A program made the position numbers and the translations under genes. Shown here piece by piece: positions 1-42,248 of a stretch of 42,248 nucleotides of DNA. Under the pieces are notes generated by a model, which was not told the origin of the DNA, did no database searches, and saw only the letters and a program-made list of their open reading frames with translations. Origin of the DNA: a virus; IMG/VR virus record IMGVR_UViG_3300045988_085462, positions 1-42,248 of that record. One strand, written 5' to 3'. Each line of letters starts with the position of its first letter. Position 1 is the first letter of the stretch.

Positions 1-39
1 ATCGCAAAGCTGGATGCGTATGTCCAAAGCAAAAAGTAG
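1..39 (+). CDS. int: 3' end of the integrase ORF (duplicate of 42130..42168 created by the terminal repeat)
   Basis: Translates to IAKLDAYVQSKK*, the same as the C-terminus of the 41026..42168 ORF. Confidence 0.85.
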   Translation: MAKLDAYVQSKK

Positions 40-60
40 GTCTGCAAAAAGTCTGCAAAA
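40..60 (+). repeat. Tandem GTCTGCAAAA(A) pair, putative integrase arm-type sites (int-proximal arm)
   Basis: gtctgcaaaaagtctgcaaaa lies directly after the int stop codon. The same 18-mer recurs at 236..253. Confidence 0.5.
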
Positions 61-91
61 GCAATAAAAACACGACTTGACGCGATATAAA

Positions 92-119
92 GGGGGTTCG
101 AGTCCCCTCCCTCGCACCA
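92..119 (+). other. tRNA 3'-end fragment (T-arm, 3' acceptor strand, discriminator A, CCA); probable attP core
   Basis: GGGGG-TTCGAGT-CCCCT T-arm, then CCCTCGC, A, CCA. No matching 5' acceptor strand (GCGAGGG) lies upstream, so this is a fragment and not a gene. Confidence 0.7.
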
Positions 120-123
120 AATG

Positions 124-170
124 AAAATCCGCATGAATGCTGGAAAATCCAGTGTTCATGCGGATTTTTT
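124..170. terminator. Bidirectional intrinsic terminator
   Basis: A 14-bp perfect stem, AAAATCCGCATGAA (124..137) pairing with TTCATGCGGATTTT (155..168). T-run on the plus strand and A-run (T-run on minus) on the other side. Confidence 0.75.
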
Positions 171-235
171 GTATTTACAGTAGCTCGGATACTATCGAAT
201 ACTAACCGATATCTGCACTTAATTGCTATCCGAAA

Positions 236-253
236 GTCTGCAAAAAGTCTGCA
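236..253 (+). repeat. GTCTGCAAAAAGTCTGCA, second copy of the putative arm-type site pair
   Basis: Exact 18-nt match to 40..57, on the other side of the tRNA-fragment core. Confidence 0.5.
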
Positions 254-257
254 GACC

Positions 258-899
258 TTATCCGCGCTCTACAATGCGTTCCCAGTACTCGACCAGTTTG
301 CCATCCACAGCGTCTTTGTCCTGCAAAAACGCTGCGGCCATGTCAGCGTAAAAGTTGGTGTTGTCCACGCTGTACATTTTTGCGACTTTGCCGTAGTCGC
401 TGTACATCATGTTCATGGTGGCCCAGAAGTCATTTTTGTCGCAGGTTATGCCGCGCTGTTTCGCAACGTCCTGCGTCTGTTCCAACGTCCAGTGACAGCC
501 TTTCGTACCGTCAGCGTTCACCATGTTGTCGCACCATTCCTCAGCTTCATCGTGGGTGAGGTGCTGGCGCGGCATCTTGATGGAGCGGCTGTCTGCACCG
601 CCACGCTCGTACTGTCCAGACCGCTTGTCCCATTCTCCGTCCTGCGAGAAGCCGATTTGTGGCATCTTGCGTCCATACTCTACGTCAGGGTAGCGGGGGA
701 TAGGGTAAGGGTCGATGTAGCGGTTCTCCTCCTGCGGATAGTAAGGGTAGCGGTCGTTGCCACCTTCCAGCTTACGCAGACGGCGTTCCATCTCACGCTC
801 CCTGCGGTCACGCTCTTCCTCAAGTCGGTCACGTTCCGGCTCACGATTTTTGTCGTGGTCGCGGAACATCATCATGCGGCGAAAATTAGTCTTGCCCAT
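258..899 (-). CDS. Hypothetical cargo protein: Arg/Glu-rich charged N-terminus, Pro/Tyr-rich linker, globular C-terminal domain
   Basis: 213-aa ORF with ATG preceded by AAGGAGG. Contains tracts ERDRLEEERDRREREMERRLRKLE and YPYYPQEENRYIDPYPIPRYP. The C-terminal HLTHDEAEEW..MNMMYSDY segment looks like a conserved uncharacterised Clostridia family, from memory only. Confidence 0.7.
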   Translation of the reverse strand: MGKTNFRRMMMFRDHDKNREPERDRLEEERDRREREMERRLRKLEGGNDRYPYYPQEENRYIDPYPIPRYPDVEYGRKMPQIGFSQDGEWDKRSGQYERGGADSRSIKMPRQHLTHDEAEEWCDNMVNADGTKGCHWTLEQTQDVAKQRGITCDKNDFWATMNMMYSDYGKVAKMYSVDNTNFYADMAAAFLQDKDAVDGKLVEYWERIVERG

Positions 900-912
900 A
901 ATCTATACCTCC

Positions 913-1284
913 TTAGGAAATGGACGCGGGTGCGCCAGCGTGGGAACGGCAGAAGCAGCCCAAATATTTGAACGTGCCTGTGCCAGTGGCAGACGTTGCA
1001 ACGCGGGTAGCGTAACGGGTGCGAGTGTGGATGCTCTCAGCGGTTGCCTGAGCGCAGTTGCAGTCGGTCAGAGGGTATGCGGTCGTTCCTGCGCCGATGG
1101 TAATGACCACAGGGGCGTTGATGGTGGTCGTGTCCGGGATGCTCTGGGCAACCACGATGCAATAACGCTCTCCGTTCTGGTATGCGCCAGCAGGGATATT
1201 GATGGTCAGCGTGTCATTGGCGAACGTCACCGACTGGCTCAAGACCAGATGGGGGCAGAGTTTGCAGCTTGTTTTGCAAGCCAT
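913..1284 (-). CDS. Hypothetical Cys-rich beta-type protein (123 aa)
   Basis: ATG preceded by AGGAGG. Nine Cys in total: three near the N-terminus (MACKTSCKLC), one internal (YCIV), CNC, CFC, and a beta-strand-like Thr/Ile/Val-rich body. Confidence 0.7.
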   Translation of the reverse strand: MACKTSCKLCPHLVLSQSVTFANDTLTINIPAGAYQNGERYCIVVAQSIPDTTTINAPVVITIGAGTTAYPLTDCNCAQATAESIHTRTRYATRVATSATGTGTFKYLGCFCRSHAGAPASIS

Positions 1285-1298
1285 AATGTTTTCCTCCT

Positions 1299-1334
1299 AA
1301 AAAATCAGGGGCAGAGGTGTCTTACCCCTGCCCC
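1299..1334 (-). terminator. Intrinsic terminator or attenuator inside the cargo operon
   Basis: On the minus strand, GGGGCAGGGG-taagaca-CCTCTGCCCC followed by TGATTTTTT. It lies between the 290-aa and 123-aa genes. Confidence 0.6.
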
Positions 1335-1369
1335 GATGGTTCACCCGGTGTTATCGGGGAGTGTGTTGG

Positions 1370-2242
1370 TTAGCAGCAGCCGCAGCAGTTCACGCCCAAG
1401 TTGGGGTTTGCCACCTGATAAGCGGGAATCGGACGAGGATTGACCCGGTTCAGGATGGTATCAGTCTGCTGGGACATCACGGTGGTCAGAAGCGCATTCT
1501 GCCGATCCTGAGAAGCGGCGAACTTCAGGCTCTGGTTCTCAGCGGTCAGAGTGGCGATCTTATCCTGCGTGAAGTAGTCCATCATAGCGCGGTAGTTCGC
1601 GTTGCAGTTGTCGATAACTGCGCGGGCATTGTCTGCGATAGCCTGACGGGTAGCGCAGTCCTCTGTTGCGATGGTGTACTTCAGGTCGCCGATCAGCTGC
1701 TTGTTCTCGCAGCAGCAAGATGCCAGCTGCGTGGCAAGTGCGGTCTGGCCAGCCTGCCGTGCGTTGCCCTCCTGCATGATGGCAAGGTTGATGGCGTTGT
1801 CGCCATTGGACACGCTGCGTTCCAGACCGTTCACGAGCTGTGCGTTCTGGTAGCCAAGCTGACAGATGGCGCTGTTCACGCCAGCAAAGCCGTTCGCAAT
1901 GTTGGCGTTGATGCCATTGATCTGCGCCAGCTGGTCATAGCCCAGAGAGCAGATACCGCTCTGGATACCCGCCAGAGAGCGGGAGGTGTCCTGCTGGTAG
2001 AAGCCCTCAGACAGAGCTGCGCGGGTGTCCGCACCGCCCTGACCGCTTGCTCCGGTGCCGACCAGATAGGGGATGTAGGCGTTCATGCCGTTGTCGCCGC
2101 CGTTGCGGCCATAGCCGTTTGCGCCCCAGCCGAAGATGATGGCGAGGATGATAACAGCCCAAAGACCCTCGTTGCCGAAGAATCCGCCGTTGTTATTGCC
2201 GCCGTCCTGCCCAGCCAGATAGCCAGTTGCAAAATCGTCCAT
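1370..2242 (-). CDS. Hypothetical membrane-anchored protein: Gly/Asn-rich N-terminus, one TM helix, long Asn/Gln/Ala-rich helical region, C-terminal CCGCC
   Basis: 290-aa ORF with ATG preceded by AAAGGAG. Contains GGNNNGGFFGNEGLWAVIILAIIFGWGANGYG, an internal CCC, and ends in NCCGCC. Confidence 0.75.
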   Translation of the reverse strand: MDDFATGYLAGQDGGNNNGGFFGNEGLWAVIILAIIFGWGANGYGRNGGDNGMNAYIPYLVGTGASGQGGADTRAALSEGFYQQDTSRSLAGIQSGICSLGYDQLAQINGINANIANGFAGVNSAICQLGYQNAQLVNGLERSVSNGDNAINLAIMQEGNARQAGQTALATQLASCCCENKQLIGDLKYTIATEDCATRQAIADNARAVIDNCNANYRAMMDYFTQDKIATLTAENQSLKFAASQDRQNALLTTVMSQQTDTILNRVNPRPIPAYQVANPNLGVNCCGCC

Positions 2243-2364
2243 AACAAAACTCCTTTCAGTTTTGCGTTATGCTATCCCACCGCCGTATGCGATGGGCGAA
2301 GCCAAACAAATGCGGTTTTTGTCAAGTCCGCAAAACTGAGAAGCGTTTCGCTTAAAGGGATGCG

Positions 2365-2616
2365 TTATCGAGGCAGCGTCAGATTCAGGACGCTTGCCAA
2401 CTGGTTCAGGTCGATTCCACGCTCTTTGGCGAGGTTCCGCGCCATCGTCCGAAGCTGTGCTTCGTTTTTGCCCTGAATCAGGTTCAGACCCTGCATGATA
2501 GGTGCGCTTTGCCCGCCCAACTGCTGGATAAGACCCATCGGGTTCTGCCCGGCGCGAGCCAGATTTGCAAGCTGCATGATAGGGCTGTGAGTAATCATAT
2601 CAAATGGAGAGGGCAT
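2365..2616 (-). CDS. Hypothetical small protein (83 aa)
   Basis: ATG preceded by AAGGAG, which overlaps the upstream stop codon. Tightly coupled to the 2620..3138 gene. Confidence 0.65.
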   Translation of the reverse strand: MPSPFDMITHSPIMQLANLARAGQNPMGLIQQLGGQSAPIMQGLNLIQGKNEAQLRTMARNLAKERGIDLNQLASVLNLTLPR

Positions 2617-2619
2617 CGC

Positions 2620-3138
2620 TTATTCTCCTTTCTTCGCTGCGGTAGCGGGCTTAGAAAAGCTCTTCTGCCATTTTTCCAGTTCATCCAGTCGGTGGACAAG
2701 GGCATTGTACTGCTCAATAGGCACATACTGCTGTGTCGGTGCAGCGGTCTGCTGCGCCTGTTGTGCTTGCATCTGTCGCCATGCTTCCGGGCTGTAAAAC
2801 TCCTGTACATAGGATTCACAGGTGTCCGGGTTGAGCCGCTTGCAGTAGATCACGCCACTGCGCAAGTCCGGGCAATAGGTCGGTCTGCCGTACAGGTCTG
2901 ACGGTATCGCCAGAAATTCTTCCCTGCTGGAAACAGGTCTGCCGAGTAACCAACCTCCGTCCTGTGCCGACTGCTGAACAGGCTGCTGCCCATTCATCGG
3001 CTGCGGACGCTGCGGCTGTGCCTGTTGCATCTGTGTGTTCGGCAGGGGAGTGGCAAGCCCGACTGCGCCCATGCCGCCGTAAGGATTGACAGGCTGCTGC
3101 GGAACGTAGGGTGTTCCGGGTGTCGGATAATAGCTCAT
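2620..3138 (-). CDS. Hypothetical protein with Pro/Gln-rich N-terminal half (172 aa)
   Basis: ATG preceded by AAGGAGGG. The first ~65 residues are P/Q/G-rich, and there is a second Q-rich tract (QMQAQQAQQTAAPTQQ). Confidence 0.7.
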   Translation of the reverse strand: MSYYPTPGTPYVPQQPVNPYGGMGAVGLATPLPNTQMQQAQPQRPQPMNGQQPVQQSAQDGGWLLGRPVSSREEFLAIPSDLYGRPTYCPDLRSGVIYCKRLNPDTCESYVQEFYSPEAWRQMQAQQAQQTAAPTQQYVPIEQYNALVHRLDELEKWQKSFSKPATAAKKGE

Positions 3139-3189
3139 AAAACATCCCTCCTTGTGCTCTCAGTGTACCGCATCGGCAAAAAACAAAGG

Positions 3190-3210
3190 ACAACGAAGGT
3201 ACAACGAAGG
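3190..3210. repeat. Tandem 10/11-bp repeat (ACAACGAAGG x2) upstream of the cargo operon
   Basis: ggacaacgaaggtacaacgaaggac lies between the minus-strand terminator at 3213..3252 and the 3138 start codon. Confidence 0.6.
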
Positions 3211-3212
3211 AC

Positions 3213-3252
3213 AAAAAAGAAAAGCGCCCACACGGAAAAACCGCATGAGCGC
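3213..3252 (-). terminator. Intrinsic terminator insulating the cargo operon from upstream (late or lysis) transcription
   Basis: On the minus strand, GCGCTCATGCGG-ttttt-CCGTGTGGGCGC (12-bp stem with G-U pairs) followed by TTTTCTTTTTT. Confidence 0.65.
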
Positions 3253-3480
3253 TTAACTATTAAAGGACTTCGCATTGGAAGCAAAACTAAAATATCACGT
3301 TTCTGCTTGCAAGGCAAGGGTTTCGACAAAACTAGTGCAAATAAAACAAAATCCCACACTTTGCCTACAAAGTACCCCGCGTGGCACGCAGGGCTTCGGC
3401 AAAGCAGGGGATTTCAGATATCCGCCCTCTTGTGCTTCTTCGAGAGGCCGGGTGGATTTGTTGATGTTATTTTACCACAA

Positions 3481-3624
3481 TCAATCTGTTACGACAAGAA
3501 CCAGTGCGGGGCCGTTGACGCTGACCGCTGCGTCCTGATAGGTCTCGACAACAGTCGTTTCCACGCCCTCGCGTTTGCGAAGCTCTGTAATAAGATTGGC
3601 GGTCGGAACATTTTCGAGGTTCAC
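3481..3624 (-). CDS. BC1881-like small phage protein (47 aa, GTG start); below the ORF-track cutoff
   Basis: AAAGGAG RBS then GTG. VNLENVPTANLITELRKREGVETTVVETYQDAAVSVNGPALVLVVTD matches the remembered pattern of the small Firmicute-prophage family (..EL..EL.kReGVe......y......v.GPa.vlvV). Confidence 0.55.
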   Translation of the reverse strand: MNLENVPTANLITELRKREGVETTVVETYQDAAVSVNGPALVLVVTD

Positions 3625-3926
3625 GGTGAGCTCCTTTCGTCTAGCTTTTCATCAATAACTTTCAGCCGGTAGCCTATCGCCGTCCGACTGTAATGTGTCT
3701 GTGCTGCAATGTCCGGCAGCGGAAGCCGCTCAACATACCGCAGTAAGGCTATCTTACGGTCTACCCTCCCAAGCGGTGCGCTTTTGATGGCGGCGATCAT
3801 CCTCTGTCTGTCAAGTCCTCGCAGCGCAGCGGGCAGCACTACGCGAGCCGCCGCCACGGGCAGCACCGAGCCAGAAGGGCTGCGGCAGCTGTCCAGCGTT
3901 GCGCACCATATTGCCAATGCTGGCAA
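3621..3926 (-). CDS. Sigma-70 region-4 / ArpU-like HTH segment; start uncertain, possibly the C-terminal part of a split gene
   Basis: The C-terminal RVDRKIALLRYVERLPLPDIAAQTHYSRTAIGYRLKVIDEKL looks like a region-4 type HTH. The N-terminal third of the ORF looks like out-of-frame sequence. The first internal ATG is at 3800. Confidence 0.45.
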   Translation of the reverse strand: MPALAIWCATLDSCRSPSGSVLPVAAARVVLPAALRGLDRQRMIAAIKSAPLGRVDRKIALLRYVERLPLPDIAAQTHYSRTAIGYRLKVIDEKLDERSSP

Positions 3927-4029
3927 ACTGGTGACGTTTTGTCACCAGTTTCGTGATGTCACGAAATTGCTCTTGTGTGGCGTACATTTTGTTGGCGTCA
4001 ACAAAATGCTCGTATGTAGTGCTTGCCAT
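3811..4029 (-). CDS. Hypothetical protein (72 aa); possibly the N-terminal part of the same ArpU-like gene
   Basis: AAGGAGG RBS then ATG at 4029 (MASTTYEHFVDANK..). The last ~20 codons (GAARGGGSRSAARCAART) look non-coding and overlap the 3621..3926 frame, which is offset by +1. Confidence 0.5.
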   Translation of the reverse strand: MASTTYEHFVDANKMYATQEQFRDITKLVTKRHQFASIGNMVRNAGQLPQPFWLGAARGGGSRSAARCAART

Positions 4030-4039
4030 GATATCCTCC

Positions 4040-4381
4040 TTACTGCTTTTGCAGGGCTGCTCTTGCCCGGTCAAAGAAAAACTGAATCACTTTGCTCATG
4101 GTCTCTTCGGTGATTGCCCAGCTGACCAGCCTGCCCCACCGGCTGTTGTTCAGGTAGTGGCGCAGCATCTTGACGCACCACGCCTTGCGCTCTGCGCCGC
4201 GCTTGGTGCCCTGAATCTCTTTCTCAGCTTGGTCGATGAGGTCAAGCACAAGCGTCCTGACCGCTGCGCCGTAGCCCAGACGGATAAGTCCCAGCACAAG
4301 CGACACAGCGCCCACAACGATGAGCACAAACGCCAGCCACGAGGGCAGCGGGGTGAGAATGGTGTTAAGGATTGCTTCCAT
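4040..4381 (-). CDS. Holin, LL-H-like (N-terminal TM helix plus soluble C-terminal domain)
   Basis: 113 aa with a TM segment WLAFVLIVVGAVSLVLGLI. Sits in the lysis cassette downstream of the endolysin. The family call is from memory of LL-H holin architecture. Confidence 0.6.
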   Translation of the reverse strand: MEAILNTILTPLPSWLAFVLIVVGAVSLVLGLIRLGYGAAVRTLVLDLIDQAEKEIQGTKRGAERKAWCVKMLRHYLNNSRWGRLVSWAITEETMSKVIQFFFDRARAALQKQ

Positions 4382-4754
4382 GATTGGTTACTCCTTTCAA
4401 CAGGTAATTGTTAATGTCGGTCTTGCTTTTTTGCATACCTTCGCGGTTATTGCCGGACAGTTGCGAATCCAAAAGGTTCTGCACGCCAACGAGAACAAGG
4501 CGCATTTCTTCATCGAGGCCGTCAAATCGCCGGAGGTCTCTTGCAAGGGCTTGTGTATGCTGGAGCTGCCCCTGTTCCAATGTGCCGACGCGCTTGTCCA
4601 GCTCATCTAGCCGCTTGTTCTGCGCGTTGTCCGGCTCCTGTGCCTTTTTGATGTACTTATGGATGATTTCCAGCACCTTGTCGATCGTGATGGCAGCGGC
4701 GCACAGGCTGCCCAAGATGCCCAGCACCCACAGCAAAGCTTCTTTTTCGGTCAT
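4365..4754 (-). CDS. Membrane-anchored coiled-coil protein of the lysis cassette (129 aa)
   Basis: Start at the internal ATG 4754, overlapping the endolysin stop as ATGA. TM segment LLWVLGILGSLCAAAITI followed by a heptad-like region. The longer track ORF (to 4913) overlaps the endolysin out of frame. Confidence 0.65.
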   Translation of the reverse strand: MTEKEALLWVLGILGSLCAAAITIDKVLEIIHKYIKKAQEPDNAQNKRLDELDKRVGTLEQGQLQHTQALARDLRRFDGLDEEMRLVLVGVQNLLDSQLSGNNREGMQKSKTDINNYLLKGVTNHGSNP

Positions 4755-5434
4755 TTGCCCTCCCGAAGACGGGTCAGACCCTTCTTTGCGATGATTTTTG
4801 CGTAGTCCTTGTAGGGCACCGACAAGTCCACGCCGGAAATCTTGCCCGGTATCGCGTCCACAACACCGGGAATCTTGCCCTTGCTGGTGTACTGCCACAA
4901 GCCGAAGTTCCATTCTGGTTCAGGCTTTTTGCTGCGGTAGGCTGCCAGCCACACGTCATACGGCTTGAGCGCCGCGCCGGTCATGTACAGGTTATCACGG
5001 GCGAAATACAGCCCGGTGTACAGCATGGCGTAAAAGCCCCAGCGCTCTACCGTGCCCAGCGCATGGGCGGCAATGTCGGTCAGGGTCTGCTTGTCGAGCG
5101 GTGCTTGCACATAGCTGTCCTCAATGTCCACCGCCACCGGCAGCTGCACCGTCTTGCCGGTCAGCACCTTGCGCAGCAGGGCAAGTTCTGCGTCTGCTTC
5201 TGCCGTGTTGACCGCCTTGCAGTAGTAGTACACGCCACAGGGGATGCCCAGTCTCTGGCACTCGCGGTAATTGCGCTCAAAGGTTGGGTCGATGTACGGC
5301 TTGCTGGGCGCGTCTTTCGCGCTGTTGCCCAGCGCCCGCAGCATCACGCCGGAGACAAGGCCGCTTGCCTTGACCTTGTCCCAGTCGATGTTACCCTGCC
5401 AGCGGGAAACGTCTAAAATAGTTTTTGCCATCAT
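4751..5434 (-). CDS. Endolysin, GH25 muramidase catalytic domain only
   Basis: N-terminal DVSRWQGNIDWDKVK motif and overall GH25 (Cpl-1-like) pattern. 227 aa, with no recognisable wall-binding repeats. Confidence 0.85.
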   Translation of the reverse strand: MMAKTILDVSRWQGNIDWDKVKASGLVSGVMLRALGNSAKDAPSKPYIDPTFERNYRECQRLGIPCGVYYYCKAVNTAEADAELALLRKVLTGKTVQLPVAVDIEDSYVQAPLDKQTLTDIAAHALGTVERWGFYAMLYTGLYFARDNLYMTGAALKPYDVWLAAYRSKKPEPEWNFGLWQYTSKGKIPGVVDAIPGKISGVDLSVPYKDYAKIIAKKGLTRLREGK

Positions 5435-5469
5435 GTCACGTCCTTTCTGTTAGTGGGATAATGCCCTCT

Positions 5470-7737
5470 TCAGTTAATAGTTCTCCAAACACCCCCGAAT
5501 CCTGATTCAACGCATATCCACCCAATTGGTTCAGATTTGCCACACGCATCATTGTATAGTATAGTTCCTCTGTCCCAAAAGTATTGTTTGTCTTTCGGAT
5601 ATGATGTTACTGGGGGATGTATTTCAATTCTTTTGTTTTTTAATGTAGAACTCGTAAAATTATTGCAGAAGTTATTTTTGCCAGCAAGAAGAACATTGGC
5701 ATTTTCGCTTCCAGAGCTTTCAACCGCATATACACCATCAGCTAAAGCTATTACAGTTTCGCCATCGATAGTATGCCACGATTCTCCTTTCAAATCGAAA
5801 GTACATCCGGCTACAGCGCCTGTGGCAATTTTTACCAAGGGGTACATTCTTTCTTTCCATGGCATATAAAAACTGATATCGAGTTCGCTAAAAATTAACG
5901 AATACGCATAAATTAACGGGCTTACTGATTCTTTGCTGTGGGCTGTTATAACGCATTTTGTAAAATTGAATCTTGAAGTAATAAATCTTGAATCCAAGTC
6001 TCCGTAACCTAGTCTGAATATGCTTGTAGTGCATCTAGTAGATTCAAATTTACAAAAATTGAAAAAAATGTCGTTTGAACCTTCTTTAGACACCCATACC
6101 TGATTGAGAAAACTTTCCCAAGTGCAATTGTAAAATTCCAGTTGATTACATTGCCTATATTTGATTCCGTTCACGTCTGTATCGATTGATAGCAAAAATG
6201 ATGGACAAATCAAATTAGCATTTGTATAGTCTTTGCCAGAGTTCCAAAAATGACAATTATACCAAGAAGAATCCTGAACACCAGACATATCGAAATGAAC
6301 GCCATTTGAAATGATACTTAATCCAGAAAACTTACATAAAGCCATACCGCGTAATTTGAATAATGGACTTGAAAAGTATGTTTCTGCTTTATCTGTCATA
6401 TTATTAACGGAACGTATCGTAAAATTAGATATTTCCACCCACATGCATTGTTCGGCGTTTTCGGTATCGACAGAATCTCCTGCGCTTTCAAACATACTAA
6501 TATTTGATAAACGATACAAAACCGCTTGTCCTCTTCCAAGTCCTTTTACGGTTACTTTTGGGCGTACCTTTACTGTTGTTTTACAAATATATTCACCCGC
6601 TGGAAACATTATCACACATCCGTTTGGGTTATCACTTATTATTTTATTGGCGATAATTCCGAAATCATGTGTTTCATCTGCGCCATAGTTTTTTATGTTA
6701 TATTCTGGTGTTAAAATTCTGATAATAGGTTTATAATATGGATCATATACAGCAGGTGTGTCTTTTAACCCTATCATTTTGTATGGTTTGTCGAAAAAAG
6801 CATTTGGTAAAACAACCTTAATTTTTGAAGTCAACGGGTTTTCAATTTTATATAGAAAATCTACACAAGGGAATTGTATTGAACGTAATATAAATTTATT
6901 ATCTTCATCAAATTCAGCAACATATACGACATTTGTTCTGGTAAGCGTATTGGGATTAGAATTATCAGAAAAGGCAAACCAAAATTCATCTCCTAATTTT
7001 GCCGCAATATAACCTGTAATTGAATTGTCATCGCTTTTTTTTACATTTCCATTATCATCGATAATGGCATTTGGTGTTACATCATCGTTATCTAGCAGAT
7101 TATTAGGATATTGGGTGTATAGCACATCATTCTTTATATCGCTTAAATCTTCCTTTAGCTGACCTTCCACCCCCTTTGCTCTTTCGCTCTCCGCATTGAC
7201 CGCTTCTCCCACCTTTGCCGCATCCGCAGCCTTGCCGGAGAGGGAGAGGGTGGGGTCGATGGTATTTTTGAGCTCTTCAACCGCCTGGATCGCCTGCGTC
7301 CACGACTCATTAGAGACCTGCGTGATATAAAAAAAGCTCTGGATCTCTGCGGTGCTGTCATAGCGGTCGTTTTTGCAGTCGCACTCGATAGGCCAGCTCT
7401 TGAGCATATAGCCTTTTCCGGTCGTCACGCAGAGCACGATGCTCACATGGCCCGGCACCTGCAGTGCCTGACGTGCGATCTCGCAGGTGACAACGTTGCC
7501 GGACACGGCACAAGCTGCCCGCTTGCCTGCGCCATCGTTGATGGTATCGTACCAGCCCTGATTCTGGGGGCCGAAGCCACGGTACATGATGCTGTAGCTC
7601 GCCCCTGCAGGCGCAGTATACGCCTTTCCGTTTTCGTACAACGTCGCCTGAAAAAAACGGCTCTGGCTGTCGTTCTCCACCGCGCTGATGTGCTGCGGCA
7701 GACCGGGATTATCAAAGTCAATCCTGATTTTCTGCAT
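5470..7737 (-). CDS. Tail fibre / tailspike: BppU-like N-terminal anchor, conserved fibre junction, pectate-lyase-like beta-helix C-terminal part
   Basis: 755 aa. N-terminus ENDSQSRFFQATLYENGKAYTAPAG is BppU_N-like. SLSGKAADAAKVGEAV is a fibre junction motif. NIKNYGADETHDFGIIANKI..VIMFPAGEYICKTTVKV resembles the start of pectate_lyase_3 tailspike domains. Confidence 0.75.
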   Translation of the reverse strand: MQKIRIDFDNPGLPQHISAVENDSQSRFFQATLYENGKAYTAPAGASYSIMYRGFGPQNQGWYDTINDGAGKRAACAVSGNVVTCEIARQALQVPGHVSIVLCVTTGKGYMLKSWPIECDCKNDRYDSTAEIQSFFYITQVSNESWTQAIQAVEELKNTIDPTLSLSGKAADAAKVGEAVNAESERAKGVEGQLKEDLSDIKNDVLYTQYPNNLLDNDDVTPNAIIDDNGNVKKSDDNSITGYIAAKLGDEFWFAFSDNSNPNTLTRTNVVYVAEFDEDNKFILRSIQFPCVDFLYKIENPLTSKIKVVLPNAFFDKPYKMIGLKDTPAVYDPYYKPIIRILTPEYNIKNYGADETHDFGIIANKIISDNPNGCVIMFPAGEYICKTTVKVRPKVTVKGLGRGQAVLYRLSNISMFESAGDSVDTENAEQCMWVEISNFTIRSVNNMTDKAETYFSSPLFKLRGMALCKFSGLSIISNGVHFDMSGVQDSSWYNCHFWNSGKDYTNANLICPSFLLSIDTDVNGIKYRQCNQLEFYNCTWESFLNQVWVSKEGSNDIFFNFCKFESTRCTTSIFRLGYGDLDSRFITSRFNFTKCVITAHSKESVSPLIYAYSLIFSELDISFYMPWKERMYPLVKIATGAVAGCTFDLKGESWHTIDGETVIALADGVYAVESSGSENANVLLAGKNNFCNNFTSSTLKNKRIEIHPPVTSYPKDKQYFWDRGTILYNDACGKSEPIGWICVESGFGGVWRTIN

Positions 7738-7954
7738 TTGCTTCCTCGCTTTCCTCCGGCAGCGGGCTAAAAATCAAATTTTGCCCGTCCCAGATATAGT
7801 CGTTGCCGCCGTTGCTGTTGGCTGGAAAATCCTCAAAAAGCATCTGATCCGGCGGCAGCGTTTTGGGAATGACGCTTTTCAGCGTCCAGCCACCGTTTTT
7901 GATGCGCCCGTCCGGGCACACGGTGCACTGGTATAAGTAACCATCTTTTTTCAC
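7718..7954 (-). CDS. Hypothetical small tail-associated protein (78 aa, GTG start)
   Basis: AAGGAGGTG RBS then GTG at 7954 (VKKDGYLYQCTV..). The longer track ORF would overlap the Tal gene. Confidence 0.55.
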   Translation of the reverse strand: MKKDGYLYQCTVCPDGRIKNGGWTLKSVIPKTLPPDQMLFEDFPANSNGGNDYIWDGQNLIFSPLPEESEEANAENQD

Positions 7955-7967
7955 AATAGCCACCTCC

Positions 7968-9587
7968 TTACAAAAAACCAAAAAGCTCTTGTGGTACGCA
8001 TACAGCGTTGTTAGTTGCCCATCCATCAGATGTTGGCGTCTCCAGATCCAGATTAGTCCAAACAACACCGGTGACCGAGCTGTATCGAGAGGTGCGCTCT
8101 TTTCCGGGCCCGAACACGATTTTATCTTGATGAACCGTTATGTTTCGAAAATGTGGGGTGTTCCACGCATACATAAGCGTGTAAGTCTTTCCGTTCACCG
8201 GTATTATGCTGGATACTCTGCCGCCGCTTCCTCCACCGGCAAACCATGTTGCGCCCTTTGTGCTTTCGTAGGTGATCAGGATAGCGGAGTAACCGGTAAG
8301 ATCCACAGAATAGGTTTGTTTCTCAAAGCTTTTGAGCGGTTCACCGGTCTCTTCGTTTTGCCAGCTGTGGATAACCAGCTTGTTTTTGACCCCGTTAAAT
8401 TCCAGTCCTTTTTCGTTGATCGTGTAATTAAAGCTTCCGGGCCCGAACTGGATGCCGCCATCGTCCGTTTCGCCAATGTAGTCTGTTGCCACACGGCTTG
8501 CGTCAACAGCGCGGTCATTCGTGGTGCTCATGCGGTTGCGGTCTTTCACGGTGGTTCTTGCAAGCTTTTCGCTTGCCTTGCCGACATAGATCGAGACATA
8601 CCGGTCGTGCACCACGTCATAATCCGTTTTTGTCACTCTGGCCAGCACATTCACGCCAAGGCGCAGGTAACGCACTTCTACGGTATCGCCGCGCATGATG
8701 ATCTTGTTCTTCTGGTCTTTGTACTCTACCGTTTTTTCCAGCTGCACATAGCTTACGGTCAGGCTCGGCTCTATTTTGCCGATCTGGTTCTTGGACAAAA
8801 AGTCAGCAGTCGCTTTCCGCATACTGGCATCAGAGGGTGCTTTTTGGAAGTAGCTGCTCAAGTCCAGCGGGTAAATTTTCTTGTATCCCTCGATCTCAGA
8901 TGCCTTTATGGGGTCCAGCGCGTAAAACTTGCCCTTCTGCGCGTTTGCCCAGTACGGATAGACGTGGGTGTACACGTTGTCGATGTTCTTTTCCTGCGTG
9001 ACGTCCACCAGATTCAGACCGTATGCAATGACTGCGCCCCGGTTTACCTCTTCTTTAAGCCGCAGCGTGCACTTTAAGCCGTCAAACTCCCAGTAGCCAA
9101 GGTAGGTGTCTGCAATGCTGCTGCCGTTGTTAGAAAGCATCGCAGCGCGCAAAGTTATGGGTTTTGTAACAGAAAACGCGGTCTCGTTGTCGTAATCTGC
9201 AGAGATCTCAAACTTGCAATCTCCCACAATGTTTTCGTTCAGCTTCTGGATCGTTTCTTTAAGTGTTTTTGCAGTAAACGGTTTCACGATGCAGTTGCCG
9301 AGGTCATACGAGATATGGTGCGCCGAAATCTGAAACCGCCCATTCATCGGGCGGCTGATGCGATAGATGCGGAACAGCTGCCGGTTTTCGTAACTGGAAG
9401 GCCGTGCGCTGATGATACGCCGCTCCAAAAGATCCTCCGCATGGATGCCGGTTACCGGGTACTGCAAGGTCAGGTCATACGTTCCGTTTTCCTCGCAGCT
9501 GACAGTACACTCCAGCGCATCAGAAAGTGTTCCAAAGCCGTAGTTTTCCGCCGAAAGCACATTTTCATCGTGTAAAACAGGTTTCAT
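7968..9587 (-). CDS. Tail-associated lysin-like / prophage tail endopeptidase-family protein (Tal)
   Basis: Sits after Dit. The ATG at 9587 overlaps the Dit stop as ATGA. The N-terminal ~350 aa pattern (LTLQYPV.G..A..L....II.A.P, LFRIYRI, VYPYW) is typical of siphovirus Prophage_tail proteins. Confidence 0.75.
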   Translation of the reverse strand: MKPVLHDENVLSAENYGFGTLSDALECTVSCEENGTYDLTLQYPVTGIHAEDLLERRIISARPSSYENRQLFRIYRISRPMNGRFQISAHHISYDLGNCIVKPFTAKTLKETIQKLNENIVGDCKFEISADYDNETAFSVTKPITLRAAMLSNNGSSIADTYLGYWEFDGLKCTLRLKEEVNRGAVIAYGLNLVDVTQEKNIDNVYTHVYPYWANAQKGKFYALDPIKASEIEGYKKIYPLDLSSYFQKAPSDASMRKATADFLSKNQIGKIEPSLTVSYVQLEKTVEYKDQKNKIIMRGDTVEVRYLRLGVNVLARVTKTDYDVVHDRYVSIYVGKASEKLARTTVKDRNRMSTTNDRAVDASRVATDYIGETDDGGIQFGPGSFNYTINEKGLEFNGVKNKLVIHSWQNEETGEPLKSFEKQTYSVDLTGYSAILITYESTKGATWFAGGGSGGRVSSIIPVNGKTYTLMYAWNTPHFRNITVHQDKIVFGPGKERTSRYSSVTGVVWTNLDLETPTSDGWATNNAVCVPQELFGFL

Positions 9588-10297
9588 AACGTCCACCACC
9601 TTGGCATGATCTTCACGTTCTGGATACCGCCGCTCCACTGGACAAGGTTTTCACCCGCTGCCAGCTCCGGCCAGATGCCGCCGGTCACCGGGTTTGCATT
9701 GGTGCCGTCCTCCAGCCATGCGTTCCACGTTTCCGCGTCACAACACACGGCTTTACCGGCAGGCGGTTTCATGCCAAACGCTTTTCCGTTTATCAGCAGT
9801 TCGCCTTCCTGTCCGTTTCCGGTCACCTCAAAATAGGGCAGTGCCACCTGATCCAGCGGGTTCAGCAGTACCTGACCGTTCGTCATGCCCTGCAGCTCCT
9901 GCCCGGACCACAAAAAATGACGTGGGTCACAGTCAAACTCCACCGTAAACCGGCCGTATTTGTCCAGAATATTGCTGGTATCGCCCATCTTTGCAATGCC
10001 GCGATAAAAATACTCCGGGTCGTATCCGTCCGAGAGGGGATACGCACCCGGTGTACCGCAAAGCCACGCCTTAATGCTGCGCAGCTGCTCCGGGGTAGGG
10101 TTTCTGCCGTGGAAATACAGCTGATACGACACCGTGATGTTTTCGTACTGCCCCTGATCCCCGTGCAGCTTGCCGTTCCGGCCTGCAACCTCGTACTCCT
10201 CGTACTTGCGGTTCGGGGTCGGGATGCTGGGTTTGTGCTCGATATGGCAGCAGTACTCGGTGCTGCTGTGCCCGTTAAAATACAGGTACTTCTCCAC
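9584..10297 (-). CDS. Distal tail protein (Dit, Sipho_tail family)
   Basis: GTG start preceded by GGAGG. Immediately downstream of the tape measure gene. YFNGHSS..EYEVAGRNG pattern. Confidence 0.75.
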   Translation of the reverse strand: MEKYLYFNGHSSTEYCCHIEHKPSIPTPNRKYEEYEVAGRNGKLHGDQGQYENITVSYQLYFHGRNPTPEQLRSIKAWLCGTPGAYPLSDGYDPEYFYRGIAKMGDTSNILDKYGRFTVEFDCDPRHFLWSGQELQGMTNGQVLLNPLDQVALPYFEVTGNGQEGELLINGKAFGMKPPAGKAVCCDAETWNAWLEDGTNANPVTGGIWPELAAGENLVQWSGGIQNVKIMPRWWTL

Positions 10298-13200
10298 TGG
10301 CTGCCGCCTCCTCGTTGATCATCTGTGTAAGTCGTGTAATGGTGTACTGGGCAAAGCGCTCCTCGTCCATGCCCTCAGAGGGATACACATTGACGTTAAT
10401 GCCGCCCATGCTCACCTTGCGGGAGTTGGTAGCCACTTGCGCAAAGCCGTTTGCACTGCCCACATCGTACTGCAACTGCATTTTCAGCTTTCCGCCAAGG
10501 TCTTCGGCAGCCTCCTGCAGCAGGTAAGCGTTGTCGCGGATGCCGTCCGCCATGCCTTGGATCATATCAGGCATCCACTTCTCGTATTCCCGCAAGGGCC
10601 CTTCGTCTGGGCGCGAAAAATGCAAAAATCCCTTTATAATGCCGCCGATCCATGAAACAGCCTTAGCGATAATACCGCCACCGCTTGTAATTCCGCTGGC
10701 AAGTCCAGATACAAGATCTGCGCCCCAGCTTCCGGCTTCAGTGCTGATGGACGTTCCGAGCAATTTTCCCGCGATGCCAAATATTCCACCGGCAAGTGCG
10801 CCCGCCCAGTTTCCGGTCAGCTGAAAGCCCTGTGCAGCACCGGTCAGGCCACTGATAAGCGTTCCCGGGACGTCGATGTTCTCCAAAAAACTGTCACTTG
10901 CGCGGTAGCCCTGCGCCAAATCGCTGAACCACTGCCCCAGAGGGCTTTTTGTCAGGTTGCTTGCAACCTTTTCCAGCCCGCCCAGCTTAGTATCCAGATC
11001 CAGCACGAACTTAGAGAAGCCGCCTAGAGTGCCCTCAGTGTATTTGATGCTGGTGTTCAGGTCGGTAACCTTTTCGTTAACGTCCGTTACAATGCCGTTG
11101 GTGTAAGTGGTGGTGCGCTCTACGGTCTGTTCCTGACCCTCCACGATGCGCTTATAGCAGTCTGTAACTACCTTTGTGGCAGATACAACAGTATCCTCCA
11201 GCTCGCCGGTCTCAGCGTTAAGCACTTTCTTGGTTTCGGTAGAGGTCTTGGCAGTCCGGCTGACGTAGCCAATAGCTTCGTCTATCTCCGCCTGCGCCGC
11301 CGTCAGGGTCTCCGCACGGGTATGGACGGACTTTTTAGCGACTTCATCTGCGATGGAACTTGTCACCTTTTCAGAAGTCACAACGCCATCGGTCAGGGTC
11401 TGCACCCGCTTGAACTGCGTTTCAACGCTGTTCACCATTTCCGTCCAGCTGTCCGTGATGGTCTGGACAGTTTGGGTCGTGGTGCCCTTCAGCTTCTTGG
11501 TCGTGCCATCATAGACGTTGTAAGTATTGTCAGCCGTTTCCACTGTGCGACTGATCGCGCCCACAATGTTTTCCGTGCCCTGCAAAAGCTGCTTGGAGGT
11601 GTTGGTAACGGATTTCGCCAGCTTTTTGGTGTCCTGAGCTGCCTTTTTGGTGGAGCTTTTTTTTCTGGAATTGCCGCCAGAGCTGCCACCACCGCCGCCA
11701 GAGCCATCGTATTGGGAAACAACAGTTTCCGGTTCAGTGGTTTGCTTTTTCTGACGTCCCGCGCCGCCACCGGAGGTTTTGCCGCCGCCCATACCGCTGA
11801 AATTTGCGGTTTTCATGCCGTTGATGAAGCCGTTGACGATGCCGCTGGAAATATTCCAGCCAACTTCGAGCCAGTTTGTGGTCAAAATGCCGCTTGCTGC
11901 CTTGGCTGCAAGCGTTTTTGCGGCATCCCACATATCTTGTCCAAGGCTGAGCACGCCGCGTACCATTTCGCCGGTAAGCTCCGCACCGGACGCAAGGATA
12001 TCTGGGAATTTTTCAGCGACACCGCCAATAAAGCTGCCGGTGATGGTCACAGCACTTTCCAGAAGCTTCGGGGCATTCTGCACAACACCGGATGCAAGGT
12101 TTTCGGCGATATCTAGCCCGGTATCCAGCACGCCGTCCATGTTGTTGACGGCGTAATCCGTAAAACTGTCGATAGCTTCGCCCGCCAGCACGCCGCCGGT
12201 CTCCACCATGCTTGAAACGCCGCCGGTCTGCAAAGAATCCGTCAGCTCCTGCACCCAGCCGGTGGCAACGTTGACAAGTTCTCCCTCGGTAGACGCAAGC
12301 CCTTCTGTCAGTGCTCCCGCAAGCTGGGTGGCGTTGTCCTTCAGGGTGGAAATTCTGCCGTCCAGCGTCTGGCTCTGGGTCTCCATTGCGCCGAAATACC
12401 GCCCGCCCTCTTCAGATGCAGACAAAAGCGCATTGGTCAGCAGGTCATAGCTGATCTTCATTTTCTGCACATCTTCGGTGGACTTCCCGGTATAATCGGC
12501 AAGGATGCCGTACACATCAATGCCGGCATAAGCAAACTGCTTGATATCGGCGCTGGTCGCCTTGCCTGCGTTTTTGATCTGCTGCAGGTTCTGCGCCATA
12601 CGGCTCAATTCGTCATTGCCGCCGCCGGTCGCCTTTACGGCATCACCCAGCGCCATGATTATATTACGCGCAGATTTTGCATCCTCGCCGGTGGAAATAA
12701 GGTACTGGTTTGCCTTTACAAGCCCTGCGGTGTCAAAAGGAGTTTTGGCAGCGTCCTGTTTTATCTGGTTAAGCGCAGATTCTGCTTTATCCGCGCTGCC
12801 CAGCATATTCGTGAACGCAACCGTGTACTGCTCCATCTGGGAGTTATAGTCAACGCCGGTGCTGATCGCAGATTTTCCGGCATCAACGACCGCAGAGCCT
12901 ACTTTTTCCAGCGCGGTAGCAACGAGGTTTCCTTTTGTCACTGCACCGGCTATGCCGTCAAAGATTCCGGCTTGGTTAGCATTCCCAAAATTTTGGACGT
13001 TTTCCGTCGCATCATCGGCTTTAGATGCAAACTCCCCAAGTCCGTTTTCAGCATCACGCAGACGGCTTTTTAAGCTTTCCAGCTCTGCATTGGTCTTATA
13101 GACCGCAGTCCGGTAAGCCGATGCCTGTGTGCTGGCGCTGCCATATTTTTCAGTGGCCTGCAGCAGCATACCCTTCTGGGCGTTCAAAGCATCCGTCTGT

Positions 13201-13397
13201 GCAGCGATCTGCTTGCGCAGCACCGCCGCCACCGAGGATGCGCGCTGTTCTGCGGAGGTGTTCTCGTCCATAGACGCCGTGGTAGACTTCAGCTCAGCGG
13301 CATACTCTTTCTGCCGGGCAATGATGTTTTGCATCTGCTGCCGGTATTCTTTTTCGCCCTCAACGCTTATTTTGGGGCCAATATCCGTTTTTGCCAT
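10275..13397 (-). CDS. Tape measure protein
   Basis: 1040 aa, Ala/Gly/Thr-rich and helical, in the position after the G/GT chaperones. GGAGGTG RBS. Confidence 0.9.
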   Translation of the reverse strand: MAKTDIGPKISVEGEKEYRQQMQNIIARQKEYAAELKSTTASMDENTSAEQRASSVAAVLRKQIAAQTDALNAQKGMLLQATEKYGSASTQASAYRTAVYKTNAELESLKSRLRDAENGLGEFASKADDATENVQNFGNANQAGIFDGIAGAVTKGNLVATALEKVGSAVVDAGKSAISTGVDYNSQMEQYTVAFTNMLGSADKAESALNQIKQDAAKTPFDTAGLVKANQYLISTGEDAKSARNIIMALGDAVKATGGGNDELSRMAQNLQQIKNAGKATSADIKQFAYAGIDVYGILADYTGKSTEDVQKMKISYDLLTNALLSASEEGGRYFGAMETQSQTLDGRISTLKDNATQLAGALTEGLASTEGELVNVATGWVQELTDSLQTGGVSSMVETGGVLAGEAIDSFTDYAVNNMDGVLDTGLDIAENLASGVVQNAPKLLESAVTITGSFIGGVAEKFPDILASGAELTGEMVRGVLSLGQDMWDAAKTLAAKAASGILTTNWLEVGWNISSGIVNGFINGMKTANFSGMGGGKTSGGGAGRQKKQTTEPETVVSQYDGSGGGGGSSGGNSRKKSSTKKAAQDTKKLAKSVTNTSKQLLQGTENIVGAISRTVETADNTYNVYDGTTKKLKGTTTQTVQTITDSWTEMVNSVETQFKRVQTLTDGVVTSEKVTSSIADEVAKKSVHTRAETLTAAQAEIDEAIGYVSRTAKTSTETKKVLNAETGELEDTVVSATKVVTDCYKRIVEGQEQTVERTTTYTNGIVTDVNEKVTDLNTSIKYTEGTLGGFSKFVLDLDTKLGGLEKVASNLTKSPLGQWFSDLAQGYRASDSFLENIDVPGTLISGLTGAAQGFQLTGNWAGALAGGIFGIAGKLLGTSISTEAGSWGADLVSGLASGITSGGGIIAKAVSWIGGIIKGFLHFSRPDEGPLREYEKWMPDMIQGMADGIRDNAYLLQEAAEDLGGKLKMQLQYDVGSANGFAQVATNSRKVSMGGINVNVYPSEGMDEERFAQYTITRLTQMINEEAAASGEVPVF

Positions 13398-13409
13398 GCG
13401 TTCACCTCC

Positions 13410-14023
13410 TTACCGTATTTTTTCCAGATCGTCCACGGTGGCGTAGAGCTTCTGGTTTGCGCCGTTTTCTATTTGCATACACGCCATATAATCCAACATA
13501 CGGCCCACCGGGCACGAATGCACCTGATGCTCATTCATGCCCAGTTTGCGGCCGTAAAACAGGAACCACGTTCTGTTAAGCTGTATCACATGGCGCTTTC
13601 CGCGTTTTTTGCGCTGTTGTCCGGTTCAGCCTCCACCTCGCGGCCGGAACCGCGCGCAATTGCGGTAACGCAGTCGTTCCACAGTGCGCGGCACTCTGCC
13701 CACGTCATGCTCTTTTCCAGTTCCGCAGCAGCAGGGAAGTCCGGCAGGCTCTGCGCCATATCCTGAAACTCCTTGTCGTTGGATTCTGCCGCCATCTCCC
13801 GCACATAGTCCCGGCCTGCATCCGCAAGCACGGGCGCAATGGTCAGTGCCGCCTTTGCAAGGTCGGCAACGCGGCCGGTTTTTGCGGCTTCTTTGGCAAC
13901 GCCAAAGATATTGTCCACAGAGCCGTAGGTGCCCTCCAGCACGGAAAGTGCCTTGATGGTCATGCACATGGGGTACTCATCATCCTTGACGTTCGCGAAT
14001 ACGATGTACTTGTCCTCGATCAT
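13410..14023 (-). CDS. Tail assembly chaperone G (13586..14023) and the GT fusion made by -1 frameshift at 13604..13610 (extends to the TAA at 13410)
   Basis: The zero-frame heptamer A-AAA-AAC sits 8 codons before the G stop codon. The -1 frame stays open for 64 further codons (..WFLFYGRKLGMNEHQVHSCPVGRMLDYMACMQIENG..) and ends just before the TMP RBS. Confidence 0.8.
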
Positions 14024-14622
14024 GCTGCACCTCCCAGTGCCTTCTTGATAAACGCAACCGCTGCTGCCTCGGTGTCAAACTCCTTCTTGGGGATGATCTT
14101 CCACCGGTTCATGGCGCTGTCATCACGCATGATGCTGAAGTCCAGATCCTGGGTCTGCCAATCGATCTGCTCACCCTGCGTCTCGGCATCGTCCTTGGGC
14201 ACCTTAAAGCGGATCTTGCACAGGACGATTGCCTTCCACATACTCTTGCCGTCCTTCTGCACCTTCTTGACTGCGCCCAGCCCCAGATAAGGCGGCTCCA
14301 TAGATGCGCCGTACTCGTAGGTCTCCACTGCGGTGCCCTCGTCCGGCGTTACGGAGTTGCCGGCTTTCAAGCCCATGATAAAGGCTTCTTCCTCTGCGGT
14401 CAGGCCGTCCACGGTGCAGGTGCCGCTGCCATCGGTGAAGGCAGAGCCTGTCTCGGTTTCTGCCAGCCGGTCATCGGCGTAAAACTTGTTGTCATCACTG
14501 GTGGAAATATCGGTGCTCATGCTCACCGAGCGCCCCAGCTTGCGCACGCCGCTGTAAGTCACGGTGCCGCCATCGGAAGCGTAAGTAGCAATATGCACAT
14601 TGGAAAAACCAGTAGTTACCAT
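14020..14622 (-). CDS. Major tail protein
   Basis: AAAGGAG RBS then ATG at 14622 (MVTTGFSNVHIATY). Position and pattern are consistent with a phi13/TP901-type MTP. Confidence 0.75.
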   Translation of the reverse strand: MVTTGFSNVHIATYASDGGTVTYSGVRKLGRSVSMSTDISTSDDNKFYADDRLAETETGSAFTDGSGTCTVDGLTAEEEAFIMGLKAGNSVTPDEGTAVETYEYGASMEPPYLGLGAVKKVQKDGKSMWKAIVLCKIRFKVPKDDAETQGEQIDWQTQDLDFSIMRDDSAMNRWKIIPKKEFDTEAAAVAFIKKALGGAA

Positions 14623-14647
14623 GTGTTTTCTCCTTTCATACAAAAAA

Positions 14648-14674
14648 GCAGGGTGTCCACAGTGGACACCCTGC
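14648..14674 (-). terminator. Hairpin or terminator containing the 19-bp palindrome GGTGTCCACAGTGGACACC (copy 1 of 3)
   Basis: GCAGGGTGTCCAC-A-GTGGACACCCTGC. On the minus strand it is followed by TTTTTTG, between the head-tail genes and the MTP gene. Confidence 0.65.
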
Positions 14675-14679
14675 GCAGG

Positions 14680-15243
14680 TTATTTGTCGATCGTTTCTTT
14701 TATCTTTTTTTCAACAGCCTGCCCCATGGCAGCCTCCGTTTCTTTTCGTCCTTTTCGGACGGAAGGAGCAACAAACGGAGTTGCCACCCAAACGCTTGTT
14801 CCGCCTTCTACGCAGCGGGCAATCAGCGCATTCGGCTGTCCATTCGGATGCCCTTTGGTCTGGATGCTGTTGTATCCGTTGAAGCCAAGCTTTGTATTCC
14901 ACGCATAATTTTCATGGCTGAATTTTGCAATGCCGAACCCTTTTTTCAGGTCATCAGCCTGCTGCTGGCTTAATCCGTTCATGGGCGGTCCATTGGGGTG
15001 GGCATAATACTGCTCCTGCCCGGATGGCAGGCTGTGAATCGGAATCGTGTCAACGGCAGCTTTAATTTTGTCACCCATGACTTTTGCGCCGGCATAAACG
15101 CCAGCTTTGCATACATCATCGGTGCTTTGGTTCAGCTTCTGAAGCTCTTTCATGTAAGCATCCAGCCCTTTTGCTTCGATCCTAGCTACAGCCAAACACC
15201 TCCCACCGCCAGCGGTAATGCCAGATTTTTGTATCAGCTTCAT
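14680..15243 (-). CDS. HK97 gp10-family head-tail component (start uncertain: ATG 15243 or TTG 15195)
   Basis: ARIEAKGLDAYMKELQKL matches the gp10-family N-terminal pattern (..I.G..el...l..l). Confidence 0.65.
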   Translation of the reverse strand: MKLIQKSGITAGGGRCLAVARIEAKGLDAYMKELQKLNQSTDDVCKAGVYAGAKVMGDKIKAAVDTIPIHSLPSGQEQYYAHPNGPPMNGLSQQQADDLKKGFGIAKFSHENYAWNTKLGFNGYNSIQTKGHPNGQPNALIARCVEGGTSVWVATPFVAPSVRKGRKETEAAMGQAVEKKIKETIDK

Positions 15244-15508
15244 ACATAGGCTGAAGTCTTTCCCATGTGATGTGCTCGGAAGCGTCAAACGCTTTTTCCA
15301 GCGCTTCGCACCACGGGTCGAACTCCATCGAGGTAAACAGGTCTGTCGTGCCGATCATGGCACGTTCGATGTGCTTGCCGTCCGCAATGAGGTCATCCGG
15401 TGCTTCTTCCTGCCAGACGAAATACCGTTTGGACTTCATCCGCCCGCCGTGGCTTACATGGTCTGTAACAGCTGTGTGGGCAGCAATGATGCACTCATAC
15501 CATGTCAT
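15182..15508 (-). CDS. Head-tail joining / tail-completion-type protein (108 aa)
   Basis: The ATG at 15508 overlaps the upstream gene end. Assigned by synteny, between the head-closure and gp10-like genes. Confidence 0.55.
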   Translation of the reverse strand: MTWYECIIAAHTAVTDHVSHGGRMKSKRYFVWQEEAPDDLIADGKHIERAMIGTTDLFTSMEFDPWCEALEKAFDASEHITWERLQPMYEADTKIWHYRWRWEVFGCS

Positions 15509-15917
15509 CTTCGCTGCCCTCCCGCAAACTGTTGTCATAGTCATGCTCCACGGCACGCAACGCCAGATCCAGCGCAGGCGGCCAGCTTCGGACGGCCTGT
15601 ACCGTGTCGATGCGGTAGTGCCTGCCGTCCTCAGTCTGGGCTTCGTCCTGACTGGAAATAGCGATGCTTTGTGGTGCCGGCACGCGGATCACCCGGACAA
15701 TCTCTGCTTGATTCTGGCGGCTCAGATACAGCCGATTGATGCCAAGGCGCTGCTCCTCGTACCGCAGAATGCACTTTGCCGTGCATTCCACAACAGGGGA
15801 GTGCCCGACCGGTGCAGCGTCCCGCGTAGAAAATATCTGCACAACCCCGCTGTTGAAGGTCTGGCTGACCTCCGTGTCAGGGCGGGTCGGGCTTTTGCGT
15901 GTTTTCTGCAAAATCAT
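15495..15917 (-). CDS. Head closure protein (SPP1 gp16-like)
   Basis: 140 aa. Assigned by synteny plus the pattern ..FNSGVVQIFS....G......A.C.LRYEEQ..G..R. Confidence 0.6.
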   Translation of the reverse strand: MILQKTRKSPTRPDTEVSQTFNSGVVQIFSTRDAAPVGHSPVVECTAKCILRYEEQRLGINRLYLSRQNQAEIVRVIRVPAPQSIAISSQDEAQTEDGRHYRIDTVQAVRSWPPALDLALRAVEHDYDNSLREGSEDDMV

Positions 15918-16206
15918 TCACCAGCCTTTCGTTTCTCGCCGCAAGCAGCAGGTGCAGATAATTGTGCTCAAAAATATCTGCTGCGCCGTCTCGGGTGTAG
16001 CGCACATAGTCCATCAGCAGCGCGCGGGCAAGCCCGGGCTGCGTGTAGTCTTGTGCTGCGCCGATCTTGCTATCCAGATAGAGCATACCGGCCACTGTGA
16101 TGTCCCAGATTTTTTTATCCAGTGCATCATCCGACCATGTGATATCAAGATAGTTTTTGATATCCGGCAGCAGCTTTTCCCGCTGCTCGTCCCACTTGCT
16201 GGTCAT
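15877..16206 (-). CDS. gp6-like head-tail connector
   Basis: 109 aa directly after the capsid gene. IKNYLDITWSDDALDKKIWDIT is typical of the Phage_connect_1 family. Confidence 0.65.
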   Translation of the reverse strand: MTSKWDEQREKLLPDIKNYLDITWSDDALDKKIWDITVAGMLYLDSKIGAAQDYTQPGLARALLMDYVRYTRDGAADIFEHNYLHLLLAARNERLVNDFAENTQKPDPP

Positions 16207-16208
16207 GA

Positions 16209-17699
16209 TCAGGACTTGGTGACGGTGACGGTGTAGGTCTTGGCGGTCTCACCGTCCGCTGCGGTCACGGTAATGGTCACAGTGTTGCTGCCATCGTTCC
16301 AAGTTGCAGGCTTTCCGTTCTCAATCTCCTTGCCGCCCACTTCCACTTTGACCTTAGCGCCAGCGTTAGCGGGGGTTGCGGTAATGGTGTTGGAGGCCGC
16401 AGAGGTGGTAGCCGTATAGGTCACATTGCTGGAGGTAAAGCCCGGGGTCAGATTCAGACTGCCCAGCTTCAGGGCGCTCAGAGTTGCATCATTGGATGCG
16501 GCAGGCGCGGGAACGGTAGTCACGCGGTAGGTCATGGGCTGCAGGCCGGTAATGTCCAGATTCAGGAAGGCATTGTTGTCCACCGGGAAGCCGTTGGCAT
16601 ACAGCTTGATCAGATAGACGCGCTCGTCCTCGAGGAAATGGTAATCATCGCTGTATTCGATGCGGCCGTTCTTGTTCATGCCGACCGGTGCAAAGTACAG
16701 GTGGCCGATGCCAAACACAGCCTGACCACGCGGCAGCGCAGCGGTCTTGATGACGGTCAGGGGAACAGGGAAAATATCGTTGCGGTAGGTGCCATCCGGG
16801 GCACGCACAGTGGTTGCAGGCATCACGCGCAGGTAGTAATCCTGCGGGTTGACCAGCAGGATCAGATCATCCGGGTCACGATCCTTGCCGTTGGCAGTCT
16901 TACCCAGCATGGAGATCAGATTGCCCATCGTGGCAGGCTCGAAATCGTTGACCTTGACCTTTGCCTTCTCGGGATAGGTCTTGCCGCCGATCACGGCAAC
17001 GTCATCGCTCACATCACGCACCATGCCAATGGGCTGATCGTTGCCGTCGCCCATGACGATGCCCTCTTCCAGACCGTTCGCCAGAGCTTCCGCCAGAATA
17101 GCGCGGATGTAGCGGTCCAGCCACTCAGGGCCCAGATCCAGCTGTGCCTTGCAGACAGGGATGAACGCAGACAGCTTGTACAAACCTGCATCCACTTCCT
17201 TAAAGCCGGAGGTCAGTTCCTCCACGATCTTGGCGCACAGCTTGCCCCACTTGGCCTTGTGGATGCCATCAGTGTTCAGCATCATGCGGATCGCGCCGCC
17301 GGTGGGGGTAAACTGGATCTTACTCAGCAGGGGGTGCTTGGATGCCAGATCGTCCATCACGCGGCTGATAACCGTCTGCGGGAACACAACGGTCACGTTC
17401 TCCAGCGCCTGCTTGGGGTTGTCAGCGCGCATGGCCTTCTCCACGGCCTGATAATACTCGCGCTCGTTGCTGGTCAGCTGGCGCACGCCGCGGGCATACA
17501 GGACGGAGTTGTCCAGCTCCTGCTTCATGCCGTCCAGCTGCTGCTGGTACTCCTCGCGGTTGATGTCGCCCACGGTCTGGAACATCTGCAGGAAGGTGTC
17601 AGTCACAGCATTCTCGTCGTTGCTCTTGTAAGCATCGTGCAGCTTCTGGCGCAGATCGTTCAGCTTCTGATTGTTCTTGTACAGTTCAGAAAGATTCAT
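16209..17699 (-). CDS. Major capsid protein (HK97 fold) with a C-terminal cadherin-like beta-sandwich domain
   Basis: AAAGGAG RBS then ATG at 17699. N-terminal delta-like coiled region and an HK97-type body. The last ~95 aa (ATLSALKLGSLNLTPGFTSSNVTYTATT..GSNTVTITVTAADGETAKTYTVTVTK) match the cadherin-like (PF12733-type) consensus. Confidence 0.85.
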   Translation of the reverse strand: MNLSELYKNNQKLNDLRQKLHDAYKSNDENAVTDTFLQMFQTVGDINREEYQQQLDGMKQELDNSVLYARGVRQLTSNEREYYQAVEKAMRADNPKQALENVTVVFPQTVISRVMDDLASKHPLLSKIQFTPTGGAIRMMLNTDGIHKAKWGKLCAKIVEELTSGFKEVDAGLYKLSAFIPVCKAQLDLGPEWLDRYIRAILAEALANGLEEGIVMGDGNDQPIGMVRDVSDDVAVIGGKTYPEKAKVKVNDFEPATMGNLISMLGKTANGKDRDPDDLILLVNPQDYYLRVMPATTVRAPDGTYRNDIFPVPLTVIKTAALPRGQAVFGIGHLYFAPVGMNKNGRIEYSDDYHFLEDERVYLIKLYANGFPVDNNAFLNLDITGLQPMTYRVTTVPAPAASNDATLSALKLGSLNLTPGFTSSNVTYTATTSAASNTITATPANAGAKVKVEVGGKEIENGKPATWNDGSNTVTITVTAADGETAKTYTVTVTKS

Positions 17700-17725
17700 G
17701 TTGTTTTCTCCTTTTTGGTATTTAA

Positions 17726-17758
17726 AAAGCAGCACTCCCACGAAGGAAGTGCTGCTTT
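17726..17758 (-). terminator. Hairpin between the protease and capsid genes (AAAGCAGCACT / AGTGCTGCTTT)
   Basis: An 11-bp stem with an 11-nt loop. On the minus strand it is followed by TTTTAAAT. Confidence 0.5.
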
Positions 17759-17769
17759 ACGGCTTATGT

Positions 17770-18462
17770 TCAGATATTGCAAAGCATCTGCATCAAGCTG
17801 CGCTTTGCGGGCGGTTCTTTGGGCTGCGGTTCAGCGGGTGGCTCTACATCCTCATGCGGCACCATAAGCTGCTGCACGATCAGGCCGCGCACGCTCTGGG
17901 ACACGCCGGAAGCATCGCCGGTTTTGCGGATGCTGGTTGCAATACCTTTTTCCAGCATAGCGGCAGGGGAGTACCACGCCTTACTGTTTACAAGGTCGCG
18001 GGCAGCCTGTTCCTCCATGCCGGCGTTTGTGAATGCGCCCAGCCCGATTTCGGTCAGCTGGTCCAGTGCGTTCGCCGCGTTGCGCAGATCCTCGGCGTAA
18101 CCGGCCGCAAGCTGGCTTGCCGGGTGAAAGTAAAAGGCGCTCACATTGCTGGCGATACGCTCCTGACCAGCCAAAAACGGGTAAATGGCAGCGCTGGCAA
18201 CAAACCCGTCTGCATAGGACGTTACCCGCGCACGGCTGCTTTGCAGCGCGTTGTAGATAGCCCATCCTTCGGAAATGTTTCCGCCAAAGCTGTCGATGTG
18301 CAGATTGATCTCGGCTGCATCAGGGATTTTCTTCAGTTGCTGGACAAGACTGTGCCCGCTGGTTTCCTGGCTGGCTTCATCGGCGTATCTTGTGATATCG
18401 CCAAAGATATAGATATCCGTCTGCTCGCCAAACTGCTGGATATCAAAATAGGGTTTCGGCAT
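17770..18462 (-). CDS. ClpP-family head maturation protease
   Basis: GGAGGAATAAT then ATG at 18462. INLHIDSFGGNISEGWAIYNAL matches the S14 (ClpP) pattern. Confidence 0.85.
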   Translation of the reverse strand: MPKPYFDIQQFGEQTDIYIFGDITRYADEASQETSGHSLVQQLKKIPDAAEINLHIDSFGGNISEGWAIYNALQSSRARVTSYADGFVASAAIYPFLAGQERIASNVSAFYFHPASQLAAGYAEDLRNAANALDQLTEIGLGAFTNAGMEEQAARDLVNSKAWYSPAAMLEKGIATSIRKTGDASGVSQSVRGLIVQQLMVPHEDVEPPAEPQPKEPPAKRSLMQMLCNI

Positions 18463-18463
18463 A

Positions 18464-19678
18464 TTATTCCTCCTTCGGGTTGCTTTCCGTGGCGGCGTCC
18501 CTTGCAACAGTCTCCACGGTAGCGATATTTTTGGTCATCCAGTGGATGTTAGCCCATTCATCAGGCAGCGGCGCGCCGCCGGTGGCTTCGCGCAGCTCGT
18601 TGATGCTGTATGCGGCGCTCTCAACGATTTTTTCAATGTTCGCTGCGTTGGAGAACATATCAAAGTGCTGGATGGTGGAGGTGTCCGCATATACGCGGTC
18701 TCCGCGCAGCCAATCTGCCTTGGGAATCAGCTTCCGGCTGAACTCCTTGCTGATCTGCGCCGCCAACGGGTCAATGCCGGTGGTCAGCCAGTGGGTGATA
18801 ATGTCGTTGATGCCCGCCACATCCCCCTGCACAAGCACAGGTGGGATGCCCAGCCCGCGCGCAGTAAAAGAAAAAATGTCATCAAAAAGGGCTTTGATAT
18901 CCCGCGTGTCCTTGGTGCCGGTGCCGTTGTTCATCAGCTGGAACTCGTAGCCGTCAAATTCCGGCAAGATACCGGTGCCGGATTCCAGAAACGGCTTATA
19001 GCTGCTTTCCAGCATGGCAGAAAACTTTTTCTCAAAATCGTCCTGACCGTTGGCAACCTGCGTGACGTGTACCTTCATGTGCTGACCGTTGTTCCAGACG
19101 TTATTCTTGATGCTGGACTGCACCAGATTCTTGTAGCTTTCATACAGCGCGTCCACAACTTTTTTTGCGTCATCGTTGTTCAGAGTAAGGTGCAGCACTT
19201 CGCGTTCTTTCAGGTCGCGGGTATACGACTGCTGCCCGACCTGTATTTGGCGGTATACATTTTCCTGTGTGGGAATGTACTCCGGCTTTGTCCAGCTGTC
19301 TGCAACCACTAGCTCAACGCTGCCACTGCGCGGAATTGGGATAACAAGCGCTTCGTTTTTGGCATACAGCTTGTAGATCACTTTTTTCCAGAACGCCGTG
19401 CTGTTTTCGTTGACGTTCGGCTCTACGTTCAGCAGATAGTAATAATCCGATTTGACTGGTTGCCCGCGCTCGAACGTCTTAAACTCGCAGTTTGCAATCG
19501 CGTTCGCAATCAGGTTTACGCAGCAGTTAAATGCAAGGTCACGCAGCTGGTATTCTTGCCAGTAGCCAAGCATTTCGCAGGTCAGGTCATCGCCGTTCAG
19601 CAGAAAATCATGTGCAGTGATCTTCTGCTCGGGCGGCGAAAACCCGAAAAACCGTTTGATTTTCTCAGAAAAAGGCAT
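18464..19678 (-). CDS. Portal protein, HK97 family
   Basis: 404 aa between TerL and the protease, with an HK97-portal-like pattern. Confidence 0.85.
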   Translation of the reverse strand: MPFSEKIKRFFGFSPPEQKITAHDFLLNGDDLTCEMLGYWQEYQLRDLAFNCCVNLIANAIANCEFKTFERGQPVKSDYYYLLNVEPNVNENSTAFWKKVIYKLYAKNEALVIPIPRSGSVELVVADSWTKPEYIPTQENVYRQIQVGQQSYTRDLKEREVLHLTLNNDDAKKVVDALYESYKNLVQSSIKNNVWNNGQHMKVHVTQVANGQDDFEKKFSAMLESSYKPFLESGTGILPEFDGYEFQLMNNGTGTKDTRDIKALFDDIFSFTARGLGIPPVLVQGDVAGINDIITHWLTTGIDPLAAQISKEFSRKLIPKADWLRGDRVYADTSTIQHFDMFSNAANIEKIVESAAYSINELREATGGAPLPDEWANIHWMTKNIATVETVARDAATESNPKEE

Positions 19679-19710
19679 TGTTTTTCTCCTTCCGGCAAGT
19701 TACCGGCAAG

Positions 19711-21378
19711 TTACCAGCAAAATGCTCCGATCTTTGGCAGCTGCACCTGACCGGTGCCAAGATCACTTTCCACCGTCATGGCTGCCGCCAGCGCCATGAA
19801 CGGGTCTGTTTTTCGGCTTTTGCCCTCAATTTTTGCGTAAATGAAGTTTCCGGTATCCACACCCTGAGCTCGGCTGCTACGCACGCGCTTGGTATTGTTG
19901 ACCGCCCAGCGCAGATGCGGCACATCGCCCCAAGTAAACAGGTTGCGGTTAAAGCAGTCCTGTATCACTGGGTCAACCTGCATAATGTCGCTGGGGCGTA
20001 CCAGCTTTACCCGGTTTTTATCCTTCGCGTCAAAACCGATACTTTGCAGCGCTTCTGCCATCATGGTGTAACGGAAATGGTCAAGCGCCAATTTTTTTAC
20101 GGTGTATTTTCGTCCGGCTTCCCGGATGAAATCCGTCAGAAGATACGGCGAGATGCTTACATCGTCCACATAGGTGCAGTCTCCGTTTTCGCACCACGTT
20201 CGCCATGGGGCTTTTACCCGGGGCAGGGTCTTGCTGTTGGCGCAGATCCATGCGTGATTGATATCATAGCGCTGGCCTCCTTTGCGGAAATGCAGATTTA
20301 CTGACGCCCAGTCGTCCAATTCCGCGTAGTCGATGCCCACAGTGCATCTCCAGCCGGCCATATCCGGCAGGGGGCGGTTTGTTGCCCTGACGTTTTCGTA
20401 GTCTGTGACCGAGATCTCCTTCGCGCCGTCCCGGATGCCCATGCGTTTTGTGATGAAATCGCCGTTTTGCTCCGGGCGTTCTTTCCAGTCGCGATATTCG
20501 TCGTGAATCTCCTGCATCAGATGCGGCAGATAGGGCAGGGAAGGGTTTGCCATGCACCAGTTTTCCGAGTCGTGCACCTCGTCCTTGGTGTTCAGGCAGC
20601 AGATGAACGGCAAAAAGCCCTCATCCGGTTCGCCCTCAAATAAAATGCGCCGACCTCTAGCAAGGTAATCGTCTAAGGGACCGTCCGATACATCGCCGTT
20701 GGACGTAAAAAAGCCAACGCGAGGCTCTGCAACCTTGCCTTGGCCGGTGATAAACACTTTGATGTTGTCGTAATTCTGGTACTGATGCACCTCGTTGAAG
20801 ATGACCGCACCGGAACGCATACCATCGCGCCCCTTGGGGTTATTGGTGCGGCCTTTTACTTCGCCCAGATTCTTGCGCCCCTGCAGCACCTCTTTTGTGT
20901 GATAGTAAAACCGCGAAAGCTTGGCTTCATACTTCGGGTTTTCCAGCGCTTCCACGATATCCTTCACGGGGGTGACGGCCTGCTCCTCGTTGTTGGCGCA
21001 GATGTCCACGTTATAGTGCGGCACCGGGTTGTATGGGCTGATCAGCGCCGCCGAGGAAATGGCAATCACGCCATCCTTGCCAGCGCCACGCCCGACCATA
21101 GCAAACAACGTCTTGAACCGGGGACTCCCATCCTTGCGATAGGTGCATAACCAAAGCCCCAGCGCGAAGGTCTGCCACGGAAAAAGGCGGTCATAAGGAA
21201 AATACCGGGCGATACGGAAGTATTTCCGCATACGCTCGGTATCTACATAAATATCTTCAGTTGCAAAAACGCGCCGGATCAGTGCAACAAGGGCGTGCTG
21301 CTCCTTGCAAGCACGCGGAGCATTGTTCTCCACCTGCTCAATGTACTCCAAGATCTCCGGGGGAATATTACAGCTCAT
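19711..21378 (-). CDS. terL: Terminase large subunit (Terminase_1 type)
   Basis: The ATG at 21378 overlaps the TerS end. Walker-A-like AMVGRGAGKDG. The upstream 42 codons of the track ORF are out-of-frame overlap with TerS. Confidence 0.9.
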   Translation of the reverse strand: MSCNIPPEILEYIEQVENNAPRACKEQHALVALIRRVFATEDIYVDTERMRKYFRIARYFPYDRLFPWQTFALGLWLCTYRKDGSPRFKTLFAMVGRGAGKDGVIAISSAALISPYNPVPHYNVDICANNEEQAVTPVKDIVEALENPKYEAKLSRFYYHTKEVLQGRKNLGEVKGRTNNPKGRDGMRSGAVIFNEVHQYQNYDNIKVFITGQGKVAEPRVGFFTSNGDVSDGPLDDYLARGRRILFEGEPDEGFLPFICCLNTKDEVHDSENWCMANPSLPYLPHLMQEIHDEYRDWKERPEQNGDFITKRMGIRDGAKEISVTDYENVRATNRPLPDMAGWRCTVGIDYAELDDWASVNLHFRKGGQRYDINHAWICANSKTLPRVKAPWRTWCENGDCTYVDDVSISPYLLTDFIREAGRKYTVKKLALDHFRYTMMAEALQSIGFDAKDKNRVKLVRPSDIMQVDPVIQDCFNRNLFTWGDVPHLRWAVNNTKRVRSSRAQGVDTGNFIYAKIEGKSRKTDPFMALAAAMTVESDLGTGQVQLPKIGAFCW

Positions 21379-21724
21379 CGTCCTCGCTGGGCTTCGCCGC
21401 CATAAATTTGAACGTCTGCACGACCCGCAGCAGCGTTGACACGGTGGAGTTGGCTGCGCTGGCAGTCTGGTTATAGACCTGAATGGAAGGGTTTGCCACT
21501 TCAATCTCCGCGCCGCGCGGGGTGGTCTTTACAACGGTAAGGCCGCGCTCGTTCATGTCGTTCTGTGCCTGATCCAGAAGGTCCAGCTGCGTAACATACC
21601 GGTCCAGCGTGGAGCGATATAAAAAGTTTGTGTCGCAGTTGGCTGCCTTCGCGGCCTGCTCGATCTCCGCCAGCTCCGTCCGGTATTTTTCGCTGGCGGT
21701 GGCCGGTGTTTTCCTTTTTCCCAT
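21368..21724 (-). CDS. terS: Terminase small subunit, P27 family
   Basis: GGAG RBS then ATG at 21724 (an alternative ATG is at 21745). Pattern ..ERGLTVVKTTPRGAEIEVANPSIQVYNQTA. Confidence 0.7.
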   Translation of the reverse strand: MGKRKTPATASEKYRTELAEIEQAAKAANCDTNFLYRSTLDRYVTQLDLLDQAQNDMNERGLTVVKTTPRGAEIEVANPSIQVYNQTASAANSTVSTLLRVVQTFKFMAAKPSEDDEL

Positions 21725-21737
21725 CACGATCTCCGTT

Positions 21738-21980
21738 TCATCCATATTTGTGCAATTTGTATGCGCAGATTGCATCGTAGAGTTCCAATTTTTCTTTGCT
21801 TTTCAGCGTGGAGATGGCTTCAAAGTAGTATCGTTGGAATGTAAAGCTGTCATTTTCTAAATCCTTCTCTCGTTCTCGTGATTCTCTTATGCGCCTTGAC
21901 AGGCCTAGTGCCTTTGCCGTACGCTGGGCGGGTATGTTTTGCCTTGATATACCCACAAGGCGGCTTCGGCCCGAAATCAA
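21738..21980 (-). CDS. Alternative overlapping ORF; the C-terminus resembles phage 'DSFxFyxxxxEAI' N-terminal domains
   Basis: DSFTFQRYYFEAISTLKSKEKLELYDAICAYKL, in the +1 frame relative to 21850..22026. No convincing RBS at its ATG. Confidence 0.3.
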   Translation of the reverse strand: MISGRSRLVGISRQNIPAQRTAKALGLSRRIRESREREKDLENDSFTFQRYYFEAISTLKSKEKLELYDAICAYKLHKYG

Positions 21981-22026
21981 AAAGGCTCAAGTCCATAACG
22001 ATGATGCCAAACTTCTTGTTTGTCAT
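21850..22026 (-). CDS. Hypothetical small basic protein (58 aa)
   Basis: Strong AGGAGGG RBS then ATG at 22026. Overlaps the alternative ORF 21738..21980. Confidence 0.4.
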   Translation of the reverse strand: MTNKKFGIIVMDLSLFDFGPKPPCGYIKAKHTRPAYGKGTRPVKAHKRITRTREGFRK

Positions 22027-22117
22027 GTTTAGCCCTCCTATACCATCTTCGCGCGTGTGCGTGCGCGCAAGGCCAGCGGCAAAGTCAGGGGACACCCCGA
22101 ATAAGGGCTTGACCCGC

Positions 22118-22324
22118 TCAACCCGTTTTTTCGGAAGGGGGGTGTACACAGTCTTTTATAATTCGCGGCCATTCATTTTCTAAGTCTTCCAGCGCGCGGA
22201 TAAATCCCTCTTGCAATTGTAACTTCACAAACTCTTTGCACCATTCATCGCCAAGAGATAAATGCTCCGGCGTCAAGCAAAAATACAGTTTTACATAATG
22301 ATTACAATTATCAGACGATGGCAT
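22118..22324 (-). CDS. Hypothetical protein (68 aa)
   Basis: ATG immediately after the HNH stop codon. Lower-GC segment. Confidence 0.5.
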   Translation of the reverse strand: MPSSDNCNHYVKLYFCLTPEHLSLGDEWCKEFVKLQLQEGFIRALEDLENEWPRIIKDCVHPPSEKTG

Positions 22325-22681
22325 TCAATCCCACCTTTCTAACGTCAGCGGCGCACCGCCGCTGCATTTCCGCAGCCGCTCCGGGTGGCACACAGTCTCG
22401 TGGCAGTCCTTGCATACGCTGATAAGGTTGCGCTGCCGGTTGCCGTCTGCATCCGTATACCAGATATCCAGCGCAAGCTTTGGCGCGCGGCGCACATGGT
22501 TGACATGGTGCACCAGTTCTGCCCGCCGGTAACGCCCGCGCTCCTTGCACAGCTGGCATTCGTGCTTGTCCATGTCCAGTACCTTGTGCGATAGCCGCAC
22601 CCACTGCGAGGAACAGTAGAACGGATGCACATCACCCGATGCTATCAAAGAGCAGAGCCATTTGTAAAACTTATCGGTCAT
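22325..22681 (-). CDS. Phage HNH endonuclease (terminase-associated type)
   Basis: CQLCKERG....ELVHHVNH......N...LISVCKDCHETVCH motif. Located upstream of TerS/TerL as in cos-type HK97-like phages. Confidence 0.85.
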   Translation of the reverse strand: MTDKFYKWLCSLIASGDVHPFYCSSQWVRLSHKVLDMDKHECQLCKERGRYRRAELVHHVNHVRRAPKLALDIWYTDADGNRQRNLISVCKDCHETVCHPERLRKCSGGAPLTLERWD

Positions 22682-22791
22682 GAGTAGTTAAGGCTTTCTT
22701 TTCCACGATTTTGCAGCGCCATCCAAACGCAACTCATGCTTCCAGCGCTTCATGCAGCTGCAGGGTGTTGTCGGTGACTTTGATGTTGTAA

Positions 22792-23586
22792 TCAAATTTC
22801 ATGGCTGTTCAGATACTCCACAATGACACGCTCCCGGGCGGACAGTTCCCATTTTGTGGCCGCAGCCCTCTCAGCCGCAGCCCTCCTGACAGCGGCGTGC
22901 TCTGCGGCGAGGCGGTCAGACAGCAGCAGACCTGAACCAAAAATCGTTTTCCCCGTGGAGCGTTGTGCATCCAGCGCATAAATCGGAGCGCAGTCCTTTT
23001 TATGAATTTTGAAATCTACACCGTAATGGCTGTATCGTTGGAGCATTGCAGCCGTCACAATATGATCCGGGTATGTATACTTTGGCAGCTGTACCGTTTT
23101 GGTGCGTCGCAGGCGCTCTACCTCATCGTTTACCAGTTTCGTCAGGCGAGGTTCTGTCTGCGCTATGATATCCCCGCCGTAGCTGGTCACAAAACTTGTT
23201 CGGACGATTGCACCGTTTTCGTACTCGATACTACAGTCGCAAATGATATGGTTCATCCGCATATTATTTGCCCTTCCAGAAAACGCTGTCAAAGATGGAG
23301 CGAATAGGAAGAACGGAATGCCACGATCGAGATAGAATCCGCAGATTCGGGACAGGATTGAAAACGGTGGGTTGTCCAGAACAACGGCACCCTCCGGGTA
23401 GTCGAAATTTTCATAATCGCCGCCGGGGTAAAACGGGCGCACAATTTTGGCTGGGTCGATGCCGTACTCCTTGCACGTCCAGTCCCGGATAACTGCGTAA
23501 ATGCTGGGTGGTGTGTAACAGTCGTCCGTGGTCTTTTTGGGTTTGAACTTCTCCACGAACTCTTCATACGATTCGCCTGCTGCCAT
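22792..23586 (-). CDS. Orphan DNA N6-adenine methyltransferase-like protein
   Basis: VVLDNPPFS (NPPF motif IV) and an N-terminal DDCYTPP motif. No restriction partner is nearby. Confidence 0.65.
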   Translation of the reverse strand: MAAGESYEEFVEKFKPKKTTDDCYTPPSIYAVIRDWTCKEYGIDPAKIVRPFYPGGDYENFDYPEGAVVLDNPPFSILSRICGFYLDRGIPFFLFAPSLTAFSGRANNMRMNHIICDCSIEYENGAIVRTSFVTSYGGDIIAQTEPRLTKLVNDEVERLRRTKTVQLPKYTYPDHIVTAAMLQRYSHYGVDFKIHKKDCAPIYALDAQRSTGKTIFGSGLLLSDRLAAEHAAVRRAAAERAAATKWELSARERVIVEYLNSHEI

Positions 23587-23649
23587 CTTGGCTGTCCTCC
23601 TCGTCCACAGTTTCCCGCTCTATGCTCTCTGCCATCCGCTTCGCCTTCC

Positions 23650-23680
23650 TGCAAAACAAAAGCCGTCCTTGCGAACGGCA
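23650..23680 (-). terminator. Small hairpin plus T-run between the tRNAs and the methyltransferase gene
   Basis: On the minus strand, GCCGT-tcgcaagg-ACGGC followed by TTTTGTTTTG. Confidence 0.4.
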
Positions 23681-23816
23681 GGATATCAAAATAAGCAGCA
23701 CTCCCAATATACATTCAGTTTCTCGGACAACGTAAACAGGTGGAGTGCTGCTGCATCCGGTACTTTCGCCGCCAGATGCCCGGCTATCTGCGCAGCCCCC
23801 TCACAGGGTACGCAAA

Positions 23817-23892
23817 TGGCATTCCCGGCAGGGACTGAGCCTGCAGCCTCTGGTTTTGGAGACCAGCGCTCTACCAATTGAGCTACGGGAAC
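23817..23892 (-). tRNA. tRNA-Trp (anticodon CCA), CCA-encoded, atypical T-loop
   Basis: Hand-folded: acceptor GTTCCCG/CGGGAAT (G1-U72), D-arm GCTC/GAGC, anticodon arm CTGGT-CTCCAAA-ACCAG, T-arm GCAGG-CTCAGTC-CCTGC, discriminator G, CCA. Confidence 0.75.
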
Positions 23893-23898
23893 ATATCA

Positions 23899-23971
23899 TG
23901 CCGCGTGCAGGAATCGAACCTGCAACGACCCGGTTATGAGCCGGATGCTCTGCCGGTTGAGCTAACGCAGC
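23899..23971 (-). tRNA. tRNA with anticodon CAT (elongator Met or Ile2), no encoded CCA
   Basis: Hand-folded: acceptor GCTGCGT/ACGCGGC, D-arm GCTC/GAGC, anticodon arm TCCGG-CTCATAA-CCGGG, T-arm GCAGG-TTCGATT-CCTGC, discriminator A. G1-C72 argues against an initiator. Confidence 0.8.
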
Positions 23972-24043
23972 GCAAAAGAATGCCCGCCTGCAATGCACGG
24001 TGCACATCATGCATAACAGACGGGTAAAAATATTTTCGAATAA

Positions 24044-24052
24044 ATTGTATCA
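24044..24052 (-). promoter_or_regulatory. Candidate extended -10 promoter (TGaTACAAT) upstream of the tRNA pair
   Basis: Minus strand reads ctgcTGATACAATtta, about 70 nt upstream of the tRNA-CAT 5' end. No good -35. Confidence 0.3.
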
Positions 24053-24062
24053 GCAGCTTTTG

Positions 24063-24281
24063 CTAATCTGCGCGGATAACAGGCCGCGCCCCTTGCATAC
24101 AGCCGCGCCCTCCGATCTCTGCCCTCGTCTCACGCTTTGTGCGGCTCGCCTGAAAACCGATACTCCAGACGATGCGCACAAAATTACTTTTGAATGCTAT
24201 TTGAAAAATTTCCCGGAACACAGGTGCAAGCACGCAGCTTTTTGCAATAGACAAAAACAGTTTGCCGAAAAATTCAAGCAT
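24063..24281 (-). CDS. Hypothetical small protein (72 aa)
   Basis: GGAAAGGAG RBS 8 nt before the ATG at 24281. Weak coding look in the C-terminal half. Confidence 0.35.
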   Translation of the reverse strand: MLEFFGKLFLSIAKSCVLAPVFREIFQIAFKSNFVRIVWSIGFQASRTKRETRAEIGGRGCMQGARPVIRAD

Positions 24282-24300
24282 GGATTGCACTCCTTTCCAA

Positions 24301-24319
24301 GGTGTCCACAGTGGACACC
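24301..24319. repeat. 19-bp palindrome GGTGTCCACAGTGGACACC (copy 2 of 3)
   Basis: Exact match to 14652..14670 and 39866..39884. Confidence 0.9.
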
Positions 24320-24475
24320 CGCCGGGTTTGATTTTATTTTGCGTGCGCCGCTGGATCTTGAAGCGGACGGCGCGGTGATCCATTGAGCACAGGAAGATTC
24401 AAAAAGCCTGTGCTATGCTTCCCGCCGGGTCTCGTCATGAGGATGCAGGTCATTCACGTTTCCGTCAATGTCTGC

Positions 24476-24553
24476 ATTATAATTTTAGCACATCAAAATG
24501 GGACATTCTGGACATTTCGACCTTTTTGTGACATTCCGACCATTTTGTGACAC
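24476..24553 (-). promoter_or_regulatory. Candidate activator-dependent promoter: TATAAT (24481..24476, minus) with an upstream array of direct repeats
   Basis: Minus strand reads TGTCACAAAATGGTCGGAA TGTCACAAAAAGGTCGAAA TGTCCAGAA TGTCCCATTTTGATGTGCTAAAATTATAAT. No TTGACA-like -35. Confidence 0.4.
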
Positions 24554-24604
24554 GGCTTTTGCGTAGCTACGCAGAGAAGTTGTACAATGTGAATTTTGTG
24601 TCAA

Positions 24605-24811
24605 TCAGAAAAACCCGGTCATTTTGAACACAAGACACGCCATTGTGTACCCAAGAACGCCGCCCAGCACGACAGATGCCGGTGTGAACACCATGAGTAT
24701 CTTCCGCACTGTCCACCCGCTTTTCCATGCCCATCGCACGGAAAGCATACACACCGGAATGCTCAAGCAAGCCATAAGTACAGTGGCTGCCAGCCAATAA
24801 AGCAAAAGCAT
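24605..24811 (-). CDS. Small membrane protein (68 aa, 2-3 TM segments)
   Basis: GGAGTG RBS. Hydrophobic sequence MLLLYWLAATVLMACLSIPVCML .. VVLGGVLGYTMACLVF. Confidence 0.6.
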   Translation of the reverse strand: MLLLYWLAATVLMACLSIPVCMLSVRWAWKSGWTVRKILMVFTPASVVLGGVLGYTMACLVFKMTGFF

Positions 24812-24829
24812 ATAGTCACTCCAGTCCCT

Positions 24830-25423
24830 CTACGCATCTGCATCCATTTTCGCGCCACAGGATGGGCAGTAGTTCCACATATCGTCCGGCGGCTCATAAT
24901 CCCAATCGTTAGAGATCTCGCAGCCACAGCACGAGCATTGGAACCGGGTAGCCATAACCGGGTCATCGTCGTCTACCGGTTTCCATGTGGCTCGCCGGGG
25001 TTTTGGCGCTGCGTTTGGCATAGCGTCAATAAAATCCTTCACGTCCTGTAACGTGTGAATTTTTCCATCGGCCGCAAACACATCAAGCATGATTTCCGGG
25101 ATGCCTGCGTCCTCGTATTTTTTGAGCCCCTCCCGAACGGTAGCAAGAGCCCACGACAGTGTGTAGTGCTCCGCCAGCAGTCCCTCTATAGTCTCCGGGC
25201 CGTCGAACAGGTGCTCGAACAGGGTCATATCGAACTCCTCCTGCGTTCCATCGGTGTCGATATCTGCATTGTGTGCCTTAATAAGCTGCTTCATGTAGTC
25301 ATTGAGACTTATACCCCTGCTGGGCATCTGCACCCATCCGTCCTCGCCGCGAACAAACAGATTAAGAGCCTGCGAGTAATTCCCATCCGGTGTATCGGTC
25401 GTTATTCTTCTCTGTGGAAACAT
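24830..25423 (-). CDS. Hypothetical protein with a C-terminal zinc ribbon (197 aa)
   Basis: GAGGAGG RBS. C-terminal CSCCGC....(18)..CPSCG. Confidence 0.7.
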   Translation of the reverse strand: MFPQRRITTDTPDGNYSQALNLFVRGEDGWVQMPSRGISLNDYMKQLIKAHNADIDTDGTQEEFDMTLFEHLFDGPETIEGLLAEHYTLSWALATVREGLKKYEDAGIPEIMLDVFAADGKIHTLQDVKDFIDAMPNAAPKPRRATWKPVDDDDPVMATRFQCSCCGCEISNDWDYEPPDDMWNYCPSCGAKMDADA

Positions 25424-25435
25424 ATTTTTTCCTCC

Positions 25436-25816
25436 TCACAATGCAGTCCACTCAGGACTTGTGTTGCTTTTTTGAATGGTTTCTGTCGGAATTGGCATAT
25501 CCTCCGGTTTTACACCGGCGTTTTTCATCTTGGAGCCACACTCACCGCAGTATTTGTCAGCCACACAGTCAATGTGGTGGCATTTCTTGCACCGAAAGTG
25601 CTCACATGAAAATCTGTACGGATTCAACTCCCACTCGGAAACCGGCCGCAGCGTTTCCGGGTCGATGGTGGGAAGGTTTTCGGTCTCTCTCAATACTTTC
25701 GCAAAAGAACGGATGTCAGCACTCTTTTCCTTGGCTGATTCTGCTAGGTTTTTTAAGCTATTTCCCAGCTCTTCGACGGCATTGATTGCCCGTGCTATCT
25801 TTTCTTTCTCATCCAT
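25436..25816 (-). CDS. Hypothetical protein with a C-terminal Cys/His cluster (126 aa)
   Basis: AGGAGG RBS then ATG at 25816. CEHFRCKKCHHIDCVADKYCGECG. Confidence 0.65.
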   Translation of the reverse strand: MDEKEKIARAINAVEELGNSLKNLAESAKEKSADIRSFAKVLRETENLPTIDPETLRPVSEWELNPYRFSCEHFRCKKCHHIDCVADKYCGECGSKMKNAGVKPEDMPIPTETIQKSNTSPEWTAL

Positions 25817-25991
25817 TTTTATCCTCCTGTCCGGCTTGCCGGTTAAAATACACCACCGGAGAAACGCCGCGTTTATCACAGTCCTTTTCTTTTTTTATGC
25901 AGTACCTAGTGAACGCTAACACGCATTCAAAAGAGTTTGGCTCAGTCCTCAAAGAACACAGATAACGTGCCCCGCAAGAACTACAATTCAT
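25809..25991 (-). CDS. Hypothetical small Cys-rich protein (60 aa)
   Basis: GAAGGTG RBS then ATG at 25991. MNCSSCGARYLC...C....YC.....C. Confidence 0.5.
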   Translation of the reverse strand: MNCSSCGARYLCSLRTEPNSFECVLAFTRYCIKKEKDCDKRGVSPVVYFNRQAGQEDKNG

Positions 25992-26009
25992 AAAATCACC
26001 TTCCATCCA

Positions 26010-26675
26010 TCAACTCAACAGCAACTCAACAATTTCATTAAGAAATCGAACAATTTCATATACTGCGTGCTGAAATTTTCTTGTCAGCCTTATCGGCTGC
26101 TGACCCATAAGGGGTGTCCCATCGTCGTTTTTTCTCCACCACAGACGGCTCCACATCGGGCATCCCGGTTTTTCGCAATCGTAGTAATACTGATCTGTCC
26201 AACCATGGTATTTTCTGAACACGCAGCCTGCACATGGATTTTCAAGCGATTTTTCTTTTTCTGCCTTCTTTTTCAATTCTTCGATCGTGATGGTTTTAAC
26301 TCTTCGATTTTTACGTTCTGGGTGATTTTCAATCCAGATAGGGCATGTATGGTCTTCGCATATTTGTTCAACTATCGTTTCATCCGCATAAATAAACGAA
26401 GTAAGTTTCGAGCATCCATCACATGCGTTGAAATCGCTTTCGCCCATCTCGTAGTGCAACTGGTTAAACACTTCAGCGTTCTTTTGTCCAGAACAATTTT
26501 GCGAAAAAGTCTCATAGTTTGCATATCTGGCAGCGTCTAGGTAACGCCCTATTTCAGCTTCCAACCCAGCCGCACGGGCTTGCTCAAAAGTAATCGACCC
26601 CGATTCAAAATCGCTTGCAAGTCTTTTAAAATATTCGTCTGTTAGCAGGCTGCTACCCACAAGATCACCCCACAT
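26010..26675 (-). CDS. Hypothetical Cys-rich protein (221 aa), lower-GC segment
   Basis: The ATG at 26675 overlaps the upstream stop codon. Several CxxC/CxC pairs (CDGC, CAGC, CEKPGC). Confidence 0.65.
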   Translation of the reverse strand: MWGDLVGSSLLTDEYFKRLASDFESGSITFEQARAAGLEAEIGRYLDAARYANYETFSQNCSGQKNAEVFNQLHYEMGESDFNACDGCSKLTSFIYADETIVEQICEDHTCPIWIENHPERKNRRVKTITIEELKKKAEKEKSLENPCAGCVFRKYHGWTDQYYYDCEKPGCPMWSRLWWRKNDDGTPLMGQQPIRLTRKFQHAVYEIVRFLNEIVELLLS

Positions 26676-27111
26676 TCTTTTGGATCCACCGGTAAACCCT
26701 CCGGCGAATAGATTCTGCATCCACGTCAAAGCCCCGCTCGGTAAGCTCCACGGCAACGTCCTGCGGCTTTTTGCCCTCTACGCAGATCGCCGAGAGCATT
26801 GCCCGAAGCTCCGGGTCATCGCAGTCCTCTACCATGTGCACGCCGATGTTGTACAGTTTGCTTTGCATACGGTTGATGTCTTTCAGCCGCCGGATCTCCG
26901 CAGCACGCTGGTTATAGGAGGAATCTGCGGTCCCGGTCACTGTTACATGACCGAGAACGCAGCTGTTTCCCTCGCCGTGAGAAGCTTTTACCACATCCGA
27001 GGCAGCCTGCGGACCATCCGCCTGTAAAATCTCCAGCCGCTCGATGCGCTGCCGACGTTTGGCAATGTCATAGGGTATTGCATATAGACGGCGAAATTCG
27101 TGTGGCTTCAT
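26665..27111 (-). CDS. Sigma-like / RinA-DUF1492-like phage transcriptional activator (candidate late regulator)
   Basis: GGGAGG RBS then ATG at 27111. N-terminal EFRRLYAIPYDIAKRRQRIERLE and C-terminal DPELRAMLSAICVEGKKPQDVAVELTERGFDVDAESIRRRVYRW (region-4-like HTH). Confidence 0.55.
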   Translation of the reverse strand: MKPHEFRRLYAIPYDIAKRRQRIERLEILQADGPQAASDVVKASHGEGNSCVLGHVTVTGTADSSYNQRAAEIRRLKDINRMQSKLYNIGVHMVEDCDDPELRAMLSAICVEGKKPQDVAVELTERGFDVDAESIRRRVYRWIQKNVG

Positions 27112-27129
27112 CCGGCAACCTCCCAAAAT

Positions 27130-28545
27130 TTATTTCAGCTCAAAGTAATTCGTCAGAATATCCGTAATGCCGGAATAGAAACCTATCCAGCCGCAGGTGA
27201 AGAAGCTGTTGTCCTGCAGAATGATGGCGTAGTCATCACAGGTCTGACCGGCGTCCTCTCTGGTGGTGTCTACCCGCTTCCACATCGTTGCCCCGCCGGG
27301 CAGAGGCTGCTTGTAATACGCAAGCCGGAAACGCACATCTTCCCATTCCAGTTCCCACGCTGCATTTGCACCCAGCGTTTTTTCTGCCAGTTTGTGCATC
27401 GTGTTATTTCCACGCACGCAAATATTCGAAATTGCAGGACATTCTTCTTCTGCATTTCCCGTTTTTTCGGGTGCGGCTGCAGCATTCTCCGGTTCCATCC
27501 CACGGTTTTGCTCCACCCGCACTGTCTGGACACCCGCAGTTTTGTTTTCCACAGCAATGGCAGCATCCAAAGACAACCTTCCTCGATTTTGACTGCAAAT
27601 CCCATTTTCTAGGCACGCCTTCACAAATCTTGCCCATGTGAACGTAAACTCTCCATTTTTGCTGCCCCAGAATCGTATTTTGCCGTAGCTATAATCAACA
27701 AACCCATCTTTTAAGCTTTGTCCGCAAAGGTCGCCTTTTGCATCTATAAGGGCTTTTGCTGTAAATTCTTGAACTGATTTGACCCAATCTGATGCGCAAA
27801 CCTCTTTTGCGCATTCAAGAACCCATGCTGGGTACGCAGTTTTCGGTACCGTTTCCGCAGGTTCTTCTTTCTGCTCCGGTTCTTCCGGTGCAGCACCCAT
27901 AAAGCGCGCATAATCCTGTGCGCTGCGGTACGCTTCCATCAAACCGATCTCTCCGGCCTTCAAGCGCTCCTTGATGACCTCATTCTCGCAGGATGCAATC
28001 ACGTTCAGCCGGGCAGCAGCGCCGGTGGACAAGCCCAGAATGCGGCAAACCTCGTCTCGCACCTTGCCTTCCAGCTGTCCGGCTGCTTTTTTCTTGGTCA
28101 GCGCATCCTTCAGCGCCTCGTATTGCGCCAGACGCTCGCCATCGGTCAGGTCGCGGGCGGTAGCGTTCGCCGTGATAAGCGCAATGCGGTCATCCAGTTT
28201 GCCGTGGCTTTCCCTAATCAAACAGGGGAGAGAGTCAAACCGGGATTCTCCGCACGCCGACAAGATGCCACACGCAGCCCAGCGCCGGTGCCCGCTGATC
28301 AGCATATAGCGATCCGGGGCATCTTCCACCGGAATAACCTCCAGCGGCTGCCGGAGACCGTGCTGCTGGATATCATCCTTCAGACCATCCATGTTGCCGA
28401 TGGTATAGATCTCGTCATTGTCCGGGTTCGGGATGATATTCCGGCTCGGAATCATCACCACCTGCATCTGCTGCCCCGCCGGGGTGACCGTCTGGCTCTG
28501 GGCATTCATCAGGCTGTTCAACAATCCAGTGCTCATGTTATTCAC
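27130..28545 (-). CDS. parB: ParB-like protein (N-terminal ParB/Srx domain plus HTH) with a ~255-aa uncharacterised C-terminal extension
   Basis: IIPNPDNDEIY.. and LISGHRRWAA (GxRR box). Immediately downstream of and overlapping parA. Confidence 0.8.
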   Translation of the reverse strand: MNNMSTGLLNSLMNAQSQTVTPAGQQMQVVMIPSRNIIPNPDNDEIYTIGNMDGLKDDIQQHGLRQPLEVIPVEDAPDRYMLISGHRRWAACGILSACGESRFDSLPCLIRESHGKLDDRIALITANATARDLTDGERLAQYEALKDALTKKKAAGQLEGKVRDEVCRILGLSTGAAARLNVIASCENEVIKERLKAGEIGLMEAYRSAQDYARFMGAAPEEPEQKEEPAETVPKTAYPAWVLECAKEVCASDWVKSVQEFTAKALIDAKGDLCGQSLKDGFVDYSYGKIRFWGSKNGEFTFTWARFVKACLENGICSQNRGRLSLDAAIAVENKTAGVQTVRVEQNRGMEPENAAAAPEKTGNAEEECPAISNICVRGNNTMHKLAEKTLGANAAWELEWEDVRFRLAYYKQPLPGGATMWKRVDTTREDAGQTCDDYAIILQDNSFFTCGWIGFYSGITDILTNYFELK

Positions 28546-29332
28546 CCTCCACGCATTTTTTTACCAGCTGCGCCAGTGCCTTATACTGGGCGCTGGTCTT
28601 GATGTTCCTACAAACCTTGTGCACCGGCAAGTGCCGCGCCTTGGCTTCCTTGACCTTCACGCTGTAATCGATGCGCAAAATACTGTTGTCCGGGTTGCGG
28701 AAGGCGGGCAAGTCCATGTTGGCGATCTCATTGATGGTGTCCACACTGTACCTGCCACGGGTGTACTTGGTTGCCAGCACGCCCATCACTTCCAGTTGCG
28801 GGTTGTAGTTTTCCCGGATGGCGTCCACCTGCTCGCGTATCTCGTCCATGCCGTCCATCGCCCACTCATCGCAGTCAACCGGGATGATCACCCAGTCGGC
28901 GGCAGCCAGCGCATTGACGGTAGCCATGTCGATGTCAGGCGGGCAGTCGATAATGCAGTAATCGTAGTCGTTGTGGATGGTGTCCAGCGCCTTGCGCAGC
29001 CTGTCCCACTGCGGCCGCAGCACATCCAGCATCACGTTCTTGTTGGCAAGCAGCATCTCCATGTTGCTGGGTGCCAGATCAACGTGCTCAAAGTCCGTCT
29101 GCATGATCACATCCTGCATTTTGGCATTCAGGGTGAGCACGTCGCCCATGGTCTTGCGGCCATAAGCAAAGCGGTTGAAAAACTTGGTGGTGTTGCCCTG
29201 CTTGTCCAGATCCATCACCAGCACCCGCCGGGACCAGATCTCTGCCAGCAGGCAGGCGAGGTTGCAGGCGGTGACGGATTTTCCAACGCCGCCTTTTAGG
29301 TTGATGATCGCGATTTTTGCCATTGTTCTCAT
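28538..29332 (-). CDS. parA: ParA/Soj-family partition ATPase
   Basis: Deviant Walker A: IAIINLKGGVGKSVTACNLA. Also VLVMDLDKQGN. ATG at 29332 (an alternative is at 29323). Confidence 0.9.
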   Translation of the reverse strand: MRTMAKIAIINLKGGVGKSVTACNLACLLAEIWSRRVLVMDLDKQGNTTKFFNRFAYGRKTMGDVLTLNAKMQDVIMQTDFEHVDLAPSNMEMLLANKNVMLDVLRPQWDRLRKALDTIHNDYDYCIIDCPPDIDMATVNALAAADWVIIPVDCDEWAMDGMDEIREQVDAIRENYNPQLEVMGVLATKYTRGRYSVDTINEIANMDLPAFRNPDNSILRIDYSVKVKEAKARHLPVHKVCRNIKTSAQYKALAQLVKKCVEGE

Positions 29333-29348
29333 GACGATATCCCCATTC

Positions 29349-29525
29349 TCAAATTCTTGCGGCTTTTGCGGCCTGCTGCTGGATGCTGTCCCAGCTTTTT
29401 GCAAACCACGCAAGCCATGTTGTGCATTTCTTGTAATAATTCGGCGAGCACGCCTTACAGGGGCAGCTGCGGCAAGGGCTGCTCTTCGGGAGAGGGTAGA
29501 GCTCCTCGTTCCAAATCTCCTGCAT
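29349..29525 (-). CDS. Hypothetical small Cys/Trp-rich protein (58 aa); below the ORF-track cutoff
   Basis: GGAGG sits 9 nt before the ATG at 29525, which overlaps the rep stop codon by 1 nt. Sequence MQEIWNEELYPLPKSSPCRSCPCKACSPNYYKKCTTWLAWFAKSWDSIQQQAAKAARI. Confidence 0.55.
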   Translation of the reverse strand: MQEIWNEELYPLPKSSPCRSCPCKACSPNYYKKCTTWLAWFAKSWDSIQQQAAKAARI

Positions 29526-30400
29526 CAGCGCCTACCTCCTCCGCCAGCTGCGATGCTGTTGCCCTTTGCCTGATAGTAATGCTCCATGGTAGTGGGAGCG
29601 TTCAGCAGCACCGCCCGTATGTAGCCCCGGATATTGTGGACAGGCTTTGTGCTGTTGAGCAGGGCATCCAGAACGTACTCGATGTGCTGGCTGGTAAGCT
29701 TGTCCAGCCGCTTGCGGATGGACTGCGTGGTCTGCGGATACTGCCCGATAATCTGGATCGCGCCGGGGCAGCAGTACATATCCGCAATGTTGTCCAGCAG
29801 TTCCTCCAATTTCTCAGGCTCGTACCGGCGCTCCAGCGTGTCCAGTTCCAGCTGCTCCCGGAATCGTTCCAAGACATCCTCTCGTGCGGTATCCAATCCA
29901 TCCATCGTATCCGTTCCGCGCTCCTCGCGCGGATAGATAGGTTTCCCTATAGGTTTCCCTATATATTTCCTGTCTACACTTTTTGTAGGGGTCTGGATAC
30001 ACTTTTTGTAGGGGTTCGGATACACTTTTTGTAGGGGTACATTTTTTGTAGGGGTACAATTTTTGTAGGGGTCTGCGCCATCCTCCGGCACCGTTTCCGG
30101 CATCGGGTTTCGGACTGCAACGTACTGGTTCACGAGGATGCCGCCCACCATAGTTTTGAGCTCCTTCAGCAGCCCGCGTGCCACAAGCTTCTTGACGATG
30201 TTCCGGGCACCGTTTTCACTTAGCCCTATCCAGTCAGCAAGGTAGCCGTACCCGCCCTTATAGACGCTCTCGCCGTCCTGAGAGAAGCCGTAGATGATGG
30301 CATACACCGTCAGTTCGTTGCCCTCCAAGCCAAGCTCGGTGCGCATCCAACGCTGCAGGACAACGTAACTGTCCTGTTTCGGTTTTGTTTTACTTTTCAC
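29525..30400 (-). CDS. Replication initiator-like protein (N-terminal winged HTH, internal iteron-encoded linker, conserved C-terminal domain)
   Basis: N-terminal LGLEGNELTVYAIIYGFSQDGESVYKGGYGYLADWIGLSENGARNIVKKLVARGLL pattern. Five DNA iterons lie inside the ORF. Neighbours are ssb and parAB. Confidence 0.7.
   Translation of the reverse strand: MKSKTKPKQDSYVVLQRWMRTELGLEGNELTVYAIIYGFSQDGESVYKGGYGYLADWIGLSENGARNIVKKLVARGLLKELKTMVGGILVNQYVAVRNPMPETVPEDGADPYKNCTPTKNVPLQKVYPNPYKKCIQTPTKSVDRKYIGKPIGKPIYPREERGTDTMDGLDTAREDVLERFREQLELDTLERRYEPEKLEELLDNIADMYCCPGAIQIIGQYPQTTQSIRKRLDKLTSQHIEYVLDALLNSTKPVHNIRGYIRAVLLNAPTTMEHYYQAKGNSIAAGGGGRR
29937..29960. repeat. Tandem 12-bp repeat ATAGGTTTCCCT x2 (encodes GKPIGKPI)
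   Basis: ataggtttccctataggtttccctata, adjacent to the iterons. Confidence 0.8.
29980..30072. repeat. Five direct iterons TTTTTGTAGGGGT (spacings 23, 23, 17, 17 bp); putative origin of replication
   Basis: Copies start at 29980, 30003, 30026, 30043 and 30060, all in the same orientation and all inside the rep ORF. Confidence 0.8.
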
Positions 30401-30411
30401 GCCTTACCCCC

Positions 30412-30864
30412 CTAAAACGGCAGATCGTCGTTATCGCTTATCACAGCAAAGTCATCCATGCTGCCCTGCGTGTAGGCGCACTGCGGAACGTTCTGCGCGG
30501 CTTTTGCCTGCTGCTCGTAGGAGGGTGCGCGCTGACCGTCCTGACGCTTTGCACCGGCAAAGCTGATATTGTTTGCCACGACCTCCACAGCGGTGCGCTT
30601 GCTGCCCCACTTGTCCTGGTACTGCCGGGTCTGCAACCTGCCCTCAACGGCGATCATGCTGCCCTTCTGGAAGTACTTAGACACAAAATCAGCCTGCTGC
30701 CGCCATGCCACGATATCAATAAAATCTGCCTGCCGCTCCTGACCCTGCTGCGCATAGCTGCGGTCGCACGCTATGCGGAAGCTGCACACACTATGCCCCG
30801 CCGGGGTGGTGCGCAGCTCTGGATCAGCGACAAGCCTGCCCATGATCGCTACAACGTTGAGCAT
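30412..30864 (-). CDS. ssb: Single-stranded DNA-binding protein
   Basis: OB-fold N-terminus MLNVVAIMGRLVADPELRTTPAGHSVCSFRIA. Acidic tail ending in DNDDLPF. Confidence 0.9.
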   Translation of the reverse strand: MLNVVAIMGRLVADPELRTTPAGHSVCSFRIACDRSYAQQGQERQADFIDIVAWRQQADFVSKYFQKGSMIAVEGRLQTRQYQDKWGSKRTAVEVVANNISFAGAKRQDGQRAPSYEQQAKAAQNVPQCAYTQGSMDDFAVISDNDDLPF

Positions 30865-31145
30865 TTCAAATAATCCTTTCCGACCACCGCCATCCACTGG
30901 CGGTGACCATACACATCCTCAAAACTGCGCTGTGCCTGCTTTTTCAGGTACAGGCGCAGCTTGTGGTCAAAGTGAGCGCTGTAGCCCGGCTCGTTGTGGT
31001 GCCGGTGGCAGAGATAGACTTTCAGGCCGTACTGCTCCGCCACCGGGCGCAGCGGACCGTTGAGCACATGATGCTCCTCTAAGTCCTTAACGGTCACAAC
31101 GCCGTACTTCATCCGGCAGACGTAACACTCCCGCCGGGACTGCAT
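30849..31145 (-). CDS. Conserved small phage protein with a Cys/His zinc-binding motif (98 aa)
   Basis: CYVC...(17)..EEHHV......LCHRHH. ATG at 31145. Confidence 0.6.
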   Translation of the reverse strand: MQSRRECYVCRMKYGVVTVKDLEEHHVLNGPLRPVAEQYGLKVYLCHRHHNEPGYSAHFDHKLRLYLKKQAQRSFEDVYGHRQWMAVVGKDYLKCSTL

Positions 31146-31152
31146 GATGGAT

Positions 31153-31386
31153 TCAGACAAGGAAATCACGCCCTTCCAAGATCCGCTTGTAGGTTTCTGC
31201 GTAGGGGTAGATCCTAGCCATCTTAAACTCGCAAGTGACGGCATCCGTGACATCCGCAAGCAGCACAAGGTTCTCGCCCTGTTCGATGCTCTGCCGAAGT
31301 GCCTTCATGTACTCCACAAGGCTGCGCACCGAGTTTGCACTGTAGCCCTGCGCCATCAGCAGCTTTTTAAACCGTTTCTGTTTCAT
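31153..31386 (-). CDS. Hypothetical protein (77 aa)
   Basis: An ORF in the operon with compact spacing. Confidence 0.5.
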   Translation of the reverse strand: MKQKRFKKLLMAQGYSANSVRSLVEYMKALRQSIEQGENLVLLADVTDAVTCEFKMARIYPYAETYKRILEGRDFLV

Positions 31387-31597
31387 TTTGCTTCTCCTGT
31401 TTCAGTGCGGCGACGCTGCACTCGCGACTAACGATATTAATTGCCTTCATCATTCCACTAAATTCTCCCATCATTCCCGAATTGGCAAGCTCTTCTGCGC
31501 GGTCAAGAAGGCGTTCATACAAACGAAGCCCATCAATGTAAATACTGTTTTCGGAAGTTACGATTTTTTCTTTTTCCACTTCGGCACCTCCTGCCAC
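31367..31597 (-). CDS. Hypothetical protein (start uncertain)
   Basis: The ORF overlaps the upstream NinB-like gene end. A GTG alternative start is at 31579. Confidence 0.45.
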   Translation of the reverse strand: MAGGAEVEKEKIVTSENSIYIDGLRLYERLLDRAEELANSGMMGEFSGMMKAINIVSRECSVAALKQEKQNETETV

Positions 31598-32127
31598 TCT
31601 TGCCAGTAGGCGGTAACATTGGGGTCGTTGACGCCCATTTCCGCCAGCCGGTCAAATATTCCGTCGATCAGCTGCCCCATCTGCTCCGTGGTAAAGGTGC
31701 TGGAGCCCTGACTGCACTTCACCGTGCAGCGGTTGCCGTTCAGCAGCTCCACAACGTGCACCAGCCGGTAAGACTTGCGCAAGATGGGCACAGCACCCAC
31801 CGGCACTTCCAAGTAGTCGAACGCCGCACCGTACTGCTCCAGCATTTCGGTGTAGCAGTCCTCCGGGGTGATGCCGCCGGTGCGCCCGCCGTTGTAGTGG
31901 TCTGCCATGATGGTAAGCAGCGCCCACATCATACGGTTCTGGGGCAGGGTACGGCTTTTGCGTTCGAGGTCTACCGACAAAATCAAATGCAGCGGCTTGC
32001 CGTGCGCCAGCTCGTCCAGCTTCTGCCGGATCTGTGTTTCCACAAATTCCGCAGAGTTTTCCACGACCACCCGCCGGGCGACCGGGTCATATACCACCGG
32101 CAGCTTGCCGATCACGCCTCTGGCCAT
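31558..32127 (-). CDS. NinB/Orf-family recombination mediator-like protein
   Basis: RKSRTLPQNRMMWALLTIMA and SQGSSTFTTEQMGQLIDGIFDRLAEMGV parallel the lambda NinB motifs (RSLDQNRKLWA.. / STSRM.V.EF..L...). Confidence 0.6.
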   Translation of the reverse strand: MARGVIGKLPVVYDPVARRVVVENSAEFVETQIRQKLDELAHGKPLHLILSVDLERKSRTLPQNRMMWALLTIMADHYNGGRTGGITPEDCYTEMLEQYGAAFDYLEVPVGAVPILRKSYRLVHVVELLNGNRCTVKCSQGSSTFTTEQMGQLIDGIFDRLAEMGVNDPNVTAYWQEWQEVPKWKKKKS

Positions 32128-32732
32128 AAGATCTTCTTACCCTCGCCGGTGATGAACTGCACCATGGTGATGCTGCCCGCGTCATCGTAGGCGAAGCGGT
32201 CCACCTTCAGGCTGGTCTGCAACCGATAAGCGCCCTTGTCATCCTTGACGATGGGCACCTGCGTGCTCTTGAGTACAATGTCTTCCAGCTCCATCACGTC
32301 CCTGCCGACACCCCAAAAGGAAGCGGCAGAAACAAAGCTGGTGACCTCCCGCATCAGAGCCGGGTCACGGCAGGGGAGGGAAAGCCCGCCCGCGTCCTTG
32401 TAGACGAACTCCCGCTCCTGCGGGCAGTATACGCCCACCTGACACCACAGCCGCCCATCGGCAAAATAGCGCCGCATGGTCCAGCCCGCAGCGCCAAAGG
32501 TTTTGTCCATCATATCGCGCACGGCGTTGGCGCCGGGGAGCAGTTTCAGCTTGATTGCATCCTCGCTGATGGCCTTAATCAGCACTGAGACCGCCTGCGG
32601 GGCTGTCTGCGGGGCTTTTGGCACTTCAACGGGGAACTTGACGTCCGGGGCACAAACAGCCGCAGAAGCGCTCTTCTGCGGCCTGCCGCGCCCGGAAGCT
32701 TTTGGCGTTGCCAACCTTACCACCTCCACCAA
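32112..32732 (-). CDS. Rad52/Sak-like single-strand annealing protein (start uncertain; a TTG at 32714 has a GGAGGTG RBS)
   Basis: FGAAGWTMRRYFADGRLWCQVGVYCPQEREFVYKDAGG resembles the Rad52-family core. Adjacent to the NinB-like gene and ssb. Confidence 0.5.
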   Translation of the reverse strand: MVEVVRLATPKASGRGRPQKSASAAVCAPDVKFPVEVPKAPQTAPQAVSVLIKAISEDAIKLKLLPGANAVRDMMDKTFGAAGWTMRRYFADGRLWCQVGVYCPQEREFVYKDAGGLSLPCRDPALMREVTSFVSAASFWGVGRDVMELEDIVLKSTQVPIVKDDKGAYRLQTSLKVDRFAYDDAGSITMVQFITGEGKKILWPEA

Positions 32733-32911
32733 TAGGGGCTGGAGGTGGCGATCTGCGCCGCCTCTGCCGGTGAATACTTGTCGATCATAACGTGCATCTC
32801 CGCAACCACCTGCTGGATGGTATCCGGTGGCAGCTCTGCCATGCGCATAGCGGCAATGGCGTAGCCGATGGAGGTCTCCTCGTAGGTGGGGGATTTAGGC
32901 ATCGGGCTCAT
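32717..32911 (-). CDS. Hypothetical protein (64 aa)
   Basis: Internal ATG at 32911. The upstream part of the track ORF is out-of-frame overlap. Confidence 0.45.
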   Translation of the reverse strand: MSPMPKSPTYEETSIGYAIAAMRMAELPPDTIQQVVAEMHVMIDKYSPAEAAQIATSSPYWWRW

Positions 32912-33146
32912 CAGCTTTTGCAACCGCATCCAGATCCTCCTCTGCTTCCAGCGCTGCGTCATTGTACGGGCATCCGCGCACCTGGCTTTCCAGAATGTTG
33001 CGGCAGAAGGTGCACGCATCCCGCGCGTCCTGCACGCTGAGCGGCTCTGCAAAGTCCCGCATCACCTTCATCATGGCTTCGCCGGCCTTCTTGGCCTGTG
33101 CGCTGTACTGGCGGCGGAAATGCCCGCCTTTACGTTCGTGGATCAT
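32895..33146 (-). CDS. Hypothetical protein (83 aa)
   Basis: GGAGGT RBS 7 nt before the ATG at 33146 (MIHERKGG..). Confidence 0.55.
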   Translation of the reverse strand: MIHERKGGHFRRQYSAQAKKAGEAMMKVMRDFAEPLSVQDARDACTFCRNILESQVRGCPYNDAALEAEEDLDAVAKADEPDA

Positions 33147-33234
33147 AATACATACCTCCATAGTTTTGTTCTGCGCATTGCGCTGGCAGCGGCTTTTGTT
33201 TACCCACCTGCCGCCATTGGTGTAATGCGAAAGC

Positions 33235-33411
33235 TCAGCTCTGCAGCCCTTCCTGCATTGCCGTTTCCAGAAGATGCCGGAGATCTTCCAGAATGTTTTC
33301 GTAGATCTTTCTCTCCCGGTCGGAAATGCGTTCATCGTCCAGCCGGCACTGATACTTGCCGATCAGATAGCAGATCCGCTCGCGGGTACGCATTCCATTC
33401 TTGCTTGCCAT
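33235..33411 (-). CDS. Hypothetical small protein (58 aa); below the ORF-track cutoff
   Basis: GGAGG RBS then ATG at 33411. Sequence MASKNGMRTRERICYLIGKYQCRLDDERISDRERKIYENILEDLRHLLETAMQEGLQS. Confidence 0.5.
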   Translation of the reverse strand: MASKNGMRTRERICYLIGKYQCRLDDERISDRERKIYENILEDLRHLLETAMQEGLQS

Positions 33412-33426
33412 TTTGGGCCGCCTCCA

Positions 33427-33687
33427 TCAAACAGAAACCTCAAGAATGCAGTCACTGCTTAAAACCCAATAATCGTGCATAATCGCGTATGCGCAAATCA
33501 TCTGGCACAATTGAGTTTGCTTTCGACCCCTTGGAAAATTGATGTAGCACGGAAAAGGATTGAATTTCGGGTTTGTGAGGTCATCTGCAACTTCTTCCGA
33601 AACTTGAAAAGAAACGCTGTGATTTACGCCAGATTCGCTGTTTCTATCGTTGTGGGCGGTGTACAAAACATTGATGGTTTTATTCAT
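33427..33687 (-). CDS. Hypothetical protein (86 aa), lower-GC segment
   Basis: An ORF in the operon. Confidence 0.5.
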   Translation of the reverse strand: MNKTINVLYTAHNDRNSESGVNHSVSFQVSEEVADDLTNPKFNPFPCYINFPRGRKQTQLCQMICAYAIMHDYWVLSSDCILEVSV

Positions 33688-34075
33688 GTTCTTCCAGCCC
33701 CTCCAGCTCAGACATCACGCCGAGGATGCTCTGGATCTGTGCGGCAGCCTTGCGGCCATCCAGCACCATGTACTCTGCGTTGTCCCGCTGGTACTCCTCG
33801 CTTGCATCCAGATAGTGCTCAAAAGCGTTCATGCTGTCGGTGCAGATGCTCACGGCAGCCAGCATCAGATACCGGCTTGCGGTGGCGATCTCGCGGGTCG
33901 GTGTGCCGCGATCCACGCTGTCCTTCACCATCTGGTCTGCCTTTTCCGGGTCGATCAGCCTGCCCGCTGGGGCAAAATTGCGATCAGCACCTTTTGGCGG
34001 GTCAGGCATTAAAGTAAAATCCGGTGAGCCATCAGCGTTCACAGTGCAAACAAACGGTGTTCCAAGTTCTTCCAT
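33680..34075 (-). CDS. Hypothetical protein (131 aa)
   Basis: An ORF in the operon. Its end overlaps the downstream start. Confidence 0.55.
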   Translation of the reverse strand: MEELGTPFVCTVNADGSPDFTLMPDPPKGADRNFAPAGRLIDPEKADQMVKDSVDRGTPTREIATASRYLMLAAVSICTDSMNAFEHYLDASEEYQRDNAEYMVLDGRKAAAQIQSILGVMSELEGLEEHE

Positions 34076-34087
34076 AACAATCCCTCC

Positions 34088-34324
34088 TCAGTAAGTCCCA
34101 TATTCCTGATCCAGCAGGGTATCCAGCCGGATGGTATTGCCGCGGCCGGAGCCTTCCTGTCCGGCCATGTTAGACCAGCCTTCCGGGTAGCGCTTGCGCA
34201 CATACCGCGCCGGGATGCCCATACATACGCTGACCTGCTCCAAGGTCAGCCGGATGCAGCCATATCGGCCAAAAATAGCCTTGTAGCTGTCGTGCCACGC
34301 TTCGGGTCTATTAGATTTCGCCAC
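34088..34324 (-). CDS. Hypothetical protein with a possible HTH (78 aa)
   Basis: LTLEQVSVCMGIPARYVRKRY is an HTH-like segment. Confidence 0.5.
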   Translation of the reverse strand: MAKSNRPEAWHDSYKAIFGRYGCIRLTLEQVSVCMGIPARYVRKRYPEGWSNMAGQEGSGRGNTIRLDTLLDQEYGTY

Positions 34325-34959
34325 GCTCTTTCAACTCCTTCTGTCTGCGCTGCCATTCCTTGAATTTGCCGTAGCTCATGCCCTTTGCTGCGGCAGCAGC
34401 ATTATCATCCACGATCATGTCGTGGTTGGTCTTGGGCTTTTCCTTGGGTTTTACAATGCCGGGCAGCGTGCCGGTGTCCACACTGGACTTTCCGTACCGA
34501 CGCTTTTTGCAAGCATCGCAAAACATTTTGCCGGGATCCACGCCGTACATCATCGTGCCGCACTCTTTGCAGGGCTTGTCTACCTTGCGGTGCCTGCCGC
34601 AAGAAAGCTTCTCCTTCGGTGCGGGCTTTGGAGGTGGTGCCAACTTTTTGATTTTCGGCTTTGCCTTCTGCAACCGCCGGGCACGTTCTCTTGCTTTTTT
34701 CCAGATGTATCTTCTCGCTGCAGGGAATGCAGTATATCCGGTTCGGCGCAGACCCCGCCGGGAGCGCCTTTCCGCACGCGGTGCAATAACGTACCACGGG
34801 CGGATTTGGGATTTCCCCGAGGATGTGCTTTTTCTGATAGTTGTGGTCGGTCTCTTTCTTTCGGAACTTGCGGCAGGCATCGCAGTACCGTCTTTGACTG
34901 CTGGTGCCTTCTGGCAGCACCGCGCCGCAATCTTTGCAGCGGCGAATAATATCACTCAT
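34311..34959 (-). CDS. Triple zinc-ribbon protein split into two overlapping frames at an A6 run (34695..34700)
   Basis: The frame starting at 34959 gives CKDCG..YCDAC and YCTACG..YCIPC. The +1 frame ending at 34311 gives PCKECG..FCDAC. The junction reads CTG GAA AAA AGC. Removing one A would fuse them into a ~215-aa protein. Confidence 0.55.
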
Positions 34960-35569
34960 GGGCTACACCTTCCTTGTTAGGTTTGCGGCGCATTGCGTAA
35001 CTATAAAACGTTCCGCGCGGCATTCCGCACATCTGGGACGCCGCCGAGCAGGTGACCTGCCCGCTTATCCATGCCTGATAAGCTTCCTCAAAGCCTTCTG
35101 TCACGCCTTTAAGCGGACGCCCAAACTTAACGCCCCGCGCCATGGCAGCGTCGATGCCTTCCCGCTGGCGCTGGCGGATGTTCTCGCGCTCCGTCTGCGC
35201 CACAAAGGCCAGCAGCTGCAGAACGATGTCGCTGATCAGCGTGCCGACAAGGTTCTTATCTGCACGGGTGTCCAGCAAAGGCATATCCAGAATCACGATA
35301 TCCACGCCCTTCACCTTGTTCAGCGCCCGCCATTGTTCCTGCACGTCCTTGTAATCGCGCCCCATGCGGTCTAAGCTTTTGATAAAGACCACATCGCCTT
35401 TTTTTAGCTTGCGCTTCAGGCGTTTCCATGCAGGACGGTCAAAATCCTTACCGGACTGCTTGTCCAGATAGATGTTCCCATCCGGCACACCGGCTTCCCG
35501 CAAGGCAATCATCTGCCGCGCTTCGTTCTGGTCGCGGGAGCTAACCCGCACATATCCATACTCAGCCAT
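34952..35569 (-). CDS. Small serine recombinase (resolvase/invertase family)
   Basis: GAGGAAG RBS then ATG at 35569. YGYVRVSSRDQN catalytic Ser motif. C-terminal HTH (SAASQMCGMPRGTFYSY). 205 aa. Confidence 0.9.
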   Translation of the reverse strand: MAEYGYVRVSSRDQNEARQMIALREAGVPDGNIYLDKQSGKDFDRPAWKRLKRKLKKGDVVFIKSLDRMGRDYKDVQEQWRALNKVKGVDIVILDMPLLDTRADKNLVGTLISDIVLQLLAFVAQTERENIRQRQREGIDAAMARGVKFGRPLKGVTEGFEEAYQAWISGQVTCSAASQMCGMPRGTFYSYAMRRKPNKEGVAHE

Positions 35570-35858
35570 TTTTCTTCCTCGGTAAAACAAGACCTTTCAA
35601 CCAATGCGTGGATCTGTGCGAAAAACCGCCGTCCGCATTGACTTGAACAATAATGAACCCGGTACCGTCCGTGGTAACAACACGCTCAGAACGTTTCTGG
35701 CCATACATCCGGGACCAGAACGGAAAATCTGCCATGGGCGGCATCTCGGTTTCTGTTGATACCCAGCCCATGTAGTGTGCACATCCGGCTTCCGCCATCT
35801 GCTGGCATTGCCGGGCGCACACAGGGCGGTGTAGGCAGTCTTTGCAAAGCTCAGCCAT
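35562..35858 (-). CDS. Hypothetical protein with an N-terminal Cys cluster (98 aa)
   Basis: ATG at 35858. MAELCKDCLHRPVCARQC. Confidence 0.5.
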   Translation of the reverse strand: MAELCKDCLHRPVCARQCQQMAEAGCAHYMGWVSTETEMPPMADFPFWSRMYGQKRSERVVTTDGTGFIIVQVNADGGFSHRSTHWLKGLVLPRKKNG

Positions 35859-36075
35859 TCCTCCGTGCCCTCTCATAGATCCGCTTCCGTGCCGCCCTTC
35901 TGCGGGCGTTCTCGGCGCGCATATACTCGTCCCAGCAGCACAGCAGGTAAGGGGCAAGCACCAGCACCGGCGCGATGATCATCACCATCAGCCACATCTC
36001 TGTGCAGGCTGCGTGGTAGGGATCGCGGCCAAAGGCAACCATCAGATCAGCTAAAATAAATGAACAACTTCTCAT
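35851..36075 (-). CDS. Small membrane protein (74 aa)
   Basis: AGGAGG RBS 9 nt before the ATG at 36075. TM segment WLMVMIIAPVLVLAPYLLCCW, then a basic tail. Confidence 0.55.
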   Translation of the reverse strand: MRSCSFILADLMVAFGRDPYHAACTEMWLMVMIIAPVLVLAPYLLCCWDEYMRAENARRRAARKRIYERARRNG

Positions 36076-36233
36076 GCCATCAAACCTCCTATGCGCCATG
36101 CCAGCGCCATAATTAAGCCAAAATACGCCAGCCAGAACCCCAGCATTTTGCGGGGCGGCTTTGTGGCGCAGATAAACAAAAACGCCGTCAGGCAGCAGCC
36201 TGCCATAAAGCACATCAGACAAGCCAGAAACAT
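36072..36233 (-). CDS. Small two-TM membrane protein (53 aa); below the ORF-track cutoff
   Basis: GAGGTG RBS then ATG at 36233. Sequence MFLACLMCFMAGCCLTAFLFICATKPPRKMLGFWLAYFGLIMALAWRIGGLMA. Its stop codon overlaps the next start as ATGA. Confidence 0.5.
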   Translation of the reverse strand: MFLACLMCFMAGCCLTAFLFICATKPPRKMLGFWLAYFGLIMALAWRIGGLMA

Positions 36234-36238
36234 CCGCG

Positions 36239-36430
36239 TCACCTCATTTTCAGCGCAATCTCAATGTCTGCACGGGGGTTATCGTTATAGTACAAGCCAT
36301 TGATGTACTTGCGCACAACGCTTTCGCTCCAGCCACACGCCGCCGCAAGATCGCGGCTGGTCATGTTGTTTACTTTCATGCGTTTTCTCACTTCGCCCAT
36401 CCATTCAGGCGTAACGGTCGTCCGTTTCAT
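36239..36430 (-). CDS. Cro-like small HTH regulator (63 aa), first gene of the leftward early operon
   Basis: GAGGTG RBS then ATG at 36430. MTSRDLAAACGWSESVVRKYING is an HTH. Divergent from the XRE gene at 36814. Confidence 0.65.
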   Translation of the reverse strand: MKRTTVTPEWMGEVRKRMKVNNMTSRDLAAACGWSESVVRKYINGLYYNDNPRADIEIALKMR

Positions 36431-36479
36431 TCTTTCACCTCGCTTGCGCACAATTGTTCATGTTTTCCCGCAAAAAACA

Positions 36480-36508
36480 TTGCCAAGCCATACAAGATGG
36501 TGTAAAAT
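36480..36508 (+). promoter_or_regulatory. Candidate sigma-70-type promoter (TTGCCA, 17 nt, TAAAAT) embedded in a dyad
   Basis: -35 at 36480..36485 and -10 at 36503..36508. Flanking inverted repeats are TTGCCAAG (36480..36487)/CTTGGCAA (36533..36540) and TAAAATGATA/TATCATTTTTA. Confidence 0.4.
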
Positions 36509-36741
36509 GATATTGCGGTTATCATTTTTACTCTTGGCAACATTTTTGGGTTTGGGGCAGAAAGCAGATCGGAAGGTACGCGCGACCCTCTGCTTTTTGC
36601 ACCCGGTGCCCGCGCATAGGCACCTGATCAACAGGACGGTGTGGGGGAAGAGCCCCTGCTGCGTGGCAGCCCTGTGAAGTACCGGCAGCGATCGGAGAGT
36701 ATGGGGACTTCTGGTCAGCCGCTCGGTATGGTTTTATTATA

Positions 36742-36788
36742 ATCCAACTGCATCCAACTGTAAAGGCATTATTTGCATACAGTTGGAT
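36742..36788. promoter_or_regulatory. Operator-like sites: ATCCAACTG half-site x2 direct plus the inverted copy TACAGTTGGAT
   Basis: Sites at 36742..36750, 36752..36762 and 36778..36788. They lie next to a TATAAT (36738..36743) and just upstream of the XRE gene RBS. Confidence 0.55.
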
Positions 36789-36813
36789 TTTCAGCAAAAT
36801 TAACAAAAAGGAG

Positions 36814-37155
36814 GTGACAATTTTGTTCTGGGAAAATTTCGTGCGAGAGTGTGAGAAAATCGAAAAGTATCCATCGTATGTGGCGGAAGAACTTGGATTT
36901 AATAAGTCTGCGGTCACCAGTTGGAAAAACGGTTCACTTCCTAGGGTGTCCAGCCGCAAAAAAATTGCGGACTACTTTGGAGTTACCGTTGATGAGCTTA
37001 TGGGCACAAAAAAAGAGCCCGCCGGGATGGGCGGGCTCAAATGGGAATGGGCTGATGTAGAAGCAGCTTATAAAAATGCAACGCCGGAAGCGCGCGCAGC
37101 CGCAAAAGCCGCCGCGCTGGCCGTGCTGGAGAACGGAAAAGCAAAGGAAGAGTGA
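36814..37155 (+). CDS. XRE-family HTH regulator (CI-like repressor candidate); the start may be the TTG at 36823
   Basis: AGGAGGTG RBS. YVAEELGFNKSAVTSWKNGSLPRVSSRKKIADYFGVTVDEL is a classic HTH_3 pattern. Confidence 0.8.
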   Translation: MTILFWENFVRECEKIEKYPSYVAEELGFNKSAVTSWKNGSLPRVSSRKKIADYFGVTVDELMGTKKEPAGMGGLKWEWADVEAAYKNATPEARAAAKAAALAVLENGKAKEE

Positions 37156-37160
37156 CCACA

Positions 37161-37514
37161 ATGGATTTTGAGCAGCTGGTGCTATCCACCGAGGATCTGA
37201 ACGCGCTGCGCGTGATAGCACAAGGACCGGTGGATTGTACCTCCGAATGGACAGAAAGAGTAAAAACGCTGTGCGAGAAAAAGCTTGTCGAGCAAAAAGT
37301 TTCGCCGGCCAAAATGCAAATACGCGGCTATGTGTATCAAATCACCAAAGACGGCGAACTTTATCTACGCTATATCAATCGCCGAGAAAATGAAAAGAAC
37401 TTTGAAAACAATATGTCAACGCTTTCGCTGAAGGAGACGCGGTTTGCCAACAAGCTGTCATTTTTTGCCCTGATCATCTCGGCTATCGCTCTGCTCGTCT
37501 CCATCTTCCGGTAA
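37161..37514 (+). CDS. Hypothetical protein with an N-terminal wHTH-like region and a C-terminal TM anchor (alternative GTG start at 37152)
   Basis: Translationally coupled to the repressor-like gene. C-terminal FFALIISAIALLVSIF. Confidence 0.6.
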   Translation: MDFEQLVLSTEDLNALRVIAQGPVDCTSEWTERVKTLCEKKLVEQKVSPAKMQIRGYVYQITKDGELYLRYINRRENEKNFENNMSTLSLKETRFANKLSFFALIISAIALLVSIFR

Positions 37515-37808
37515 CGGCATGACAACGCTGGTAAAGACCCGATGGCAAAAAGACATTTCCAACAGGCAATGCAAAGCATCAGGCAGATACATGGCAGTCT
37601 GGTATGGGATTTTCCGGTCTGCCATGATTTGCATGATTTCTTTTGCAAAGTCAAACGTTTCTTGAGGAATCGGTTTATCTTTATCCAGCGCTAAGCTGTG
37701 GTTGTAGAATCCCCCAGTAAGCGAGCAGGTAGGAAGTATGGGGAATTCTTCCGAGAAGTTGCTTGTGTCTTTCTCGCAAATATCTTTCTTGCGGGTAGTT
37801 CCAAACAT
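37458..37808 (-). CDS. Hypothetical protein (116 aa)
   Basis: AAAGGAG RBS 7 nt before the ATG at 37808. Its 3' end overlaps the convergent 37161..37514 gene by 57 nt. Confidence 0.55.
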   Translation of the reverse strand: MFGTTRKKDICEKDTSNFSEEFPILPTCSLTGGFYNHSLALDKDKPIPQETFDFAKEIMQIMADRKIPYQTAMYLPDALHCLLEMSFCHRVFTSVVMPLPEDGDEQSDSRDDQGKK

Positions 37809-37840
37809 ATAAGGTCTCCTTTCTAGTGTAAAAAACTGTT

Positions 37841-37954
37841 TCAGGACGCCTGTGCAGCATCTTCGGTTTCGGAATGCTCCAGCAAAACGCCCATTACAAT
37901 GCCCCAAAGCGCGGGGTGCTCTTTCAGGTAGGCAAGAAATTCAGCGTCAGGCAT
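37841..37954 (-). CDS. Hypothetical small acidic protein (37 aa); below the ORF-track cutoff
   Basis: AAAGGAG RBS then ATG at 37954. Sequence MPDAEFLAYLKEHPALWGIVMGVLLEHSETEDAAQAS. Confidence 0.4.
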   Translation of the reverse strand: MPDAEFLAYLKEHPALWGIVMGVLLEHSETEDAAQAS

Positions 37955-38037
37955 AAGAAACACTCCTTTTTGTTGTATTCGGTAATTTTATGTTACAACT
38001 GTTATCCTTAAAAATCAAGAGAAAAGAGGAATTTCGA

Positions 38038-38727
38038 ATGAAAATTGCGGAAAAATGCAAAGTTGTTGTGGTGGGTAGCCTTGTGGCCGCTCTGATGGCA
38101 GGCACTGCATTGCCCGCGCTGGCCGCCAGCCCCGCCGGGGACGTTCCCTTTGCGGTGCTTGCGCAGCAGAATGACGTAAATGCCGACAAGGTGCAGGCAA
38201 TCAAAGACGCACTGGCTAAAATTGATGTATCATACGAGGATGGCATCTGGCTTTTTGAATCCGCTTACGAAAATTACGAAATAGACAATAACAAAAGCTA
38301 TGTGATGCCGTATGTGTATTCAAACGGTGAAACTGTCCGGTTTGGTATGAGCTTCACATCTCAGGATACCGAGGGCTATTTTTACTGGAACGATGTAGAT
38401 GTTCTGATTGGCGAATACAATAATTATACCAGTCAGACGAACTACAAATTTAAAAAGGTTTCGCGCCAGTACTATCCCGATGACCAGATTTTTTATGAAA
38501 ATATATCCTTTGGTGGTAACGACGAGGATATGGACTGCCTGAGCCGCATTCTGAACGCCGACACTGCATATCTGCGTTTCAATGGCGCAAAGGTCAACGG
38601 CACGCAAAGAACGCAGACCACGATCATCGATAGCGAAAGCCGACAAGGCATGACAGATATCATCAACCTGTACAACCTGCTGCAAAGCGCTACTGTTGAA
38701 GAACGTGTAGCCGCTTTCGGTACTTGA
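38038..38727 (+). CDS. Secreted protein (signal peptide, AxA cleavage-type site)
   Basis: ATG at 38038. MKIAEKCKVVVVGSLVAALMAGTALPALAASPAG. The C-terminal domain is paralogous to that of the next gene. Confidence 0.7.
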   Translation: MKIAEKCKVVVVGSLVAALMAGTALPALAASPAGDVPFAVLAQQNDVNADKVQAIKDALAKIDVSYEDGIWLFESAYENYEIDNNKSYVMPYVYSNGETVRFGMSFTSQDTEGYFYWNDVDVLIGEYNNYTSQTNYKFKKVSRQYYPDDQIFYENISFGGNDEDMDCLSRILNADTAYLRFNGAKVNGTQRTQTTIIDSESRQGMTDIINLYNLLQSATVEERVAAFGT

Positions 38728-38752
38728 TCAAAAGCATTAGGAGGAAAAAACT

Positions 38753-39859
38753 GTGCGTTTAAAGAAAAAGCATATTGCGGCAATTGCATTGAGCGTGGCT
38801 ATTTGCGTAGGTGCTACCGGTTGTAAATCGGAAGAAGTCAAGAATACGGAAAAGCTTATTAAAGAAATCGACAGCACCATCACATTAAGCAGTGAAAGCG
38901 CCATTGAACAGGCAGAAGCGGCTTACAACGCTTTGGGCGAAGAGCAAAAGGAAGTAAGCAACGCGAAGCAGCTTACAGATGCCCGCGCCGCATACGATGA
39001 GTTATATCAAAACGAGGTCGCTCCGGTCGAACAGGCAATAGCTTCTATTCCTGACGAAAGTGCCCTTCTGACGGACGATAACGCAGAAAAGCTTGTGGAA
39101 GCCGCACGCCTGTCTTACATCCACGCAAGCGAAGAAGCACAAGGCCTTGTTTCCAATTATTCTGTTCTTGAGAATGCTGAAAAAATTCTTGAAGATGCCA
39201 GAGTCCAAAACGCTATTGATGCAATCAACCAGATCGGTGACGTAACGCTGGAAAGTGCAGAAATGATCGAAGCTGCCGATGCCGCATATAATAACGTGGA
39301 ATCCACAAGACGGTCGGACGTAACGAATTATAATACGCTTCTGGATGCGCGCTCAGCGTATTCTACTTTGCAGCAGGAAGCCAAGGAACAGGCCAGACAG
39401 GAAGCTCTTTCTCGTTTAAAAAAGGAAACAGATACAGTTGAAAACAGAACTTGGTATTATCCTTCCAGTTATCCGAAGTATATTAACTCCAGAAGCTTTG
39501 CTCTTCCGTATCTTGGAGAAGTCGATGGAGGATTATATATGCGTCTAAAATTCGACTATGTTGGAGATGATTGGGTCTTTTTCGATCAAGTCATTATCAA
39601 TATTGACGGTAACGTTGTTGATACCATCGATTTTGGTTATACAGATGTTGAAAGAGATTCAGTATTGTACGGGCATCTTTATGAATGCGCAGATATTGCT
39701 CCCACAGATAGGCAAATTGAGATTTTAAGAAAAATCGCTGATTCTCAAAAGACTGTGATTCGCTTTAAAGGAAATTATGCGTATGATCTTACTGTTTCCG
39801 AAAAAGACAAACAAGGCATAAAAGACATTTTGGCAGTATATGACTCTGCGAATTTATAA
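38753..39859 (+). CDS. Lipoprotein with three ~43-aa helical repeats and a C-terminal domain shared with the 38038 gene
   Basis: AGGAGG RBS then GTG. MRLKKKHIAAIALSVAICVGATGC lipobox. Repeats have the form A..AY..L.......V.N...L..A...Y..L. Confidence 0.75.
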   Translation: MRLKKKHIAAIALSVAICVGATGCKSEEVKNTEKLIKEIDSTITLSSESAIEQAEAAYNALGEEQKEVSNAKQLTDARAAYDELYQNEVAPVEQAIASIPDESALLTDDNAEKLVEAARLSYIHASEEAQGLVSNYSVLENAEKILEDARVQNAIDAINQIGDVTLESAEMIEAADAAYNNVESTRRSDVTNYNTLLDARSAYSTLQQEAKEQARQEALSRLKKETDTVENRTWYYPSSYPKYINSRSFALPYLGEVDGGLYMRLKFDYVGDDWVFFDQVIINIDGNVVDTIDFGYTDVERDSVLYGHLYECADIAPTDRQIEILRKIADSQKTVIRFKGNYAYDLTVSEKDKQGIKDILAVYDSANL

Positions 39860-39863
39860 AACA

Positions 39864-39886
39864 AAGGTGTCCACAGTGGACACCTT
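39864..39886. terminator. Bidirectional hairpin containing the 19-bp palindrome (copy 3 of 3)
   Basis: AAGGTGTCCACAGTGGACACCTT lies between the convergent genes 38753..39859(+) and 39914..40162(-). A T-rich tract follows on the minus strand. Confidence 0.65.
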
Positions 39887-39913
39887 GAACGCCCGACAAA
39901 ATTAACTTTGAGG

Positions 39914-40162
39914 TTAACGCTCCTGATCACACGGGCAGGGGGACACTTCCGGCACTGCAACGATGCGCCCATTGATATTGCGATACCGTGCCCCGGGGTC
40001 GTGGCCAGCGTCGTGATCCTTAACGGCAGCTTTTAGGATCTGGAAGGCTGCATCATAGGCAGACCCATCAGACCCGGCTTTCGAGAGATGATAGACAAGC
40101 TTGCGCACGTCGTTTTGTGCGTAGGCGTAGAGCATAGCTTCCTTGGTTTTTGTGTTGGTCAT
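39914..40162 (-). CDS. Hypothetical protein (82 aa)
   Basis: GGAGGG RBS then ATG at 40162. Confidence 0.55.
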   Translation of the reverse strand: MTNTKTKEAMLYAYAQNDVRKLVYHLSKAGSDGSAYDAAFQILKAAVKDHDAGHDPGARYRNINGRIVAVPEVSPCPCDQER

Positions 40163-40165
40163 AAC

Positions 40166-40279
40166 TTAGCCCTCCCACGGCTTGCGGCTTCCATCAGCGC
40201 TCTGCGGTTTGGATGCCGGCATACCGTCAATGATTACCATATCTTCCGGGATTTCGTTCAGAACCTTGATGTTATCCAT
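40166..40279 (-). CDS. Hypothetical small protein (37 aa); below the ORF-track cutoff
   Basis: GGAGTG RBS 8 nt before the ATG at 40279. Sequence MDNIKVLNEIPEDMVIIDGMPASKPQSADGSRKPWEG. Coupled to the 39914..40162 gene. Confidence 0.4.
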   Translation of the reverse strand: MDNIKVLNEIPEDMVIIDGMPASKPQSADGSRKPWEG

Positions 40280-40392
40280 TGTTTTTGCACTCCTTCTGGA
40301 TTTTTTTGACAATTATGTTATAACACGGAAAAAGGAACAGATTCGGCATCAAATTTTGGAAGTATGTGGTAAACCAAAAAAGACGGAAAATC

Positions 40393-40417
40393 GGTCGAAT
40401 TTTGTGAAATTGTCGAA
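40393..40417 (+). promoter_or_regulatory. GGTCGAA / ATTTTGTGAAATT motif upstream of the second XRE gene (related to the repeats at 24500..24553)
   Basis: ggtcgaattttgtgaaattgtcgaa, compared with tttttgtgacattccgacc and attttgtgacac at 24523..24553. Confidence 0.35.
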
Positions 40418-40436
40418 AAAAGGGGGATGTTTGGGA

Positions 40437-41054
40437 ATGGATGATTGGGTATTGCGCGTTGCGGAAACACTGGAAAAAGCAAGGGCAGAGGCCGGAATCA
40501 GCCAAGCCACACTTTCAAAGCGAATGGGCGTAAGCCGACAAAGCGTAATTAAGTGGGAGCAGGGCGTCAACGCGATATCCTTCCCCATGATGATGAAATG
40601 GTTTGTGGGCTGCGGCGTTTCGCTGGAGCGGTATCTGGATTCATGCATCCACCCGGGTCTGCTGGAACGGCTGGAAGACAGTCCCACCGACAAAGAAAAG
40701 CGCCGAATGCTGCACGAGGCCATCGAAGAATGCAGTGCATACGAGGTAGACACGCTCTTGTACATCCGCTACGGCGCGCACGGGTCGGACCATCTGAGCG
40801 TGCTTACCGAAATGGTGGCCAACCTGCACACGCCACTGCGGGATAGGGTGGCCGTGGTCAATACGATCCTGAGCCACTACGAGATCGCCATGGCGACAAA
40901 AACGGATGTGGACCCAGAAGGGCTGCAACCGAATATTGAAATGCTGTGTCAGGCGCGCGATTGCGGGATGGCAGCAGCAAAAGACATGGAAGATGTCTAC
41001 TCCATTAACAAGGAGGCAATAGAGGATGCCAAGAAAAAGAACGAAACGCGCTGA
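40437..41054 (+). CDS. XRE-family HTH regulator with a ~140-aa C-terminal domain (205 aa), co-oriented with and overlapping int
   Basis: AGGGGGA RBS then ATG at 40437. ISQATLSKRMGVSRQSVIKWEQGVNAISF is an HTH_3 pattern. The track ORF's 85-aa N-terminal extension lacks coding character. Confidence 0.75.
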   Translation: MDDWVLRVAETLEKARAEAGISQATLSKRMGVSRQSVIKWEQGVNAISFPMMMKWFVGCGVSLERYLDSCIHPGLLERLEDSPTDKEKRRMLHEAIEECSAYEVDTLLYIRYGAHGSDHLSVLTEMVANLHTPLRDRVAVVNTILSHYEIAMATKTDVDPEGLQPNIEMLCQARDCGMAAAKDMEDVYSINKEAIEDAKKKNETR

Positions 41055-42168
41055 CGGTCGGTACGAGATCAAGCGGAAAATGCCGGACGGAAAATATAAG
41101 CACTTCTTAGGCGACACGGTTGCCGAAGCAACTGCAAAGTATGAAGAAGCCTACCGGCAGGCAACGCTGGAAGAAAGCAAAAATAACGGCGGTGCTACCT
41201 TCCGGGAAATGGCAATAGCGTACAAAGATTACATTACAGGCTCGACAAAGCCGGTAAAACGTGGTACAATTAACGCCTACGTCAAGAATATCCCTCCGCT
41301 TCTGGAATGCTTTGGCGACACGCCGATGGCCGACATCGACACGCAGGCAGTCTGCGGATACATGGAGCGCATGAAGATGGACGGCAAAGCCTTGCATACC
41401 ATCACCAACGCTAAAAGCGTGTTATCCTGTATCTTTACCTTCTGGTGTGCCAACTATCACGGAACCAGTAACCCGGTTCTTCTGGCAAAACCGCCCGCCG
41501 GGATGAAAAAGGGGAAGCGATTAGAGCCGACAAAAGCGCAGCGGGATATTATTGACGCGCATCCAGAGGGGTGCGGTTTCTGGGCGCAGCTATTCGAGTA
41601 CACCGGGCTCCGTCTCGGCGAGGCAAACGGGTTGCAATGGAAAGACGTGGACTTTGAGCAGAATGTAATCCATGTGAGTTCCGCAATGCCGTGGGACCGT
41701 AACCGCGCCTATGAGGAAACGCCAAAGTCAGAGAAGGGATACAGAGATGTGCCCATCCTGACGACCTTTCGCCCGATGCTGTTGGAGCAAAAAGCCGGTC
41801 ACGCAGACACGGACTATGTAATGTCTGGTGAAGCAAAGCCGCTGTCGCAGTCGCAGTATGAGTGGCGCTGGGCAATCTACTGTCGGGATCTCGGCCTGAG
41901 TGAGAAACAGGAGAAGCGCGCCAGGATAAAGGATAAGCCGGGCGAGTACAGGGTGTACTACAAGTGGAAAGCGCTTGTAACGGCGCACCAGTTCCGGCAT
42001 TTTTACGCGACCAATCTTTTTTACGCCGGTATCCCGGACATGGTGGCCCAGAAACTTATGGGTCATGCAGACATTTCAACGACCCGAAAGATATACCAAC
42101 AATTGCGTGATGAAGAGGACAAGCAGTACATCGCAAAGCTGGATGCGTATGTCCAAAGCAAAAAGTAG
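41026..42168 (+). CDS. int: Tyrosine integrase (phage integrase family)
   Basis: AAGGAGG RBS. Contains TGLRLGEANGLQWKDVD (Arg box I), HQFRHFYATNLFYAGIP and LMGHADISTTRKIY (box II, H-x-x-R ... Y). Adjacent to attP. Confidence 0.9.
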   Translation: MPRKRTKRADGRYEIKRKMPDGKYKHFLGDTVAEATAKYEEAYRQATLEESKNNGGATFREMAIAYKDYITGSTKPVKRGTINAYVKNIPPLLECFGDTPMADIDTQAVCGYMERMKMDGKALHTITNAKSVLSCIFTFWCANYHGTSNPVLLAKPPAGMKKGKRLEPTKAQRDIIDAHPEGCGFWAQLFEYTGLRLGEANGLQWKDVDFEQNVIHVSSAMPWDRNRAYEETPKSEKGYRDVPILTTFRPMLLEQKAGHADTDYVMSGEAKPLSQSQYEWRWAIYCRDLGLSEKQEKRARIKDKPGEYRVYYKWKALVTAHQFRHFYATNLFYAGIPDMVAQKLMGHADISTTRKIYQQLRDEEDKQYIAKLDAYVQSKK

Positions 42169-42248
42169 GTCTGCAAAAAGTCTGCAAAAGCAATAAAAAC
42201 ACGACTTGACGCGATATAAAGGGGGTTCGAGTCCCCTCCCTCGCACCA
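42130..42248 (+). repeat. Terminal direct repeat, copy 2
   Basis: Identical to 1..119. Confidence 0.95.

Follow-up and report, generated by a model that had tools for sequence, protein, structure and literature searches.

The window analyzed here is the whole 42,248-nt stretch of virus record IMGVR_UViG_3300045988_085462. The initial annotation had drawn attention to five minus-strand open reading frames in it, here called A to E. All five are present where it had placed them, and an AGGAG-type ribosome-binding site lies ahead of each, in keeping with the strong sites it described. These genes and the features around them are, in the order in which the minus strand is read:

3621..3926, minus strand: S, a small sigma-70 region-4-like HTH protein (weak HMM matches)
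3222..3254, minus strand: terminator-like hairpin upstream of A (14 pairs, 8 GC, followed by a T-run)
3138..2620, minus strand: gene A, 172 aa
2616..2365, minus strand: gene B, 83 aa
2243..2345, minus strand: conserved structured leader of C (invariant columns, folds, compensatory changes)
2242..1370, minus strand: gene C, 290 aa
1282..1372, minus strand: conserved two-hairpin RNA element in the C-D gap (covariance model R1, covariation)
1284..913, minus strand: gene D, 123 aa
899..258, minus strand: gene E, 213 aa
124..168, both strands: bidirectional terminator, a long perfect hairpin of 20 pairs that closes the cassette
92..119, plus strand: tRNA 3'-end fragment GGGGGTTCGAGTCCCCTCCCTCGCACCA, attP-like (context, outside the cassette)

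All five genes are under purifying selection, with dN/dS of 0.04–0.10 against close relatives (0.05 for both A and B). These values, together with the many homologues found for every gene, indicate that A to E are more than chance reading frames. A-B and D-E form tightly coupled pairs, with spacers of 4 nt and 13 nt. GC content is 0.52–0.58 in the cassette and 0.50–0.57 in the backbone, as similar as had been claimed. Residue counts in the translations also agree with the unusual compositions reported for A, C, D and E. No signal peptides or lipoboxes are visible in the translations of A to E, and among the five proteins only C has a hydrophobic segment.

The placement of the genes between lysis genes and attP was likewise confirmed: a GH25 endolysin gene and a holin-like gene lie upstream, and an att-like site is present. 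At 92..119 we found the 3'-end fragment of a tRNA and no full tRNA; direct repeats GTCTGCAAAAAGTCTGCA at 40-60 and 236-254 flank it. The integrase gene (41026-42168) is at the opposite end of the window. All three terminator-like hairpins that had been described were found. The one upstream of A comes after S, a BC1881-family ORF and an Rfam sRNA, DUF3800-VIII (75.5 bits), which is situated between the upstream genes and this terminator.

The unit proved larger than the five genes first described, since a sigma-region-4-like gene recurs upstream of A. In 44 of 66 loci, an iterated HMM placed an S homologue on the same strand, at most 1.5 kb upstream of A. In the window itself S gives weak matches (Sigma70_r4_2, E 0.0047; the phrog_36 transcriptional regulator, 4e-4; ECF sigma models), and the homologue in locus L182 carries PF04545 Sigma70_r4. 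The conserved part of S is its C-terminal ~60 aa, so the true start probably lies downstream of that of the longest ORF. In other loci, S is followed by a hairpin with a T-run, then by an extended –10-like box (TGnTAtACT), and then by A. S is a candidate regulator of the cassette.

When co-occurrence of the five genes was checked, as had been proposed, the order A-B-C-D-E was found in 42 of 93 non-redundant related loci. The remaining loci have partial patterns, mostly at contig ends or beyond the reach of the HMMs. One locus (L003) holds all five genes at 33–67% identity. Carriers include Clostridia prophages, Rep3/ParA phage-plasmids and cultured C. perfringens phages; host labels span Bacillota, Bacteroidota and Methanomassiliicoccales, and wherever the source environment is named, it is animal gut or faeces. 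The genomic position varies. Here and in several other loci the cassette follows lysis genes, and in Crassvirales C and E are placed between lysis and tail genes. In Dulem virus 35 and Bajarodcaudo virus 2 it sits between portal/minor-capsid and capsid genes, in L179-181 directly 3' of large tail protein genes, and in the phage-plasmids and L182 next to divergent replication genes. Such portability between genome positions points to an autonomous unit. Adjacency to lysis genes may reflect only a position at the end of the late operon, and two phages carry the cassette among head genes; both observations count against the membrane complex proposed below. On this comparative evidence, the window contains a single representative of a widespread accessory cassette, strictly ordered and strongly conserved, that is found alongside the late genes of very many gut phages. 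Its fixed order across very divergent phages, the purifying selection on A to E and the conserved cis-RNA elements all fit the discrete functional module that the initial annotation had postulated.

The same comparisons disagree with its view that the genes are cargo belonging at attP, where lysogenic-conversion genes are placed. Genes of this kind would benefit the lysogen, for example through a membrane-level block to superinfection or a change in the envelope. In this genome the cassette does resemble phage morons (lambda bor/lom, the stx position). It closes the late region as an insulated unit, with the lysis cassette on one side and an attP-like site on the other, is flanked by terminators, and has a regulator and a promoter-like box of its own. 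C, moreover, is a candidate membrane protein, like many exclusion proteins. But the cassette is also found away from att sites, in the head block, after tail genes and by replication genes, and C and E occur inside the lysis-tail block of Crassvirales. D and E keep 60–70% identity across host orders, a poor fit with binding to a receptor that is specific to the host. Known exclusion genes also need far less than five proteins with RNA controls, and a six-gene block is unlike a single host-benefit gene. We regard lysogen-benefit cargo as improbable.

The module appears to be undescribed, as had been suggested: searches of Pfam, NCBIfam, PADLOC, PDB and Rfam gave no informative match, and no paper on the cassette was found. 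DUF7841 apart, A to E had no match of known function in Pfam, NCBIfam, PADLOC or PDB, and profile searches (including PADLOC) detected no enzyme, toxin or defence domains. The statement that no product belongs to a nameable family holds in part. E is a DUF7841 protein, C belongs to phrog_16490 and A to phrog_21718, yet the function of all three families is unknown. A defence or anti-defence role, in which DUF7841 or D might bind or sequester a universal signalling molecule or a host factor, strikes us as very unlikely. D and DUF7841 are very highly conserved between phages from different phyla and contain numerous polar positions (H, D, K, R, S, T, C) that never vary, and the location is typical of accessory genes. 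Anti-defence genes, however, are usually early and single, whereas this is a co-linear late cassette with a membrane coiled-coil protein, and it shows neither PADLOC matches nor enzymatic or known sponge domains.

Protein A is rich in Q (14%) and P (12%), with a P/Q/Y-rich N-terminus, a conserved core of ~55 aa (RPVxSxEEAxAxxxDFxGxxxxxPDxxHGxIYxKxxN), and a C-terminal part made of an amphipathic helix and a basic tail; 27 of 40 A members match phrog_21718. Protein B is small and helical, and its 4-nt distance from A implies translational coupling. Its C-terminus has a helix-extension-helix-like motif, AKERGIDLNQLA, and residues 59-73 weakly match E3_binding (E 0.0028).

Protein C (phrog_16490, 7.5e-41) is A/G/N-rich, with 11 Cys and a single hydrophobic stretch, LWAVIILAIIFGWGA. 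From N- to C-terminus it comprises a Gly/Asn-rich segment, a short hydrophobic helix (~27-41), an Asn/Gln-rich helical rod and a Gly/Cys tail (CCGCC). Rod length varies between homologues and the cysteines are conserved, as are an invariant CCC and the motifs KFAASQxxQN and PxPxPAYxVxNP. The AF2 model, of low confidence (mean pLDDT 51), has long helices at 84-145 and 151-267. The hydrophobic stretch is only 13–15 residues long, bounded by aromatic and Gly residues, so we can do no more than infer membrane insertion. The family counts at least 7455 clusters, with homologues in Crassvirales, a Bacteroides phage and Methanomassiliicoccales viruses. This layout recalls spanins and lysis accessories (lambda Rz/Rz1, PBSX XhlA): C starts with a membrane-type anchor, continues as a helical coiled coil in which cysteines are conserved, has a Pro-rich end, and is frequently adjacent to holin/endolysin genes in Bacillota phages and Crassvirales. 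Unlike spanins, the cassette has no lipoprotein partner or lipobox, the hosts here lack an outer membrane, and Crassvirales carry a separate LysB/FtsL-like gene beside C. It also adds four proteins and is sometimes far from lysis genes, and neither C nor its partners match spanin or lysis-accessory families in sequence.

The leader of C is predicted to occlude the ribosome-binding site of C. In its closing helix, the anti-SD strand CUUCUCAGUUUUG pairs with AAAACUGAAAGGAG, which holds the SD of C. This helix is present in 24 of 24 MFE folds, with compensatory changes among 13 ungapped strand pairs. The SD of C is paired distally with a probability of 0.82, versus 0.31 in shuffles (n = 27). Hairpin P2 has a conserved loop, CYUGA(N1-3)AAAA, and P3 a palindromic loop. 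A MAFFT alignment of the leader yielded no consensus fold. Pairing of an anti-SD strand with the SD is also seen in other SD-sequestering leaders (riboswitch platforms, RNA thermometers).

A second conserved RNA fills the gap between C and D. Hairpin 1 (1360..1341) has the form 5'-UC-NNNN-loop-NNNN-U(bulge)-GA, with an invariant UGA; we found no described counterpart. Hairpin 2 (1334..1308) is a terminator-like stem of 11 pairs (8 GC), followed by UGAUUUUUU and the SD of D. The internal terminator of the initial annotation (1299..1334) is not a simple insulator but half of this two-hairpin element. Covariance model R1 matches directly upstream of D in 69 loci; the one further match, for a total of 70, is weak (L098, 8495-8603). 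In the aligned element, 89.9% of cells are paired versus 72.1% after shuffling, double-sided changes number 152 versus 43, and the covariation score is 0.545 versus 0.227 (reached by none of 500 shuffles; slid controls ≤0.18), figures that are biased towards structure because the alignment was fitted to the covariance model. A terminator-like hairpin that splits presumed major from minor subunit genes recalls the partial terminators after major pilin genes. Unlike such attenuators and known SD-sequestering leaders, neither this element nor the C leader matches an Rfam family. The hairpin after C could also stabilize the mRNA instead of attenuating transcription.

Protein D is small and has 8 Cys, among them those of a CxxxCxxC motif in the N-terminal arm and the invariant C42 and C77; its conservation (60–70% identity across orders) is far above that of neighbouring genes. 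Its AF2 model is a beta-sandwich (pLDDT 72.7, pTM 0.69) with a disordered Cys-rich N-terminal arm; no fold match was found in PDB. In BFVD the model retrieves homologues and, weakly, tips of fibre/collagen proteins and a crAss-like DUF7841 protein.

Protein E is R/D/E-rich: an Arg/Glu tract leads through a Pro/Tyr linker into a DUF7841 domain at the C-terminus (PF25223, 1.9e-25). The domain contains many invariant polar residues (NADGTxGxHW, MMYSDY, FYADMAxAFLxDxDA). The E family has 1761 clusters at 50% identity, the best 150 of which are proteins of 87–302 aa with DUF7841 at or near the C-terminus. In Crassvirales E, the domain order is reversed.

Could the cassette encode a virion fibre or decoration? 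C would then be a trimeric stalk, D a tip or adhesin made as a separate chain, and E (with A/B) assembly chaperones. The weak matches of the D model (E 3e-3 to 5e-2) are to C-terminal domains of proteins annotated as T7-type tail fibres, and include ones annotated as collagen-repeat, trimeric-autotransporter-stalk and tail-fibre proteins. Depositors labelled Crassvirales C homologues 'viral fiber' or 'spike', the cassette can lie within structural operons, and the lack of signal peptides fits cytoplasmic assembly. In some natural in-frame fusions, moreover, the C-terminal half of C is preceded by a fibre N-terminus and collagen repeats, and D and E still follow. These fusions and the weak likeness of D to fibre tips favour a fibre-like, possibly virion-linked role over a membrane complex. 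The gene order, in which a small tip-like beta protein and another small protein come after a helical stalk, recalls T4 gp37/gp38/gp57A and Mu and P2 Tfa, as do the exchange of the set between phages as a block and the fusions to fibre N-termini. However, sequence homology to these systems is absent, and the cassette here brings a regulator and RNA leaders of its own. Where a virion-attachment domain would be expected, all full-length C proteins have a conserved hydrophobic, Gly-rich N-terminus. The fusions are single-member clusters that could be products of decay, and the fibre-tip matches of D are weak and absent from PDB. Finally, carriers are labelled Myoviridae, Podoviridae, Siphoviridae and Crassvirales (BFVD, record taxonomy), and docking of a cassette part on a particular virion is hard to reconcile with such different tail types. 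By analogy a fibre module is conceivable; we think it unlikely.

The conserved cysteines raise a further possibility, that the proteins assemble by themselves into a Cys-cross-linked matrix, sheath or appendage, which would be synthesized in the cytoplasm and set free when the cell lyses. Once exposed to oxidizing conditions, this material would harden and would protect or aggregate the progeny of phages that infect strict anaerobes. In disulfide-linked Ena pili, a Cys-bearing N-terminal arm on a beta-sandwich subunit is the design principle (PMC12357932). D has the same plan, and like Ena1/2 (DUF3992), F-ENA (DUF4183) and CotC/CotY-type coat proteins, the cassette proteins lack secretion signals, have partners rich in Tyr, Cys or Gly, and could be freed through lysis of the producing cell (PMC12357932). 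Low-complexity regions of A, C and E rich in Tyr, Pro, Gln, Gly, Arg and Asp, as well as the uniformly gut or faecal sources and the host range noted above, are in line with such a material, and conservation of D well beyond that of its neighbours is expected if the whole subunit surface is an interface. Yet D matches neither DUF3992, DUF4183 nor any solved ENA structure, gene order and the hairpin after C make C, not D, the presumed major product, and gut-only sampling may be database bias. The cassette is also carried by phages, and those of Bacteroidota, which do not sporulate, have C and E as well. The likeness to spore-surface proteins drawn earlier stays an analogy, with no match from ENA and coat families, and we judge a cross-linked material to be quite unlikely.

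We tentatively favour, as a possible explanation, a complex produced late in infection and tethered to the membrane by C, in which D and E are minor partners. The cassette would comprise S, then A-B, C and D-E, would have a promoter region of its own and two conserved structured RNAs (possibly a third), and would be transcribed with the late genes or at their end. C would be the major product: its N-terminal hydrophobic helix would enter the cytoplasmic membrane, its body would form a parallel coiled-coil rod of variable length, and its Cys/Pro/Gly-rich end would bind D and E via metal- or disulfide-linked cysteines. D and E would be made in smaller amounts owing to the attenuator-like hairpin after C, and A and B may be cytoplasmic partners or regulators. 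Such a complex would be neither a toxin nor a host-benefit factor; it would act late at the membrane of the infected cell, either aiding lysis and egress or blocking incoming phage.

In the window, the cassette consists of five minus-strand open reading frames, A to E, placed exactly where the initial annotation had put them, and an AGGAG-type ribosome-binding site precedes each one.

Cassette genes and neighboring genes in the window
3138..2620, minus strand: gene A, ORF of 172 aa
2616..2365, minus strand: gene B, ORF of 83 aa
2242..1370, minus strand: gene C, ORF of 290 aa
1284..913, minus strand: gene D, ORF of 123 aa
899..258, minus strand: gene E, ORF of 213 aa
Upstream genes: GH25 endolysin, holin-like gene (phrog_15303), sigma-region-4-like ORF, BC1881-family ORF

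A terminator scan recovered the three hairpins described earlier (3254..3222, 1334..1308 and 124..168). The unusual compositions ascribed to the five proteins also hold, as does the match in GC content between the cassette and the phage backbone. Comparison with close relatives gave dN/dS values of 0.04–0.10 for each of A–E, and hence we regard all five as real genes. Contigs from human faeces and phages of Faecalibacterium are the phage records closest to the window.

Each family was given an iterated HMM, and the five models were run on 93 non-redundant related loci, a set that combines annotated phages with metagenome contigs and D-seeded genome contigs. The genes recur as a set across genomes and prophages, with the order A-B-C-D-E seen in 42 of the 93 loci. 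Almost every remaining pattern was a sub-string of this order, cut short by the end of a contig or by too great a divergence of A, B or E. Spacing is also kept, with A-B and D-E tightly coupled and gaps on both sides of C. The unit proved larger than the five genes first proposed. A small sigma-70 region-4-like gene, S (3926..3621, minus strand in the window), recurs upstream: a same-strand homologue lies within 1.5 kb of A in 44 of the 66 loci with enough sequence. The window S matches Sigma70_r4/r4_2 weakly (17 bits; Pfam cut-off, 25.7), and its syntenic homologue in locus L182 has PF04545 on record (E-value 1e-5 or better). The fixed gene order, purifying selection on all five genes and conserved RNA elements uphold the view of a discrete module and establish a unit of six genes that is self-contained, regulated and under strong selection.

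At least 7455 homologous clusters at 90% identity were found for C and 1518 homologous clusters for D. For the domain at the C-terminus of E, DUF7841, the count is 1761 clusters at 50% identity. Searching IMG/VR with C returned at least 599 matching stretches. Named hosts are mainly Oscillospirales, Lachnospirales and Christensenellales. The cultured C. perfringens phages CPD1, CPQ4 and XP41-N3 carry the cassette at least partly, as does Butyrivibrio phage Ceridwen on weaker support. Homologues of C were also seen in a cultured phage of Bacteroides uniformis and among viruses assigned to Methanomassiliicoccales. A by-eye impression that Bacteroides phage C3_41T2LP has the whole cassette was discarded when the neighbors of C were compared with the D, A and E profiles in hhalign and gave no support. 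All named source environments are animal gut or faeces, in databases that are biased that way.

Downstream of the cassette is a tRNA 3'-end fragment with flanking direct repeats, and an integrase gene lies at the far end of the window, so the attP-like context was rightly recognized. The fragment (GGGGGTTCGAGTCCCCTCCCTCGCACCA, 92–119), at which ARAGORN found no full tRNA, sits between direct repeats GTCTGCAAAAAGTCTGCA (40–60 and 236–254), an arrangement that resembles an attP core and its integrase arm sites. From this context the cassette had been taken for an att-bound, terminator-insulated cargo operon for lysogenic conversion. Positional data speak against that explanation, which is thereby weakened. 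In the window and many relatives the cassette lies 3' of the lysis genes. In Dulem virus 35 and Bajarodcaudo virus 2 it is found between portal/minor-capsid and scaffold/major-capsid genes; in three loci (L179–181) it directly follows two very large tail proteins; and in Rep3/ParA phage-plasmids it adjoins a divergent replication module. The Crassvirales phages cr125_1 and cr50_1 have a full-length C homologue (E-value 1.2e-27) and a DUF7841 protein with reversed domain order (E-value 3e-34), the pair lying directly after holin and LysB/FtsL-like genes and ahead of tail genes. Because its positions vary among late, head, tail and replication genes, the cassette is portable and independent of an att site, and it usually reads in the direction of the late genes. 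Nor is it confined to temperate phages at the prophage end, as a moron would be; such sequence signals as might point to expression from the repressed prophage, independent of late transcription, are the terminators in the window and an extended –10-like box in relatives. In cr125_1 (L174), late and lysis genes, including the C homologue, have in-frame stops under table 11, consistent with stop-codon recoding in this Crassvirales lineage.

Several other features of the window were recorded. Directly upstream of the cassette, between the BC1881-family ORF and the 3254..3222 terminator, is an Rfam match to the DUF3800-VIII RNA (RF03075; 3350–3413, minus strand; 75.5 bits against a gathering score of 40.2; E-value 9e-14), with no DUF3800 gene seen nearby. 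An ORF at 4365–4913 (minus strand) overlaps the endolysin gene at its 3' end and sits just ahead of the holin-like gene (4040–4381). Read from an internal Met start, it encodes a hydrophobic stretch and then weak coiled-coil matches (Tropomyosin, DUF7365; E-values 0.03–0.2), and could be an XhlA-type lysis accessory gene. The major capsid protein (Phage_capsid; 16209–17741, minus strand) ends in a Cadherin-like beta-sandwich domain (PF12733, E-value 1e-12) that could be displayed for adhesion. GC content falls to 0.33 at 6001–7000, against a backbone of ∼0.53, inside a 755-aa tail-fibre-like ORF (5470–7737, minus strand) with a marginal pectate-lyase-like match (26.0 bits; cut-off, 27); the low GC suggests a recently acquired receptor-binding or depolymerase segment. 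Genes for tRNA-Trp(CCA) and tRNA-Met(CAT) are adjacent at 23817–23971 (minus strand).

The hairpin at 1334..1308 had been interpreted as a terminator internal to the operon. It is terminator-like, with a GC-rich stem and a U-run, but forms the second half of a larger conserved element in the C-D spacer. Hairpin 1 of this element has the form 5'-UC-NNNN-loop-NNNN-U-GA-3', with a bulged U and an invariant UGA. Hairpin 2 follows after a short spacer, and its stem leads into UGAUUUU and the Shine–Dalgarno (SD) sequence of D. Since the U-run is interrupted (UGAUUUUUU) and abuts this SD, hairpin 2 is as likely to be a partial or regulated terminator as a full stop. A covariance model placed the element directly upstream of D in 69 loci, including that of phage CPD1. 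A 70th, weak match (27.8 bits; L098, 8495–8603) lies ∼2.5 kb downstream of the cassette. Compensatory changes were seen in all eight pairs of the hairpin 2 stem. Because the alignment was fitted to the covariance model, the covariation figures for the whole element are biased towards structure: 89.9% of cells were paired (72.1% when shuffled), double-sided changes numbered 152 (43 when shuffled), and the covariation score was 0.545 (0.227 when shuffled), a value reached in 0 of 500 shuffles, with slid controls at or below 0.18. Rfam gave no match at 1282–1372 (cmscan of window 1–4200, E-value up to 10). Selenocysteine insertion or readthrough at the invariant UGA was considered and rejected: in the window the triplet is in the frame of neither C nor D, and a stop codon follows in frame. 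In four loci (L103, L109, L120 and L127), an extra ORF of ∼70 aa, helical as read, lies directly behind hairpin 2 and its SD, making D the second gene after the element; in two others, L119 and L146, an additional small ORF separates C from the element.

The B-C spacer holds a second conserved RNA element, the C leader, in roughly half of the loci. In its long closing helix, the anti-SD strand CUCCUUUUCAGUU pairs with AACUGAAAAGGAG, and two hairpins lie within it. Hairpin P2 has a conserved loop, CYUGA(N)AAAA, and the 6-nt loop of hairpin P3 varies between loci while staying palindromic. The closing helix appeared in 24 of 24 single-sequence folds and shows compensatory changes in an ungapped subset. 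Mean probability of distal pairing of the SD was 0.82, compared to 0.31 in dinucleotide shuffles (n = 27). RNAalifold returned no consensus fold on the MAFFT alignment, in which the 3' strand is out of register, and for this reason we consider the predicted structure of the C leader less firmly established than that of the C-D element. Besides P1–P3, an alternative pairing, CGCUCCC/GGGGAGCG, is a candidate. Rfam gave noise only at 2248–2347 (cmscan of window 1–4200, E-value up to 10). The conserved TTGACA-like loop of P2 was evaluated as a sigma-70 –35 box and rejected, there being no –10 box at 16–18 nt. Downstream of S, many loci show a terminator and next a TGnTAtACT box, and some have a further hairpin with GGUACACGUC before A. 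A short motif, C-Y-U-G-A, is seen repeatedly ahead of A, C and D in different loci: in the window it is found in the P2 loop (∼2325–2316), in hairpin 1 (1343–1341) and after hairpin 2 (1307–1305), and elsewhere in S-A spacers. It could serve as a shared site for protein binding, or as a –35-like site for S.

Alignment of C reveals a Gly/Asn-rich N-terminus, one short hydrophobic helix, a Gly-rich linker, and an Asn/Gln/Ala-rich helical region of variable length with conserved Cys and a periodicity, judged by eye, of ∼11 residues. These are accompanied by an invariant CCC, the motifs KFAASQxxQN and PxPxPAYxVxNP, and a Gly/Cys(/Tyr) tail. C is a candidate membrane protein made up mostly of coiled coil. 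It belongs to phrog_16490 (E-value 7.5e-41), listed as 'unknown function'. Across orders, C identity is ∼45–50% where D identity is 60–70% and A identity ∼30%. AF2 predicted two long helices at low confidence, as would be expected of an oligomeric rod; at that confidence, Foldseek results for the model carried no meaning. The architecture is compatible with a spanin-type N-terminal TM and Cys-bearing coiled-coil ectodomain. Searches of PHROGs and Pfam gave no match to spanins, and none of A–E starts with the lipobox expected of an outer-membrane lipoprotein partner or domain.

For D, AF2 gave a usable beta-sandwich model (pLDDT 72.7, pTM 0.69). Its N-terminal arm, modelled at low confidence, carries C3, C7 and C10 of a conserved CxxxCxxC motif; C42 and C77 are invariant. 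The AlphaFold and Foldseek analysis that the initial annotation had recommended was applied to C and D, and only the D model was usable. Foldseek found no PDB fold match to the D model at an E-value below 1. Against BFVD there were weak matches (E-values 3e-3 to 5e-2) to distal or C-terminal domains of fibre-like proteins, and another weak match to a crAss-like DUF7841 protein. Pfam had no match for D at E-values up to 1.

These BFVD matches favor a rival explanation, that the cassette is a virion fibre or decoration module, as do the "viral fiber" labels of depositors and a set of natural fusions. Three different in-frame fusions (P0068, L178 1699–3066; P0073; P0054) join a fibre-type N-terminus and coiled coil or collagen to the C-terminal half of C. 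In L178, a Rep3/ParA phage-plasmid, D and E come after the fusion, which takes the place of S, A and B as well as of the N-terminal half of C. The fusions are true in-frame variants, yet each is a single-member cluster, so we take them as a lead towards a fibre role and not as proof of it. Against a fibre module, full-length C begins with a Gly-rich and hydrophobic segment and lacks an N-terminal virion-attachment domain; a fibre N-terminus occurs on C only in the rare fusion variants. Alternatively, the products could form lysis-released, cysteine-cross-linked material like spore coats and ENA pili. As family membership fails, this likeness is an analogy only: D was rejected as an endospore appendage subunit (DUF3992 Ena1/2, DUF4183 F-ENA) on having neither a Pfam match nor a PDB fold match. 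Its N-terminal arm with C3, C7 and C10 may or may not correspond to the connector peptide, bearing cysteines or a hook, that links such subunits.

E combines a low-complexity region (Arg, Glu, Asp, Tyr, Pro) with DUF7841 (PF25223, residues 109–206; 89.8 bits against a gathering cut-off of 25.2). This is a very conserved helical domain with no function assigned in Pfam; ∼30 of its positions never vary, H, D, K, R, S, T and C among them. A has a Pro/Gln/Tyr-rich N-terminus, a conserved core of ∼55 residues and a C-terminal amphipathic helix. It matches phrog_21718 (E-value 1.5e-9; 27 of 40 A-family members), also listed as 'unknown function', and Pfam at relaxed E-values on the 40 members gave no recurrent family. 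B is small and helical, and its C-terminus resembles a helix-extension-helix motif. Reading of the translations showed no signal peptide or lipobox at the start of A–E. Searches of Pfam, NCBIfam, PHROGs and PADLOC with A–E returned only DUF7841 and PHROGs without assigned function, and single-sequence and profile searches of PDB sequences gave no match. An anti-defence or defence role is a further rival, for which supporting matches are absent; PADLOC had none for A–E at E-values up to 1.

How might the cassette work? In the scheme we favor, C would be the major product, its translation gated by the C leader, and the hairpin pair after C would cut read-through into D-E. C would be anchored in the cytoplasmic membrane as a rod, offering its Cys/Pro/Gly end to D and E, and the complex would act late at the membrane, in egress or exclusion. 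We hold this scheme as a whole tentatively, at somewhat less than even confidence. A bolder and improbable reading is a host-independent gut-phage system with riboswitch-like RNA control, common, at least partly, to phages of Bacillota, Bacteroidota and Methanomassiliicoccales. Here a membrane-nucleated, Cys-linked assembly of coiled coil and beta-sandwich would be freed at lysis and cross-linked by oxidation, shielding or clustering the progeny phages of strict anaerobes in transit. If true, phages would have an equivalent of spore coats and appendages, along with two new structured RNA classes.

In our literature search, neither the cassette nor its proteins or RNA elements turned out to be described, and nothing relevant came up on DUF7841, the PHROG identifiers, crAss annotations or ENA-prophage links. 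We assign the cassette to no described kind of system, a label that records the absence of matches rather than proof of a new mechanism. Phages of major anaerobes of the human gut, such as Faecalibacterium and other Oscillospirales, make up many of the carriers, and Crassvirales also have C and E. One conserved unit, with fixed order, a regulator and RNA controls, turns thousands of "hypothetical proteins" into a single testable system, available in cultured phages of C. perfringens, Butyrivibrio and, for C, Bacteroides (C3_41T2LP). The C leader and C-D element are candidate new classes of cis-regulatory RNA in phages. If the function is egress, exclusion or particle survival, the cassette would bear on the persistence and spread of gut phages.

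Follow-up and report, generated by a model that had tools for sequence, protein, structure and literature searches.

Why would a phage that integrates into a host tRNA gene also carry what looks like the maintenance set of a low-copy plasmid? The question is raised by a viral contig of 42,248 nt (IMGVR_UViG_3300045988_085462; this whole stretch is referred to here as the window), in which a single block encodes a replication initiator, a small Cys-rich protein, a ParA and a ParB. The initial annotation of this DNA had noted the block, the iterons inside the initiator gene, an integrase and a tRNA-type attP, and all of these are present. It had also taken the sequence to be circular, in agreement with a 119-nt terminal repeat in which bases 1-119 equal bases 42130-42248, giving a true length of 42129 nt. 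The phage is temperate and common in the human gut, an integrating siphophage of gut Clostridia; genes for TerL, portal, ClpP and capsid appear in the gene tables of its relatives, and phage structural genes and plasmid-type replication and partition genes occur together in a single element. Our analysis indicates that this phage probably has an actively segregated circular phase besides the integrated one. The genes and repeats of the block, with all four genes tightly packed on the minus strand, are as follows.

29525..30400, minus strand: rep, replication initiator (N-terminal winged helix HTH_36, 4.4e-6; C-terminal helical DUF6017, 1.1e-16; phrog_270 'replication initiation protein')
29970..30072, no strand assigned: origin iterons inside rep, five copies of TACAnTTTTTGTAGGGG (in gene sense CCCCTACAAAAAnTGTA), spacing 23, 23, 17, 17
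29937..29970, no strand assigned: 12-nt tandem repeat ATAGGTTTCCCT, 2.8 copies, adjoining the iterons (TRF)
29349..29525, minus strand: 58-aa Cys-rich ORF (CxxCxCxxC) between rep and parA, its start overlapping the rep stop
28538..29332, minus strand: parA, 264-aa Soj-size deviant Walker-A ATPase (AAA_31 1.4e-46, CbiA, MipZ; phrog_164 3e-53)
27130..28536, minus strand: parB, with ParB/Srx N-domain (GHRRWAA) and HTH RILGLSTGAAARLNVIAS (ParB_N; phrog_4715 2e-34; Spo0J 1vz0 3.5e-6)

The initiator works like lambda O, yet it lies outside the lambda O family. In its AlphaFold2 model a winged helix-turn-helix (residues 12-98) and a helical domain (residues 169-270) are separated by a linker (residues 100-168) with pLDDT below 50, and it is this disordered linker that the iteron DNA encodes. 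Rep alleles and iterons co-vary: relatives whose Rep is 36-38% or 65% identical have different iterons (CCCGGGAAAAATTTTCC) in an unchanged layout (3x17 + 3x23), and the 12-nt repeat recurs in relatives with the same Rep allele. Iterons within the initiator gene, with a specificity matched to the Rep allele, are what a lambda-O-type system has, and lambdoid phages classically have their origin within the initiator gene. The description of the set as plasmid-style is for this reason too strong where Rep is concerned. Domain searches matched HTH_36 and DUF6017 only, with no match to Phage_rep_O, and a fold search returned only weak winged-helix matches (DnaD-N, RepA_N; E above 7e-3). ORF and profile searches of the early region found no ORF large enough for, or matching, a helicase, primase or polymerase, and no helicase or helicase-loader ORF was found in the phage. 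Replication is host-dependent, as had been supposed, because the phage encodes none of these three enzymes.

The two partition proteins have the features of a type I ParABS system: ParA carries the deviant Walker A motif KGGVGKS (within NLKGGVGKS), ParB combines a ParB_N domain, a GxxRxxA box and an HTH, and the two genes adjoin. The profile matches are of uneven strength. ParA scores 89.7 against a cutoff of 180 for NCBIfam ParA_partition, ParB_N is barely above its Pfam cutoff (26.7 versus 26.3 bits), the TIGR00180 match of ParB is under its cutoff, and neither protein reaches a curated NCBIfam equivalog threshold. By sequence, ParB residues 25-169 align to Spo0J (1vz0) and to ParB and Noc structures. 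A family alignment shows an invariant HTH segment, a variable middle cassette (about residues 225-385) and a conserved C-terminal domain of ~85 aa without an assigned fold. The genes overlap by 8 nt in the source contig. In every one of the 57 distant loci that extend upstream of parB, parA immediately precedes it, in some cases with a single small ORF interposed; the cassette is conserved across many phage groups.

Purifying selection acts on the whole block. Every family locus that reaches parA encodes a ParA 97-100% identical to this one (26 loci full-length), and dN/dS is 0.039 for parA, 0.096 and 0.14 for the N-terminal and C-terminal parts of parB, and 0.11 for rep. Even the 58-aa ORF, which has no family match in domain and phrog searches, is 81-100% identical in 26 relatives (dN/dS 0.13). 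Because of the strong constraint on them (dN/dS 0.04 and 0.10), parA and parB are not relics.

A ParABS system needs a centromere, and the suggestion that parS-like palindromes be sought led to a perfect 19-bp palindrome, GGTGTCCACAGTGGACACC, present in three copies against 0 expected in the genome.

14652..14670, no strand assigned: candidate parS-1, GGTGTCCACAGTGGACACC, in a 36-nt gap between two tail-region genes; exact 17-mer at the syntenic place in relatives
24301..24319, no strand assigned: candidate parS-2, GGTGTCCACAGTGGACACC, where the early region meets the tRNA and late region, ~3 kb downstream of parB
39866..39884, no strand assigned: candidate parS-3, GGTGTCCACAGTGGACACC, between convergent genes in the lysogeny/cargo module; kept in all int-side family loci

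The palindrome is exact at syntenic sites in 57 loci. Palindromes of the general type GTGTCC-N3-5-GGACAC accompany this ParB clade in phages that are otherwise unrelated and in a Clostridium perfringens plasmid: there are 81 in 410 kb of loci whose ParB is 42-54% identical (23 of 23 loci), where one copy sits at the parA/parB junction, 5 in the C. perfringens plasmid, whose ParB is 35% identical, and none in 585 kb of control DNA. Half-site variants follow the ParB recognition helix. The arms are conserved across unrelated phages; because the central 3 nt are free and a T-run occurs at only 1 of 52 unique sites, the clade-wide palindromes are not terminators. In the source genome, T-rich tracts follow two of the three copies on the minus strand, and these could also terminate transcription. 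Since the palindrome tracks the ParB clade and is absent from the controls, we regard GGTGTCCACAGTGGACACC as a candidate dispersed parS to which, we infer, ParB would bind.

Integration is documented directly, and involves the following features.

41026..42168, plus strand: tyrosine integrase (Phage_integrase 1.1e-20)
42169..42189, plus strand: two copies of GTCTGCAAAAA on the P arm (TRF), with a second pair on the P' arm at 233-253; conserved in relatives
42221..42248 (also 92-121 once circularised), plus strand: attP core GGGGGTTCGAGTCCCCTCCCTCGCACCA, beginning 53 nt after the int stop

The core matches tRNA-Leu(GAG) exactly over its 3' end (T-arm to CCA, followed by AA), and the GTCTGCAAAAA pairs are probable arm-type sites of the integrase. 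Integrated and free circular forms, which the initial annotation had proposed looking for, both occur in public data. Five IMG/VR contigs and one ENA contig (L062, L067, L073, L074, L077, L205) contain attL, a full tRNA-Leu joined to the P' arm, and about a quarter of the IMG/VR junctions are attL; attR was not recovered in the public-data searches. The breaks in Logan contigs fall precisely on the two edges of the attP core. These observations prove integration into the tRNA-Leu gene, and the documented resting state is the integrated prophage. Many attP circles of 40-43 kb are also found, in which a plasmid state is indistinguishable from virion or replicative DNA, and we do not file the phage with the phage-plasmids of the P1, N15 or SSU5 type. 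The integrase is present in every family locus reaching its region, with alleles of 98%, 70% and 65% identity, and wherever a family locus extends far enough, int and parAB are found together. This co-occurrence across the family, together with dN/dS values of 0.04-0.14, contradicts the proposal that the element is in transition between lifestyles.

When the partition genes would be expressed bears on what they could do. The best promoter candidate for the block lies some distance upstream.

36736..36764, minus strand: best sigma-70-like promoter of the minus-strand early operon containing ssb, rep, parA and parB (TTTACA-17-TATAAT, 11/12 matches)

A crude sigma-70 consensus scan, whose match count (13 versus 11.0 in shuffled sequence) is not above expectation, found no comparable promoter or terminator from there to 23.7 kb, and the genes of the operon overlap or sit 11-17 nt apart. 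Judged from this layout, rep-parAB appear to lie within the early lytic operon without a detectable promoter of their own; an internal promoter may keep them on in lysogeny.

The set had been thought to include a multimer-resolution function, supplied by a further gene.

34952..35569, minus strand: small serine recombinase, 205 aa (Resolvase, PF00239, 1.5e-28; phrog_125 'DNA invertase', covering residues 6-207)

The gene is there, with a Resolvase domain of the expected kind (~200 aa), but the role assigned to it did not hold up: it is absent from 31 of 31 IMG/VR relatives surveyed, is seen only in the source contig and two close relatives (L048 and L054), and has nearby no flanking inverted repeats, suitable direct repeats, or res-like or invertible target. 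It is an accessory gene outside the conserved module. In another relative (L055) the same variable region holds a small tyrosine recombinase.

Taken together, we favor a model, to which we assign a probability of roughly 45%, in which the block serves an integrating temperate phage for replication and segregation, the phage passing through a ParABS-segregated episomal phase, transient or conditional. Rep would act as a lambda-O-like initiator, its N-terminal winged helix binding the five iterons in its own linker DNA and its DUF6017 domain presumably recruiting the helicase/primase machinery of the host, since the phage encodes none. ParA and ParB would form a chromosome-type ParABS system (Soj/Spo0J- or IncC/KorB-like). 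ParB dimers would bind the three dispersed 19-bp palindromes (14652, 24301 and 39866) and would probably be loaded as CTP-dependent clamps that come to cover much of the 42-kb circle, while nucleoid-bound ParA-ATP would position and separate the phage copies. Because the genes are placed inside the early lytic operon, rep-parAB would be expressed only in the absence of repressor, and ParABS would therefore act on an extrachromosomal circle: between infection and integration, following excision, or whenever no attB is available. The result would be a replicating, actively inherited episomal phase beside the prophage integrated at tRNA-Leu. The timing of expression, the role in segregation and the duration of this phase are inferred.

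Three other readings have to be weighed against this model. The phage could be capable of true dual lysogeny, either persisting indefinitely as a low-copy plasmid prophage by means of Rep/iterons and ParABS or integrating at tRNA-Leu, for example depending on whether attB is absent or occupied, a possible though unlikely explanation. It would account for a complete replicon and partition set kept under strong purifying selection alongside int, and among plasmids the nearest ParB relatives, which go with the same palindrome type, belong to the partition loci of genuine C. perfringens plasmids. One contig of 41,980 nt (L008), complete and containing attP, was assigned by binning to a Clostridiales MAG. 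Dispersed single palindromic centromeres (IR1-4) serve to partition the plasmid prophage N15 (PMC7205306), and other phages have been suggested to switch back and forth between an integrated and an extrachromosomal state (PMC7969092). Pointing the other way, PLSDB gave no plasmid similar to the block at the DNA level, the cultured ParAB-bearing relatives are chromosomal, a sizeable share of the junctions are attL as given above, and no multimer-resolution gene is conserved among the family loci. The predicted co-transcription of rep-parAB with early lytic genes, with their own promoter undetected, is also unlike P1 and N15, whose lysogens express rep and par.

That same expression with the lytic early genes speaks for a reading that we nevertheless consider distinctly unlikely, in which the main task of ParB and its palindromes, with ParA as partner, is not inheritance but the KorB-like global regulation or organisation of phage DNA. 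Such a ParB might silence or insulate the late and lysogeny modules over long range, load SMC, or position replicating genomes so that they are replicated and packaged efficiently, as AlpAC does in CGP3. The sites lie scattered at boundaries between modules (lysogeny/cargo, early/late, head/tail) rather than clustered next to parAB, and ParB has the extra variable cassette and the C-terminal domain described above; in phage Saumur the ParB C-terminus is a DUF3850/ASCH domain. KorB of RK2 combines partition with silencing as a sliding clamp (PMC11790492), and after induction CGP3 depends on its plasmid-type segregation system to replicate viral DNA efficiently (PMC4446434). However, a functioning transport system driven by ParA would be expected to show both the strict clade-wide pairing of parA with parB and the very strong constraint found on ParA; real plasmids also use ParBs of this clade, and regulation and partition can coexist. 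Finally, the par genes could be relics of a plasmid-prophage ancestor in the course of being lost, with the palindromes as repeated terminator hairpins. Integration of a phage-plasmid can be followed by the loss of its plasmid genes (review PMC11652158), and the T-rich tracts beside two of the three source-genome palindromes are in keeping with terminators. This reading is highly improbable and already largely refuted by the selection and conservation data: the low dN/dS values, the near-identity of ParA, the spread of the cassette over many phage groups, and palindromes with conserved arms, variable centres and hardly any T-runs that are missing from the control DNA.

The module can be compared with several known systems. 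With lambda O/ori-lambda and the Rep/ori of P335-type lactococcal phages it has in common that the initiator gene contains the iterons, which fall where a flexible linker between a DNA-binding N-domain and a C-domain is encoded. Lambda O also shares allele-matched specificity and the need for host proteins in replication; it differs in having no sequence homology with Rep and in that a P-like helicase loader gene is absent here. N15 (SopAB, IR1-4) is, like this phage, a lambdoid-type temperate phage with a Walker-type ParA, an HTH ParB and scattered single palindromic sites (candidate parS in our case). N15 is a linear plasmid with protelomerase and without integrase, and its sop genes are expressed in the lysogen. 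Here, in contrast, int and attP are present and used (attL), the genome is circular, parAB lie in the predicted early lytic operon, and there is no sequence relationship beyond the superfamily. The N15 centromeres are several single palindromes of 16-19 bp scattered over the phage genome, not one array (PMC7205306).

IncC/KorB of RK2 likewise combines a Soj-size ParA and an HTH ParB with single palindromic sites dispersed over the replicon, and RK2 has about a dozen (12) KorB operators. RK2 is a conjugative plasmid, not a phage, and its site sequence is different; no KorA-like partner was identified in the phage. KorB is a ParB-CTPase whose OB sites serve both partition and gene control (PMC11790492). 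A further comparison is with two OMM12 prophages, the Flavonifractor phage Cormatin and the Clostridium phage Saumur, temperate phages of gut Clostridia in which a ParA-ParB pair ends the replication module. The ParB proteins of Cormatin and Saumur have the same architecture as the one here, and Cormatin has the half-site GTGTCCA at 3 dispersed sites, with a variant at the 5' end of parB, and a palindrome site at a distance from its parB similar to that of parS-2. Only ParA and ParB are detectably homologous (33-44% identity); the other replication proteins differ (a DnaB helicase in Cormatin), as do the integration enzymes (an IS30-like DDE enzyme in Saumur). Saumur and Cormatin are integrated in closed isolate chromosomes and make virions (PMC10197239).

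In CGP3 of Corynebacterium glutamicum an integrated prophage, like ours, encodes a plasmid-type segregation system, AlpAC/alpS, which acts on excised and replicating phage DNA (PMC4446434), although it is a type II, actin-like ParM-type system and not a Walker ATPase with ParB. The cluster A mycobacteriophages (RedRock, Miko) are temperate siphophages with parA, parB and parS, some of them with a RepA initiator. In that cluster parABS replaces the integration cassette at the same genome position, making the two mutually exclusive, and 8-bp direct repeats, set in arrays on either side of the par genes, make up parS (PMC7157519), whereas in the family described here int and parAB occur together in every locus reaching both and the candidate parS is a dispersed palindrome.

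The window assembles as a circle (bases 1-119 equal bases 42130-42248, giving a unit length of 42129) with the structural, lysis and early genes on the minus strand and a lysogeny module of HTH repressors, cargo genes and integrase on the plus strand at ~36.8-42.2 kb. The initial annotation had proposed that a plasmid-style maintenance set coexists here with an integrase, allowing a choice between integrated and episomal lysogeny. Family or profile matches, motifs and repeats confirmed every gene it named, and its statement that helicase, primase and polymerase genes are missing was borne out, no ORF of the early region being large enough or matching.

Replication, partition and recombination features of the window
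29525-30400: Rep, with an HTH_36 winged helix and a DUF6017 C-terminal domain; a replication initiator in PHROGs
29970-30072: five copies of a 17-nt iteron, inside rep
29937-29970: a 12-nt repeat, inside rep
Overlapping the rep stop: a 58-aa Cys-rich ORF
ParA: 264 aa from the MRTMAK start, with KGGVGKS and a strong AAA_31 match
ParB: a ParB/Srx N-terminal domain with GHRRWAA, aligning with the crystal-structure sequences of Spo0J, ParB and Noc
34952-35569: a 205-aa serine recombinase
41026-42168, plus strand: a tyrosine integrase; GGGGGTTCGAGTCCCCTCCCTCGCACCA, a tRNA 3' end, is separated from its stop by 52 nt

No close relative of the window was found by megablast against INPHARED or blastn against PLSDB, and a single Oscillibacter plasmid match is not among the entries of a second PLSDB listing. 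NCBIfam gave an equivalog-level assignment for none of the genes, and Pfam had no match for the C-terminal half of ParB or the 58-aa ORF. An exact-protein look-up with the 471-aa ParB ORF was empty because the true start lies 3 codons downstream. Several other features of the genome are recorded here in their own right. In Rfam, DUF3800-VIII RNA (RF03075) matches over its full length at 3350-3413 (-), between the lysis genes and attP, with 75.5 bits where the gathering score is 40.2. Complete phage-borne tRNA-Trp(CCA) and tRNA-Met(CAT) genes at 23817-23971 (-) separate the early and late regions, and the pair is kept in two relatives (L002, L006). A 755-aa tail or receptor-binding gene at 5470-7737 (-) has a faint Pect-lyase-like match and a GC content that falls to 0.33 within it, especially at 6001-7000. 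Its place is taken in relatives by an 830-aa protein with Metallophos or by one of 852 aa with Polysacc_deac_1, and the gene looks like a host-range cassette that can be swapped. Gene content between the immunity region and int is variable too, with 245-aa and 368-aa ORFs of no assigned function in the window (37990-39859, +) and a 500-aa protein or an RNase_T/BRCT protein in different relatives (L048, L055 and L207 among those noted); this slot probably carries defence or anti-defence cargo.

ParA is 97-100% identical in each locus of this gut-phage family that reaches parA. The ParB alignment shows an invariant N-terminal part (residues 1-225, HTH included), a swappable middle cassette, Cys-rich in one version, and a conserved C-terminal domain of ~85 aa. 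Mean dN/dS against 25-26 relatives is 0.039 for parA, 0.096 and 0.14 for the N- and C-terminal parts of parB, 0.11 for rep and 0.24 for ssb. Judged by these comparisons, parA and parB are functional, conserved genes, and the low dN/dS together with the near-identity of ParA nearly excludes that the par genes are relics. Nor do the values for parA, parB and rep, or the integrase found in every family locus extending that far, bear out the earlier suggestion of an element in transition between lifestyles. ParB has 1071 relatives at E <= 1e-5, the family is present in very many human-gut assemblies, and several further phage-contig groups have the parA-parB cassette as well, the contigs coming largely out of the same IMG/VR metagenome collection.

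The cassette itself varies in composition. In the window parA and parB overlap by 8 nt with no ORF between them; relatives L001-L007 and L207-L209 have an additional ORF there, of 107 or 163 aa without a family match or, in the L207 group, encoding a 128-aa HTH_3 protein. ParB proteins of the clade differ in their C-terminal additions: that of the Clostridium phage Saumur has a DUF3850/ASCH domain (5.6e-27; L085:32694-33200 (-)), those of the Flavonifractor phage Cormatin and of one family allele have Cys-rich cassettes, and the window's ParB, whose variable part is at residues 225-385, has a domain without an assigned fold. One IMG/VR contig with a distant ParAB pair ends in ~25 CRISPR-like repeats of CGCGCCCCGCACGGGGCGCG at ~67-nt spacing (L166:34-1641).

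The search for parS-like palindromes suggested in the initial annotation yielded a perfect palindrome, GGTGTCCACAGTGGACACC, present three times in the window (14652, 24301 and 39866), always between genes, and never in shuffled sequences. Its 17-mer is exact at syntenic positions in 57 fetched loci, including those with a divergent ParB cassette. The canonical Firmicutes (Spo0J) parS, TGTTTCACGTGAAACA, is absent from the window even with 3 mismatches. Four lines of evidence tie the palindrome to ParB. Cormatin, which by tblastn has only ParA (33%) and ParB (34%) in common with the window, carries three dispersed copies of GTGTCCAACTTGGACAC and a variant, GTGTCCGAATCGGACAC, at the 5' end of parB. 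In another phage group, with ParB at 42-54% identity, GTGTCC-N3-5-GGACAC matches 81 times in 23 loci, one palindrome lying regularly ~35 nt upstream of the parB start, and the same pattern has 0 matches in 585 kb of control loci; in more distant ParB groups, GTGTCCG-type sites adjoin parB. A 56-kb C. perfringens plasmid with conjugation genes encodes a ParB 35% identical to the window's; of its five GTGTCCCC-GGGGACAC palindromes, one lies in the parB-parA interval. Finally, the half-site tracks the recognition helix, GTGTCCA occurring with ...(G/A)RLN(A/V)I and GTGTCCG with ARMEAI or ARYSAI; Saumur, with the helix GRYKSI, has a different palindrome. In the phages with ParB at 42-54% identity, the three bases at the centre are unconstrained and a T-run accompanies just 1 of 52 unique sites; these are therefore probably protein sites rather than terminators. 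T-rich tracts follow two of the three palindromes in the window, and those two may have a second role. The palindrome, with the consensus YGTGTCCA-N3-TGGACACR scattered round the genome, is thus a candidate parS of this ParB clade. Short tandem repeats at 24511-24552 (19 nt x2.2) and 24620-24661 (21 nt x2.0) occupy the 285-nt intergenic region just upstream of the palindrome at 24301 and could be regulatory sites at the early-to-late transcription switch.

Rep is a phage-type origin-in-gene initiator. Across 31 family loci, most of those reaching rep encode a protein of 94-99% identity, and five have a different allele, at 36-38% or 65% identity, next to a ParA that is still 97-100% identical. 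Loci with these alleles carry the iteron CCCGGGAAAAATTTTCC in place of CCCCTACAAAAAGTGTA, the layout (three spacings of 17 nt and three of 23 nt) being unchanged, and on this sequence evidence the matching of initiator to iteron is allele-specific. An AlphaFold2 model built with 22 homologues predicts a winged helix (12-98), a disordered linker (100-168) and a helical domain (169-270), with the iterons falling in the DNA that codes for the linker; the iterons of lambda O likewise lie in linker-coding DNA. A fold search with the model returned generic, weak winged-helix matches only, every one of them above E = 7e-3; the DnaD N-domain and RepA_N initiators are among them. DUF6017 proteins also adjoin conjugation genes on Clostridial and enterococcal elements, and on a 60-kb, phage-like plasmid of Lachnospira eligens an HTH_36 homologue is the neighbour of a loader and of a DnaB helicase.

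Integration of the phage family into tRNA-Leu is real. A search of IMG/VR for the attP core joined to the P' arm (the side away from int) returned 23 stretches: 17 have the int-side arm upstream and are attP, five have a complete class-II tRNA upstream and are attL, and one is truncated at the core. ARAGORN identified tRNA-Leu(GAG) in the four attL loci containing the entire gene. An independent scan through the DUF7841 gene adjoining attP found the same five attL contigs, against 15 attP, and an ENA contig (L205) combines attL with the exact DUF7841 protein of the window. Short Logan contigs stop exactly at the core edge, on the right in L055 and L056 and on the left in L200, as expected of a branching assembly graph when attP and attL/attR share a sample; one IMG/VR contig (L063/L067) combines an attL end with an attP-type overlap at the opposite end. 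An intact attP is crossed by many contigs of 40-43 kb, so circles, which may be virion or replicative DNA, are common too, and the integrated and free circular forms that the initial annotation had advised looking for are both present, attL in five IMG/VR contigs and one from ENA. The attR pattern (P arm, core and AAV) had no match in IMG/VR or JGI metagenomes, probably because provirus trimming takes off the flank and gut samples are scarce in JGI, and its absence is not informative. In one Logan contig (L202, SRR13867110) the exact DUF7841 protein is followed by a different tRNA-like sequence (…TTCGACTCC…), not tRNA-Leu; this junction is consistent with the use of other tRNA genes by the second (70% identity) and third (65%) integrase alleles.

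Contigs longer than 42 kb were examined as possible integrated copies. An 85,198-nt contig (L048, ENA ERZ28617394 scaffold_347) was rejected, int being followed by phage arm and not host DNA; at ~2x a 42.6-kb unit length, with an intact attP mid-contig and the serine recombinase that few genomes have, it represents a head-to-tail dimer (concatemer or multimer) or else an artefact of assembly. Also rejected was a 48,414-nt scaffold (L050/L197, ENA ERZ28662823 scaffold_192), a full circle with a jump to a related fragment away from attP. It is 100% identical to the window round the entire circle and departs at ~38790 into a diverged lysogeny-module fragment and bacterial genes (holB, birA, a Metallophos_2 gene and an rsmI-like gene); the assembly probably jumped there into a related prophage remnant of the host. 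Other contigs far above unit length measure 96,834 nt (IMGVR_UViG_3300045988_076039; L065, L088, L119), 75,603 nt (L002) and 63,187 nt (L006). The first, absent from the results of the DUF7841 scan, carries one attP-type junction; its other ~55 kb may be flanking host DNA, another phage of a different kind or a chimera.

The serine recombinase, cast by the initial annotation as the multimer-resolution part of the maintenance set, does not hold that place. It is an accessory gene, found only in the window, L048 and L054 and absent from 31 of 31 IMG/VR relatives and most ENA and Logan relatives; in L055 the corresponding variable stretch encodes a tyrosine recombinase of 281 aa. No invertible segment or res site was found, and no inverted or direct repeats suggest a target; a part in dimer resolution is possible but unsupported.

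How, then, might an integrating phage use ParABS? The best promoter-like site for the early operon is at 36764-36736 and a terminator follows the tRNA genes at ~23.67 kb; a crude scan, with match counts at shuffle level, found no promoter or terminator of note between them, and the genes around rep-parAB overlap or lie 11-17 nt apart. Taken at face value, this hints that rep and parAB are under the lytic/lysogenic switch. Active ParB on three chromosomal parS sites would be awkward for an integrated prophage, a problem avoided if ParB were expressed only from the free circle. We favor, at a probability of roughly 45%, a model in which this is an integrating phage whose early operon gives a replicating, ParABS-segregated episomal phase. 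Stable dual lysogeny, integrated or episomal, is possible but less likely. A mainly regulatory or organising role of ParB-parS seems slightly more improbable still. The observation made in the initial annotation is thus confirmed, and its interpretation is only partly supported.

For a large clade of gut-Clostridia temperate phages, this very abundant family among them, we tentatively raise the doubtful idea that site-specific integration is combined with a fully working chromosome-type ParABS to give a heritable, actively partitioned episomal state. Such a state, used where integration comes late or cannot occur, would be either a genuine second lysogeny mode or a carrier state of long duration. 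If ParABS stabilises the unintegrated circle, there would be an overlooked episomal stage in the lysogeny of slow-growing gut anaerobes, affecting metagenomic prophage counts, the reading of 'circular viral contigs' and phage carriage without attB. With the candidate parS motif and two cultured relatives of defined genetics, Cormatin (host F. plautii YL31) and Saumur (host E. clostridioformis YL32), the question becomes directly testable.

The individual ingredients are already known; what appears undescribed is their combination, which is conserved, along with the dispersed parS motif and the clade's breadth. Saumur and Cormatin, both with ParAB, are chromosomal prophages in closed genomes and form virions, and the searched passages of the paper describing this make no mention of the phages' par genes (PMC10197239). 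N15 has four dispersed palindromic centromeres and no integrase (PMC7205306), RK2 uses KorB/IncC, acting through dispersed operators, for partition and regulation alike (PMC11790492), and in the integrated prophage CGP3 an actin-type segregation system serves replication after induction (PMC4446434). Some phages and phage-plasmids have been suggested to alternate between an integrated and an episomal state (PMC7969092; PMC11652158). In cluster A mycobacteriophages, the case studied best, which are integrating or plasmid-maintained, parABS takes the place of the integration cassette (PMC7157519), whereas in the window's family int and parABS co-occur, both under strong purifying selection. A second heritable episomal mode, if true, would break the 'integrase or parABS' dichotomy of actinobacteriophages.
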